DNA of 63,092 bases, counting the filler, from Lenisia limosa (lineage: Eukaryota > Protista > Breviatea): assembly GCA_001655205.1 (NCBI GenBank). It is 9 parts of 9 records of this genome, joined end to end, with 100 filler letters (N's around TTAATTAATTAA, not from the genome) between each part and the next. Parts side by side here need not be neighbours in the genome. Positions count along the whole stretch, not along the records: positions 19,736 to 42,244 come from LPNZ01010460.1; 8 more parts are not named here. The stretch is one strand, 5' to 3'. Shown here piece by piece: positions 1 through 63,092 of the stretch. How positions within the stretch are numbered: the stretch's first letter is position 1; the number at the start of each line of letters is the position of its first letter. The translations under genes and the position numbers were made by a program. Under the pieces are notes generated by a model that worked only from the letters and a program-made list of their open reading frames with translations, did not search any database and was not told the origin of the DNA.

Positions 1-375
1 GTAAATAATTGTTCAAAGGGGTTCTGGGTTATATCATATGCCGCATTATTTCGGTGATAAACCTGTCGCAATGACACAAGTTTGTATTCATACACTAGGT
101 GATAGCAAGGCTTATTCGCGAGGTCGAGAATTTGAAGCGAAAATGACCTCGCCTTGATTTCTTATTTATGGTATTTCGGTTCTTGATATTTAACTTTTTG
201 ATACATTTTATTTAGAAGCTTAAAAGACAATAAATACAGACAAGCGAATACTCTTTCGTTTTGGGTGAAATAACTGCCAGATTATTTGTCATCATACGTA
301 CATGTACATAGCGAAATAGTAATATACACATGTACTATCTCCATATGAGACGGGAATTGTATTATAAAAGTACAC

Positions 376-3199
376 TTAGTTGTCCGCTACCTCGGACATA
401 CTGATATGCTCCCAGTCGCTTTCATCAGATGACCCTGGGGACTGGGACTGGAAATGTGAGGAGGACAAATCGTTTTCTCAAGAACAGTAATTTACACTCC
501 ACGTTTACTCGGCATTCAACCCTGATGTAAGGAGGCCAAGTTAATAGTAATATCATGACACTATGTAAATGAGAATAAGTCTCGGCCGATTTGCTCTATG
601 ATTTTAAAAGAAAAATTTGTCAAGACTTATCCCGGTCACTGAATAACTTTTGAACGAGTTCCCACGATACCCACTTTTTCTTCATCTGGCGTTTGTTTTG
701 AAGGTGGTTTGTCACATGATTTGGGCACGTTTGTAATCTGCGGTGATAAAGACTTTTTGAAAATATCACAAAGGAATACAAATCGTGAAAAACCTCAAAT
801 TACTCAGGGAAAATAAACACAGTCCACCCAACTGGCATGTCAGTGGGGCCTTCAACAGGTGCATTCCCAGAGCTCTCCTTGGGCGTCTCCATGACACGAG
901 TAGTATCACAATCTTTCGATTCTAAACAGTAAATGAGTAACTGGGGATTATCAGGGAAAATAAGAGATAGTATACCATGCAAATGTATACTCATCTTCAA
1001 AACACGATTAATAGAAGTCTCACCTTGATTACTATCAATAATCGTCCAATCTGATCTATAAAATCAGAAAAAGTTGTCAAAATGTACCATTTCCCTTCAA
1101 CAAAAGCACTCTAATAGGAAGTAGCCACCTGTAGAGAGGACACATACTTGCAAATGTGGTCGATCAGTGCAGCCATTGTGCCATCAGTAAGCACCGCTTG
1201 CAGCATGTGAAGAGCCCGGTCAGCTAGATCTACAAAGACCACCAAGTTAACCATATAGAGAATGAAACTAGAGAATATACAAATTTTGAAATTGAATGGA
1301 TAGCAGCAAGAATAATCCAGTCAATCGGAAATACAATTACAATCACAGTTCAGCCCGTTTACCAGTTCGTTGATATATCAATCCAATTGAAATGATTCCA
1401 GCAATGCTGAAATGTTAATACAAAAACTTCAAAATTTCTTGATAAATCAAATACTTTAATGAACAATTGAACCCACAACGCAGAAATGGTTTTGAGAACT
1501 GGGGCATTTTCTTTGACGACCATGAAGAGATACATGATACTCACTCCGAGACACACAGCAGGCATCCACACTGCCACACTGGTTTGCAACTACGTAGTCA
1601 ACCAAACAAGGGGCTATTTTAGCTGTGTACACAGAGTTCTAAGGCAAATGATTGGAGAATTAAAATCCAATATCTCTTATAAGCGTGATGGTCGGCCAGA
1701 TACAACTTGATTTTTTATTTCTCATTGCTATATATCTGGGATTTCTCTCCTTTGACAACTAGGGAACTTACAATATGTTTGAAACTCAGAGAAAAGGACT
1801 TAGCAATGCTTTCCGGGGAGTCTTTTGGGAACATGTTTGTTGACTTTGTGACATGCGTTAAACAGGCCAGTTTATGGGCAGCCTGGAGTGTTATGGGTAT
1901 TTACGTATCCGGAGATGTTAGGCATTGAGTAGCATGTTCTTAATAACTTGATAGTGAGGCTTCGGCCAGATGTTGAAATCCATGTAAGAATTTTAATATT
2001 GTCATGTCAAACTGTCCTGCCAATCACGATAACCAATGAATGTCTCATCTTGATAAATATCAACTAAAACAGACAAACCGTGAGCTGGGGGTGAACCGAG
2101 GCAGCACAAATCAAATATTGAGCCGAAGTGTTCAAGTGCGACTGAGAAGTCATAGCAAAGCTAAAGTATTCAGATGGGATCTACCAGACTCATTGTGTAT
2201 TGATTGCAATACGAATTAGAAATGTTAAAAATTGTTTTTTAAAAAACAAGCGGTTTGTAAAAAGAGTCAAAGGATTATCCAAGCCCTCTACGTTTGATGA
2301 ATGACAATGCTGCTGAACAACTTTCAAAAGGGGAGGTAGCCTGGACTGTATACACTTGGAAAGTTGCTTATAGTGCTCGCTCATCTCATCTTTTTGCCCT
2401 AAACAATCAATTACTAGACACATCCTATCGGTGAACAGATCGAATCGTTACAGCTATAACGGGTATTGTACATAAGAGCCTGTGAAGTTAACTCGTTTAT
2501 ATTTGCTGGAAAATTAACATTGTGTACCAAAGGAATAGAAATACCCTTCCAAGCTTACTCAAAGCAAGAATAAATGTAAGAGCAAGCATTGCCAAAGAAG
2601 AGCTTTTTTCTACATCGTGAGAATAACTGTAGTTATTCCGATACGATTGAATAGATATTAGGAAAACCACAACGAGCAGATTGAAAGTTGACAAGGACCC
2701 ACCAGGGTTCTCCATCTGGTTTGAGAGGTCAACAATGGGGGCGAGCCGATTGAATAGCGTCTCCAAGAGGCTTTTGGGAGGGGTCTCTTCCTGTTGTATT
2801 ATTAGATATATTTCTGTGCTCCCAGTAGCAAAATTGTCGTTTATAAGAGATCCGTAGGTTAGGGATAATTATATTTGCTACTATGCCTTTTTACTCAAGA
2901 TATTTTACAAGCATTGCCCCACACCCGGTAGTCTTTAACATTTAAATATTATAATATCACTCCCTAAATTAATACCTTAAATAACTGGCTTTTGAATCAC
3001 ATTACGAACCTTTTTACAGTGGAATAATGTAATCAATCAAAAGAAGGCCACTCACTAATCACCGCCACTCCTTGCAAACCTCAAAATATAACTTTCGATT
3101 CAAGCTGACCAGTGCCTTAAATGGTTGATTGCAGTTGATCCTTTCCAGGATCTGGAGCCATGGGTCATCGGTCAGGGTGCGTTGGCTATGAGTGGTCAT
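376..3199 (-). CDS. Multi-exon hypothetical protein, probably alpha-helical/HEAT-like
   Basis: GT-AG bounded exons translated by hand: MTTHSQRTLTDDPWLQILERINC, EETPPKSLLETLFNRLAPIVDLSNQMENP, VDLADRALHMLQAVLTDGTMAALIDHICKYVSSLQ, last exon ...PGSSDESDWEHISMSEVADN* (stop at 376-378). Family not recognised; boundaries approximate. Confidence 0.6.
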
Positions 3200-3414
3200 T
3201 TCTCTTTGTGGCAACTTGGCCGCAGGCGGCCTTTCGAACTGTTCCCCGCCTGTTTACGGTATAAATTTGGAATTTAGCTCAAAACAAACATAGATAAGCT
3301 TTGTGCCTCTCCAAAATTACCATAAAAATTAATTTTGTCAAACTCCGGTAGCCAGCCGGAATCTCATTTTGTTTTTAGTTTTAACCCACCCTGTACCCGC
3401 TAGGGGCTCCGAGA

Positions 3415-6400
3415 ATGCGGACCCGTGTGTCTAAGATTTTGTGGGGTCCAGAGTGGTTTCTACCTCTTTACCTCTGCCTCTGCCCACCATGTGCCCACTG
3501 CCACAGCCTCTTTTGTTTCCTCTTCAAAACTAAAAACCAAACGCAAAAAGCCGAAAGATGATGCTCCCAGAAGAAGTCTTAAAGGAAAAGCAGGAAAAAA
3601 TCCGGTCCAACACAAAGAAGCTGGTTAGAATTCTGCATTTGCTTACCTTATCCAGCTTGATCACATTTGTAAATTCGCAACTACGGCTACAATTGTCCCG
3701 TTGAAGCACTTCTACCACTCGGGAAATGGGCTCTTCTCATCAGGTTGAAATGGAAACACTGTTTTCTCAAAATACCTTTTGTTACAAACTTTCAAGCCGA
3801 ACAAAATCTTGATTGATTACTATTTAGGACTTTACCACAATGCTCTTATGGGAATGTCGATGGCTGAAAGCGGTGACGCCTCACTGAAAGAAGGTATTAA
3901 TATTTCAAATATTTGATGAAAGATTATATCATATTTGATACATTTGTATAGTATATTATCTGTCGGTCTTTTTCCTTGGGATATCACATACGAAATCGTT
4001 TAAGCCTTCCCATGGTCACTGTAGTCAGTTCATAAAGACCAATATCCGTGTCAGGACTTATCGCGGACAGTGCATAAATGAAATTGGAAAATCAAAAAAA
4101 GAAGAACTTGAAAATAGCCATCCACGCACTCACTCCATGATAAGAGATACTGTTATCGGAGACATTGATTCCAGTAAAAGATTTTGTGGAAATGAAATAT
4201 GAGTGTGATAATTTGCTGCTGTTATTATTTATTTCCATAGATTTCAAATCTATATTATTTTTCTTGCCTCCCCCCCCAACCTTTCATAAAGAAGGGCACA
4301 AACAACTCGTCTCTCTTCGACCGTTCCGCTCTATGCGGTTAGTAAGGTGAATAAATAACAAAAAAACAGAGTTTTGTTTAACGGGGAGGCAAATTACAAA
4401 AAAAAAAGAGTTTCTTATAGTATTATGTGCGGGGGAGGGAAAAAAGGGAAACTGAAAACTTCATTTTGAAGGTAACGGAAGCAGTAAAATTTTAAGTTGA
4501 GTTTTTTTTTTGTTGATTTCATAAATGATCCCCCCCACCCCCCTCACATTTTTATTATGTTCATGCGCATGTTATTTTTTGACAGAATTTTTAACCTGTT
4601 AAGATGCTGAGACAATGGTAGAGACCTTTGAATATCTTGGCAAGAAGGTGGGGTTGTTTGACATCTAAGGGGTTCTTCGGTTCGAAAAAAGATGAGATAT
4701 TTATAATAATAATTTAACAAGATATTTGTATATTGAGCAACTTCAATCAACATCTCTTATTTGCGGACGGCTTCAGTCAGATACAACCTTGTTTTTATCT
4801 GTTTTATTTATATATCATCTGTGGAGAATTTACATGCCGTTGGGAATTTCAAATTATGGATTTACATAATAGGAAGATGGTCTCTACTGCCAGCAAATGA
4901 AGTCAAAGTTTTTTGTTGAAAATGTAAGTTTTTATAAAAACAAAGCAAAGAGTCCCATTCGCCCATTTTGAAGACCTTCATGATGCCTAGGGCTTCACTT
5001 CGGTTCTAAAAAAGACTGAATTATTTCAGATAAATCCTTGAAAACTATCGATATTTCTCCGGTTTTTTTGGAACCGAATTGAAGCCCTAATGATACTTAG
5101 GTTCAAGTTGACGACACTGAAAAGAGTCTGCTTATCGGCAACTTTGCTGTTTGTTGCCTGCTATTTAGTCTCAAGAAAAGTGGGGGGGGGGGGTACCTNN
5201 NNNNNNNNNNNNNNNNNNNNNNNNNNNNNNNNNNNNNNNNNNNNNNACTGACATGATCATCGAAGAAATTGGCACTCTTTCCTTTCATAGTAAATATGGG
5301 CACCCTTCGCCCCAACTTCTTTGATATTCTGGTTTTGGAATAACATAATAAGCTCGTTGTTGAGTAAGTCTTAATAATCCACTCCATCATGTGAAAACAA
5401 ATGAACAGCTATATTGATTACTTCAGAAAATAGATATGACCACTTGAAGGCTATCATTTCTGCATTCCATGACCCTGCCACACAGACCTGGAGAAAAGAG
5501 GTATATATACATGTATATACTACCATTTTTTGGTTTTGTTTTGAATCTCTTGTATCCTTTTTTGTTCTTGTCTGTTGCACCACAACTGTTGCCTTTCCAC
5601 CAGTGATCACCCAGGCCAACTGTGTGACTAAAAGACGGCGTTGTGTTGATACTGCATTTGCTATCTTTGCGCTCAGTTGGATAAAAGACTCATTAGATGT
5701 AAGTTAACGTCAATGATAGTCTGACGTTCTCAGGAAGATGATTTAACACCAGAAGCTAATGAGATTGATAAACTCATGCTCCGTTCGACGCTGACCCTTA
5801 TCAATACCTTCAGTGCAGGCTCAGCCTCACCCAGAATGAACATTGGCCACAACGACACAACTCAATATTTATGGCAGGTTTTTGGGATTATTGTGGTTTT
5901 CTTTACTGAAGGTATGTTTATGAATTTCTAAACGCAGATTGGAATTCACTAATTTATCACAGTTGAACCATTTGGGACTCAAACCCACTAACTATTCACC
6001 TTAGGAAATGTGGTGTGGAGTTGCTTTGATGTCTTCAGCTTTTTCCCAAGATGATCAGAACAGGTCTGAAATCAACTTGAAAAAAATAATTTCATAACTT
6101 CTTTAGCTTTTAACGTATTTCTCCCTAATATACTACATATCATTACAATAGGTATATATATGTATGCTAGCTCTTGATAAATTTGTGATACGGTACTTAT
6201 TCGACAAAAAAGTCTTCAATAACAGTGACTTCAGACGTCGCGAGTGGCGGAAGTTGGCGAGTGTCATTGTCGGCAGATGCCCCAAGAAGTATGGCATTAA
6301 AGACGGAATGGTCCTGCCCCAAGTTGGCCCCATGTAAGTCCCTATTTAAGATTTATTGGGATGAGGCGAGTAAAAAGATTTCAAGGAAAGTTCAACGAAA

Positions 6401-6880
6401 CAACTGTTTCCAACTTTCAGAAATTGATGTTATTATTGATTTCCCATTGGTTACTAAGAAACACATATTATTTTATTTTTAAATACAATGGAAAAGCAAA
6501 GATTTGTATGGGGTATTTGTTGGGACCAAATTTTTAAAATGAGTACACTCCCTTATTTGAAGTATGTTTACTTTCAAGGGCAAAAGACTACCCTCCCTTC
6601 AAGGGGGACAACAGCCTGATCTATCTACTAGGTTTGTCAGATTTGTTTTCATGTGGTTTTTTTTTTGACGTTCACTATTCAGACTCCCTTGTCACTGGAA
6701 GAAGGTCTGATTTTGATCTCTCTTATTTTCCAGTAGGTTGCTGTGGCTTTGGCCTGTCTTATTACTGTATAGACCCCCCAGAATGACAGAATCTGGGATG
6801 TGTCAGAAATGGTGCTGGCATTTTCTATTCTTGGACGAAAAACAACCATCTTCTAATCACCCTGCTGTTGGCACCCGCAC
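3415..6880 (+). CDS. Multi-exon hypothetical protein
   Basis: Exons include ENRYDHLKAIISAFHDPATQTWRKE, VITQANCVTKRRRCVDTAFAIFALSWIKDSLD, EDDLTPEANEIDKLMLRSTLTLINTFSAG...QYLWQ and DFRRREWRKLASVIVGRCPKKYGIKDGMVLPQVG, flanked by GT/AG. Start and end uncertain; no family recognised. Confidence 0.5.
4988..5089. mobile_element. MITE family A copy (about 100 bp, TA-flanked, TIR GGGCTTCACTTCGGTTC)
   Basis: ta-gggcttcacttcggttc...gaaccgaattgaagccc-ta; internal core tcgataaatcctcgaaaactatcgatat shared with other copies. Confidence 0.85.
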
Positions 6881-6996
6881 CCCTTCAAACACAAGACGAT
6901 ACGTGGACACATTTAATACATAAAGAACAATAAATAACGTTATTTAATACCATTTACCTCCATTGGAACTACAGCATTATTGGGATAACATGGAAC

Positions 6997-9900
6997 TTAC
7001 TCAACGGACGAGGTGGGGCTGCGACTTCGTATCACTCCAGGTGATGCTGATGACCTTAACCGTCAAAGGATAGTCATTTCACATTCGGATTTTTTTAGTA
7101 ATAATATCAAATCGGGCGTATTATTGTGTGAATTGTAATCACAGTGGCTAGAAGTAACAGTTTGTTATAAACCTCAATCAAAAAATTCGCACTACAACAA
7201 GCGCTACATCTTCTTATCATATGGTGTGTTCTGTTTTTTTGTCAAGGAAAACAATGAGAACGCAAACCTCGATGAGAGAAGAGGGCTCCTTGATCTTGTT
7301 CTACTCCTGGATACAGATCTACTCCTTGATCTTGATCTTGAGACAGATTTGCTTCTCGATCTAGAGGGACTCCTTGACCTTGACATGGATCTGGATCTAC
7401 TTCTTGATCGTGATCGTCCTCGTGAAGGGAGAGGTGAGAGGGATGGCGATGGTGACTGAGGGGACTGGGATCTTGGGGCGCGTGAGGGTGACCTGTTTTG
7501 TGACCCAGGACAAACCACAAACAAAGGATTACTGCAGGCAGTCACAAAAAATCAGTCATGCAAGAGTTTCATAATGCAATTTAACATAAACCCACGGGGA
7601 GAGGGAACTTTCCGACTTCATTGAGGCCTGTGACGACCTTCTTGAAGGCGGGCTGGAGCGATTCGGAGCTTCTTGAAGATAAGTCATAATGGAGGGGAGG
7701 GGGAGTCTTCTACAAGGTCTAAAACTGTAGAAAAATGAGATAGAGCCCTTCAATACATGGCAGTTTTATTACTGTAAGGCCCTCTTACGATGGCTTGACG
7801 AACGCGGCTTTCGTTTGGACATAGATTCGACTCTTGAAACGCCTTTAGCTAAAAGAATGACGAAACATATTCATAAGAACTGATAAGAAACAACTAATGC
7901 ACCATTGTTAGTTGTGTAATTAGCAAGAAACCAGGTCTTATTGGAAACAACGAGACTTCCCAGGGCCACATACCTGGTGGAATAACAGTCATGTCAATTT
8001 CTTCTTCCTGTGGTGAACTGTCGTTTGTTTCGTCATGGTCTTGTCCGTCACTATCGGATGCACTGAACGATTACGACATCCAACAGGGTTTATGAGCACT
8101 ATCAAAAACGTCAATTGCATTCAAAAAAGGATATTCAATTTTGATCTGCAGCCCATAGCTTGAAACCAAGAACCAACTCGGAAGGGGGGAGCTTAGCTCT
8201 GCGCTTTCTCCTCTTTGCAGATGGTGCGGCCTTGATTTTTGCTTCAAGGGCCTTGACAAGCCCCCTAAACAGTCAGACAAGCTCACCTAAAACAAGGTAA
8301 TGGTCTCTTTGCAATAGGTAAAAAAGGAGGTAAAGTGTGATAGCACTACTGAATAAAGAATCAAAGGGGTGGGGAGGGGGGTAAAAGCATACTGAAGTTT
8401 GGCAGTTTCGTGGTGTCTACGGCCGCACCGTGTCTGTAAATATGAATGACAACGTAGATATTGGAAGGTAAATGATTGGGTGGATTAATTTTATACTATA
8501 ATTCAATCTCTTATAAGCGTGATGGCTTCGGCCAGATTCAACCTTGTTTTATTTCTCATCTCTATCTGGTGTATCATATGGACTAAGCCAAAGGCTTCTC
8601 GTGTTCTACATCTTTTCATTTTCCATGACTCCCAAACCCACTTTGTAGATGGTCAACAGATTTGAGAACACCAAAAGGGCCGGCTACATGGTATGAGCTA
8701 CTGTACCAACAGGCTCTATTCTATTCCAACTATGAATCAAAAAAACGCACCCGGATTTCAGATTCATATGCTCTAAGACGACCAACATTGTCAAACAAAA
8801 GGGGAAAATTCACAGGACTACCTCATGCTGATCAATTGACGCGTGTACTGTGCCCTGAAGCTTCAAACAGGGTACTGCCTCCATTGTAGGGCCCAATGCA
8901 TCCCTAAATGGGTCAATTATAGGTCTAACTGCCAAAGCAAATCAACATTTGTGAAAAAATTCTAAATACCCTTTGAAGATTTTTAGAAGAAGAAAAACAA
9001 GGTTGTACCTGGCCGAAGCCGTCTACACCATCACGCTTATCAGTGATATTAGATTATACCCATCATTTGTTTGGTTTTTGGAAAACTGTAGTAGCTATAC
9101 TCACCTATACTTTCTGGCAAAGATTTTGTTCGCCTTCTTGAGGTGGAGGATCGCCTGGTATGGCCGCTTGAGTTCCAAATAGACTTTAGCCAAGTCATGA
9201 TGACAATGGGCCAAGTGAAGGGTTCCGGGTTCTAAGGGGTAATGAAGGTTAGGAGCCCCTCGTCTGTACATATGGAAGAAAATGATGTGAAATGATGTAT
9301 TTTTTTTGTTATCTGTATCAATAAGCGTAAAAATCAAGTGATGTCTTCTCCTCTCACTTGATTTTGAGAAGAACTTGACAGCTCTGAGAAGTAAGGGCCG
9401 TGCCTCCTCAGCGTCACCATTCTCTAAATAAAGCAGGCCCTTGGGAGTGAGGAGAAAGCAGGCCCTTGTGAGTGAGGAGAAAGCAGGCCCTTGTGAGTGA
9501 GGAGAAAGCAGGCCCTTGTGAGTGAGGAGAAAGCAGGCAGGAGAAAGCAAGCCTTGTGAGTGAGGAGAATGTGGTGATAGAATGTGTTTCCTTGTGAGAT
9601 ACTATCGATATATCATTTCACTTAATATAAAAAAGCACTGGGAATATGAATAGTTTTGCGTCAAAGGGCATTTAGATTCAAGATTCTCGGTTTCCTACCC
9701 CTGTTCCAACCCCTCAACTTTAATGATTTGGGTTGTTTTTGTGTGCTTCACAAATTTTCCAATTTTACCCCCCCCCCCNNNNNNNNNNNNNNNNNNNNNN
9801 NNNNNNNNNNNNNNNNNNNNNNNNNNNNNNNNNNNNNNNNNNNNNNNNNNNNNNNNNNNNNNNNNNNNNNNNNNNNNNNNNNNNNNNNNNNNNNNNNNNN

Positions 9901-11914
9901 NNNNNNNNNNNNNNNNTATATTACATAATCATAATTTTTGTATGATAAGACACTCACTGTACAGGTCATTTTTGAACATGGTGGTGGGGGGTTGTAATTA
10001 TGAGAGGAAGTTGTTCTGCTGAGAAACTGAACGTGGCTTTTGGTCATCTCACCTTAGTGAAGGAGTCGATAGCTCGGTCCTCCTTATCCAGACTGAGAAA
10101 GGCCTTTGCCTTCATTGTCAAGATATTGGCTACTTCCGCACTGTCATGTCCGTACACCTCGTCATACAGAGACAGCAGCTGCAAAATTAGAGTATTGTTG
10201 GAGCTGGGGTGATTCTTCCTTAAGTGTTGCAGTAAATAGACTACTCCATGATCAATGATGAAATATGAGTTAATTTTGGCTTCTAATCCTCAAATTGAAA
10301 CGATCTGCAGCATTGATCGCATACCTCCGAAAGCGTGTCAAGGGCAGTCCGGTGCGACCCAACACTGCTCTGACTCTTCGCAATGGCATGGAGGAAGGCC
10401 GCGTGTGAGGGGTGTGTGTTAGGTCTCAGCTTCAGGTTGGCCTTCATGGCAGGGTGTAGGATTTCCAGAGCTAAGCGAGGCCTATTTTAGGTCAGCGTCA
10501 AAAAGCAAACTGAGGTAGGAAGAGTAAAGAAAACAAAACGCTAAATGCTGAGGAGGAAAACAGCCACCCCATTCCTCAAACAACAATATAGTAGCCCATA
10601 CTTGTTCAGGTTTTGAAGACACACTCCTTCAGTGAGAGAAATGTGCGCCTAAATAATAAAACTATAGGTATGACCATCTCCGTCAACGCCACGAAACAGA
10701 ATAGTGAAGCCTTTAATATGGTCCAATGATGGTGACCCACTTGAAGCTTGCCTGCTTGTTGTGACACAGGTGGTGAATTGAGGAAAGTTGCTTTGTGTGC
10801 ATGTATCTGAGCGTGGCCGTATTGGCCAACCTAACAAATGACAAAGGAAATCAGACAAACATTCATATATGCTTGCGACAGCTGGTAGTGTGCCTTTACA
10901 AGTCCATCATAGTGAGTTCGTCGTCGAGATCTGCTTCCTGATACGTCAACACAACAAGAATGGTTCCTAACGGTTACAGTTGAAGTGGAATCTCATTATA
11001 TTATCCAATCCTTGACATACTGGATTCTGCCAAAACAGCCGGGCGGGACGGGGTTATTCCAGCCTGCTTATCCGAATTAACCGTCAAGAGAGCAAGGACC
11101 TTCAGAGTGTCGTCAATTGAGCCAAGCCAGTCTCCTGGTTCGTCAGAATAAGCCATGATCAGGATTGGATACACTACGATTTCAAGCACTGTGTTACATT
11201 TCATTTTACTATTAACATAATCCTTAGACCTGCGGTTTCCATAGGAAACTATAGAATACTCGTCTTTGATTATCAGCCACTTCACCTTTGGCTCTCTTTG
11301 TTGCGGCTGACTTGCGGGCCTTCAGAAGCGATTGCTCCACTCCCCCCTGAAAAGTTATACGAAGCTGGAGGCACAAAGGCCTATCACAGCCACCGACATC
11401 ATCTTTGTCTATCGCGTTAGAAACACCGATGTCGTCATCGTCATCTGACAGGACCTCGAGCAGTTCAGCTAGGGCTACAAGGTAAGAAATAAATCCTGAT
11501 TGGGAAAGTAGTGGCACACAATTGAATGGGTTAAGTTACGGTAGGAATGACGTAAGTGGGAAATTTTGAAAAAAAAAACCCAAGTTTATATTGCTCAAAA
11601 GAACCAAAACGACCTTCTGCCTTAATGCTGACAAAGTGTTGAAAAATATAACTGAATGGGAACGAACAAAACGAAAGCGAACAAAGGGAGATACTACATT
11701 GTTTCTCGGAAATTGGGTCACTTATATCATTCAAATATTCATAATTATGGAACTTGGATAGGGCAAGAATACGAGGCATCGTCATGCTAGGAATCAGAAA
11801 GTCAGGAAAGAGAAGCTCACGAATTTCAACTTCACCACGCTTGAGCCGGCTTTTATCATCATTTTGGTATAGATCCTCTTTAGTAAGGGGACGTAGAGGC
11901 CCTCGACCTGCCAT
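6997..11914 (-). CDS. TPR-repeat protein (kinesin-light-chain-like TPRs) with acidic and RS-rich C-terminal tail
   Basis: Starts MAGRGPLRPLTKEDLY. TPR-like exons: LYDEVYGHDSAEVANILTMKAKAFLSLDKEDRAIDSFTK; GLLYLENGDAEEARPLLLRAVKFF; HLAHCHHDLAKVYLELKRPYQAILHLKKAN. Then KRRKRRAKLPPSDASDSDGQDHDE (joined via a GTTGGT donor), the RSRSRSRS exon (7204-7545) and ...VIRSRSPTSSVE*. Joining the RS part to the TPR part is inferred from splice phases. Confidence 0.65.
9430..9567 (-). repeat. 25-bp tandem array (4 full plus partial copies) spanning a 3' splice site
   Basis: Unit aaagcaggcccttgtgagtgaggag at 9430, 9455, 9480 and 9505, then degenerate copies. Confidence 0.95.
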
Positions 11915-12209
11915 TTACAACTTTCAAGTACACATTAAACACAAAACAAAACAAAATTACGCTGCAGAAATAAGTAACTTTATTATATATCTTGATTCTC
12001 TTGCTCTTTGTTAAATGCAAGGATTGTTGAACAGTTAAAATGTACATGCGGGATCTATATGCTATATAAATCGCCTTTTGTTGCATCTTTTGGCCTTTAG
12101 ATCTAGTGTTAACATCAATAAATTGAGCAGATAAAGTAATAAATCCCAAGATATTAAGCGAAAAGGCTTGACTGGTGAAGCTACTGTATTTTTTTTATGA
12201 ATAAGTATT

Positions 12210-15200
12210 ATGCGCTATTTTGAGTCATTATTGTGTTCGTTGTGCTTGTTTTTGGCGTTACTACAAGTATGTGAAGCATCCACCTCCGGTTAGTCAATAA
12301 TTTGTTTTCCCCAAATAGACTATTCTTCCTCTTGGTAGAATCTAAGTCTTCTATTGCCTCAAAATATTCCATTCCATTTATGAAATATATATCACATTGT
12401 AATTTGTTGAATACCTACTTCCCTGCTTGTACCACGTAACATTTCAGTTTGTGGATTTGGGAGGGTTGAATGCAGCGCCAGTCCAGGACTCTGTTGCCGC
12501 GAGGATCAATTCTGTCTTCCTTATGGAGGCTCTGTTCTATGTGCCTGTAAATCACCTCAAATCGGATGCTGTGGTGAATGCATGGATCCCTCGGTAGGTG
12601 ATTTCGTGGCTTTTCCGTTTGCATTCATTGCATTGTTGTTTATTCATTGTTACGCTGTTGTTTATGGAGTCCAGGACTTTTTGGCTGATCGTCAGAACTG
12701 TGGATCCTGTGGAAATACTTGTGTTGCAAATGAGGTCTGTGTAAAAGGAAGGTGAGAACACACTATTGGGCCCAGCGGGGCAATGATGAATCAATTTCAT
12801 AAGACACAATAGTTTTGTTTGATTTGAACCATCGTGATTTAAATTCTGTATTTTAGATGTTTCTGCCCCCATGATAAGTGTGGATGTAACGAAGGCCAGG
12901 TAGAGTGCTCCAACTCTTGTGCAGAGGTGGGTTTTAGATATGATGATTTACTTCATAGATCGGGACTGATAATTGCTACGCATGTGGAAACAAATGTCCC
13001 ACAGGTGCGACATGCTCTTCTGTTCTCAAAGCTTGCGGTGGGGGGTGTGGGGGGAAGAATGTCTCAAAATATCATTTTTCATTCATGTGTAGCGAAAAAT
13101 AATTCACATAATTTTGAATGAGATTTGACATTGAAGTCGACATTATCATTAACATTGTATAGTTTGCCCAACTGATGAAACCCTTTGCAAAGATAAGTGC
13201 TGTCATAAAGGTGAAACATGCATACATGGAACCTGTACCAAAACTACTTGCCCCTCCAAAACCCATGCATGCCCCCCATATGACACAACAACAACAACTT
13301 GCTGCCAAAGAGATGAGACTTGTGCTTTTGATTATAAATCCGAAGCCTTCAAATGCGGATGCGGCTTTGGAGAGGACAAGTAGGCAAATGAACTCTTTTC
13401 AGCATAGCATACTAAATGCAGATAAGTCCTTCTGAAATTAATTTTTTCAGGTGTGACAGCAAATGTGTTGATATTCTGTCAAATAGTCTTCACTGGTTTG
13501 AAGGTTCTATGTTAACCTTTTAGTGGCAAATGTGGAACAATCTGTGACAAGGACAAAGACTGTTCTTCAGGAAAATGTGTTCCCAGAAAGACAAGCTGTG
13601 GAGTGGAAGAGGTAAGCAAGTATAAATCTAATACGATGTAGCCCGAATGTATTGGAAGTGACGGGGAGGTGAAATGCTGTCGAAGCGATCAGATCTGCAG
13701 TAAATACGGACATGGGCATGCAAAGTGCACATGCCCTTTCCCCAAGGCGGAGTGTGGCAATAGATGTCTTCCTGGAAGTTACTTCCTCTACAGCCAGCAA
13801 CACTGGTTGGCTACGGCACGGTTTCACATTCATGCTCTCTAGCATATTTTACTTTACTACACACCATATCATATGATATAGCATTTAATAATTCAGTGGA
13901 TCGTGTTACAATCATTGTGGCCTTGGACAGTACTGTGAAGATGGTGTTTGCAAGGACCAAACAGAAGATTGTGTTCCCAAAGAGGTAAGTTCGATGTTGA
14001 TTTGACCCCTAGAATTTATACGATGATATGACCACTCGTGTTGGTATCAGTGAAAACAGTGGACTTGTGCATGGTGTTCTGAACATTAATATGAGAGTAA
14101 ACTTTGTCAAGGATGCCATGGTTACCTCCATTTTGGTCAATTCATTGGTAAGTAACCGACGATATGCCCCTTTGTTGGTTTTAAGATCGTCTTTGAGTTT
14201 GATCTGTTTCCTTTCATCTATTTTCTTGGGCATTTCCACTTTGATTGTCAATGACACTTTCAGGAGAATAACAAGTGCATGTATCCCGGAAAATTCTGGA
14301 CCGTTCGGTTTGCGCAGAGGGATTGCACCCATCGCTACTCCCTCGAGATCGATCTCAATGAAATGCTTGAGCATTGTCCCCTTGACTTGGTTCCAGCATC
14401 TGACGTGTACACCTACAGAGGTGAGCTGGGTTTTGGGTGTATTATATTACATAAGTTATAGCAATTATTACTTCTCAGGCATTCTTCAACTTACCAACCG
14501 AATTCGTTTGGCTGAGGGTGTCCATAGAGAAGTGGTATCAGACTTTAATTTTATGGTAGGCTAACTGAAGCTTCACTTTTGTTAAAAATTCTTCGAAAAA
14601 AACCATCTTTTGACATGAATCCAGATTATTATGCCAAAAAGAAGTGAAGTGTCCGTCTCAAATGTGGTGGTGACCAAGAAGTGCAAATCAGCAAATGTGA
14701 TGGTTGGGCAGAGACCACAGTTCAAATTCACACATTAATTCTGAAATACCCATTACACAATTCAATTTGACCGTCAAACGTTACGGAATTAGGTGTACCT
14801 GGTTGAGAAGTCATGGTCGTTTGAAACTGGCTATGCCACCCTCATTGTGGTAAGATCAACAAGGTGTTACCTCAATATAACTGGTGCTCTATTCCAAATC
14901 CCTTTCTTGAATCCAGACGAAAACGTTGAATTTATGATGTAGCGAACTGAAACTGACTCAAGCTTCCTCCTGTCGGCCCTGACGGTGTCTTCTCCTCCAA
15001 ATGTTCTTGTAAGCATCGTGTTCAATGAGAGATCCACTCAATTTTCCATTTTTGACATCTATCCGACAGTCAATAGAAGTTGATACATAATTCTGTAGAC
15101 TGAAATATTTGAAGACATTGGAAAACGGCAAAACTGTGACCAGGACCACGACTCCTCAAAACCCTGCATGCAGTTCTTTGTGTTGGTCCCCAATGTGTAA

Positions 15201-17012
15201 TCTGACTTTGTTAGAATGAAAGTCAACCCCGGAAAGGAATGCAGTTTCGGTGGGACCTACACCACGACCCACGCTCTACACTGCATCTTGAATTCCGACC
15301 TTGCATGCGAGACCTCAGAGACAGTAGAGACCTCATTGAAGGTAGCAATACCATTACTCCTATCACCTTCAGATCTTGAGCGACGATTCGCTATGCCACA
15401 CATTTGAAATTTATGGTCATGTGGATGCCCAACTTGTCCCAACAAATAACAGAACCGTCTATGTTAATGGAGAATTTGTTGAGTAAGCAGACTTATGATA
15501 TCTTCTGGGTAACGGAAGAAACCTTGAAAAGACATTCCCATTAACCCAACCCTTAGACTGGAGTTGACAGCTGTGTCCGAGGATCTTGACATTACTGGTA
15601 TTTCACTTATTGAAGTGTCCCTTGGTAGCCTGAGCGATGGTACGCTGCGTCCTCGATTGACCCATGATAATACTTCCATATATCAATGTTCCATGTACTG
15701 CCGAAACAAGTAATATTATCCAGGGTAGTACGAAATTATCCAATTTTTGACCATTCAGACTCGAAGCGCATTCTGTACCAGGTCACAAATGGCGGGGCGA
15801 CGACTTGTGCAAAGTCCAACGGTTGGATTGCTGTCTCGGTGAGAGGGAGGGCACAGCGGGGAGTAGGTGGCAGTGCATTCTGATAAAATGATACGTCTCA
15901 CTATCTAGGACGAGAGCCAGCCTGGAAGAATCGTTTTCGGCTACATGTACGGCAATTGACACCACTGCATCTCATTCATTTAGCATGTCAATTGGAACAG
16001 ACGAAAACTCAATTGTCCTTGACCATGATGGGCTTGATAACTCTTTCGAGTGCATTCTGTCAGTTTCGTTCAAGTAGGTTATCGGAATTATTGACTATAA
16101 TCAAACTTTTCTGGTAAATTTATGAATTTTCAATTTTGCATTGTGTTGGTCCCAACTTGACCACTAGGCCAACGTATCGTTACCTCAGTGACGTGGAACT
16201 TGAAAGGGAAGTCATTCAGCGAACCCTGTCCCTCAGCTCGAAACAAGATGTCTTGGTATGTTCCAATCCTAATAACCGATTGTTGCCATTGCTGTGAACG
16301 AAAATTAACCACATACCTTTTCGCTCAACCATACAGAAGGAGGCAAGTGAGGGAGAAACACCCATGGGAGACCAGGTGTCGCTCATGTTCAAGAAATCGC
16401 CTAAAGTGAGCAAAGAATGTCACTTTCAGCACAAGTTGAAAGGATCAATCTCAACAGACAACAATAAATGAACTCCTAACACGCACAGGACACATGCCCT
16501 GAAGACTGGCCCAACCCGTGCCAAGACGGCAAGAACCCGTGTAATGAGGCCCCGTACTTGGACTGTGTTTCAGTCGGCTGCTCAGGCTCTGTAAGTCGGA
16601 TCCCGAGGCATGCAGACGTGGGGCTTATGATGTTTGATGGTCAAATTCAAAAGATGAACACCAAACAACATTTTTAGAGCTACAACATGCCAGTTGGCAA
16701 ATAACGCCATATCAGGTCACATGTCAGATGTGCACCCATGGTTTCAACGAGAACCATACCAAGTGCCAAGATTCTGTACCGGAGGCTGATGATGACTCTG
16801 ACTCCGGAAGTTCATGGTTGGCTGCCTTTCTCTCTCTGTCAAAAATAGAATATTTGATTAATTACAGGCCATTCTTCGTCATGGCCGCGGCTGGGCTAAG
16901 CCTCGGAGGGATCTGCGCTGTCTGCATTGCTAAAAAGAGACGGAAAAACACCTATCACGATTACCAAAGGACAAAGTTGGCATTCCCCTTCTCCTTTTTG
17001 CTTAGAGTGTAG
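12210..17012 (+). CDS. Cys-rich secreted/type I membrane protein with Stig1-like repeats
   Basis: Signal peptide MRYFESLLCSLCLFLALLQVCEA. Cys-rich exons such as LADRQNCGSCGNTCVANEVCVKG (Stig1-type D-x-x-NCG-x-CG-x-x-C), TDNCYACGNKCPTGATC and DTCPEDWPNPCQDGKNPC. C-terminal TM FFVMAAAGLSLGGICAVCIA followed by basic KKRRK. Could be two genes. Confidence 0.65.
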
Positions 17013-17249
17013 TTTCAGCAGTTTGGAGGAGAGTGGCCATGTTGACTCTGCCTTTGACAGCACCTAGTTATTCGTCTTGCATGATCAATTATGACACAAT
17101 ATTTCTCTAATTATAATGTACAATTTGGAATGAACCCTTGAGAATGGTCATATGTGAAGCATCACATGTCTCATCATCTTTTCCTTTCTGGGGTATGTAA
17201 TAAGCAATTAAAAAAAATAAAAAACAAGGACATAGCAAATAGTGATACA

Positions 17250-19635
17250 TAAATCAAAGAATTTAGTCTTCTTGCCAAAGTGCAGCAACATAAGCTCCAT
17301 CAGAATCCAGGCATGGGGTCTAAGGTGTGAGAAGGTCTACGGGTCAAAACAGACAAAAACTTATGGACATTGAATAAGGCTTGTAAATTGCCTCCATACC
17401 AGAAGCTCCAAAAAGAATGCGGAATAATATAAGAATCAGTTTCCCTCATACAACAGAAGAAGACGAGCGAAGAATGCAGTCACCACTGTTGTTGGCCTGG
17501 CCTGAAGGGTCATTAGGAGACCATACACAATATGTGGTGATGTAAACGGCTGCAATATTTTCACCTTTTTTATTTTCCATTTTTCCGAAACGTTCAAGCT
17601 ACCAGGTTTTTTTTTAAAAAAGTATTATTTCTCTTTTTTTTTTTATTATTATCAAAAACTGACTGAAGACGTTAGGTCGTTCAAGACCCATAATGGAATA
17701 CAGTCCAAAAGGGAAGGACTGGCTTTTTCAATCGAGAGGTCCCCACCAAAAAACACTTGGGTTGCGGAACCATTCTTCGTCGACCCCGAAACGTAAACTG
17801 CAATATGAGAGGAAAAGATCTTCGCACAAAAATAATACATTCATAGTGATGAGGGAAGTAGTTGATTAGCTGCACTCAAGTGATCCAAGATAGGTGAGAA
17901 ATAAGCTCTATTGACACTGCGAACAAACCTGACGAAGGATCATAAACGCACATAAACTTGGGAGTAAAGAACCCGCCTGATCTTCTTCTACAAAGAATAA
18001 AAAAAACACAATCACCCGCTTACCCAAAGTAAAACTGAAAACTGCCTGTTTGATAAGGGGTGAAGTTGCCCTCCAACTAAACTGTCAGAAATATCAAGAG
18101 ACAAAAGGGACTCCCTTTGTACCTCAAANNNNNNNNNNNNNNNNNNNNNNNNNNNNNNNNNNNNNNNNNNNNNNNNNNNNNNNNNNNNNNNNNNNNNNNN
18201 NNNNNNNNNNNNNNNNNNNNNNNNNNNNNNNNNNNNNNNNNNNNNNNNNNNNNNNNNNNNNNNNNNNNNNTGGGAGACCACTCAACGCATCAGGGATAGT
18301 TTGGGGGACTGACACGTTGAAGATGTCGTTGGAAATAAAGACACCTATGAAGATCACATTTCCTTCGACAATAATAGTTTACACATGTGAAAATGGTTTG
18401 ATTATATATGACAAAGTCGAGTCGAAATGATGAACGAAGATAATAAGAGAGTTCATCCCGAGTGTATCAGAGTGTCATTGAGACTGTCGGTCAATTATCG
18501 CAATGTAGAGATGAGGTATCAAATCACTGCATGGAAAATAGTAGTTTCGTGAGAAAATGGCCCAAGAAGTGATACGATACAATAGCACACATAATATTAT
18601 AATACATTGCTGCAGAGGTAAATTGGGACTTATCACACGAGTGGTACTACTATGAAATGATAATTCCATGAGTAAAATGACCCCAAAGTGATATGATCAG
18701 TAACAGTGATAACAAAGAAAGGCCACTCAAACCGTTGAAAGAGAAACGTGTTTTTGAAAGCTCAGTGTTGTAGTAAGGGTAGTTGATATCGAGATCTTCA
18801 CCCGGGCTGCCGAAGACAGTGCCGGTTTCCCATACATTCTCCGGGATACCATGTTGTTTGAGGGGAAGCGAAATGACCCTGTTAGTAAATGATAACAATT
18901 ACAATATCACTGAATGAATTCATATCATCACGTTGCACAGATTTCGCAATGTACGATATAATACCACATTCGCCAAAACCCAAGATTCTTGATAGATCCC
19001 AAATGGTGTGAATTTTCTCCCCTTCCAAGAAGAGCACACAAACCTGAGCATTGGGGGGTTGAAGTCGAAGTTACAAGTTCCGTAAAAGGTTACCTGAAGT
19101 ATAAGATACCACAAGGTTGTCTCTAGAGTACACTTGATTCAATATCTGGAAGCTATCTGCCTGGTGGTCATTTCATAATTAGAACTGCAGTCATACGCCC
19201 GCCCACTGAATTTTTGATGAGCTTGATTTGGGCAACTCCAGAAGAGATCGAAAGCAAATCACCCGCTTGTGAACATGCTAGAGGGATATAACAGTTGTCT
19301 GGATTTACAGATAATGACAACTCATGATTGACTATCACCGCCCTTGTCTATTTTTGAATTTTTGATACAACACCAGTCCCCCCACCCCTCCCCACATTCG
19401 TACGCCCTCAGCTCAAAAATCTAAATCTGTGAAGAGAAGAATAAACAATACCAGCAGAAGAGAGGAGAAGCCATATGTAGGGTTAAATGTAAACCTCCGA
19501 GCGGATGGAGTATCTACCTTATGCCTCTCTCGCTCACTTTTTGGCATAATAGTGTATAATAATATATGGAGGTAATTATCATGGGTCATTCGAGGACATT
19601 GAGAAGGATGCTTACCTTTTCAAGAGACACGCCAT
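17250..19635 (-). CDS. Multi-exon hypothetical protein (5' end may lie in the gap)
   Basis: Exon-like segments LSVNPDNCYIPLACSQAGDLLSISSG, VISLPLKQHGIPENVWETGTVFGSPGEDLDINYPYYN, SGGFFTPKFMCVYDPSS and VYITTYCVWSPNDPSGQANNSGDCILR; GT-AG flanks. Frames not fully reconciled. Confidence 0.4.
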
Positions 19636-19735
19636 NNNNNNNNNNNNNNNNNNNNNNNNNNNNNNNNNNNNNNNNNNNNTTAATTAATTAANNNNNNNNN
19701 NNNNNNNNNNNNNNNNNNNNNNNNNNNNNNNNNNN
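19636..19735. other. Artificial 100-bp assembly spacer N44-TTAATTAATTAA-N44 (also at 42245, 43721, 48867, 51863, 53645, 56817, 61090)
   Basis: An identical six-frame-stop linker centred in exactly 100 bp, seen eight times. Confidence 0.97.
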
Positions 19736-19847
19736 TTGTTTACATTGATAACCCTAGGTTGATATCTTCTTACTTTGGTGGGGAGGGGTAAAGAAGAGAC
19801 TGAATTAGGGAGGGAGGGGGGGACGTGGACGTTACTCCTTATATATG

Positions 19848-19989
19848 CTGGGGAGGCACGAGGAAAGCTGTGTACACAGAGTTTTAAGGCAAATGATTGG
19901 GTGAATTAATATTATACTATAATTCAATACATCTTATAAGCGTGATGGTGGCTTCGGATACAACCTTGTTTTTTTATCTCATTGCTATA
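19848..19989 (+). repeat. Dispersed repeat family B (about 145 bp, no TIR), near-full copy
   Basis: ctggggaggcacg..gaaagctgtgtacacagag..gcaaatgattgggtgaattaat..cttataagcgtgatggt..ggcttcgg..atacaaccttgtttttt..ctcattgcta. Other copies at about 1606-1730, 4750-4800, 8470-8565, 8990-9060, 20550-20610, 22103-22165, 22571-22687, 24717-24880, 25585-25670, 26310-26360, 39385-39475 and 43040-43092. Confidence 0.85.
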
Positions 19990-20081
19990 TAGTTATATAT
20001 ACTATATCCGATATAGCGTAATATATGATAGATACAATAATACAATACAATGGTCCATTTTATAGAAGCTAATACGTTCAG

Positions 20082-23000
20082 GTTTGCAGTCGTTTCGTCA
20101 AAGAAGCAGCGGAGAAAGGAGTAAAGTTCCTGTGTCTCCCTGAAGCGTGGGGGTGTGGGTGTAGAGTGAGTTATACCGGGGTGTGGGTGTAGAGTGAATT
20201 ATACCGGGGTGTGGGTGTAGAGGAAAGAAAATTGTTTATATATCTATTGTCATCAAAAAATACACCTTACTCCTCTTCACCAGTTCTCGGAGCTTTGTTG
20301 TTTTTTTACAGTAACATTCTATTGAAACTTGGGTCAAAATGACAGCAGATTGATAGATAGTTGTCACATTACCCTTTCTTCTCACCTCTTCAGATGCGAC
20401 TATATTTCGACCAGTGTCACTGAGGCCTATGAGGTGGGTCCTTTTAGAGAGTTAAGGATCACCAGAGTTCCAACTTCCTTTTTTTTGACATTTCAATACA
20501 ATTATAAGTCTGCCCTCTTTGTCCTTCTAACATCACTAATAATAATCCCTTGTAAGCGTGATGGAGTGGACGGCTTCGGTCAGATGCAACCTTATATTTT
20601 ATTTTTCATTGGGATATATACTACTATAAGAAATTCATAAGCTGAGGGGGAAAACAAGGTAACCCTAAGATGAATATTTCACAATTAGGGTTTCCCTACG
20701 ATCATATCATTAGGGCTTCTATTTCATATACTACATGTACATAATTATATAATACATACATATATACATATATATATGATATTATATTACTACATATACT
20801 ATACATATCGATATACTCTATGATCCTCTCATAAATGAAAGATAAAGCCAATTCGTTTTAATATGCTTTTTTCAATGTGATAGAAAGTACGGCTTAAGTC
20901 AGGTGCTTCCTGGCTACTTCTCTTTTTTACCGAATCTCTCGATAAATCCTCGATAAATATCAATATTTATAAGGTCTTTTTTGGACCGTAGGGTAGTCCC
21001 ATTTACAATAGATATCGTTTACATTTGGAGTATCAATCATCTCAAAATCCATAATAATACATGTGAATAAAAGTATTGTAAATAGGAGTGAAATTTTCTC
21101 TTTTCAGAGATAGCTGGAGATGCAAAATGGTTGTGTGACTTTGCAGCTGAGTGACAGCCTCCAAGGCCCCTTAGTCAGCTACTTTCGCGATCTGGCGAAG
21201 CAACATCAAATGTGGATCTCATTGGTTGGTATGACACTTTTGGTTCCAAAAAAGGCTGAATTCTCTTTAAAACCTCGAGAAATATCGATATTTTGTGAGT
21301 GTTTGAGAACCCAAAGAATCCTCAGTCGGATTTTTGGGTATAAAGTCGGTTTTGATTTGTACTCTCTATAATTATTTTGGTGAAATTTGTTGATGTTTGA
21401 AATTGAAGTCGAAAATGAAGTTCTCGCTGCAGTACCAATATTGATGAATGTCACTATTATGTTAGTGGATTCGGCCTCTTGTTATTTGCCATCTTTATAT
21501 AGATGTAGAGATGACAAATAATAAGAAGTAACATATTATTTAAAGAAGTTATTTTTTTAATATAACAATCCAGGGAGGGATACATGAAAGAGTTGAAGCC
21601 GAAAAGAAGATTACCAATACTCATGTCATTATTGATGAGAAGGTACGACCAGTATAACAGGATATAGTACATAGAGATAAGATCAATATGATATATACTT
21701 GGAGTTTCATTAATATTAAGCATCTTGTAGAAGGCAAGGGGAATCACAGTTTTATGCCTTCTTCGCCATATCTGGATCATGGACTGGTATTATATGCTAT
21801 ATCATATAGAGATGAGAAATAAACAAGGTTTTATATGGTATAATAAAGAGCTAGTTTTATGAGAAAGTTGTTTTGTTTGAGTACGAAGTAGTTGAATAAC
21901 GTTGTATTTTGGGTTAACTTTCAAGGGGGAGATTACCTCCACGTACCGCAAAATCCACTTGTTTGACGCTGAAGTGCCCAATGGGCCATCGCTCAAAGAA
22001 AGCAGCTCAACTATTGCTGGTAGGAGGGTGGGTATTTTGGGATTGAGTCGTTACCAACTTCTTTGACTTGTAAACAAGGGCTATTACCATTTGTCATTAT
22101 CTCTTATAAGCGTGATGGTGTGAACGGCTTCGACCAGATATAACCTTATTTTTATTTCTCATTACTAAATTAATTCATATCAATGAAAAAAACATCCTGC
22201 TTGAACTTGAAATGCATCAATATCTAACGGGGAAAAATTAACATTGCCAAGAACTACTTTTGACAACATAGGAACGCGGCTAGTTCTTGACCAATGTCCG
22301 ATTCTTGGCAATCTTGGCGTTACTACTTGCTATGGTTGGTTGGGGTACAATTTGATTAAGTTGTGTCTCTTTGATTTATCTTTTCAGATCTGCGCTTTCC
22401 TTATCTCTACACGGAATTAAGAAAGAAGGGAGCAGAAGTACGGGGGAATTTATTTCATAGTTCTAGGGCTTCACAGTTCACAAATAAACAATGAATTTAT
22501 CATAAATTCTCGATAAATATCGAAAGGGTCTTTCGTAACAAGGAACCCCTAAATGTGATACATCGGGGGTATTCTGGGGAGGCATGCAGAAAGCTGTGTG
22601 CACAAAGTTGTAATGGTGAATTAATTTATTCTTATTCAGCGTAATGGTAGCCAGATACAACCTTGTTTTTATTGCTCGCTTGCTATACTGTTTCATCGCT
22701 TGTCTCATTTTGTGACATACCTTTGTGAAAGTAGTCTCTCTTGATTAATCATAAATATTCACAATGGCATTGTGAAGCGATGTGGTAATTACAAATTGGC
22801 CAAAATCAACTCATTGATGAAAACACGAAAGGAAACTTCGATGAATATTGGGGTGGAAGTCTGACGTTCTATCACACTTGTTCCACTATCAATCACACAT
22901 GTTCCACTTTTAATAATTGCCAAGGTTCTTCTCGTACCGTCAGCGTTCACAGTGCCCACTGGGATGGCACATTGGGAGGTTCTTCTGAGGGCGCGCGCAG

Positions 23001-23812
23001 TGGAGAACCAAGTAGTAGGGCTGTCATATGTAGAGATGAGAAATATTTATTGGTAGTTTTTCGTGATTAAGATACATAATTATGTCATTAAAGTATTTCG
23101 AAGAAGTGCATAACATCTGATGTTGCTGTCATAGTTTTTCAAGACAATAGCGTTTTACGTTTTAGTGCTTTGTTATCGCAGCTGCCCAGGTGGGGGGGGG
23201 GGTTAATACAGAGAGATCAAATAAAATTATACACGACTTTTGAAANNNNNNNNNNNNNNNNNNNNNNNNNNNNNNNNNNNNNNNNNNNNNNNCCTTTGTC
23301 CATCCTGTGGTCTTTTGTAACACTCTTTCAAATTGCTAATTGTTTGCGAATTGATTGTTGTTTACACTCTAAAAAGAGTAAATGAACTAATCTATCCCGC
23401 AGGTTGGAGAGCACAACAGCAAAAGGACATCATATGGACACTCGATGGTGATAGACGGATGGGGCACTATCTTGGCGGAAGGCGATGGACAAAGCGAACA
23501 GGTGTGCAATTGGGCATGCAGGGAATCCGCGTTTCCTCCTTGATGAAGCCCTGAATAGAATTTATCGTTTAGTTGTATAATGAAAGTGCCGAAATCAATT
23601 TCCAATGATACCGCTATTGTTTTCCAAAAGAGTATCATATCATCAACGTCTTGCATTGAAATATCATCTATATTTACACAGCATTGGAGCCTGATCATAT
23701 TTAAATGACTTTTCAGCTGATTACGGCTGAAGTGGATGTGAAATCATTGGAGAAAATAAGAACCGGAATGTCCATATTGAACCACTTCCAAGAACAAATC
23801 AGAGAGACATGA
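20082..23812 (+). CDS. NIT1: Nitrilase-family deaminated glutathione amidase (NIT1-like); 5' exon(s) missing in the gap
   Basis: Spliced exons [22 protein letters not shown]; [23 protein letters not shown]; [26 protein letters not shown]; LGVTTCY|[17 protein letters not shown]; [28 protein letters not shown]|CFVIAAAQ|[15 protein letters not shown]; ...[12 protein letters not shown] catalytic triad intact. Confidence 0.93.
20150..20222 (+). repeat. 28-bp tandem repeat (about 2.6 copies) just after a 5' splice donor
   Basis: ggggtgtgggtgtagagtga(g/a)ttatacc at 20150 and 20178, partial at 20206. Confidence 0.9.
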
Positions 23813-24239
23813 CCTTCCAAGTGAATTATTTTTTGGTGTTGCGTATTTATTTATTCTTTTTGCGTTTCTTAGTCCAAAATGTATCCAAGCAAATCTAAAT
23901 TCCTTTTTGGTTTGCTCCATTTAAATAGGACTCCATGCAATTAATTCAAGAATATTGCAAAATTTGAAGGAGACAGACATACATCACGGACCTACTTTAT
24001 AATTATTATCTATAAAATTCTAATCAAGACGGCATTCTATCCTGAGCGACTATATTAGGTATTACAGTATTACGTTACAGGTTCTTAATTTTATTGTGTG
24101 TTTATTACGTATTTTAAAATATTTTATTGTTACACTTGGCAGAGACTCCATCATAAATACTGCAAGCTCATACACACCATAACATAAGAGTAATAGAAAA
24201 ATAATCGAGAAACAAACAGCAAACGTGAGTTGAGAAAAC

Positions 24240-26954
24240 CTATATGAGGAACTCACACACTGCTGCTCGCTGACTGAGAGCGTTAAACCAATATCACGTT
24301 CTTTTTTTTTTATGGAAACTATGACAGTATGAGCTTATTTTACCAATAATCACTTATTGTACAAAAGTTGATTATTAGGATAAATAATGTATCTATTTAC
24401 AGCTTGAAACCCCACAAACGTGGAAATTTCTAACGTGTGACATAGACTCGTACTGGCAGACACAAATATCCTAAAAGTTCAAAACACAAAAATAGAGGAA
24501 AAACAAGTGTCGGGGAAGGGAAGAAAGCTAAAACTTCATATGAAAAGTACCATTCATAAATAGCTGAAAACAATGACTCCTTTCCTCTTACCCTTCAGTT
24601 AATGATGGTTGTGAGGTACCCCACCTAGATATTTAGATAATACAATTTAGAGTTACAAAAAAAACATAGTAAATATATTGATTGAGGAAATATATCAATG
24701 GACTGGAATAAATCTACAGCAATGAGAAATGAAAAATAGGGGTGTATCTGGCCGAAGCTGTCCACACCATCACGCTTATAATAAGAGATCAGATTATAGT
24801 ATAATATTAATCCCCAATNNNNNNNNNNGCCTCCCTCCTCCCCCCCCCCCCTCTGTGCACACAGTTTTCATACATGGATGGGACATAGAAATCTTATCCT
24901 CAAATAATAATACCAACATACACTAATTCCGAAAATGGAGTAGTGAATACTGCCCCATTTGCAACAACAATTCCATCGTAGGTTGTCCACACAGCACCCT
25001 AAAGTTGTTATTAATGGTCATCCGACTAAATCTTGTTTAACAAAGAAAAAATAAACCACATGGTTGAAACAAGGTTTTGCAAAAAGAAATGTATATAATA
25101 AATAGGCAGTAAGAGAGGTAACATAATGATAGACCGGATCCCCTACAAACAGTTCCAGTGACACCTGTGAAATAGTCGTAATTTGCAAGTTCTCTGATTT
25201 TGGACATGTCATTCAGAGTGAAAGGGACTGCAAGATTGCCTCCTAGTGGGATTAAAAATGGAAAATTTAAATGATGGACAGAATCACTCTGTTGGCTCAG
25301 CATTTGGAAAACACAAGAGGGTTGAAAATAACAAAGCCCAGAACAGTCCTGTACACTATGCGCAAGACATTTTTTGAACAAAAACGATAATCTCAAAAGC
25401 TGTAACCCTCTCCTAAATCAGAAATTGGGTGATACGGTTTGATATTGGAGCACCTACGTATGGCGTACCTAAGCCAATGCAATAATCACGGGCAGTTACA
25501 TAGTCTCCTCCTGACGTTGTGTAGCCCACATAACAGGCTCCTCGGGAAGAGAACCTATGAAGATTGTGACAATAGTATATACATGTAGAGATGAGAATAA
25601 AGAAAAAGGTTTAAATATCTGGCCGAAGCCGTCCTCAAAATCACTCATTGGAGATATTGAATAATATAAATTAAAATAGATATCCCCGTCCATAAAAACC
25701 GGTGCTTTTTGGATAAACCTNNNNNNNNNNNNNNNNNNNNNNNNNNNNNNNNNNNNNNNNNNNNNNNNNNNNNNNNNNNNNNNNNNNNNNNNNNNNNNNN
25801 NNNNNNNNNNNNNNNNNNNNNNNNNNNNNNNNNNNNNNNNNNNNNNNNNNNNNNNNNNNNNNNNNNNNNNNNNNNNNAATAAACAGTTGTTTGAGCTCAA
25901 ACCCCAAGTCAGACAACCATTTGCGAACCCCACATACGATTGGCATCCCTAAATAATGATATTTGTCTTGAAAGGTATGGGGTTTATGTTAACCAGAGCT
26001 TACCAATTTCAGGGTATCAATATCCTTTTTTATTGTGGTCTGAAGCGGTTAATAGCAACACACAAAAGAAACCCAGGTGAGTTTTAAAGTATTCAAATAC
26101 TACTCCATTTCACTCATTCATAAGATGTGGAGGGGTGGTGAAGCAAGTCGGTGGTGAAGAATAAAATGAAAAGAAAGGGAGATTTTGCGGTATCATACTG
26201 ATGGGTCTTGGTCTGCACTACCCCGTTACCATGTTACTTTTGAGGTCCTCAATGTCGGAGAAGACGGACTCCATAGCCACGCCTCCGACCTGGGAGTGAG
26301 GAGATAAGTCGATATAAAACAAAGTGATATCGAAGCCGTCCACACCATCACGATTCTCAGAGTATCATTAGTGTGTTCATACAAAATAATATACATTTGC
26401 ATATCAGATACATCTATTTACTTAACATATAACAACAAAAATAACTTAGATTCCCTAATATTATATGAAATAAATCGTAAATATGGATAATTATATATAT
26501 ATATATATAATATGATATGCTGGTCCGCTGAAGTAAAAAAGCAATCAATGGTAAGCAAGAAGAGAAATGGTATTGGTGCTTGGAGAATCCCAACAAAATG
26601 CTATGGTTATTGATTACGCAACACCATTCTCCTCAACCAACAGTTAATTTGTCAATATGTATCCGATCATCAATGACAGATACGTACCTAAAGATGTGTG
26701 AAAAAAAAAAAAACAAAGGGGNNNNNNNNNNNNNNNNNNNNNNNNNNNNNNNNNNNNNNNNNNNNNNNNNNNNNNNNNNNNNNNNNNNNNNNNNNNNNNN
26801 NNNNNNNNNNNNNNNNNNNNNNNNNNNNNNNNNNNNNNNNNNNNNNNNNNNNNNNNNNNNNNNNNNAGATGACGAATGAAGGCGGCTTCCCGCAATCCCC
26901 TTACCCCGATATCAATGGCACTAAAATCAGCAGTAGAACTAAAACCTGTCTCAT
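24240..26954 (-). CDS. Secreted protein with a C-type-lectin-like domain
   Basis: Signal MRQVLVLLLILVPLISG (ATG 26954). Exons QVGGVAMESVFSDIEDLKSNM; FSSRGACYVGYTTSGGDYVTARDYCIGL (CY..A..YC pattern); GAVWTTYDGIVVANGAVFTTPF; final WFNALSQRAAVCEFLI*. The CTL call rests on partial motifs. Confidence 0.5.
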
Positions 26955-27087
26955 TTTCCTTTAGATTAGAGAGTTAGGAAAAATGCACAGGGGGCAAAAT
27001 GCTGAAAAAATATAACGTGGGGTAACGGGAAAAATAAAAGAGTAATTAAAGATACTTAAGAAAGTGTCAGGTTTTACAAAACAGAAG

Positions 27088-29901
27088 ATGGAGGCGTTCC
27101 TACGAGTCATCTTACTATGCATTCTACTTGCTGGACTTGCTCATAGTGAAAACATGTAGGAAGAAGGAGGAAAAGAAGTTGAAGCGAGAAGTTGTATTGT
27201 GCCCCCTCCCTCCCACTCCCTTTCTCTTGTCTGTCACTTCCAAACCTTTATGTAATTCCTCTTAGAATGATAAGTTCCTCAGGAGTAGAGGTGCCGAACC
27301 CAACGGTGGCGAATTCCCCGACAACAAAGGAATATGTAGATAACCTTGTTGATAGTTTGAAGGTGAGTAATCCTATTTGTTTGAGCAAATATCCCATTTT
27401 CTCCCTTTTTAATCGTCAACAAAGGAAGATATGGTTTATTTTACTAAATTGGGATTTTTCATTTTGCTAACTCGCTAATAGGTTCAGGGAGATGAAAACT
27501 TTTCAAAGGATAGCAGTTTATCCTCCTCTATAAAAAATATGATGGCGAAGTCTAAGCTTTATCATTATGAATATTCGCATCATTGACTACCAGAAAGGGC
27601 AAATATTTTACCGGGTGTTCTTATCTTGTTTAGACTGAATTTACTCTTGACCTGTTGAACAAAGTTCAAATGCTTGAAGAAGAAATTGAACGGGTTTGCT
27701 GAGTTATATCTTTTAATAATATAACTAAAGTTGCATTTTCGTTTGACTTCTCATTGTAGTAGTTTCAAGGTTTTATCGGTTTAATTAATTGATGCTGATG
27801 TTGATGTTGGACACACACAAACATATGATATAGTATAGACTGACCGCGATAAGATCTGGCACGGACATTGAGCTTTTTCTTTTGGCAATCGTGTCAGAAC
27901 TTATCGCGGTCACCGTAAAATAGTATATATAAAGATGTAACGTTTTAGGTTAAGTGTCATCGCACAATTTACTCATGTGGCGAAATCGACAAACAATGTT
28001 GGATGGATATGGAAATGCCTATTTCTTCAAAATGGAAGTTTGGCTATTCATCCCCCAGGTGCTTCCGGTTTATACAATGTCACCACCACGGATGGTTCTG
28101 AGATTTTTGAAGTCTACTGCGATATGGACTCTGAAAATGGACCATGGATGATGGTCATGGCCTATTCAAATGTAAGGAATGGAGGGGAATAATGACGCAG
28201 CTTTATAGTATCATTTTCACGTAGTTCTTCACTTCGGTTCGAAAAAGACTGAATTTCTCGATAAATCCTCGAAAAATCCTCGAAAACTATCGATATGTTC
28301 GCGGTTTTTTGTTCGAACCGAAGTGAAGCCCTAGATGCACGTGTTCATTTGAGCACAGCACGTTAGTGCCTTCACTAAAACATAAACTTGGCTATGCCAA
28401 GTTGTATTTCTCATCTCGATATAAACAAGATTCGATTCACTCCGTAGCCCGGCCTAGATGAATTATACGTTGAGCTTCCGGGCTTCCCTAGCTTCACTAA
28501 TCGCACCATGGGTTTGTGGATAGTCCATGGCTTTCTTTATATTATTTCCCGTTTTCACAAAGATCCTGTGTGGTCCTTCTCTTTAAATGTCATTTCGTCA
28601 CACCTTCAGGATCCTCATCTTTTGGCCAGTCAGACTGGGGTCAGGCGACAACAGCCAACATTGCCAAATTTTCGCCATCATCCGTGCGTTTCTTCTGCCA
28701 AACATCAAATGTCAATCGCATCATTCATTTCATGTGGGTACATGGTGTATCACTACGCATCGATTTCACTTTGGTTCGAAAAGTCCCGTAAATTATCGAT
28801 AGTTTTCGAGGATTTGTCGAGCAATTCAGCCTTTTTTTGAACCCAAGATTCATTATGTGCTTCACTACTCCGAATCTCTATGACCCTAGTTTCAATAGAG
28901 ACTTTACTGCAAACTAACTTCGGATCGGTGTGGTTTTAACGCTTGCTTCCCTACGGTCCGAAAAAACATTGTCAATCTCGATATTTTGTGGAGGATGTAT
29001 CGAGACATTTACTCTTTCGGGACCGCAGGAAATGACACGCACAAGGTGTAACTTGATTTTTTGCAGTAAAGTCTCTATTAAAACTAGGATCATAAAGGTC
29101 TTGGGGGGAAACCTAAGGAAGGGAACAAAACGCATACTTCTTTTTATGCAATATAGGACCTCAGACAGCGCAATCATGAACTATCTGTTTAATGGTGCGG
29201 CCTCCTTCCCATCAACGTTTCCGGTTTGTAGCAATTTGAATTCTGTCTCAGAGCACATCAATAAGAAGACATTATCAATCCAATCATTCCATGAATGGAA
29301 TACCCCCCTCCAACCCTCGTGTAGAGTTGATTTGGGCTTTTTTGTTCCCATACATTTTCCATTTCACCTGGAATTTCAGATTATTCGGTTAGTGATTAGT
29401 ACCTTTACGCCAATATTCTTCATCAAAATTTCCTTCGTTTTACACCCTCCACCAATGCCAACACACATGAACTAATCATGCAGTCAACCTTTGTAGCAAT
29501 GGCTGGGCATTCTGGCTATCTTCCTGCCAGCTCCGTCGCCACCACCGTCAGGGTTGAAAGGCTAAATAGCCACCCGTTCTATGTCGGAGGAACATACCAT
29601 TGGAATGCAGGGTTCGGAGACCCAGCAAGGTGGGCACAGTGACTACAATAAGTTCCTCTATGATTAAAAAAAGAATATATTTCTCGATAAATCCTCGAAA
29701 ACTATCGATATTTTACCAGTATTCGAACAGAAGTGAAGTCCTATCTATGATATTTGTATTTCTTATCTCATTTGCATCATCGATATGCAAATTGAGTTCC
29801 AGTATCAAAATGGATTTAATCGCCGCAGATGGGAATGTGATGACTACGTAGTTGCTGATGGTTACAATGCAAACACCCAGCATTACGTCTGGGTTAAGTA
29901 A
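27088..29901 (+). CDS. Secreted protein with short coiled coil and fibrinogen-like (YCDM..GxW) domain
   Basis: Signal MEAFLRVILLCILLAGLAHS; LDLLNKVQMLEEEIER; SGLYNVTTTDGSEIFEVYCDMDSENGPWMMVMAYSN; RIIHF|MTSDSAIMNYLFNG; GHSGYLP...HPFYVGGTYHWNAGFGDPAR|WECDDYVVADGYNANTQHYVWVK* (TAA 29899-29901). Confidence 0.75.
28222..28333. mobile_element. MITE family A copy
   Basis: cttcacttcggttcgaaaaagactgaatt...ttcgaaccgaagtgaagccc-ta, in a fibrinogen-like gene intron. Confidence 0.85.
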
Positions 29902-29974
29902 ACGCTGGGTCATGTCAATAGCTGATTCATCATGTGACCATGTGATCATGTAGAGGCTTATAATATTTATCATC

Positions 29975-30573
29975 CTTTGTTTTCATTGGTGTGGAGAGTG
30001 TGAGATTTGGCTTGGATGAGCGATAGGGCCTTTTCTACTGTAGAAAGGGTTCTGAAAAACTGAAAAGTCAATTGAAAAATTGATGCAGAAATTGTAATAC
30101 CTGTAACACCCNNNNNNNNNNNNNNNNNNNNNNNNNNNNNNNNNNNNNNNNNNNNNNNNNNNNNNNNNNNNNNNNNNNNNNNNNNNNNNNNNNNNNNNNN
30201 NNNNNNNNNNNNNNNNNNNNNNNNNNNNNNNNNNNNNNNCTCTCACCTCAAATACACTTGAAATACATAAAGATGATAGGCAGAACACAAGCAGAACACC
30301 AACGCAGTGCCTGCACTTAAAGAAGACACCATTGAGAAACTAACAACACACCACCAGAATTTCTCTGTACCCCGTTTCTCTGTACCCCGGACGTTCCCTG
30401 GTATACTTCCTTCGGGCTGAAGAGCCCCGGGGGTATTTCGGGAAACCACAATGACTCCGTTTTGTCCGTTTTGTCTGTCTGTCAAGTCCGTTCGGTCTGT
30501 TTGTTGCCTTCTTCAGATGGCAAATGCAAATCACCTGGCAGTGTTGGATTTATTACTCTACCCAACATAGCAT
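29975..30573 (-). CDS. Possible small spliced gene divergent from the radical SAM gene
   Basis: Exon-like pieces LWFPEIPPGLFSPKE (GT donor) and VEKALSLIQAKSHTLHTNENKG* (after a CTACAG acceptor); an N gap lies inside; no complete reading frame could be built. Confidence 0.25.
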
Positions 30574-30637
30574 TTATTGTCTTTAACAGTCTTTTTGCTT
30601 ACTTCATTCACAACCTTCCGTAACGCCTTTCCCTCCA

Positions 30638-33600
30638 ATGTTTACCCTCGGATCCACCCTTCCGCGATTACTGCTGTCAAGAGCAGCATCAAGATTCGCA
30701 AGCTGTTCACCCCTCTCCGCCCACTCCAATCGCCCCATCTGTTATTTCAATAGGTGCGTGTTTTACTTTTCAGTATCAAATGAAGGTTTCTTATTTTTCC
30801 AGCCCTTTGAGACAATACTCTGCCCCACAGGCTCAATTGAATAACATTGACAACCTTCGAGCTTCACTGGTGCTGGTGGGTGGATGAGCTTAGAGGAAAT
30901 TTTGTATAGTATATCATATTTAGTAAGGCGGGATATAACTACTACACTCAATATCGCTCTATGATGTAATATATTAAGGAGCTTTACATCACTCTCATTG
31001 CATTTGGTAACTCTGATGTGCTAAGAGTCGTTCGTTAACATTCTCAGGTGAGTTTGCATTCCATGATGCGGAGTGATATTGAAAGCTCCGGACCATCTTC
31101 AAGTGAGCCCCCTTTCTTTTTCTTCTCCAATAAAAATCAGCAATTTTGTTTTGTTTATTTTCGTCGTATGCCAATTATGTACATTCGTAATGTTCTCATT
31201 TCGTATTTCACAAAAACTTTTAACTTTTATAGCTTTCCATAATACAACCTTCACAAAAATCAAACAACATTATTTTTCTTCCTCATCTTGACATACTAGA
31301 AAGCATTCCTCGTCTTTCGTTGCTTTCATTTTGGTTTACCCTCACCTCTCACTATCAGATTCGTCGTCGTCCCCAGCCCTAAGTACCGCCTGTCTTCTCA
31401 CTGCTGCAAATGGCACTGCGGGTAGGAAGGAAACTTTTGTAATCAGAGCTTCCATTAGCACTCCAAAGTGTGTTTTGATAATTCCCGAATTTTCAGCAAA
31501 GCCTAATACTGACCTAGTTGTTGATGTTACTGCCTCCATTGAATATATAACCAATCTCCCTCATTAAAACAATGGTTAACGGCGTCAGTCTGATATAACG
31601 TTTGATTATCTAATTTCTCTATTTTTACCATTTTCACTCCTCCAGTGAATATTGAACGTTCACTCAGTTCTACGAGTTATTCTTCTGATGAGGTTGCTGA
31701 CGAAATAATGCGAAAGGGGAATAACCCTTTATCAATAATCGGCTTTGGTTGGTGGGCATAATAATCAAAAGCAGATAATCAGATTACAAGTAGTTTTTTT
31801 AATTTCATCTTCGCTTCAGCGATGTTATATTCACCTTCTAGGTGTTTACGTGTACAATGAGAAGGAAGTGCGGGAAGTTTCGCAGAAGCTTCGAGAGAGG
31901 GGTTTCCAGGGATCAATCTGCTATGGAGGACCAGAGGTTTGTGAAACGTACATCACATTCAGTGTCTTATGATATTCATTGTTTAAAAACTGTTTTTCCT
32001 GTTATGTGCTGAATTCTGAAGGTTACATTAAAAACTCCCTCTAACATCTTTTAATTTCTTCAGATAACTTTCAGCGAAGAACATCTACCAACTTTGTACC
32101 CCTTCTGTGACTACTTTGTGAAAGGGTTAGCTTTTACTTCAATTCTCCATTATTCCTGAATTCCTATTGCTCATGTTTGTAATGAAAAGATGAGCCCTTC
32201 TCTCTTACGCTGTAGAGCTGGAGAACCCTTTATGAAATGGGCTTCCGAGCGAACTCTTTACCACAACGCAACTGCCGCTATGATGTGGCCAAGTAGCAAG
32301 GTGAATATGGACTTAGACTGGTGCATATGACATTCCAAAATTTCCTCATTTTGGGCTTCATTACATTTCTCTTTTTTATTTCTACCGTATTTACGACATC
32401 CTAGTCAACGGAGCTCATTTCCACCCTTCTCAAAAAGCCTTCCATGTCGTTGCCCGCGGGTACTCTCACAAGGACGTCTCCAGATGTTATTAGAGGTACG
32501 AATGAGTGTTATTATTAGGGCTTCCTCAAAGACCAGCTCTCGAAAAATCAAATCTGTTTTAGACCAAGATGCCCAAGTTATTATCAAAAGGATTTTGTCA
32601 ACGTTTTGATAAATATATGTTTTTTTTTTGGTAGAGTTTGTTTTTTGTTTACACTTTAATTTTTATTGCATTCTGTTTGTGGGATATTGACTCTCTAGCT
32701 GGTTCCAACTACCGGTTCGAAGATTCGGCTATCCTTTCTGGACACCAAACAAAGGGCTCGCATCAATACATGGAGTTCAAAAGCGGATGTCCATTTAGCT
32801 GCTCCTACTGCCAACACCACAACCAGTAAGCTAATCTTGTTTATCAAACCTAAATAAAAGCTCAAACCTAAATAAAAGCTCAATTATCTTTACTTCTATT
32901 TTAGTCAGCACTGCCGCCACTTTTTGATGTTCTTTTATTCATATAGTATAGATCATTTATTATCTCTTTTACGCAGTCATTTATCAGTATTAAAAAGAAG
33001 TTGTTTTTGGATACGTCATTGATAAATATCGAAAGTTTACATGTCATTATCAAACTAAAGTCTCACCATTTATCACTAATTTTTTTTTGAGGAAATTGAT
33101 TGACAAATTAAAGTGTCTGGAATAGGGTTCTCGTTACAATATGTTCGACTTCAAATTTGAAATAAATTATTCAATAAATTGAACGGAGCCCTAATAATAA
33201 TGCCCTCAGGGACGAAATCGTGACCTCCAAATCGTTTGAGCAATCCCGTGCCGAAATTGACTTCATCTTCTCCAACAACATCCCAAAGAGAATCAGTGTC
33301 GTGGATCCCGTGTTTAATATGTTAGTGTGGGAATGATGCTTACTTCTTATGCTCCATTGCGATTATATCATTTTTCTTCTTATCTGGGTCACTTTTGAAA
33401 TACAATCAATTTCTAAAGGTTATCAGTTCTACTGTTTGATGAAGGCATACTATTGATATACTATTGATAAAGATAAATTTATTATCATTGTATTGTATGT
33501 CTGAGTCATCCCACTTACCGAATAGGGGAAACTATATTGAAGTGTTTTCGGAAATGATTCGAAGCAAAAAAGTTAGAGAGAAATCACTCCTCGGTGTTTG

Positions 33601-35750
33601 AATGTCTAATTTTATTATACTTTTTGTTTCTGTTTCTTTATGCTCAAGTCTTTAGGCCCATGCCCCTGAGAAAACCACTGAACTAAGCCTGCAAGTGAGA
33701 CCCGAGAGAATTAAAACTGCTTTCATTGACAAGCTTCTGGAGGTGGGAACACTGCTATATCAATGCAAAAATGTTGGCGCATATCCACTTGTTATATGAT
33801 ATCATATTATATTTGCAGGTTTTATGACAGTAGCAAAGGAATAATTCGTTATTTTGACTTCCCCACACTAACAATCTTGCGTTTCATTCACACGCATAGG
33901 GAATGGCAGTTGGACTGGAACCTGTGGTTGAAATTGGCGTCCAAACCCTGGTCAAAAAGGTTGGGTTTTTTTGAATAAGAAATAATGCTGCTACTACATT
34001 AAAATAGGGAAACAAATACATAACCAGTGATAAAAAACAAATTACCATACTTTCCGCAGTTGGGAGCCTCTTCTGATGGTCGGGTTTGGATTTTTAGTCT
34101 TTGTTGACAGAAGTCAATTGGCCAAAAGGCTGGTGCAACAAGCTTATAAGATCTGATGACTAATAATTTGAAACCAACTATTTACCTTTTTTTTTCGGAA
34201 AATCATCAATTATTTTTTTTATAAAGAATATAAATTTGGCAAATATTAGTTCGTACTATGATATAAAAGACCGTTTATTTTCTGTTCCTTTGTAATGGTG
34301 TTATAAAATGTCATTGTTCAGGAAGCCCGTGAACTTGACCGATCATACCGATCTTCCAGTTTACAGAAAGGTGTGGTCCTTCTCAGCAAGGCTAAAATTC
34401 CTTTCGAGGTAAGCGTTAAATCTATCATTTTGGATATACCAGTTCATGTTAAGCGTTGTTTGAATTTAAAAAAATTATATGATATATATTTATTCACAAA
34501 GGTGTCTCTGATGTACGGCTTACCTCATCAAACAGTGGACTCCTTCAGGGAAACAATTGAGGAGGTTAAATCTTGGAAGTAGGAAGAAATAACTATAATA
34601 TTATCTGATATAATATATTATATATTCTACTATGGTATATTAGTATATATTAACAATCAATATATCATATTTCATATATCATGTATGTCTACGTGATGAT
34701 AGGGGAGCTGAAATGTCATATAGATATTGATATACTACTTGATATCATATTAGTATAGATACTATTACTATTCTAAATTACGTTACTTTTTTATTTTACA
34801 TGCTCTACACATTATGGGCTCTAACCGTTTAGCCCGAAAAAAGTTCTTGCTTTTCCGCTCATGCTTACCAGAGGTTCTGAGCTATACAAGCGAAAACAGG
34901 AGGTGGGAGGTCCATTCGCAGACGTCCTCTTTACCAGTGTTATTTAGCTCAGATATGAGAACTTAATATCATACGATTGAGAATGTGGATAGTTAGCATA
35001 ATTATTCCAGTAGCGATTGTTTGACTATTTAGCTTCAGCTCTTTGATGAAGTAGACGTGGTTCACGAGAGCAAAGCTAATACTGGTAGGTTTCCCGTTTT
35101 GGGTTATTTTTGTTGGTATTATTGTTATTGGGGGATTTTACCATTGACTCTGACGCCACTACTTTATTTTCGGGATTAGCCCTCCCCCGTTACTGCAGAA
35201 GCTTGGTTCGTGCTTTGTTCGTTTTTGTTTTCAACCCTCTTGTGTTGCAAGACAATAGAGATTTTGGCTTTTTTTTTTTTTTTNNNNNNNNNNNNNNNNN
35301 NNNNNNNNNNNNNNNNNNNNNNNNNNNNNNNNNNNNNNNNNNNNNNNNNNNNNCATGTCAGGAATTGCTCATGTCACTTCAAGCCCTTCGTTCACCAGGT
35401 AGGATGATACGTTGGTCGTTTCACGGTGAGATGTATGAGACTAGTTTCTAGCTTCTCCATCCAATGTGGCAAGCAAGCTGGTGTCCCCCCCCCCCCCAAN
35501 NNNNNNNNNNNNNNNNNNNNNNNNNNNNNNNNNNNNNNNNNNNNNNNNNNNNNNNNNNNNNNNNNNNNNNNNTTGCCTTGGGTCTCTTATCGTGGACCCC
35601 TGTGGGATAGGTATTTAATCGTTTATTTCAGGCTAGTTTATTTAATAATGTATTTAATAGATTAAAAAAATGAGAAATAAAAAAGGTAAGCCGTCCACAC
35701 CATTTAGTCCCCAGAAGATTATTGTGGGAGCTCAATATGAACCAACTCTA
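30638..35750 (+). CDS. Cobalamin(B12)-binding radical SAM enzyme (class B), predicted mitochondrial presequence, at least 17 exons
   Basis: Phase-consistent GT-AG exons. N-terminus MFTLGSTLPRLLLSRAASRFASCSPLSAHSNRPICYFNSPLRQYSA. B12-binding Rossmann motifs SPALSTACL, IIGFGVYVYN, ICYGGPE, CDYFVKGAGE. Radical SAM MEFKSGCPFSCSYC (CxxxCxxC at 32788-32811), VVDPVFN, LQVRPE, EIGVQTL, SLMYGLPHQT, FPLMLTRGSEL. The 3' end past about 35400 is approximate. Confidence 0.88.
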
Positions 35751-35781
35751 GAAGTGAAATCAGTCTTAATCAACATGGTGC

Positions 35782-38700
35782 CTAGAAGCCAGTAGCAATT
35801 TCAACGTGTTCAGCGGAGTAGTCGTCTTTGGTGCATGACTTTGAGCAGGTGAACACGGCAGCGGTGGAGATCTCAATTGCCGACTGCTCTCGTCTGACGT
35901 TGGGGCCCGTGGCTGAGCGGGTGAGAGAACAGGGAAAAGAGAATAGCTAGAGCTTTCTGATTTCTAATGAATAAGTATATTACATTACAATAATAAGAAA
36001 GGGTGAAAGAGGGGGGGGGGGGGNNNNNNNNNNNNNNNNNNNNNNNNNNNNNNNNNNNNNNNNNNNNNNNNNNNNNNNNNNNNNNNNNNNNNNNNNNNNN
36101 NNNNNNNNNNNNNNNNNNNNNNNNNNNNNNNNNNNNNNNNNNNNNNNNNNNNNNNAAAAAAAACCACGGCTATCCTAACATAAAACGAATAATTTGGTAA
36201 GTATACTGTATTGCAATGAGAAATAAAAAATAAGGTTGTGTCTGGCCGAAGCCGTCCACACCATCATGCTGATAGAGATATTGGATTATCGTTTTATATT
36301 AATTCACCCAATCATTTGCAATACAACTCTGTGCACACAGCTTTCTGCGTGCCTCCCCAGAAGCATAGTCATTACTACTATTCCCTGATGTAAAATCTTT
36401 TATAACAGAATCGAAATAACACAAGTCACGCTCTGATATAGTTCTTTTTCACTGCGGCGCATCGACTTGGGATACCCATGCATTATTTGGGAATCCATAA
36501 ATGTCTTCGAATTTTCATAAAATTTCATGGAATTCCCAAGTAAAATATGGGAATTCCAACGTTTGATAAGAATCCCAAGTCGATGCGCCATAGCGTTGTC
36601 GATTTCTTAAACCCGCTTTAATCTCCACTTACCCGAGCCCAGAACCGGGATGATCGGGGAGCAGAGCTGGAACTCAAATAGGCGGGGGGCGCCACAGTTG
36701 GCGCAACAGCCGCTTTCTGGCACGTCCTTTTCGGGCCAAAGAAGTCTGCCTCCAATATGGTCATATCGGAGTACCTGTCGCGGAGTAAAATTGGAAAACT
36801 TATGAAAGAAAAAAACCCGAAGTCAACTCGATTGTGATCAATACAAAAACGTGTGATTGCCAGTATAACAAACGATTACACTTCTGTTAGAAGAAGTTAG
36901 CTATAACACCAATATTAGGAGTAATATTTTCTATTTGTTTAGGCTCTGTGAAGCCCGCATTACAAACACCCTTACTGAATCGTTGTTGTGAATTATTGTG
37001 TTTTATGTAGAGTGCACTTTTTTCCGAAAGGCTGCTAAAAGCTACAGTTTTCTCGATATTTATCAAGAATTCAGTCTTTTTTGGAACCGGAAGTGAAGCC
37101 CTAGTATTAAGCAATCACACAAAGGGATAAAACAGCAATATGTAATATTTTATCTTCGGAGGCTCATTGTATACGTCAAATATACTTTTTGGATCTGTGT
37201 AGTAAATCAAGCAATCAATCTCACAAACTTGCTCGGGGTTCTCCTTTATTCTCTGAATGAAGATGGCCATTGAGTCGGTATCAGCCTCATATTGCTCAGC
37301 ACCCCATTTCTGGGTGGTTAGTGATAGAAATAGACCTCACATCGGCCCGAAAAAGATTTGTACACTACCGTTACACATCGAAAGCCTTAGGTGAAAAGAA
37401 TCACAGAGACAATTCACCCAATAGATAATAACAATATTGATAACATAGTAATGAACCTGAGCCCCAAAATAGAAAAGTTATCATCAGTCATTTATTGGGA
37501 TGAAGGAGAAGCCTTGAACTTACCTCTGAATTGTCTTCAACACCTTTGGGGATTTCCTCTTTCTTTGCCTTCTTTTTCTGAGTTGTTAAATAGTATGATG
37601 AGGTCAGAATGATCAGGCGGTAGCTTCCTTACGGTCCGAAAAGAACGGCAAAATATCGTTAGTTAACGAGTATTTATCGAGAAAAAATCAGTCTTTTGGG
37701 GACCATAGAGAAGCTAGCGGTAACCTTTTAATGGATTCTCACCAGAAATTGCATCAAAATACAATGACAAGGAGCCAACCGTTTCGCGGTGTATTCTTTC
37801 CTCATCAACCTCAACGTAGTAACCCGGGAATGTTCCAGCTTTGGGCCTCAGCATTTTGTCCCTTGAACGTGAAATCAGAGCTTTGAACACTACCACTATT
37901 GGGCAAAAGATCGGTAAACTATCCAAATATATCGAGGATCTATCAAGAAATTCAGTCTTTTTTTGAACCGAAGTGAATATGTTATGTATGTTAATTTTGT
38001 CCCTTGAACGTGAAATTTCAGACCTTTGGAGAAACAAAAAAACACTACTACTTGTTAATATGTTCGTTTTCTCCCCACTCTCACCTAATAGGGTCATCTC
38101 TAAACGTTTCTTTGGGACCCTTCTTGCTGTTGCTCTTCTTCTTTGGAGCCTAAAAATTGTGAGAAGTTGTCTCTGTTCAGTATACCATTTGGGGAAATAA
38201 TAATATTATACCCTAACACGAGATGGGATGACACCCAAATTCTGTTACAATTCAAAAGATGAAATGTTATCGTTGAAGTATAAGCTGATATTGTATGACA
38301 TTCTATTTCATGCTCATTACCTTCTTTTCCTTGACAGGCTCTGATGTCTCCTCGTTCTTCTCCTTCTCCTTTGAAGCTTGGACCGCCCTTTCCTTGGCCT
38401 AAATCTTGAGTGAGTGATGGTAATGTGACATAATACATAGTATATGATATGATACCAATTGTTGAGTATATGGTGATTTATGCAGTGATGTTATGTATTG
38501 CGCAACTCTGTTTTATTATAAAAGAATGAAAAACATAGACCGCCATCTCCACTTCCCACATTTCGTGCTCTTTCCTTCTTTTTTCGGTTCTTTTCTCTGT
38601 TCTTCTCCTGAGCTTCTGCCTCCTTTTCTAGAAAGAGTAAAATAAAACAGAGGATTTCATTTTTTTTAAAAAAAAAACTCCCACTTTGTTCGATTTCGTT

Positions 38701-41700
38701 CTCGATGTCAGCAAGAGCGCTGATGTCCAAAAGGTCCCCTGACAGGGCAGCTGGAAAGCATAACTCGCGGTTGGAAGAAAAAAGAGGGACAATACACCAA
38801 AAGACATTTCAACATCCAAAAACATGAAAAATCCTTGTCCCAACGTTTCGGGGTTTCCTGGGCCTTTTTCTCCTGGTTGTTCTTACGGGCTCTTGCTCTT
38901 CGTCCCTTCGATTCCCTTTCAACTGACGCGCCATCATCGTCCATTGATTCAGTGTAGTCTGAAGCGAATTAGTGGACACAAAAGATCTTGTCAGTTCCTA
39001 CCACGTTATAGCCTTAGATATTCCCGATTTTCATCTGACCCACGATAACTATATTATTTCACCAGTTGAACCCCCCCCCCCTAACCCGCGGGTGTCCAGT
39101 TTTTGTTCTGCCCCTNNNNNNNNNNNNNNATCCGCCCTTGCCCTTGGCCTTCTCTTTTGTTCTCCTCTTCTTCTATGAGAGATTAGCAACAGAAGGTATA
39201 CACAACACCCCTCTCAAGATAATATATTACAGGCTCAAAAATAAGAGATTATTAAAAGTAGAGATTGTGCCTCCCCACTTGTTGAGCATTTTCATCCTCA
39301 TCATCAGAATCTTTCTGCACCCTAAAATGGGGTAAAGTGCACAATAAATACATGAGCACGTATTCCACTTATGACATTAATGGATGTAGAGACGGGAGAT
39401 CAGATAAAACTAATTTGTATCTGACCGATAGTCGTCCACACCATCACACTTCTTGAGACATTGAATTATAGTATAATAGTTTATCAAGCAGCGTACTTCG
39501 GTTGCGTCTTTGTGGGCTTATTTTCCCTCGATGGCTTTCTGGAGTCTTTCTTCTCTGCCACTTCTTGAACTTCCTTCACTTCAGGCTCCTTCTGTAGTGT
39601 AAGAGAGAGGCTTCGTGACCATTTTCAGTTCGAAATTGTGAGACTTCTCAGTAGGGCTTCACTTCGGTTCAAAAGAGATTGATAGAGTTTTCGAATCGAG
39701 AAATTCAGTCTTTTTTGGAGCCGAAGTGATACTTCTCAGATATTAGCCCCTCAAATCCACTATTTCAACAAGTCACAATGATACACAAAATATGAACAAA
39801 ATAATTTTCAAAAACAAAACATTACTGCTATCTGCCTTCACTATATGATAGACACTCAACCTGTACACTTCAATACATACCTTGATAACAGGCTTCATAA
39901 CGACCTTAGTTTCCTCCTCGTCATCTTCCCATTCATCTTCATCCTCCTCTGCCTCCTGGGCAGTAAATTGTTTTTGGAAATTTTGAAACAAAAATCCGAA
40001 AAATTAACTAGGACATTTGAAAACCTGAGGATTGAAAACAAAAAACAACAAACAAACAGAGCTGAGGTCAGTCGCTCTGGAAATTACAAATTCAATGGAT
40101 CAACATGGGCACACATCAAATCGCTAAAAACAATCAAAAAAAGCCCATGTCTGTTGATTAGCACAGAACCCATTAAAACAATTGAACATTCATTAATGAT
40201 GCGTAAATACACATAGTTTGCAAATGGTGCTCCATACTATCTTGATTGAGGCCCCCTCCCGACCTTTTCAGTGATACGAACGGGTTCTTCTTTTACCTCG
40301 ACAGTTTTTTCTTCTTCCTCCTAAATGATGAGCTGAGAAACAAGCTCAAATCAATTTGTAATTCCATAATCCCCTCCCCCCTGCACTAATATTTGCCGTT
40401 ACTCGGTTCAACAAGCTAATAGTAATATTGGAAAACATTCAGCTTGTATGTATCTCTAAATTGTGTTGATATACCCCCCAGAGAGCTAGCAGGATCTTAT
40501 TCAAAAAACCCACCTTCTTTGGCATTGCCGCTGTGACAGGATCCAGAACTGCACCTTGCGACCTGAAACATTTCCACCTAGGATGTAACTGGTTGTCCGA
40601 AATGGGCGGAATAATTTCGATCTATATATTATATACAATACTAGTATATCATTATATACTATAATATATTATACAACACACATATATATTATTACATAAT
40701 ACATATTATATATGATATGTATTATGTATAAACATGTACTATATGTGTGATTGTATGATATAGTAGAATATACCATTTGTGTATATCACTTCGGTTCGAA
40801 AAAAAGACCAAATTTTTCGATACACCCTCGATAAATATCGATATTTGCCCGGAGTTTTTCGGACCGAAGTGAAACTATAGATATTGGGTCGGCCAAGATC
40901 AATCCAGCATTCCATACCCACCCCTCAGGCTTCAGAGAACACCGTGCTTTATGACACGTGAAAAGATAGAGGATTCGGTTGTAAGACGAGGGATCCGAGG
41001 TTTCAATTGGTGCATATGCCTTCGGGAGTTAAGGGAGTTATGGGGAAAGTGTATAGGCTTAAGTCATTCACACCAACATGTTTTGTGTAGAGATGAGAAA
41101 TAAAAATAGATATTGTACCAAAAAATGAGAAATGGCCGAGCCTTCAACATACAGTAACCGGGATAAGTCGTCTTGACCGATTTGCTGTGATTATCCAAGG
41201 AAAATCGGTCAAGACTTAACCCGGGCAGTGTACATATACCCTTTTGCACATTTTGCTGTAGATTGATCGCCGGATCTTTATGATTCAAGTTTCAATAAAA
41301 AATAATGCAAAAAAAAAAAAAAAAAATNNNNNNNNNNNNNNNNNNNNNNNNNNNNNNNNNNNNNNNNNNNNNNNNNNNNNNNNNNNNNNNNNNNNNNNNN
41401 NNNNNNNNNNNNNNNNNNNNNNNNNNCTCGGGTCAGGAGGGTTCGTTTTCTGCCATACCTGAACTCGTTAAAACCAGCGGCAGATATGTTTCAATTGAAA
41501 CCGCGGCTCTAGTGTTAACTTTCTCAGCTCAAAAGTTCGACTACTTTTCTTCTTAATTCCCCAGTATCAGTTCAATTAGTCTCTTTCTCCTGAAGCAAAT
41601 TTGTCGAAATTTGTCTTTCTCCAACCCCCTGTGGCCAAGTACCGTCCAACGGCTAACAGCCCCTTGCATACTGGCCTGCCACCGATCCAGGAGTATCCCA

Positions 41701-41842
41701 GATCACTTCGAGCACCATTCACCCGTGCTCTTTTATCAGGGAAGCCGAGAACAACTCCTCCTTAAATAGTAAAGATATATCTTGGAGCCTAGTTGGGATA
41801 AAGCTTACCGAGTTCTTCATGATTTTCATCATCACTATCCAT
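35782..41842 (-). CDS. PDCD2L: PDCD2/PDCD2L (Tsr4-like, uS5 chaperone family) protein with a long K/E-rich insert
   Basis: MDSDDENHEELG|GVVLGFPDK...SWIGGRP; YNRILYLFTCHKARC; WKCFRSQ; then charged exons; FPGYYVEVDEE; EQYEAD...RIKENPEQ|VLRYDHIGGRLLWP...CANCGAPRLFEFQL; AVFTCSKSCTKDDYSAEHV...GF*. Matches the PDCD2 N- and C-terminal domain motifs. No MYND finger seen, but N gaps are present. Confidence 0.82.
36211..36360 (-). repeat. Family B full-length copy, reverse orientation
   Basis: gcaatgagaaataaaaaataaggttgtgtctggccgaagccgtccacaccatca...ctctgtgcacacagctttctgcgtgcctccccag. Confidence 0.88.
36456..36589. mobile_element. Single 134-bp element with 18-bp perfect terminal inverted repeats (family D)
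   Basis: ggcgcatcgacttgggat (36456-36473) and atcccaagtcgatgcgcc (36572-36589), in a PDCD2L intron. Confidence 0.7.
39652..39730. mobile_element. MITE family A copy
   Basis: ta-gggcttcacttcggttc...gagccgaagtga, in a PDCD2L intron. Confidence 0.8.
41150..41232. mobile_element. MITE family C copy
   Basis: tacagtaaccgggataagtcgtcttgaccgattt...aaatcggtcaagacttaacccgg. Confidence 0.8.
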
Positions 41843-41929
41843 GATCTTGTGGCAGCTGTTTTATCCTACTTCTTCGCTATACCCCCGTTATTTGTTTATT
41901 ATATAGTTAATACTGCTATTTCGCTGAAT

Positions 41930-42244
41930 AAAGGGAACAGGGTGGGAAAAGAGCTAAAGCCAGCCATTTATAAAACAGAATGCCATCTGACCACCCAGGT
42001 AAAAGTCCTTAAATCTCAATTTTGCTTTTGTTTCAAGCCTTTCTTGGGCCTTGCTTATGTCTCTTGAATAGCACCCAAATAACATATAACCAAAAGAGAT
42101 TTAGTCTTGGAGATATCGGACGAAGCTCGCGAGCGAATCAAAAATGTAAGATTTTTCTTTGCTATTTCTTATGTGGCGACAATATCACTGCATCATGCTT
42201 TGGAACACCCCCAAAGAAGGTTTCTTTTTGACTGCTGTAGGGAC
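41930..42244 (+). CDS. 5' fragment of a spliced gene, cut by a spacer
   Basis: Exon-like LEISDEARERIKN|gtaag and HHALEHPQR|gtttc. Confidence 0.3.
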
Positions 42245-42399
42245 NNNNNNNNNNNNNNNNNNNNNNNNNNNNNNNNNNNNNNNNNNNNTTAATTAATTAA
42301 NNNNNNNNNNNNNNNNNNNNNNNNNNNNNNNNNNNNNNNNNNNNAAAATAGGACAATTGGGGGTAATAATAGTTTGGGGGAGGGAGGAGTGAAACGAAG

Positions 42400-43570
42400 G
42401 AAATTTCGCTGAATACCCACCTGGTGGTAACGCCGCAACAACGTGGCTTTCTGCTCAATGAGAAGACCTTGATCGTCGGCAAGGGATGAAATGTACCGCA
42501 ACGCTCTTTGGAATTCGCCCTAGAGTGGTTAATCACAAGATATCAATGATTGATAGGCCATTTAATGATCAATTACCTTTATACTAGAAACAATGCCACA
42601 AAAGGGGTTAATTCACCCTGCTTAGTAGATGAGAAATTCAGTGAATAATTTGTCCTTAATACTAATTATTCACACTAGATTTAATGCTCTCACCAAGTAA
42701 TAACTACAAAGAAGCAACAAGAAGCACAAGTAAACAAAAATAAGCAAAAGAAGGACAAAGAAGCCTACCTTCTTGGCAGCTTCTTCTGCGGCTTGTGTCA
42801 CCAAAGCTGGGGGGTATTAAAATTGGGGTAGGGAGGGGATGTTGTAAGAGCTCCAATGTACCAATTATAGTAATACCAATTCGAAGGCTTGTAATGATAA
42901 TTCTGTAATACCAATTTTGGAAATATCAATTCTATTAATATTAAAAACCTATCTCAAACAGCTCTAGTTATATCATATTAAAATCATATCCCAAACAGCT
43001 CTAGTTATATCAATTCTATTAATACCCCATTAGGATTCATTATCTCTTCTAAGTGTGATGGTGTTGACGGCTTCGGCAAGATACAACCTATTCTAGAATA
43101 TTCCCCTTAACTCACCTGGCGGCGGTGTAGAGAGAATGGAAGGGTGTCTCAGATGCAGGTCGTAGAGCATCTGTCGGTATCTAAAGAAGTCAGCTTCTTT
43201 AATATTTAACATTTTTATCTTTTGTCTTTCAAAAAAAGAAGAAAAAATTCTGCTAAGTTTTTCACTCAGATCCAGAAGACTGAATATCTTGATACTATTA
43301 GGGCTTCCCTATGGTCTCAAAAGACCGAATCTCTCGATAAATCCTCGATAAATATAGATATTTAAATGGTCTTTTTCGGACTGTAGGAAACCCCTTTTGT
43401 CATCGATATATTTCGATAGTTTGCCGAACTTTCCGTACCTGGGTGAATTTCAGTCCCCCCACCCGATTTTCTTCAAGAGGAGGGAAGCGGTCTTGATGGA
43501 TTGCTGCGTAGACATTCTCTCCAGCACCTCCACCGCCTTCAGCTCCAAGTCCTTCTCTAGAAGTACCTGG
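42400..43570 (-). CDS. Internal exons of a hypothetical helical protein
   Basis: VLLEKDLELKAVEVLERMSTQQSIKTASLLLKKI; YRQMLYDLHLRHPSILSTPPP; ALVTQAAEEAAKK; DDQGLLIEQKATLLRRYHQ, each with AG/GT flanks. Confidence 0.55.
43299..43394. mobile_element. MITE family A, subfamily with CCCTACGGTCC-type TIR
   Basis: ta-gggcttccctatggtct...ggactgtaggaaaccc with the same internal core; related copies near 20930-20998, 28945 and 37622-37713. Confidence 0.75.
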
Positions 43571-44671
43571 GGGTTAGGGATATGAAATGAAATATGTACA
43601 AGTAGAAGGAAATTTCTACAATTACATGTAATATACCTTGAGCTTCACTTCGGTTAGAAAAGACCATTATAATATCAATTGTCCAGAAATTCAGTCTTTT
43701 TTTTTGAACCGAAGTGAAGCNNNNNNNNNNNNNNNNNNNNNNNNNNNNNNNNNNNNNNNNNNNNTTAATTAATTAANNNNNNNNNNNNNNNNNNNNNNNN
43801 NNNNNNNNNNNNNNNNNNNNTTCGTTTGTAAATGACAGAATATTAAGTTAAATATTAGTGTACAATACGTGTTATCCTGTTGAATTCGATAAGATAGTAA
43901 AACTCCTCTATGAATATCCTCAAACACTGCTCTCAAAAGCGAGAATTGAAGGATTTTGGATGCTGATCAATAAAATGTTGCAGGTTTGTTAGAGCTTCTG
44001 TCGCTCCTTTTGACTCAATTAGGTTGCCTACTGACTTAAATGAGGAGTGGTTTGTCTAACTTGAACTTTGCCTGCTCCCCCTACTCCCACTCTGCCTGTG
44101 TAATGATCATTTAGAGCATTTGAAGAACTTTATCAATTCATTCAAGCAGTTTTTGCACCTCGTTGCTTCATTCATTGATCTGATCCCTGAACCGATGTTT
44201 ATCCCCCGGTCCTCTGCCTCTCTTGCGGCGCGTTTTGAGACTCTCTGATGATTTCTTCCTTTTTTTTATTCTCATTCCCCAAAACCTACTCTCCTTTCCT
44301 TTTTTTGGTGATCTTTACCAAATGGGAATGAAAATATGAAATCCCAAAGAAATCTTTATATCTCCCTGTGGATTGTATCTTTTTTCATATTCACTATTGA
44401 TTGTTTTCATATTTTATCATATTTACACGTGATTCTATCATATTTCTCCTTCTTTCTCTCTCTCCCCCCTCCCTTCTTACTCCCACTATCCCCTTTGTAC
44501 CGAAAGGATCTTGAGTTAGCTGAACTCTACTTTACAAATGAAGTTTTAATTAACAATATGACGAAAATATGGAAAATATGATCAAATTTACAGTAAATAA
44601 TGACGTTCCAAATCTTCCCATGTGTATATGATAGCTGATATTCGACGTAGACCTCGGAGGTACGGCATTCG

Positions 44672-44973
44672 GGATTTCCGCGGTTGTTTTAAGGAGGTTC
44701 CTCGGTTCTCGCTCGGCTATGCCTCGTTCGTCTCTCGGAACCTCCTTAAAACAACCGCGGAAATCCTGAAATGCCATATCCCCTCGGGAACAACGTTCCC
44801 CTTGTGTATGTGATTTCTCATATCTACCCGTCGCAGCCTTAGTGGATGGTGGAGTGAACTTTTTGAATTGATTATTTGCGGATGGTCCTTGGGACTCACT
44901 CGGCTAAAGCCTCGTTCGTCACTCTGAACATCCTTAAACAATCAATTCAAAAAGTTCACTCCACCATATCCAC
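44672..44973. repeat. Two adjacent long palindromes with unrelated arms but a shared loop motif
   Basis: 30-bp perfect inverted repeat 44672-44701/44737-44766 and 27-bp perfect inverted repeat 44847-44873/44940-44966; both loops contain ctc(g/a)ctcggcta(t/aa)gcctcgttcgtc(t/a)ctc. Confidence 0.92.
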
Positions 44974-45552
44974 CCGTGGACTGGCATAACATAGTGAAAT
45001 TGGAATTTTTGGGAATTTCAGCATTCATATATTCAAACAAATATCATATTTTATGCTAATATCATGATCCTTACGGGACAAGGGGGACAGGGGGGGGGGG
45101 GTAATAAAGNNNNNNNNNNNNNNNNNNNNNNNNNNNNNNNNNNNNNNNNNNNNNNNNNNNNNNNNNNNNNNNNNNNNNNNNNNNNNNNNNNNNAATGTCA
45201 AAAATATGACTTATAGGGCAAATGTCATATTTTTAGAATGCGCCAGAATAGGGCAAATGTCATATATAAATACATATGACTTTTATTTTCATCTAAAATT
45301 TGTGATTTGTCATAAAAATATGACTTTTTGCCATATTTTTCTCTTCTCTAAATAAGCGTTTCCCTTGTGTTTTCTATCGAATATGACAGTTTTGAACCAT
45401 TGATTTCCTCATCAAAATCTTATCTAAGCCAAAAGATACGACCAAAAAGAAGGAAGAGAGGAGCAGAAGGAAGCATAAATTTTGCACAGCAAAATCTTTT
45501 GATCAGATGATTTATTTGTACATTTTGTTGCTCAATTGAGCTGCAATTGAGC

Positions 45553-48500
45553 CTAATGATAGCAAAATACCCTGCAACTTTTTAGAGAGCGTAGCCAAGG
45601 ATCACGAAAAGTTCTTGAAATCTGACGCTTAATGTAATCTTTTGTCGATATAAGCAACCTCTTCAAGTTAAAAAGATAGGAACACCAGTAATCAACTTCA
45701 AGAAGTTTCTTCGAAATCTGATTTTCTTCAATTTGCGTTGAAACGTGTTCTTCTCTCATTAAATCGAGAAAGAGGCCCTTTATAAGGGGGTTGGCAACAC
45801 AACTTCCAGGCATCACGAGGTTAGTTTGGCAATTCTTCATTTTATCATTTAACGAACCTAGTAAAGTCAACTAGAATGTCAGCAGCTCAAATAAACTTTC
45901 GTCTTCAGAGTGTCACCTTTCAGAACTCCTTTAACAAGGATTTTGTACTAAATAGCATTTAAGCATTCTTGAAACATTTAACAAGCGTTAATATTTGAAA
46001 AAGGAGTAAAACAATAAACAGCCATCAAGGATCCCAATTTGATACATTTTTCACTAGTGTACACAGTCAACCGAATAATTTTTGGAATAAAGTTTTTTTT
46101 TTTTTTTAAGAGCCTAGTTTAGTCATTTGAAACATTTATAACAGCGTTGTGTAGCTGATATACCTCGTTTTAGGAATTTTTCTTGATGGATAATGTATAG
46201 GACTCTGCGCAATTAATTTTTCAAAGAAGAAACAAGACCACCTCAAGAGACCATTTGAACCTGATGAAACCCCATGCCCATATAAGAAACCCATCTGATA
46301 ATTCAATATTTCAACAATTGAATGGATTTTTTTTTTGGGATTATCAGTTAATTTCATCTGAAAAGAGGTTGCGCAAACCGATATGCTCAATATTTTCCTT
46401 TCTCTGAAAAACCACACCTTCTCCCTTTCCCTTTCCTCCTCTTTTTTTTTTAGAATGAGTGAACGTGTGTAGTGCCAAAGCCACACCAAATATGTAGCTC
46501 AATATAACTCTGAAATATTCACTAAAAAAACAAAAAAAAAGGAAGAAAACAGAAGAATAACAGATCAACATACGCATACCACAACATAAACCGGAGGAGC
46601 TCCGTTGTAGTATTGCGCTGCCTTCTACAGAAGTGATACCTGATCAAAGAAGACGAAACATCCTTATGAGTACCAAAGGGTGGACCATAATGGTCAGGGG
46701 TACTAGTATTCATATCATTTCGAAATCATAGTGAAATTTTGTTGAAAATGAGAATTATATTGTTCATATGATATAGTTCTTGGTACACCAGATCAGTGAC
46801 GTGAAATTAAAACTTTCTATTTCCCCCCCCCCTCTTTTTTCTTTCTTTTTTGTCGTTTTAATGTAACCATCATCTCCAACTAAGTTAACCCAAGTGCTTT
46901 TCTAGTATTAAGCGATAAAAACTCATATTATTAAATCAAAATAATAAACAACACGCCGAATTTCCTTCAAAAAAACATACATTTCCAAACTCAACACCCT
47001 TATTACCATAAACAAAAACCACATCAAGCATTGAACATTAAAGAATGCACCACAACTCACAGAATAGATTGGTGCGGGTTTTCTTGGAGGCTAACTTTCC
47101 AGAACTGCAGTGGCCACAGCGGTGACGTACGTTGCCGGTGGGGAGAGGCTTGGGGAAGTGCTTAGCGACATCACCAGCAAGAAAATAAATTGAAGGGGGT
47201 TGATGGAGTGCTGCTGTCTGAGTGGCTGTTAACATGGCAAGACAAGTGAATAAGTACTATCAAGTAATATATAAATCAAAAGACAAATTTAGTATCGTCA
47301 AAATTTTCGAAGTCATAAATTGTTTGTACTTGTGTTCATTTGACCTTAAAAAAAGACTGATACCGACAATAATCGATTGTTTATTGGGGCTTCGCTTGAG
47401 TCAAAGTAATAATATTTCAAATGAAATTAATCAAAATAATAATACTTTCTCAAAATAATGTGAAATTAATCACACAATCTTAGCATCAGGAACCAATTCC
47501 AACCTTCATGGGTGAGGGGATACGGCTGTTGGTGGTTGAGAAGGGAGACATGCCGACAAGGGCCTCGGTGACACGCGGTTGGAAGCTCTTGTCTTCGGAC
47601 TATAAGGTGTTTTTGAGGTTAGTGGTGGTTTAATACTAGTCTGACTCTAAATTGTCAAGAGAAGGATCATCACAATGTAACATCCCTAATTCACTCTTCA
47701 AAGTGGGGGGTATTTATTGTCACAAGTTGGACCGTTTTTTTTTTAATAATATTTTCTCTTAGATTGCTCTGATTTTCCTCCTATATGGGATGAACTTTTT
47801 TATATGCCATTTCTTTTCTTTTTAAATAACTCATATGTACATGTATTATATGATATACTATGTGTATATCATAACATATCTATCAACCACATGTAAAGGT
47901 GATGAATGTTCTTTTGAACTTAAAGGAGAAATACTTTTTTTTTTGTGTACCTTGGTACAAAAATGTTGATCCGTTATGAAGCTACCAAATACGTATTGTT
48001 CCATCGCACAAGGTCAACGCCACTCTCTCCTAGGGACACGACATATCTTATACACATATAATCTGTATTATTTTTATTTGACCCCCTGGTTTTGACACAT
48101 TTCAAAATTGTGTAGAGATCACATAGTATATATATATTAATCATGTGATTGTCTGTAATGGATTCTATAATTGTATTGTATAATGCTTTTAGAATCAAGA
48201 AACACTTCAACAAACGATCAAGCAATTTGATCGCATAGCTGAGAAGACTAAAACGCTTCAAAACGGAATATCCACGTTAGTGTCACAGCAACTTGAGTGC
48301 AGTTCTCAGTTGTGTCTATTGAAGCAGAGTATGACAGATTATTGTTCCATACGAAGTATTTTCAAATTTATAAGTATAATATGATATACTATAATCTGAT
48401 ATAGTATGATATATCGATATATATACATGTATGCATATGTAGGTTCGTGTCTATAAACCGTGAACTTGACAAAAACCGTGAACAAGCCAAAAATGGTAGA

Positions 48501-48740
48501 AAACCCCTTCTCCTTTGAGGACGTGATCAATATTTACGATAATATTATTCTGTAAAGCCTTTGATTTCTCACATCCTGAGTCTGTGACATAAGACTGATT
48601 TAGGAGGGTCTACCTGGGTTATTATGCAGGGGCTAATAAAGGACTGAACCTCACATTTTGATGATCGGAATCCAAAATTCTTTATTCTTCTGCAGTATGT
48701 TTGTGTCACCTACAAATGGTCAGATCTCCAACATATACAG
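45553..48740 (-). CDS. Multi-exon hypothetical protein(s)
   Basis: Exon-like DHVLKGEGVFYHFWLVH; SEDKSFQPRVTEALVGMSPFSTTNS; YFLAGDVAKHFPKPLPTGN; plus ORF 45553-45870. Frames not fully reconciled. Confidence 0.35.
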
Positions 48741-48813
48741 TGACCGGGATAAGTCTTGACTGATTTGTTTTCTGATTTCCCAAGGAAAAGCGGTCAAGAC
48801 TTATCCTGGTCTA
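48736..48813. mobile_element. MITE family C (about 80 bp, TA-CAGTG ends, Tc1/mariner-like TIR)
   Basis: ta-cagtgaccgggataagtcttgac...gtcaagacttatcctggtc. Other copies at 568-641, 41150-41232, 59940-59984 (partial) and 63019-63092; variants at 27836-27917 and about 4010-4072. Confidence 0.82.
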
Positions 48814-49146
48814 CCTGCGAATGTTTGCAAGCTGTCGGTTAGCGGGCTTTAGGAAGAGAGAGAGAGNNNNNNNNNNNNNNNNNNNNNNNNNNNNNNNNNN
48901 NNNNNNNNNNTTAATTAATTAANNNNNNNNNNNNNNNNNNNNNNNNNNNNNNNNNNNNNNNNNNNNTATATATATATTTAGCTATCATAGAAAACATAAT
49001 AAATCCTAGTATATACTATATAGCTATATGTGTAATTATAGTTTGTGTGATATATATATATATATATGATATTCAGTATATATCAGATGTAATTACTATT
49101 TACAAACCACAAATAATTTGTAATGTTTTCACTTGTATCATTCAAG

Positions 49147-50860
49147 TACCCCACATCGACGCTTGAAGAACGGTTCGTAATTGACATCATCACTACGGAT
49201 TCTATTATCGAAATGCTCTACCCCAATGGATGGTTTTGTGCGAAGGTAAGGGGGGGGGGGTAAATAATATCAATATCCNNNNNNNNNNNNNNNNNNNNNN
49301 NNNNNNNNNNNNNNNNNNNNNNNNNNNNNNNNNNNNNNNNNNNNNNNNNNNNNNNNNNNNNGACTTTGATGAGGTTCTCGTGAAGGAACGGATATCTCAT
49401 TTTGTTTTCAGGTGGGGCGATACTCTGATGAAGCCAAGGGCAGCGATGCGTATTTGGCCTATATAGAAAAGGTCGAAAAGCCCCTTATTGTAGGCTTCAT
49501 GGAATATTTTGAATAGTATGTGGATTAGTCTATATTCTAACATTAAAGGGGGGAAACCAATATAATATTTCGAGAATTAATCGTTTTCTTCAATATACAG
49601 GTTCATATAAAAGCCGCAATTCACCTAGTGGTGAAGAGTGAGTCTTTTAGAATTCTTTAGGCTGAATAAAACACAACTTACCCACAGGCCGACTTGTCAC
49701 GTGCGTTGGGATCTGAACTGAACACGACCGACCCGGAACTGATTTTGGACTGTGCCATTGCGAGGGTCTGTCACGCCCATCCCGTGCCGGAGGGTCTCAC
49801 TGCCGACTTGATCATGAGGGTGATGGGGTGTTTCATTGTGTAGGTGATTGGTTGTTTTTGAAATATGTTATTTTTTGGAAGAGTCTCAGTTCATCTGAGA
49901 TCCGCTGAACAAATGAGCACTGACGAATCGTTTTCTCACATTTCAGAGTAGAGACGTTGTTGTCACGAAGCAAGCTATCAGAGCGGTCTACCCTACCCCG
50001 GTTGAGGCGTCCACGTATCGAGCAGGGTTCATGATTCAAGTGGGGTGTCTCTAGGCGTTCTTGTGTTCCGTTGTAGACTCTACTACCCTTGTTGTGTTTT
50101 TCTTTTCGACAAAGACGGTTTAACTTTCCACATCATCATACGCTCTGGGATTCAGCAGGACTGTATGATATTGGGCTGATTGTTTTAGGAGTTTGTTGAC
50201 GCCATATTTGCCCCAATTGCAAAGGAATACGCGGTATGGTTGAATAGATAGGTCAATAACTCAGGTATATTCAGGTAGTACATACTATTTACTATATGAC
50301 CGGTGAGATTTTACTCTTTAGCCCCGTATTTCGTTGTTCTCTGGACATGACATTACTCTCACAAATGCCTTAATTGTGAGGATGGGGTGGAGGGAACATT
50401 ATGACATTAACTGTCTAAACAATCATCTTCAACCCAATTTGTGATGCTTGTCATTTATTTCTCCCTCCTAGGGCATGGGTGTTTTTGACGGATTGACTCC
50501 ATCATACGCCGCCATTCTCTTGATGGAGATGGTGGCACCCAGAGGAACCGCAGACTTGAGTGCTGAGTCAGCTTTTGTTCGACTGGTGTATAATGGGTGG
50601 GGGGGGGGGGGNNNNNNNNNNNNNNNNNNNNNNNNNNNNNNNNNNNNNNNNNNNNNNNNNNNNNNNNNNNNNNNNNNNNNNNNNNNNNNNNNNNNNNNNN
50701 NNNNNNNNNNNNNNNNNNNNNNNNNNNNNNNNNNNNNNNNNNNNNNNNNNNNNNNNNNNNNNNNNNNNNNNNNNNNNNNNNNNNNNNNNNNNNNNNNNNN
50801 NGTGAAAACCCAAAGATTCAACGAAGTAGATGGTCTGAACCGGAATATGAATTCTAATTA
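49147..50860 (+). CDS. Internal exons of a hypothetical, enzyme-like protein
   Basis: VGRYSDEAKGSDAYLAYIEK; ADLSRALGSELNTTDPELILDCAIARVCHAHPVPEGLTADLIMR; SRDVVVTKQAIRAVYPTPVEASTYRA; FVDAIFAPIAKEYA; GMGVFDGLTPSYAAILLMEMVAPRG, each GT-AG bounded. Confidence 0.55.
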
Positions 50861-51330
50861 AAATCAAAGACGGTATTTAGCAAGGAACACAGTCAGCTAA
50901 TAGTATGAAACGATATAGAGCTCTTTGATGATCATATCCTGGAATCATGCATTTGCCTTTAGGAAGACACTGGGAGAACATAGTGAAATATTTACATAAT
51001 ATAGCTTAAACAAACCTATAAACAAACCACATAGAAACTATGTCTCGAGTAAACTATCGCTAAAACCCTTCCTCTCATCCGGCACACCAACCCCTTCCTG
51101 GGCAGCAGGCCTCTCTCATGAGCACGGCAAGGGTGTCTCATGCTTATGTTGGTGGGGATTCTTTATTAGAAGACACCACTTCCATCCACACCACACAAGA
51201 CAGAGGCGCAAATGGCAAGTATTTTGAAGGTGATGGAATTTTTGAATATAGGGGTAATCAATAGTAATCCAAAATTTGTCCAGTCTAGCCGTGGTTGAGT
51301 AAGAATTCCTTTCCAACAAACAAAGAACAT

Positions 51331-51790
51331 CTACATAGTCAAAGGCTTGAGGCCAATCTTAATACGCATAGCATTAGTCTCATCAATGGTTGCTCCTTCG
51401 CCGGCCTTTGACTTTTCACGTTTCCGCTCTGCAGCACTAGTGGTTTGCCGAGCACGCTCCTTATCCGCCTTGGACTCCCCGCGTGAGCCACGGGAATCCC
51501 TGGTGTCTCTTGAGTCTCTTGAATCACGCGAAGAACGCGAATCCCTGGAATCTCTGGAGTCTCTGGAGTCTCTGGAATCGCGAGTATCACGAGAGTCTCT
51601 GTTAAAGGATTTGAAGCGCTCTGAGTACTTGCTGTTTTCGTTTCTCTCACGCGGCGGCGGAACATACGGTTCTTCTTCCTCCTCTTCCTCCTTCTTGACA
51701 ATCTTCTTGAACGACAAACTGCCACCCTTGAACTTGGTCTTCTTCTTGTCTTCGCGCAGAACAGGAGCAGGGCTGCGTGAACGGCTGAAG
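51331..51790 (-). CDS. C-terminal exon of an RS/RD-rich splicing factor ending in a HIND motif; probably Prp38 (PRPF38-like)
   Basis: SRSRSP...(RDS)n repeat...ATIDETNAMRIKIGLKPLTM*, which matches the Hub1-interaction motif S/TxEETNxxRxxLGLKPL. A C-terminal position points to Prp38 rather than Snu66. The N-terminal part lies beyond the spacer. Confidence 0.6.
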
Positions 51791-52229
51791 TGTGAGGAGA
51801 AGACAATGCTTAAGAGGAGAAGACAACGGGAAGGAAGAAAGGAGTAGTAGAAGATGAATATGNNNNNNNNNNNNNNNNNNNNNNNNNNNNNNNNNNNNNN
51901 NNNNNNTTAATTAATTAANNNNNNNNNNNNNNNNNNNNNNNNNNNNNNNNNNNNNNNNNNNNGAAAAAAAAATAAGCAACGGGAAAGGGGAATAAACAAC
52001 GGGATTTCTGCGCCTGAGCATATATATCGTAAAAATAAGTAAGTTCTTCTCTGTTCTTAATCAACACAATAAATTGTATGATACTATTTTCCATAATTAT
52101 ATACTATATGATATGTATAACTATGATAAAATAAACATATGACTCTACAACTAGATTATTATATACTATGATATACTATATATAGATATACATATAATTA
52201 TATATGATATATTATATTTAATATATTTG

Positions 52230-53300
52230 CAGATGACCAACTCAGCATTGAATAAAGTTTGCAAAACTTAAAAGACTAATTTGAATTGTCAATACTATAT
52301 ACTATTGTGATTGTCATTTATTAGGACCAAACAGAACTAAGCATCTCCATTGGGGGTCTGCTTTTTGGACGTGTTTGTCAAGGTGTTATTTCTATTGACC
52401 ACAACTCCTTTAGAAATGTAGGCAGTTACAGATATTATCTCTCAAACATAACTAACACAAGAATGTTGCTGATTTTTTGAATTCTGTATTTTTTTGCATA
52501 CCATCTCCCTGATTTATCCCCATAGATTTTGATAAAAGACTTTCGAAAAGCCGGGAGTCTTTACGGATACAGCGATCAGTCCAATGCCATTGTAGGGTCG
52601 ACTTATCTTTGATTTGAATTGAGGATATGTTGGAACGGAATACTCAGGTTATATGATATGTTAAACGTCCTCTATTTTAGTATTATTATCTTTGAATAGT
52701 CAATAATATATATCCCCAACTCAATTAATTAGGTACAACTAACAAACTGCGATATAACGTGTGAGATCACCCACACATATGCTTCGAGTTCAAACAACGT
52801 GATCGGAGGCGTCGTTGGCTATCTTGGTAACTTGGGTGCAAACTCTATTTTCTCTACCTTTGTGTTGTCTTAGGCAATTTTAGATTCACCCACTCACTTT
52901 TTAGCTTCTTCACAGCTGCGTCTGACAAATGTGACAATGACTGTAAACGTAAATCGGCCCAATACGGAAACAATTTCTCTCACTATTTAGATTGACGTTA
53001 TGAATGCTGCAAATGCAGGAGGTTGGTTGAAAGGGATAATTCTTGGAAGACTTCATTTTTGGGTTATATTTCATAAAAGTGGCTTTTAATATATTTTGTG
53101 TTAAGCTTATACGTTGTTGTGGGGACGTTGACAACAGGCAATTATTGTCTCCAGGAATTGTTGGAGATGGTGGAATAACAGCAACAAAGAGCACTTACTT
53201 GATAGGTGCAAACGTATTGGTATGTTTTATTTATTAGAACTTATTTGTGGTTTATTATTGATTGGCACATTACAATCTTTCAATTCAAAAATATGGTATT
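52230..53300 (+). CDS. Fragment of a probable GLUG-motif/beta-helical protein
   Basis: VQLTNCDITCEITHTYASSSNNVIGGVVGYL and PGIVGDGGITATKSTYLI exons with GT-AG flanks; the GGxVG pattern is GLUG-like. Confidence 0.35.
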
Positions 53301-54211
53301 GTGTTGGGCTTTCATTTTTTACACAATTCTAAATAGTAAATCCTTGTACTATCTGTATTTAGATTTTTTTTGATTATTTTAGATTGACGTGCGAATGAAT
53401 GGTAAAATAGAAAGAAGTGGAGGGCTAATTGGTACTATGAGAAATGCCTTTATCACTGTGGGCTTAATCTTTTCCAAGCAATCTCCTACTGGATGGAATA
53501 ATTGTGAATCACACTTACGGAATGCATCAGTTTAATTACTTCATGGAATAATATGGAATTTTTTCCCTCATAGTACATGCACATAATATATGCTGCTGCA
53601 CCAAAACCGTGTCATTAATTCAGAAACCGTGTCATTAATTCAGANNNNNNNNNNNNNNNNNNNNNNNNNNNNNNNNNNNNNNNNNNNNTTAATTAATTAA
53701 NNNNNNNNNNNNNNNNNNNNNNNNNNNNNNNNNNNNNNNNNNNNTATTTGAATATAATATTGGGGGTGTGGGTACTCCCCTCGCTCAAATTTTTTAGAGC
53801 TTTCCCTTCAAATCCAATACCCCTCCCCTCCAGTTACGTCTTACATTTCTTTAAGCCGTTATTATTACTTTTTTTTATTGTTCTCATTTGTTTATTCTTT
53901 TGTTCATTTATTTCCATTTTCACTGATTCTGGGTGTTTCTCACTACCCTCCTCTCCTTTTGCTTTTTTTTTTTTTTTTTTTNNNNNNNNNNNNNNNNNNN
54001 NNNNNNNNNNNNNNNNNNNNNNNNNNNNNNNNNNNNNNNNNNNNNNNNNNNNNNNNNNNNNNNNNNNNNNNNNNNNNNNNNNNNNNNNNNNNNNNNNNNN
54101 NNNNNNNNNNNNNNNNNNNNNNNNNNNNNNNNNNNNNNNNNNNNNNNNNNNNNNNNNNNNNNNNNNNNNNNNNNNNNNNNNNNNNNNNNNNNNNNNNNNN
54201 NNNNNNNNNNN

Positions 54212-55450
54212 NAGCAGACCGGCCTGCTCACGAGCAGTAAGTGAGTGCGCGTGGTTCAATAAAACAGCAGTTTTTACTGTCTCCTTGTGCAGTGCCTTCC
54301 TTGTACGTACGGACAATCTTTCTGGTAGGGCTGTCGTTGAGAACAGTGGTCACACCAGGGCAACGCTTGAATAGGACTGATGGTCTAATCGCAACATGTG
54401 GGTCATCATAAGTAAGGGTATTGCCAAAGATTCCCGCACGCTCAAATGCACTCTGGACAGAAATCGGGTCCAAAACTTGCGTAAGTGCGGGGAGGCATAC
54501 TACTCCTTCTTTTATACTCCACCTGAATTTGATCTTCAGACATTTTGACGAACTCGGCGTTAATTTCACATTTAAGTCTATTTCATGGCGACACCATGCT
54601 GGTCATCAAAAAAGAATAGGAAATGGAACAAATAAAAAAGCTCCCAACTACCTGAGAGTTTTAAGCTAGGAACTGCAGGACGCCTACCTTCTCTGATGTC
54701 ATCTATAGTCTAAGAACTAGACAATTGGTCCTTACTCGTAAAAGGAAGAAGGATGGGAAACATACATGTACATTAGCAAAATATCTCCTTTTACATCCTT
54801 CTTACCAGTTAAGCGTTAACGCATGGCGGAATAGGAACAGACAACTGGTCCCCTAGCCTGATCGCCATAGCCTTGCAGCGGATGTAGCTGGTTATGAACA
54901 AACTGATATCTCATGTACTGAGTCCCCGGAAATATATCTTAGAAACATCCTTTCTGAATACATAAACAAAACAATAAAAACTCACCCTAGAAGGATCTCG
55001 GGCTGAGCTTTTGGGCATAATTGGCTGCTACATTATCAAAACAATCACATCCTTTAAGCCCGGCAAGCCACTAATGACCTGACCAAAAGGACGATATTAC
55101 GAAGTGCTCGCCTTGGACTTCAGTCACGCATTTGGAAGTAGCATCTTGCCTCATATTATGTAATCATTTTAGATGCATTCAATCGCGATTTTACCGGGCT
55201 ATTTCCAGAATCTGTGATGAACATTCACTTATACACTCATCTTGTGATGCAAGTCTTGCTTTTCGGAATGTTTTCTGAAGTACGTTATGGGTTGTCTTGT
55301 TTTTGAAATTGATTGGAAATATATCTTAGAGGGCTGTACATTTTACCAAGAAAGCTTTATCCGTCCGTTAAAGCGCTTTGTGCAGCGTTAAGAATGCCAG
55401 GTCGATTTCATTTTCTCTTTTGAGGTAATAGTCTTGGTGTGTTTTATGAG
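54212..55450 (-). CDS. 5'/internal exons of a hypothetical protein
   Basis: IKEGVVCLPALTQVLDPISVQSAFERAGIFGNTLTYDDPHVAIRPSVLFKRCPGVTTVLNDSPTRKIV and RTRKALHKETVKTAVLLNHAHSLTARE. Confidence 0.45.
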
Positions 55451-56249
55451 ACCAAGCTCCATTTTTTGAAGTATTATGGATATTTACCGGGCGGCGCGAT
55501 GCGTGTCTCGCTTCGAATTCGATGGAATGGAGCAGTGCAATATCACAATTTCAGGAAATCTTCTGTGTCTAGACAAAAAAAATTGTAAAAAAATTGTATT
55601 AAAACACTTCACTTGGATTAGAATTTAAACTTTTCAAGTGAAGATTCATTTGTTATTCTTTGAACCAATCAGTGCTTTCTTAGCCTCTTTATTTATTGCT
55701 TTCTCTTTGAAACAAAGAAGAATACTATAAACGCCCAGTTCATCCCACAGGCGTCTCAGTCCATGAGGTACCACTTCAGAGTTACCTCTCGGTCTGTGAG
55801 TGCCTTTAAACCCGTCAGTTTCTACCGTGAATAGGTAATGAAAAAAGCCGATTCAATATTGTGGGCATTCATGGCTGATTTGTTGCAGATCTAGTGACAT
55901 TAGGAGCAAGAGTATTAATAAACCGGTGTGGAGGTGCACTTTTGAAATCTCAGCAACCCTAAAAATCCGGGTTCAGGTGGCAGAGCGTGTGTGTTTCTTA
56001 TCAACAGTTTTAGTTTTTTGTTCGTAAATTGCACGTTCCAGTTCCACATCACACTATCCCCCCTCCTTGCTTTTTCAAACTCTCGTGCTTGTTCTTTTTT
56101 TCTCATTTATACAATATTCTTCGTCAAAATTTCCTGAAGCGACTGGCCTGGGCATTGTTTGTTTTTTTGCTATCAACCATAGTGTGTTGCCAGCCAACAG
56201 TTGATTTTTTTTGTTTCATAAATTTCATTCATTTTACTCCCCCCTCCAG

Positions 56250-56816
56250 TTCCACATCACAATGCTCCATACGGCGGCGCAGAGTGGTCACGTTGAAACC
56301 GTTCGCTGTCTCCTTGGCCTTGGCGCGGATTTGACCCTTTGCTCGCGCGAGGTTTGCGTGGGTGTGGGGGTTGCATTTCCTCCATATGGCCGAATAACAA
56401 GAGTTGGGCTCACTTCGGTTCGAAAACGACTGGTAAAATAATATTTATCGAAGATTTGTCAAGAAATTCCGTCTTTTTTTTGAACCGAAGTGAAGCCCTA
56501 ATAACAAGGAAATAACTGAAGATTGTTTTTAGCAACAATAATTTTGTCTCCTTTTGTTGAAATGCGCGTCATCATGGACTGTAGCATCGGAAATATCATA
56601 GGATTTGCAATAGATGAATGACTTTATCACCTTTTAGTCAAACTTGCACGTCTTTTGTTCGGAAGTGTGAAACTATTTACAAGATGAATGATGTTACCTC
56701 CCTTTTGACGAATTTTTGATCCTCTTTTAGTCAAGACGCGATGCGCTCCATATGGCAGCGGCCAATGGACACGTTGAGACCGTTCAAGTCCTTCTGGATG
56801 CCGGGGCGGATATAAA
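56250..56816 (+). CDS. Ankyrin-repeat exons (gene fragment)
   Basis: FHITMLHTAAQSGHVETVRCLLGLGADLT and DALHMAAANGHVETVQVLLDAGADI, canonical ankyrin consensus. Confidence 0.88.
56405..56500. mobile_element. MITE family A copy
   Basis: gggctcacttcggttcgaa...tgaaccgaagtgaagccc-ta, in an ankyrin gene intron. Confidence 0.85.
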
Positions 56817-56916
56817 NNNNNNNNNNNNNNNNNNNNNNNNNNNNNNNNNNNNNNNNNNNNTTAATTAATTAANNNNNNNNNNNNNNNNNNNNNNNNNNNN
56901 NNNNNNNNNNNNNNNN

Positions 56917-58340
56917 CTCGCATGTTTGGAAGGATTGGCAGTCTCTACGACTCAACGCAAGATCAAAAAGGCGTTTAACCGTTCATCCATCGTTGTTCCC
57001 ATGTCGGACGAACCCAGCTTTTCTATTGATCCTTGGAAACTTGCAGAGCACCTTCCCAATCCGCAACATTTTTTATTGAATCAGTGTTTTTCTGAAGAAA
57101 ATAAAAAAAAGTGGACACGGTCATGTCCCCCCACCTATATCATATATTTTATGGAGTGGTTCTGGAATGTCATAAGTACCACACCTATTGGTGTCACCAA
57201 ATATCCTCAAAATTCAAAAGTTGTCTTTTTTTGAGAAATCACAAATTTGCTTCACTCATTCCATCCAGCAAGCCGTTTTGTCAATTGAAAAAAAAGTTCT
57301 ACGGAAGGAACCCATGTCATCCTGCAATCTTGACGAAGCTATCCTTGTTAACCAGGTGAATTTTGAAAACATTGTTTTGTGCTGCTTGTATTCTCCTCAA
57401 TTTCATTTCAGAATTTCATTTTTTTATTTTTGGTTTTTTTTTTTGCAAAATTTGGATCCAGTATTTAATACCGAATGTAGTATCTGCAACATATACTAGA
57501 AGCTGGATTCACTGGAAGCGATGTGATGATCATTACCCCCTATCGAGCCCAGGTATAATGGTTATCATATCGTAGCGGTCTTCAGTTTTCTCTAGACGCT
57601 AAAATATTATCTGTTTTCGGCTATATTCGAGTTTGTATTGTCAATTTTGAATTGCTTACAACTTTTTGATTCATGATTTCTAAATGTCAAATTAGATTAC
57701 AAATAAAGTGCAGCTGCTGATTTGACTCTATTTAGGTTGAACTTCTCAAAATTGTCACTCAAAAAGCTCAGGAGAGATTTAGTGCAACAGTGAGTTCAAA
57801 TTGATAGTAATGCCCACCATTTCTGTGTGACACTTTGAACACAATATGCTATAATAGGGGACAGGGAATACAAATATGAATAATTGTGATGAAGTTGCCC
57901 ACTCGGATCAGATTTGTTGTAATTTGATTTGCTGTTTCATCAGTGCAGATCCACATTGGAACCGTACACACGGCCCAGGGCAGTGAAAGTCGTTTTGTCA
58001 TCACCTCATTGGTCCGCTCAGACGGCAGTGACCTTGGGTTCACAAGTGACGGTCGGAATTGCTAATTGTCGGATTGTTCACATTGCCCGTGTGGAATATG
58101 ACATATCATGTCCTATACCTCAGGGTCTCATCGATTAGATCATATGACAAATGTGACCATATCACGAGCCAAAGACGCACTTATTGTGGTGAGTGTGAAT
58201 ATGGAGCATGATTTTAGTTGGAAATTTTTGATTGGATGATGCTTGTAGATTGGTAATGCGGTTGTAATGGCCCAAGACAGGACGTGGAATAAGTTTGTCA
58301 TCAACTCCATCCGAAACGGTTGCTTCATTGAATGCTCTTA
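56917..58340 (+). CDS. C-terminal RecA2 (AAA_12-type) part of a UPF1/DNA2/NAM7-like SF1 helicase, divergent
   Basis: SSCNLDEAILVNQ; LEAGFTGSDVMIITPYRAQ; IHIGTVHTAQGSESRFVITSLVRSDGSDLGFTSD; HMTNVTISRAKDALIV (motifs IV-VI). Confidence 0.8.
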
Positions 58341-58419
58341 AGCGACTTTTTGCGGCATTATTATGGTGTAAACATTGATTCACTTCGATCAAATAGAGAA
58401 AATTCATATGTTGTTGACA

Positions 58420-60270
58420 AGGTAAATGAGCATGTCAAGGCGCAGATAGCCAAGGAGAAGAAGGACAGAGAGATCTTATACGTCTTGTACAATTCGCTAT
58501 CGGCGATTGAAGGTGATCTAGAGACTTTGAGCTACGAGAGCTTCAAGAAGGATGTAAGCAGGTGTTGAGGAATGAATGATAACGGTGTAATACACTCGTT
58601 GAAAATAATCACTTTTCTAATCTGAAAAGCTAATTTCTTTTAACCGGCATCTGTTTAAGGCCCAAATACTGTCAAAAGCACAAAAAAAACCGTTAAAAAG
58701 ACCATATTCAAGGAATAAATGGCAAATATAATTTACAATAACGTAACCTCAAACAAGTGGATTTTTTTCTTATTTGCCTCTTGAAACAAGTGCTACTATC
58801 AAAATGATTGTCCATTGATATATTCAGAGGCTCCGTAACCATTTAATGTCACTGAAAGCCCTTAAAAACAATCATCCCCATACATTGAAGTATCCAAAAG
58901 AAACCTCTTGAAGTCCACTCCCCAAAACATTTTTCTGTATATCAGAAAGTCTTTGGAGGACAAGGGACTCAAGGGAAAACGAAGGGAGGGGATGGGAAGA
59001 AGAGCCGCCATCTCAGACCATGTGAACTAACAATAATCAACTATCTAAATACGCACGAACAATGGTGTTAAATTTCACGTTGTCTGGGTTAAAAAAGTAA
59101 CACGGGCCGGATTGACCCGGAGCTACTGGGAAGAATTTTCTGGAAAAAGCTTTTTCCAAAGAAATGGAAAGGTAGTAGTGGGGTGAGGAAGGGGGATCAT
59201 TTCAGCTCTACTTTTTCCGTTCCAGAGGCACATTATTAACTGAAACAAGTACACCAAACGGGGGTGCATAGTCTGAGAGGTACTCCTGGAGGTAACTTCT
59301 GGCTTCTTTGGAAGCTGCCATTTCTAATACTGAGTTTTTGCTCAAGTTATTTTATTTCACCTTAACTATCACCAATTTATCGTTATATTAAAGAAAACGG
59401 ATGAGTTTGGTCCCCACCCCCCACCCCAAATTGTGATACTTTTCACGATTTTGTTTCATAAATTCAACTTTAGCAGAAGCGACTGGCCTGACCTTTGGTT
59501 GTTTTGTTTGATTTGCGCTTTTTTGTTTCATAATTTTCTAATTTTACTGGAGTTTCAGAATATTCGATTCGTGGTAAGTACCGTTACGCCAATATTTTTC
59601 ATCGAAATTTCCTTCGTTTTACCCCCCNNNNNNNNNNNNNNNNNNNNNNNNNNNNNNNNNNNNNNNNNNNNNNNNNNNNNNNNNNNNNNNNNNNNNNNNN
59701 NNNNNNNNNNNNNNNNNNNNNNNNNNNCAATTTTACTCCCCCCAGATTGACCCAGCCCTTGCCGCTACCGACAACTTCGCGAAGGGCGTTGTGGAATCAT
59801 CTGTCTGGCTCCTGGAGACCATCAGCTCCAAGACCTCCGACAAGTGCAAGGAGGACCTTAAGACCTTCCTCTGTACCTTCTACTTCTCTCTCTTACGCTT
59901 TTTTAATTATATACAGTGACTACGATGAGTCTTTACCCATTTTCCTTGGGAAATCTTATTGCAAATCGGTCAAGACTTATCCCACATGTATCTGGCAATA
60001 CTTATTCCTCTCAAATATGTAGCCAACAGAGTTTTTGGGTTTTATTATTTCATAAATTTTCATTTACCCCCCGGGTCTCAACGCGACGATATTTTTATGG
60101 CAGATTTCGTAGAGACTTGGTGTGTTTCGGGAAGGTTAAAAAAGGCAAAAAGTAACACGGGCCGGACTAACCCAGAGCTAGGGGTTTCAGCCGCCTGCTG
60201 GTTTAGCCCAGGGCTCTGCTCCAAAGATATCACCTTGGTCTTGTTGTTAAGGAGATTAAAGTAGGTAAAA
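58420..60270 (+). CDS. Hypothetical coding exons (continuation of the helicase gene or a separate gene)
   Basis: VNEHVKAQIAKEKKDREILYVLYNSLSAIEGDLETLSYESFKKD; IDPALAATDNFAKGVVESSVWLLETISSKTSDKCKEDLKTFL. Confidence 0.45.
59476..59627 (+). repeat. Dispersed intronic repeat family F
   Basis: Shares gaagcgactggcctg and ttttgtttcataa with 56112-56230, and ggartttcaga..tacgccaatatt..catcraaatttccttcgtttta with 29370-29443. The ORF track shows the near-identical shadow peptides LEFQIIRLVISTFTPIFFIKISFVL and LEFQNIRFVVSTVTPIFFIEISFVL. Confidence 0.75.
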
Positions 60271-60425
60271 TTATGCTCGGTCTCTTACAATGATGCCCTT
60301 ACATTCAAGTAAAAAAAACCTGAACACGACAATAACCTATATAACTGAAAATCTAAATTAAGCGGCTTGGTTACTACGAGAGTCTGCGAGTCCAATTGCC
60401 CTAAAATAGTAAAATGGAGTGGCAA

Positions 60426-61060
60426 TCATTTTCTGTTTAAAGGTACCCACTTCTCCACATCAACAAGCAGTCCATGTAGTCTGCGCTGCAAATTGATTGA
60501 CGCTCGGGAAACTTCATCATCCATCATAGCCAGTTCACCAGAGAGATCAGTAACCTGTTCCTCAAGGTCCATGTCCTGTTTTGTAAATATGCCAACATGC
60601 CAAACCTGTTTCATAGCAAGGTCTTCAACGATTTGCTTTGTGAGTGAAAGGTCCAATGCCGTTCTGTCATGGGTTGCCTTCTCCAACTTGAGTTGGGACT
60701 CAATGGTACTTAACTCCAGTCGGCCAGCCTCCTCCTAATAATATTCAAACAATAGATGCCCCAAACCTTGTTCTGTGAATGTCGCAACTCTTGTTCAAGA
60801 TGCGATTTCAAACCCTCTTCACTGGCCTTCAGCACGTCAACTTCATGCATATATGTTTCATTCTGAATATATGACTAACATAATCACCTTGATACCTGTT
60901 CTTGAAGAAGATGTAATTGCTGCCTAAGTACCTCAACAACTTCAGCCGTAAGCCTAACACTCTCCTGCCGAGCTTGGTCCTTTGTCAACTCCACTTCACT
61001 TCCAAGAGAGGCACACGTTTGCTTCAAGCTTCGTATTTGTCTCAACTAAGCCACGAGAAT
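60426..61060 (-). CDS. 3' fragment of a coiled-coil protein
   Basis: EVELTKDQARQESVRLTAEVVEVLRQQLHLLQEQ; EVDVLKASEEGLKSHLEQELRHSQNK; LSTIESQLKLEKATHDRTALDLSLTKQIVEDLAMKQ; DMDLEEQVTDLSGELAMMDDEV...PLNRK*. Confidence 0.65.
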
Positions 61061-61529
61061 TGGCAATGTATTGTTGGCGTTTTAAATTTNNNNNNNNNNN
61101 NNNNNNNNNNNNNNNNNNNNNNNNNNNNNNNNNTTAATTAATTAANNNNNNNNNNNNNNNNNNNNNNNNNNNNNNNNNNNNNNNNNNNNGGGGGGGGGGT
61201 ATAAGCCGACCTTGCCCGTCTTGTTCGGTGTAAAGGTACAACTCTTTTACAGTGTACTTATCGAAGGAAATTGTGGGGATAATGAAGTCGTACGACTGCA
61301 GGGTTAGGAATGTGGTATAACGTGTCAAATTGTGGCGTTTGTACTCCCACGGTCTCTTATCACTAGTGCCTCCCTAAAAACACAAAAAGACTGAATTTCT
61401 CGATATAAATCTCGATAAATATCGATATTTTTAACGGTCTTTTTCGGACTTACCACCCCCAGCATTGTACAAATTCAAAACAAAAACTATTGCGGCAATT
61501 AATTAAGAAATTTTAAAAGTAAGACATGT

Positions 61530-62200
61530 TGTGGACGCCGTTTCTGACGTAAATTATTTTTTGGTTCGGAACAACAACAGTAAAAACACAACTTACCGGG
61601 GTACTTGAACCCACAATGTCTCCTGTGGAAGCAAATGCCATGTAGTTCACTCCTAAAAACATGAAATTAAAATAGCATCGTGGGTAGAGCTTCATGTTCT
61701 GTTCCAAAAAAGACTGAATTCACTATAACTCCTTGATAAATTCTCGATAAATCCTCGATAGAGTATCCGTCATATGAAGGGCATCTAGGTTTAGCCTAAA
61801 TAAGCCCCACCATTTCAACAATTCTAACAAGCCCCGCCGCCGCCTCCGCAACCAATTGTTCAACGAAATACACCCCCACAGAGACATACATCATTAACCA
61901 CAAGAATCCCAATTTTTCAAAAGAGAAATATCCCAACACAGNNNNNNNNNNNNNNNNNNNNNNNNNNNNNNNNNNNNNNNNNNNNNNNNNNNNNNNNNNN
62001 NNNNNNNNNNNNNNNNNNNNNNNNNNNNNNNNNNNNNNNNNNNNNNAGAAACCAAAACAACCTATAACACCTGTCCCTCCTGGCATCCCACTTGGTATGC
62101 ATCGGGTGTTATACGAAAAGTGTTTGTGCATGTTTGATCTCTGTATTAACTAATATCATGAGTAACGGTGTATATCCAACTTTTCAGGTTGCAACCCCCA
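61530..62200 (-). CDS. Hypothetical exon fragments
   Basis: HKHFSYNTRCIPSGMPGGT; QLVAEAAAGLVRIVEM; GVNYMAFASTGDIVGSSTP, with GT/AG flanks. Confidence 0.35.
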
Positions 62201-62754
62201 CCATTTGTTCCGAAAAACAAATGGGGTATGTTTCTGTGTAGGAATATTTCTCTTTTGAGCAATTGGGAATTTTGTGGGTCATTTTGTCTCTGTGTAGGGA
62301 TACCCCCCCCCCCCCCCCNNNNNNNNNNNNNNNNNNNNNNNNNNNNNNNNNNNNNNNNNNNNNNNNNNNNNNNNNNNNNNNNNNNNNNNNNNNNNNNNNN
62401 NNNNNNNNNNNNNNNNNNNNNNTTTGTAGTGGACGTGGAAGGCAGGGTTTCTAATAGGTTATTCGAGTTGATTTGGTATTTATATACCATATGTATAAAG
62501 GGGTAGGATTTCTTAAAATAAGAGAAATAATATGACAGTATATAGTACATGAGACATCAAGGGAAACAAATAAACACATGGGGTAGGTGGGGCAGAGTTT
62601 CTGTTAATGTGTTTACTGAAAGAATATACGAAAAAAGGGGGAGGGGCAAAGGGGTCTTTCGATTTGATTTAATATTGATGAACTGTATTAATTTCTTTTA
62701 TGTATGGGTGGGAGCGTTTTTAGTAGCGGTCACTATATCTATCATATTAAGGGT

Positions 62755-62973
62755 TGGGTTTCACTTCGGCTCGAAAAAAGACTGAATTTCTTGACAAATC
62801 CTCAATATACTTCGATAGTTTACCGGTCTTTTTCGTACCGGAGTGAAGCCCTTGTGAAGGGGGATTATACGTGGTAGGGTTTCACTTCGGTTCGAAAAAG
62901 AACACTAAAATATCGATAGTTTTCGAAGATTTATCGAGAAATTCAGTCTTTTTCGAACCGAAGTGAAGCACTA
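62755..62973. mobile_element. Two adjacent family A MITEs in opposite internal orientation
   Basis: 62755-62852 and 62875-62973, each with TIRs; the internal core is inverted in the second. Confidence 0.85.
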
Positions 62974-63092
62974 ATAAGGGGTCACTAAGGGGTCACTGTA
63001 TGGTATCATATGTAGGTCTACAGGGACCGGGATACGTGTTGACCGATTGTCTTTATGATTTCCCAAAGAAAATCGGTCAAGACTAATCCTGG

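Follow-up and report, generated by a model that had tools for sequence, protein, structure and literature searches.

The locus is a gene of 20 exons and 19 introns on the plus strand of the window (the whole stretch of 63,092 nucleotides of Lenisia limosa DNA that was analysed), and every intron begins with GT and ends with AG. In the spliced model the coding sequence is 1584 nt long and open throughout, giving a protein of 527 amino acids. It starts with the ATG at 30638, downstream of an in-frame stop at 30584, and ends with the TAG at 35608-35610 and not at 35750, where an earlier sequence-only reading of the region had placed the end. That reading counted at least 17 GT-AG exons in consistent phase; the splice sites and the phase stand, while the full count is 20. 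Every motif that it quoted was recovered, and a single frame runs through the joined exons. The features are:

30613-30637, plus strand: 5' UTR, minimum extent (first base of the RNA contig from run X1: 30613)
30638-30753, plus strand: exon 1, ATG and most of the putative mitochondrial-type presequence (aa 1-38)
30803-30875, plus strand: exon 2, RQY↓S site (aa 42-45) and Rossmann start LVLVSL (aa 61-66); the length of the RNA contig demands the donor at 30875, not 30869
31048-31102, plus strand: exon 3
31359-31421, plus strand: exon 4, Rossmann helix alpha-1
31646-31747, plus strand: exon 5 (the RNA contig piece spans 31645-31746)
31842-31936, plus strand: exon 6, FGVYVYN to CYGGPE of the B12-binding-type domain
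32064-32125, plus strand: exon 7
32216-32300, plus strand: exon 8, region of the GAGE motif
32405-32495, plus strand: exon 9, linker
32699-32825, plus strand: exon 10, radical SAM cluster motif (C278-x3-C282-x2-C285 at 32788-32811)
33210-33320, plus strand: exon 11, VVDPVFN
33526-33571, plus strand: exon 12
33656-33742, plus strand: exon 13
33900-33959, plus strand: exon 14, EIGVQT
34322-34408, plus strand: exon 15
34502-34578, plus strand: exon 16, YGLPHQT
34833-34902, plus strand: exon 17, end of the radical SAM core
35033-35084, plus strand: exon 18
35338-35398, plus strand: exon 19; start nominal, as the first 16 nt lie inside the N gap 35284-35353 (from the RNA contig letters and from the gap-free contig L173, at 8158-8218)
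35547-35610, plus strand: exon 20, with the stop TAG; start nominal, as the first 26 nt lie inside the N gap 35500-35572 (from the RNA contig and L173)
35611-35633, plus strand: 3' UTR, minimum extent (the RNA contig ends at 35633)

Transcription and splicing

The proposal of a spliced, expressed eukaryotic gene was checked against RNA-seq data. A single contig of 1632 nt from the polyA RNA run X1 (depth 34, 0 mismatches) runs collinear with the exons over 30613-35633 and matches the spliced model to the base; the spliced length predicted by the model is exactly 1632 nt. The same contig bridges both N gaps, with 16 nt between 35084 and 35354 and 25 nt between 35399 and 35573, and the reading frame continues across both. 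Instead of a missing or frameshifted transcript we thus find an intact one with an open frame.

Further, a public ENA DNA contig without gaps, L173, which comes from an independent assembly and is 34.5 kb long, agrees with the window at every base over 4,884 nt. In this contig the gap-spanning RNA letters directly follow AG acceptors inside both gaps, whose true lengths are about 45 and 58 nt. The gene is nuclear, eukaryotic and probably functional, and its mRNA is spliced and polyadenylated.

Domains of the protein and its place among radical SAM enzymes

The protein has four parts: an Arg-rich, acid-free extension of about 58 aa with the RQY↓S site, a Rossmann domain, a radical SAM core and a short tail. 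The architecture claimed from the sequence is borne out: an intact radical SAM core stands behind a Rossmann domain of the B12-binding type. The cluster motif CxxxCxxC that defines radical SAM proteins occurs once, as C278-x3-C282-x2-C285 in the context GCPFSCSYC. In agreement with the earlier description, no DxHxxG motif is found in the whole 527-aa protein. Solved class B members lack this motif and hold cobalamin without a histidine ligand; to our knowledge, cobalamin binding in class B enzymes has no sequence signature, and we know of the combination of a cobalamin domain with radical SAM almost only from bacteria and archaea.

Membership of the two domain families (PF02310 and PF04055) was scored by proxy, using profiles made from the Pfam-positive regions of bacterial relatives. 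Over aa 114-472 the protein reaches 120 bits (E 5e-39, for one sequence) with the profile of these relatives. With the profile of their PF02310-positive N-domains, the N-domain by itself (aa 115-196) reaches 37.5 bits (E 7e-14), while 300 shuffles reach a maximum of 2.1 bits, and the core scores 73 bits (E 6.5e-25) against the profile of the PF04055-positive core from 67 bacterial relatives. These profile scores show the Rossmann domain to be homologous to the Pfam B12-binding domain of the bacterial relatives, and the core to be homologous too; the first strand and helix of the Rossmann domain are placed by inspection only. When single exons are searched directly, PF02310 gives no match to pieces of 20-33 aa, which are too short, and PF04055 matches exon 10 alone weakly (E 0.41). 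Over Pfam and NCBIfam only exons 10 and 16 match, and these matches are weak and do not discriminate.

Among the sequences fetched, the best pairwise and profile matches are bacterial DUF4080-type proteins (PF02310, PF04055 and PF13311), with 22-25% identity over aa 85-472. These proteins, for which we know of no function, have the same order of Rossmann and radical SAM domains as the window protein, and they share with it the motifs F..Y.(W/Y)N, GGPE, G.GE, GCPFSCSYC, D..FN, EIGVQ and GLP. In contrast to them, the window protein is eukaryotic and intron-rich, has an N-terminal extension of 58-70 aa and a Ser-rich insert, and, unlike DUF4080-type proteins, ends 55 aa past the core. The DUF4080 domain (PF13311) is missing, the score against the C-domain profile being 0.5 bits where shuffles reach 5.0. 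Members of the DUF4080 family score 550-910 bits, compared with 120 for the window protein, which is equal to unrelated class B proteins.

With the best bacterial relative, L097, as reference for residue numbering, 26 of 41 family invariants are kept, including GGP, the cluster motif, D..FN, E.G.Q and LP. The other 15 are changed: N24, I79, E127, R189, R206, K229, R233, E261, H325, D327, Q356, G358, K361, L363 and P384. Because the DUF4080 domain is absent and these invariants differ, we class the protein, on its sequence, as a putative deep-branching class-B-type enzyme outside the DUF4080 family. As a deep, long-branch relative without the DUF4080 domain it cannot, judged by sequence comparison, be given a substrate transferred from any characterised enzyme.

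The best structural matches to a model of L097, a bacterial proxy and not the window protein itself, are the cobalamin-dependent methylases CysS (9N1B), TokK (7KDX), TsrM (6WTE/6WTF) and MgmA (9CCB), whose substrates are an antibiotic, a carbapenem, tryptophan and protein glutamine. They share the two-domain plan with the window protein, and exon 10 alone gives weak matches to 9CCB and TokK around the cluster motif. However, sequence identity to these enzymes is in the noise and the C-terminal domains are unrelated.

Two other groups share features with the window protein. HemN and HemW, the latter including RSAD1, a mitochondrial radical SAM protein of animals, have the core motifs YGLP.QT and IGVQ in common with it, and exon 16 matches HemN with E 3e-4 in NCBIfam and 0.5 in PDB. 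These proteins, however, carry the cluster motif close to the N-terminus and a HemN_C domain, and they lack an N-terminal Rossmann domain, whereas the window protein has the motif at aa 278, downstream of a B12-type domain, and only a short tail. Methylthiotransferases of the MiaB type (CDK5RAP1, CDKAL1) are likewise eukaryotic, partly mitochondrial radical SAM proteins with an N-terminal Rossmann-like domain, and MiaB ranks in the middle of the structural matches to the bacterial proxy model. These enzymes depend on three conserved N-domain cysteines for a second cluster and on a C-terminal TRAM domain; in the window protein Cys 93, 163 and 183 are off the conserved positions of the aligned relatives and there is no room for TRAM. 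In NCBIfam the MiaB match of exon 10 is weaker than its matches to B12-type families.

Relatives and origin

In a tree the window protein falls on the DUF4080-type side of the main split, on an extremely long branch (3.38 changes per column), and it is nested in no bacterial clade. The homologues fetched are all prokaryotic or viral, with at most 25% identity. None of the 120 best relatives of L097 is closer than 25% identity to the window protein, and no closer protein was found among viral proteins with the same cluster motif.

Searches with pieces of the protein gave the same picture. With phmmer, the in-frame piece formed by exon 15, the intron and exon 16 (85 aa) had 0 matches at E<=1e-3 among 1.84 billion representatives, a result that rules out only relatives more than about 50-55% identical over those residues. 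The 85-aa piece and a 64-aa piece of exon 10 also returned nothing from word-index searches, which a length filter restricts to fragments. A metagenome scan with the pattern KSGCPFSCSYCQ gave 0 matches, and six peptide patterns from exons 15-16 found no relative in metagenomes and none in viral contigs. Atlas look-ups returned only bacterial clusters or uninformative fragments. Two profile queries that combined a scaffold with the exons (A1 and A2) were dropped, since MAFFT scattered the fragments and the 281 columns kept were dominated by the scaffold. In the literature that we searched there was no paper dealing with B12-binding radical SAM enzymes of eukaryotes, nor any dealing with DUF4080.

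The distribution of relatives only suggests horizontal acquisition, and the long branch and the 19 introns are as compatible with an ancient transfer as with an old eukaryotic gene. A gene inherited vertically since early eukaryotes and lost in most lineages, and not acquired horizontally in this lineage, is a reading that we take seriously while placing it somewhat below an even chance. It agrees with the density of introns (19 within 1.6 kb, in exons with a mean length of 79 nt), with a composition that is fully host-like (47% GC in exons vs 33% in introns), and with the low identity to any sampled prokaryote or virus and the position in the tree. On the other hand, no eukaryotic homologue was found in searches with single-exon pieces.

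Cobalamin, compartment and gene neighbourhood

Taken as a whole, we consider it probable that the locus encodes a eukaryotic nuclear enzyme with class B architecture, in which the Rossmann domain precedes a TIM-barrel radical SAM core; it is predicted to use cobalamin and to be mitochondrial. In the mechanism that we propose, C278, C282 and C285 would hold a [4Fe-4S] cluster, which would reductively cleave S-adenosylmethionine to a 5'-deoxyadenosyl radical. The N-domain may hold cobalamin without a histidine ligand, by analogy with solved class B enzymes, and the cobalamin would then relay a methyl group from a second S-adenosylmethionine to an unactivated carbon of the substrate. The first 45-58 residues would be a cleavable presequence that directs the protein to the mitochondrial matrix. 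Fe-S assembly occurs in this compartment, and in animals cobalamin is delivered there.

The use of cobalamin is suggested by domain content and would be lost if the Rossmann domain had become structural or bound another ligand, so that the chemistry was a cobalamin-independent radical reaction and not methylation. The changed invariants fit such a loss, as they include the N..YIH loop after strand 1, E127, R189, R233 and H325, and so do the length of the branch and the resemblance of the core motifs YGLP.QT and IGVQ to the cobalamin-independent HemN group. However, the protein retains GGPE, G.GE and the latter half of the B12-type domain, with the score given above, and in architecture and domain order it corresponds to class B enzymes. 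We therefore find the loss of cobalamin rather unlikely, and the reading as a predicted cobalamin enzyme is the one that we follow.

The location in mitochondria is likewise a prediction. Relative to bacterial proteins the N-terminus is extended by about 60-70 aa; it has no Asp or Glu before D55 and five Arg in the first 45 aa, and a stretch at aa 11-25 is amphipathic, with a hydrophobic moment of up to 0.69 over aa 13-23. Together with a putative R-3 cleavage site, RQY↓S at aa 42-45, this upholds by heuristic criteria the presequence features that had been pointed out. A MAFFT profile alignment can be read differently: it sets RLLLS (aa 10-14) against strand 1 of the bacterial proteins and makes aa 32-87 an insertion, which leaves no presequence, and the N-terminal 58 aa would then be part of the fold, or would target the protein to another compartment or the cytosol. 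This placement demands a 56-aa insertion, though, and the invariant N and H are not conserved in it. If LVLVSL (aa 61-66) is taken as the strand instead, 21 residues separate it from helix 1, compared with 9 in bacteria, and the composition is typical of presequences, as is the R-3 site. A protein outside mitochondria thus seems to us improbable, if by no means far-fetched, and we keep the predicted mitochondrial enzyme as the working interpretation.

More tentative is the specific claim that the nuclear genome of a eukaryote encodes a mitochondrial cobalamin-dependent radical SAM methylase, which we would at present doubt more than believe. Class B radical SAM enzymes are regarded as prokaryotic chemistry, and accounts of cobalamin in eukaryotes usually come down to two or three enzymes. 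If the claim is true, a further class of eukaryotic B12 enzyme would stand beside methionine synthase, methylmalonyl-CoA mutase and class II ribonucleotide reductase, and mitochondria would have a new demand for cobalamin, with some lipid, cofactor, RNA or protein as the target. As a eukaryotic representative the locus is clean, expressed and intron-rich, and it has a putative import signal. It offers a concrete gene for asking whether eukaryotes use cobalamin in radical methylation, where in the cell they would do so and which substrate would be modified, and a case for asking whether such genes are old transfers or relics. In a holobiont animal, such a gene would also touch on how far the host relies on B12 from its symbionts.

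The upstream neighbour of the gene is a fibrinogen-C exon (Fibrinogen_C) and the downstream neighbour a PDCD2_C exon, so that the genes on both sides are, by their predicted domains, eukaryotic. Judged by these two neighbours alone, an animal host would be likelier than a protist, as the fibrinogen-C domain is largely metazoan. A bacterial contaminant or a chimeric assembly, for which the sole point is the prokaryotic distribution of the family, is refuted by the gene model, by a polyA RNA contig from which 19 spliceosomal introns are removed, by the same arrangement in L173 and by these flanking genes, and we attach practically no weight to it.

Transcript and gene model

X1 is a polyA RNA run (library labelled metatranscriptomic, polyA) of the study that also produced the DNA. 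A single contig of 1632 nt in it lies on the radical SAM gene at depth 34 with 0 mismatches. Between 30613 and 35633 this contig follows the exons and leaves out the introns. Contaminating DNA cannot lose introns, so this contig is direct evidence for a spliced transcript. The spliced model put forward in the sequence-only reading is thereby borne out, as the contig has the predicted length: splicing 30613-35633 gives exactly 1632 nt once the donor of exon 2 is moved from 30869 to 30875. Further, all the motifs quoted in that reading are seen in the three-frame translation of 30600-35800, and the coding pieces at the GT/AG sites join into one continuous frame, in agreement with the consistent splice phase it described. 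However, the gene stops at 35610 and not at 35750.

The final model, based on the gap-free ENA contig L173, has 20 exons (46-127 nt) and 19 introns (49-384 nt), all GT..AG. The coding sequence is 1584 nt, ends with TAG at 35608-35610 and encodes 527 amino acids. The GC is 47% in exons and 33% in introns. No second copy of the gene is found in the piece.

Exon 2 ends with two in-frame GT donors, 30869 and 30875, 6 nt apart. Only the distal one is compatible with the length of the RNA contig; use of the proximal donor could produce a minor isoform two residues shorter. There is also a pyrimidine-rich, acceptor-like AG at 30585-30589, 49 nt 5' of the ATG, with the frame open from there onward. 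Given this site, and since the RNA contig starts at 30613, an extra upstream exon is conceivable, but it is disfavoured because the protein has a presequence-like start at M1.

Two runs of N interrupt the gene in the assembly.

Runs of N, with true gap lengths from L173
35284-35353: 70 N, true gap about 45 nt
35500-35572: 73 N, true gap about 58 nt

In the RNA contig, 16 letters separate 35084 from 35354 and 25 separate 35399 from 35573; with these included the frame is open through both gaps to the TAG. L173, traced through an exact protein match to a neighbouring ORF, is identical to the window along 4,884 nt, and in it the gap letters sit directly after AG acceptors at both gaps. Each N run conceals the end of an intron and the start of an exon (16 nt of it in the first gap, 26 nt in the second); the sequence is continuous and in frame across both. 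Homopolymer runs (T15, C13) adjoin the gaps and probably caused the assembly to break there.

L173 (also L174) is NODE_225, 34.5 kb, of the independent ENA metagenome assembly ERZ3820729, and reaches about 19 kb past the window. The prokaryote-style gene calling applied there did not pick up the radical SAM gene at all, which is why the protein is absent from protein collections.

Domain architecture and relatives

Relatives were gathered with a degenerate DNA pattern for GCPFSCSYC, giving 120 prokaryotic and 51 viral loci. In this small fetched set the top matches show 22-25% identity over residues 85-472, with a best E-value of 2e-19. Pfam assigns B12-binding, Radical_SAM and DUF4080 domains to the best bacterial matches, for which there is no NCBIfam equivalog. 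Against a profile built from the bacterial relatives, residues 114-472 score 120 bits. Taken separately, the N-domain profile gives 37.5 bits at residues 115-196 (E 7e-14; the best of 300 shuffles gives 2.1 bits) and the radical SAM core profile 73 bits, so the earlier two-domain reading, a B12-binding Rossmann domain followed by radical SAM, is right.

The DUF4080 domain belongs to the bacterial proteins, while the eukaryotic protein is without one: the DUF4080-part profile gives 0.5 bits, no better than shuffles, and the protein ends about 55 residues past the core. Membership of the DUF4080-type family was rejected, as the family profile gives 120 bits, which is what unrelated class B proteins reach, against 550-910 for members. 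Of 41 residues invariant in 58 members, 26 are kept (including GGP, the cluster motif, D..FN, E.G.Q and LP) and 15 are changed.

A quick maximum-likelihood tree gives the protein the longest branch of all (3.38). Only one split has strong support, and the protein lies on the DUF4080 side of it but outside the DUF4080 clade, where it groups, without resolution, with a viral protein and a KedN5-like protein from an archaeon; this position may be a long-branch artefact. Of the relatives of the closest bacterial protein, the best 120 come no nearer than 22-25%, nor do the fetched viral proteins.

An exhaustive search of 1.84 billion representatives, using the only two-exon in-frame piece, gave no match, nor did fragment searches with pieces of the protein, and scanning metagenomes and viral contigs for sequence patterns turned up no relative either; such searches detect only relatives above about 50% identity in one or two exons. 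No paper on B12-binding radical SAM enzymes of eukaryotes came up in a literature search. We conclude that this is a genuine and unusual gene, whose protein adds a new eukaryotic form to the class B architecture.

N-terminus and proposed chemistry

Bacterial relatives start at about residue 70. The extension before this point has no Asp or Glu in its first 54 residues, as noted earlier, and is rich in Ser, Ala and Leu, with five Arg in the first 45 residues and an amphipathic stretch at 11-25. The R-x-Y|S motif is also found, as RQY|S at 42-45, a cleavage site of the R-3 type. Taken together, the acid-free, Arg-rich, amphipathic N-terminus and RQY|S make mitochondrial import a reasonable expectation from the sequence.

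We place the first Rossmann strand at LVLVSL (61-66), which would be followed by a Ser-rich insert and by helix 1 from residue 87. MAFFT instead pairs the strand with RLLLS (10-14), but this is less likely, as it costs an insertion of 56 residues.

By family analogy, three cysteines would hold a [4Fe-4S] cluster and SAM would be cleaved to a 5'-deoxyadenosyl radical. If the Rossmann domain still binds cobalamin, a methyl from a second SAM could be passed to the substrate radical. The best structural matches to a high-confidence model of the closest bacterial protein (pLDDT 93.6) are the cobalamin-dependent methylases CysS, TokK, TsrM and MgmA; as the model is of a bacterial proxy, they inform on the neighbourhood only.

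Bacterial DUF4080-type genes repeatedly adjoin Ham1/ITPase. In some proteins the two are fused, and one cluster of such fusions has 259 members. Other neighbours are endonuclease III, an RNase T-like exonuclease and a cytidine-deaminase-like gene.

Loci behind the bacterial neighbour pattern
L097 (best-matching relative): 3621-4208
L044: 3161-3835
L012: 6409-7044
L098: 4556-5269
also P0008 and P0033

The pattern suggests that the bacterial family may act on nucleotides or nucleic acids. Carried over to the eukaryotic protein, the analogy is a weak lead, because of the 22-25% identity and the missing DUF4080 domain.

Neighbouring genes and repeats

The host is eukaryotic beyond doubt. Exons with domain matches lie on both sides of the gene.

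Flanking exons
28061-28162, + strand: Fibrinogen_C (PF00147), 25.6 bits, above the Pfam gathering score; upstream, same strand as the gene
36610-36822, - strand: PDCD2_C, 42 bits; downstream, convergent with the gene

Fibrinogen_C is a largely metazoan domain, and the flanking genes make an animal host more likely than the protist assumed in the sequence-only reading. The metatranscriptomic, polyA label of the RNA library would suit an animal holobiont; the sequence occurs in a single study. A separate polyA RNA contig of 1697 nt touches 35782-35918, beside the PDCD2_C exon, and is probably the 3' end of that gene.

Two dispersed repeats also occur here.

Repeat copies, both orientations
Core TTATAAGCGTGATGGTGTGGACGGCTTCGGCCAGA, about 60-90 nt per copy: 19915, 20527, 22081, 24719, 25590, 36213, 39430
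Core CTCGATAAATCCTCGAAAACTATCGATAT: 20938, 21263, 28257, 28779, 29674, 32992, 37639, 37905, 40807

The first is MITE- or SINE-like, has no Rfam or tRNA match and is extremely abundant: at 36200-36400 the summed contig depth of the DNA run climbs from a background of about 35 to about 120,000. The copy of the second at 32992 lies in intron 10 of the radical SAM gene, and the repeat probably explains why DNA depth reaches about 1,200 over 33037-33235 in that intron.
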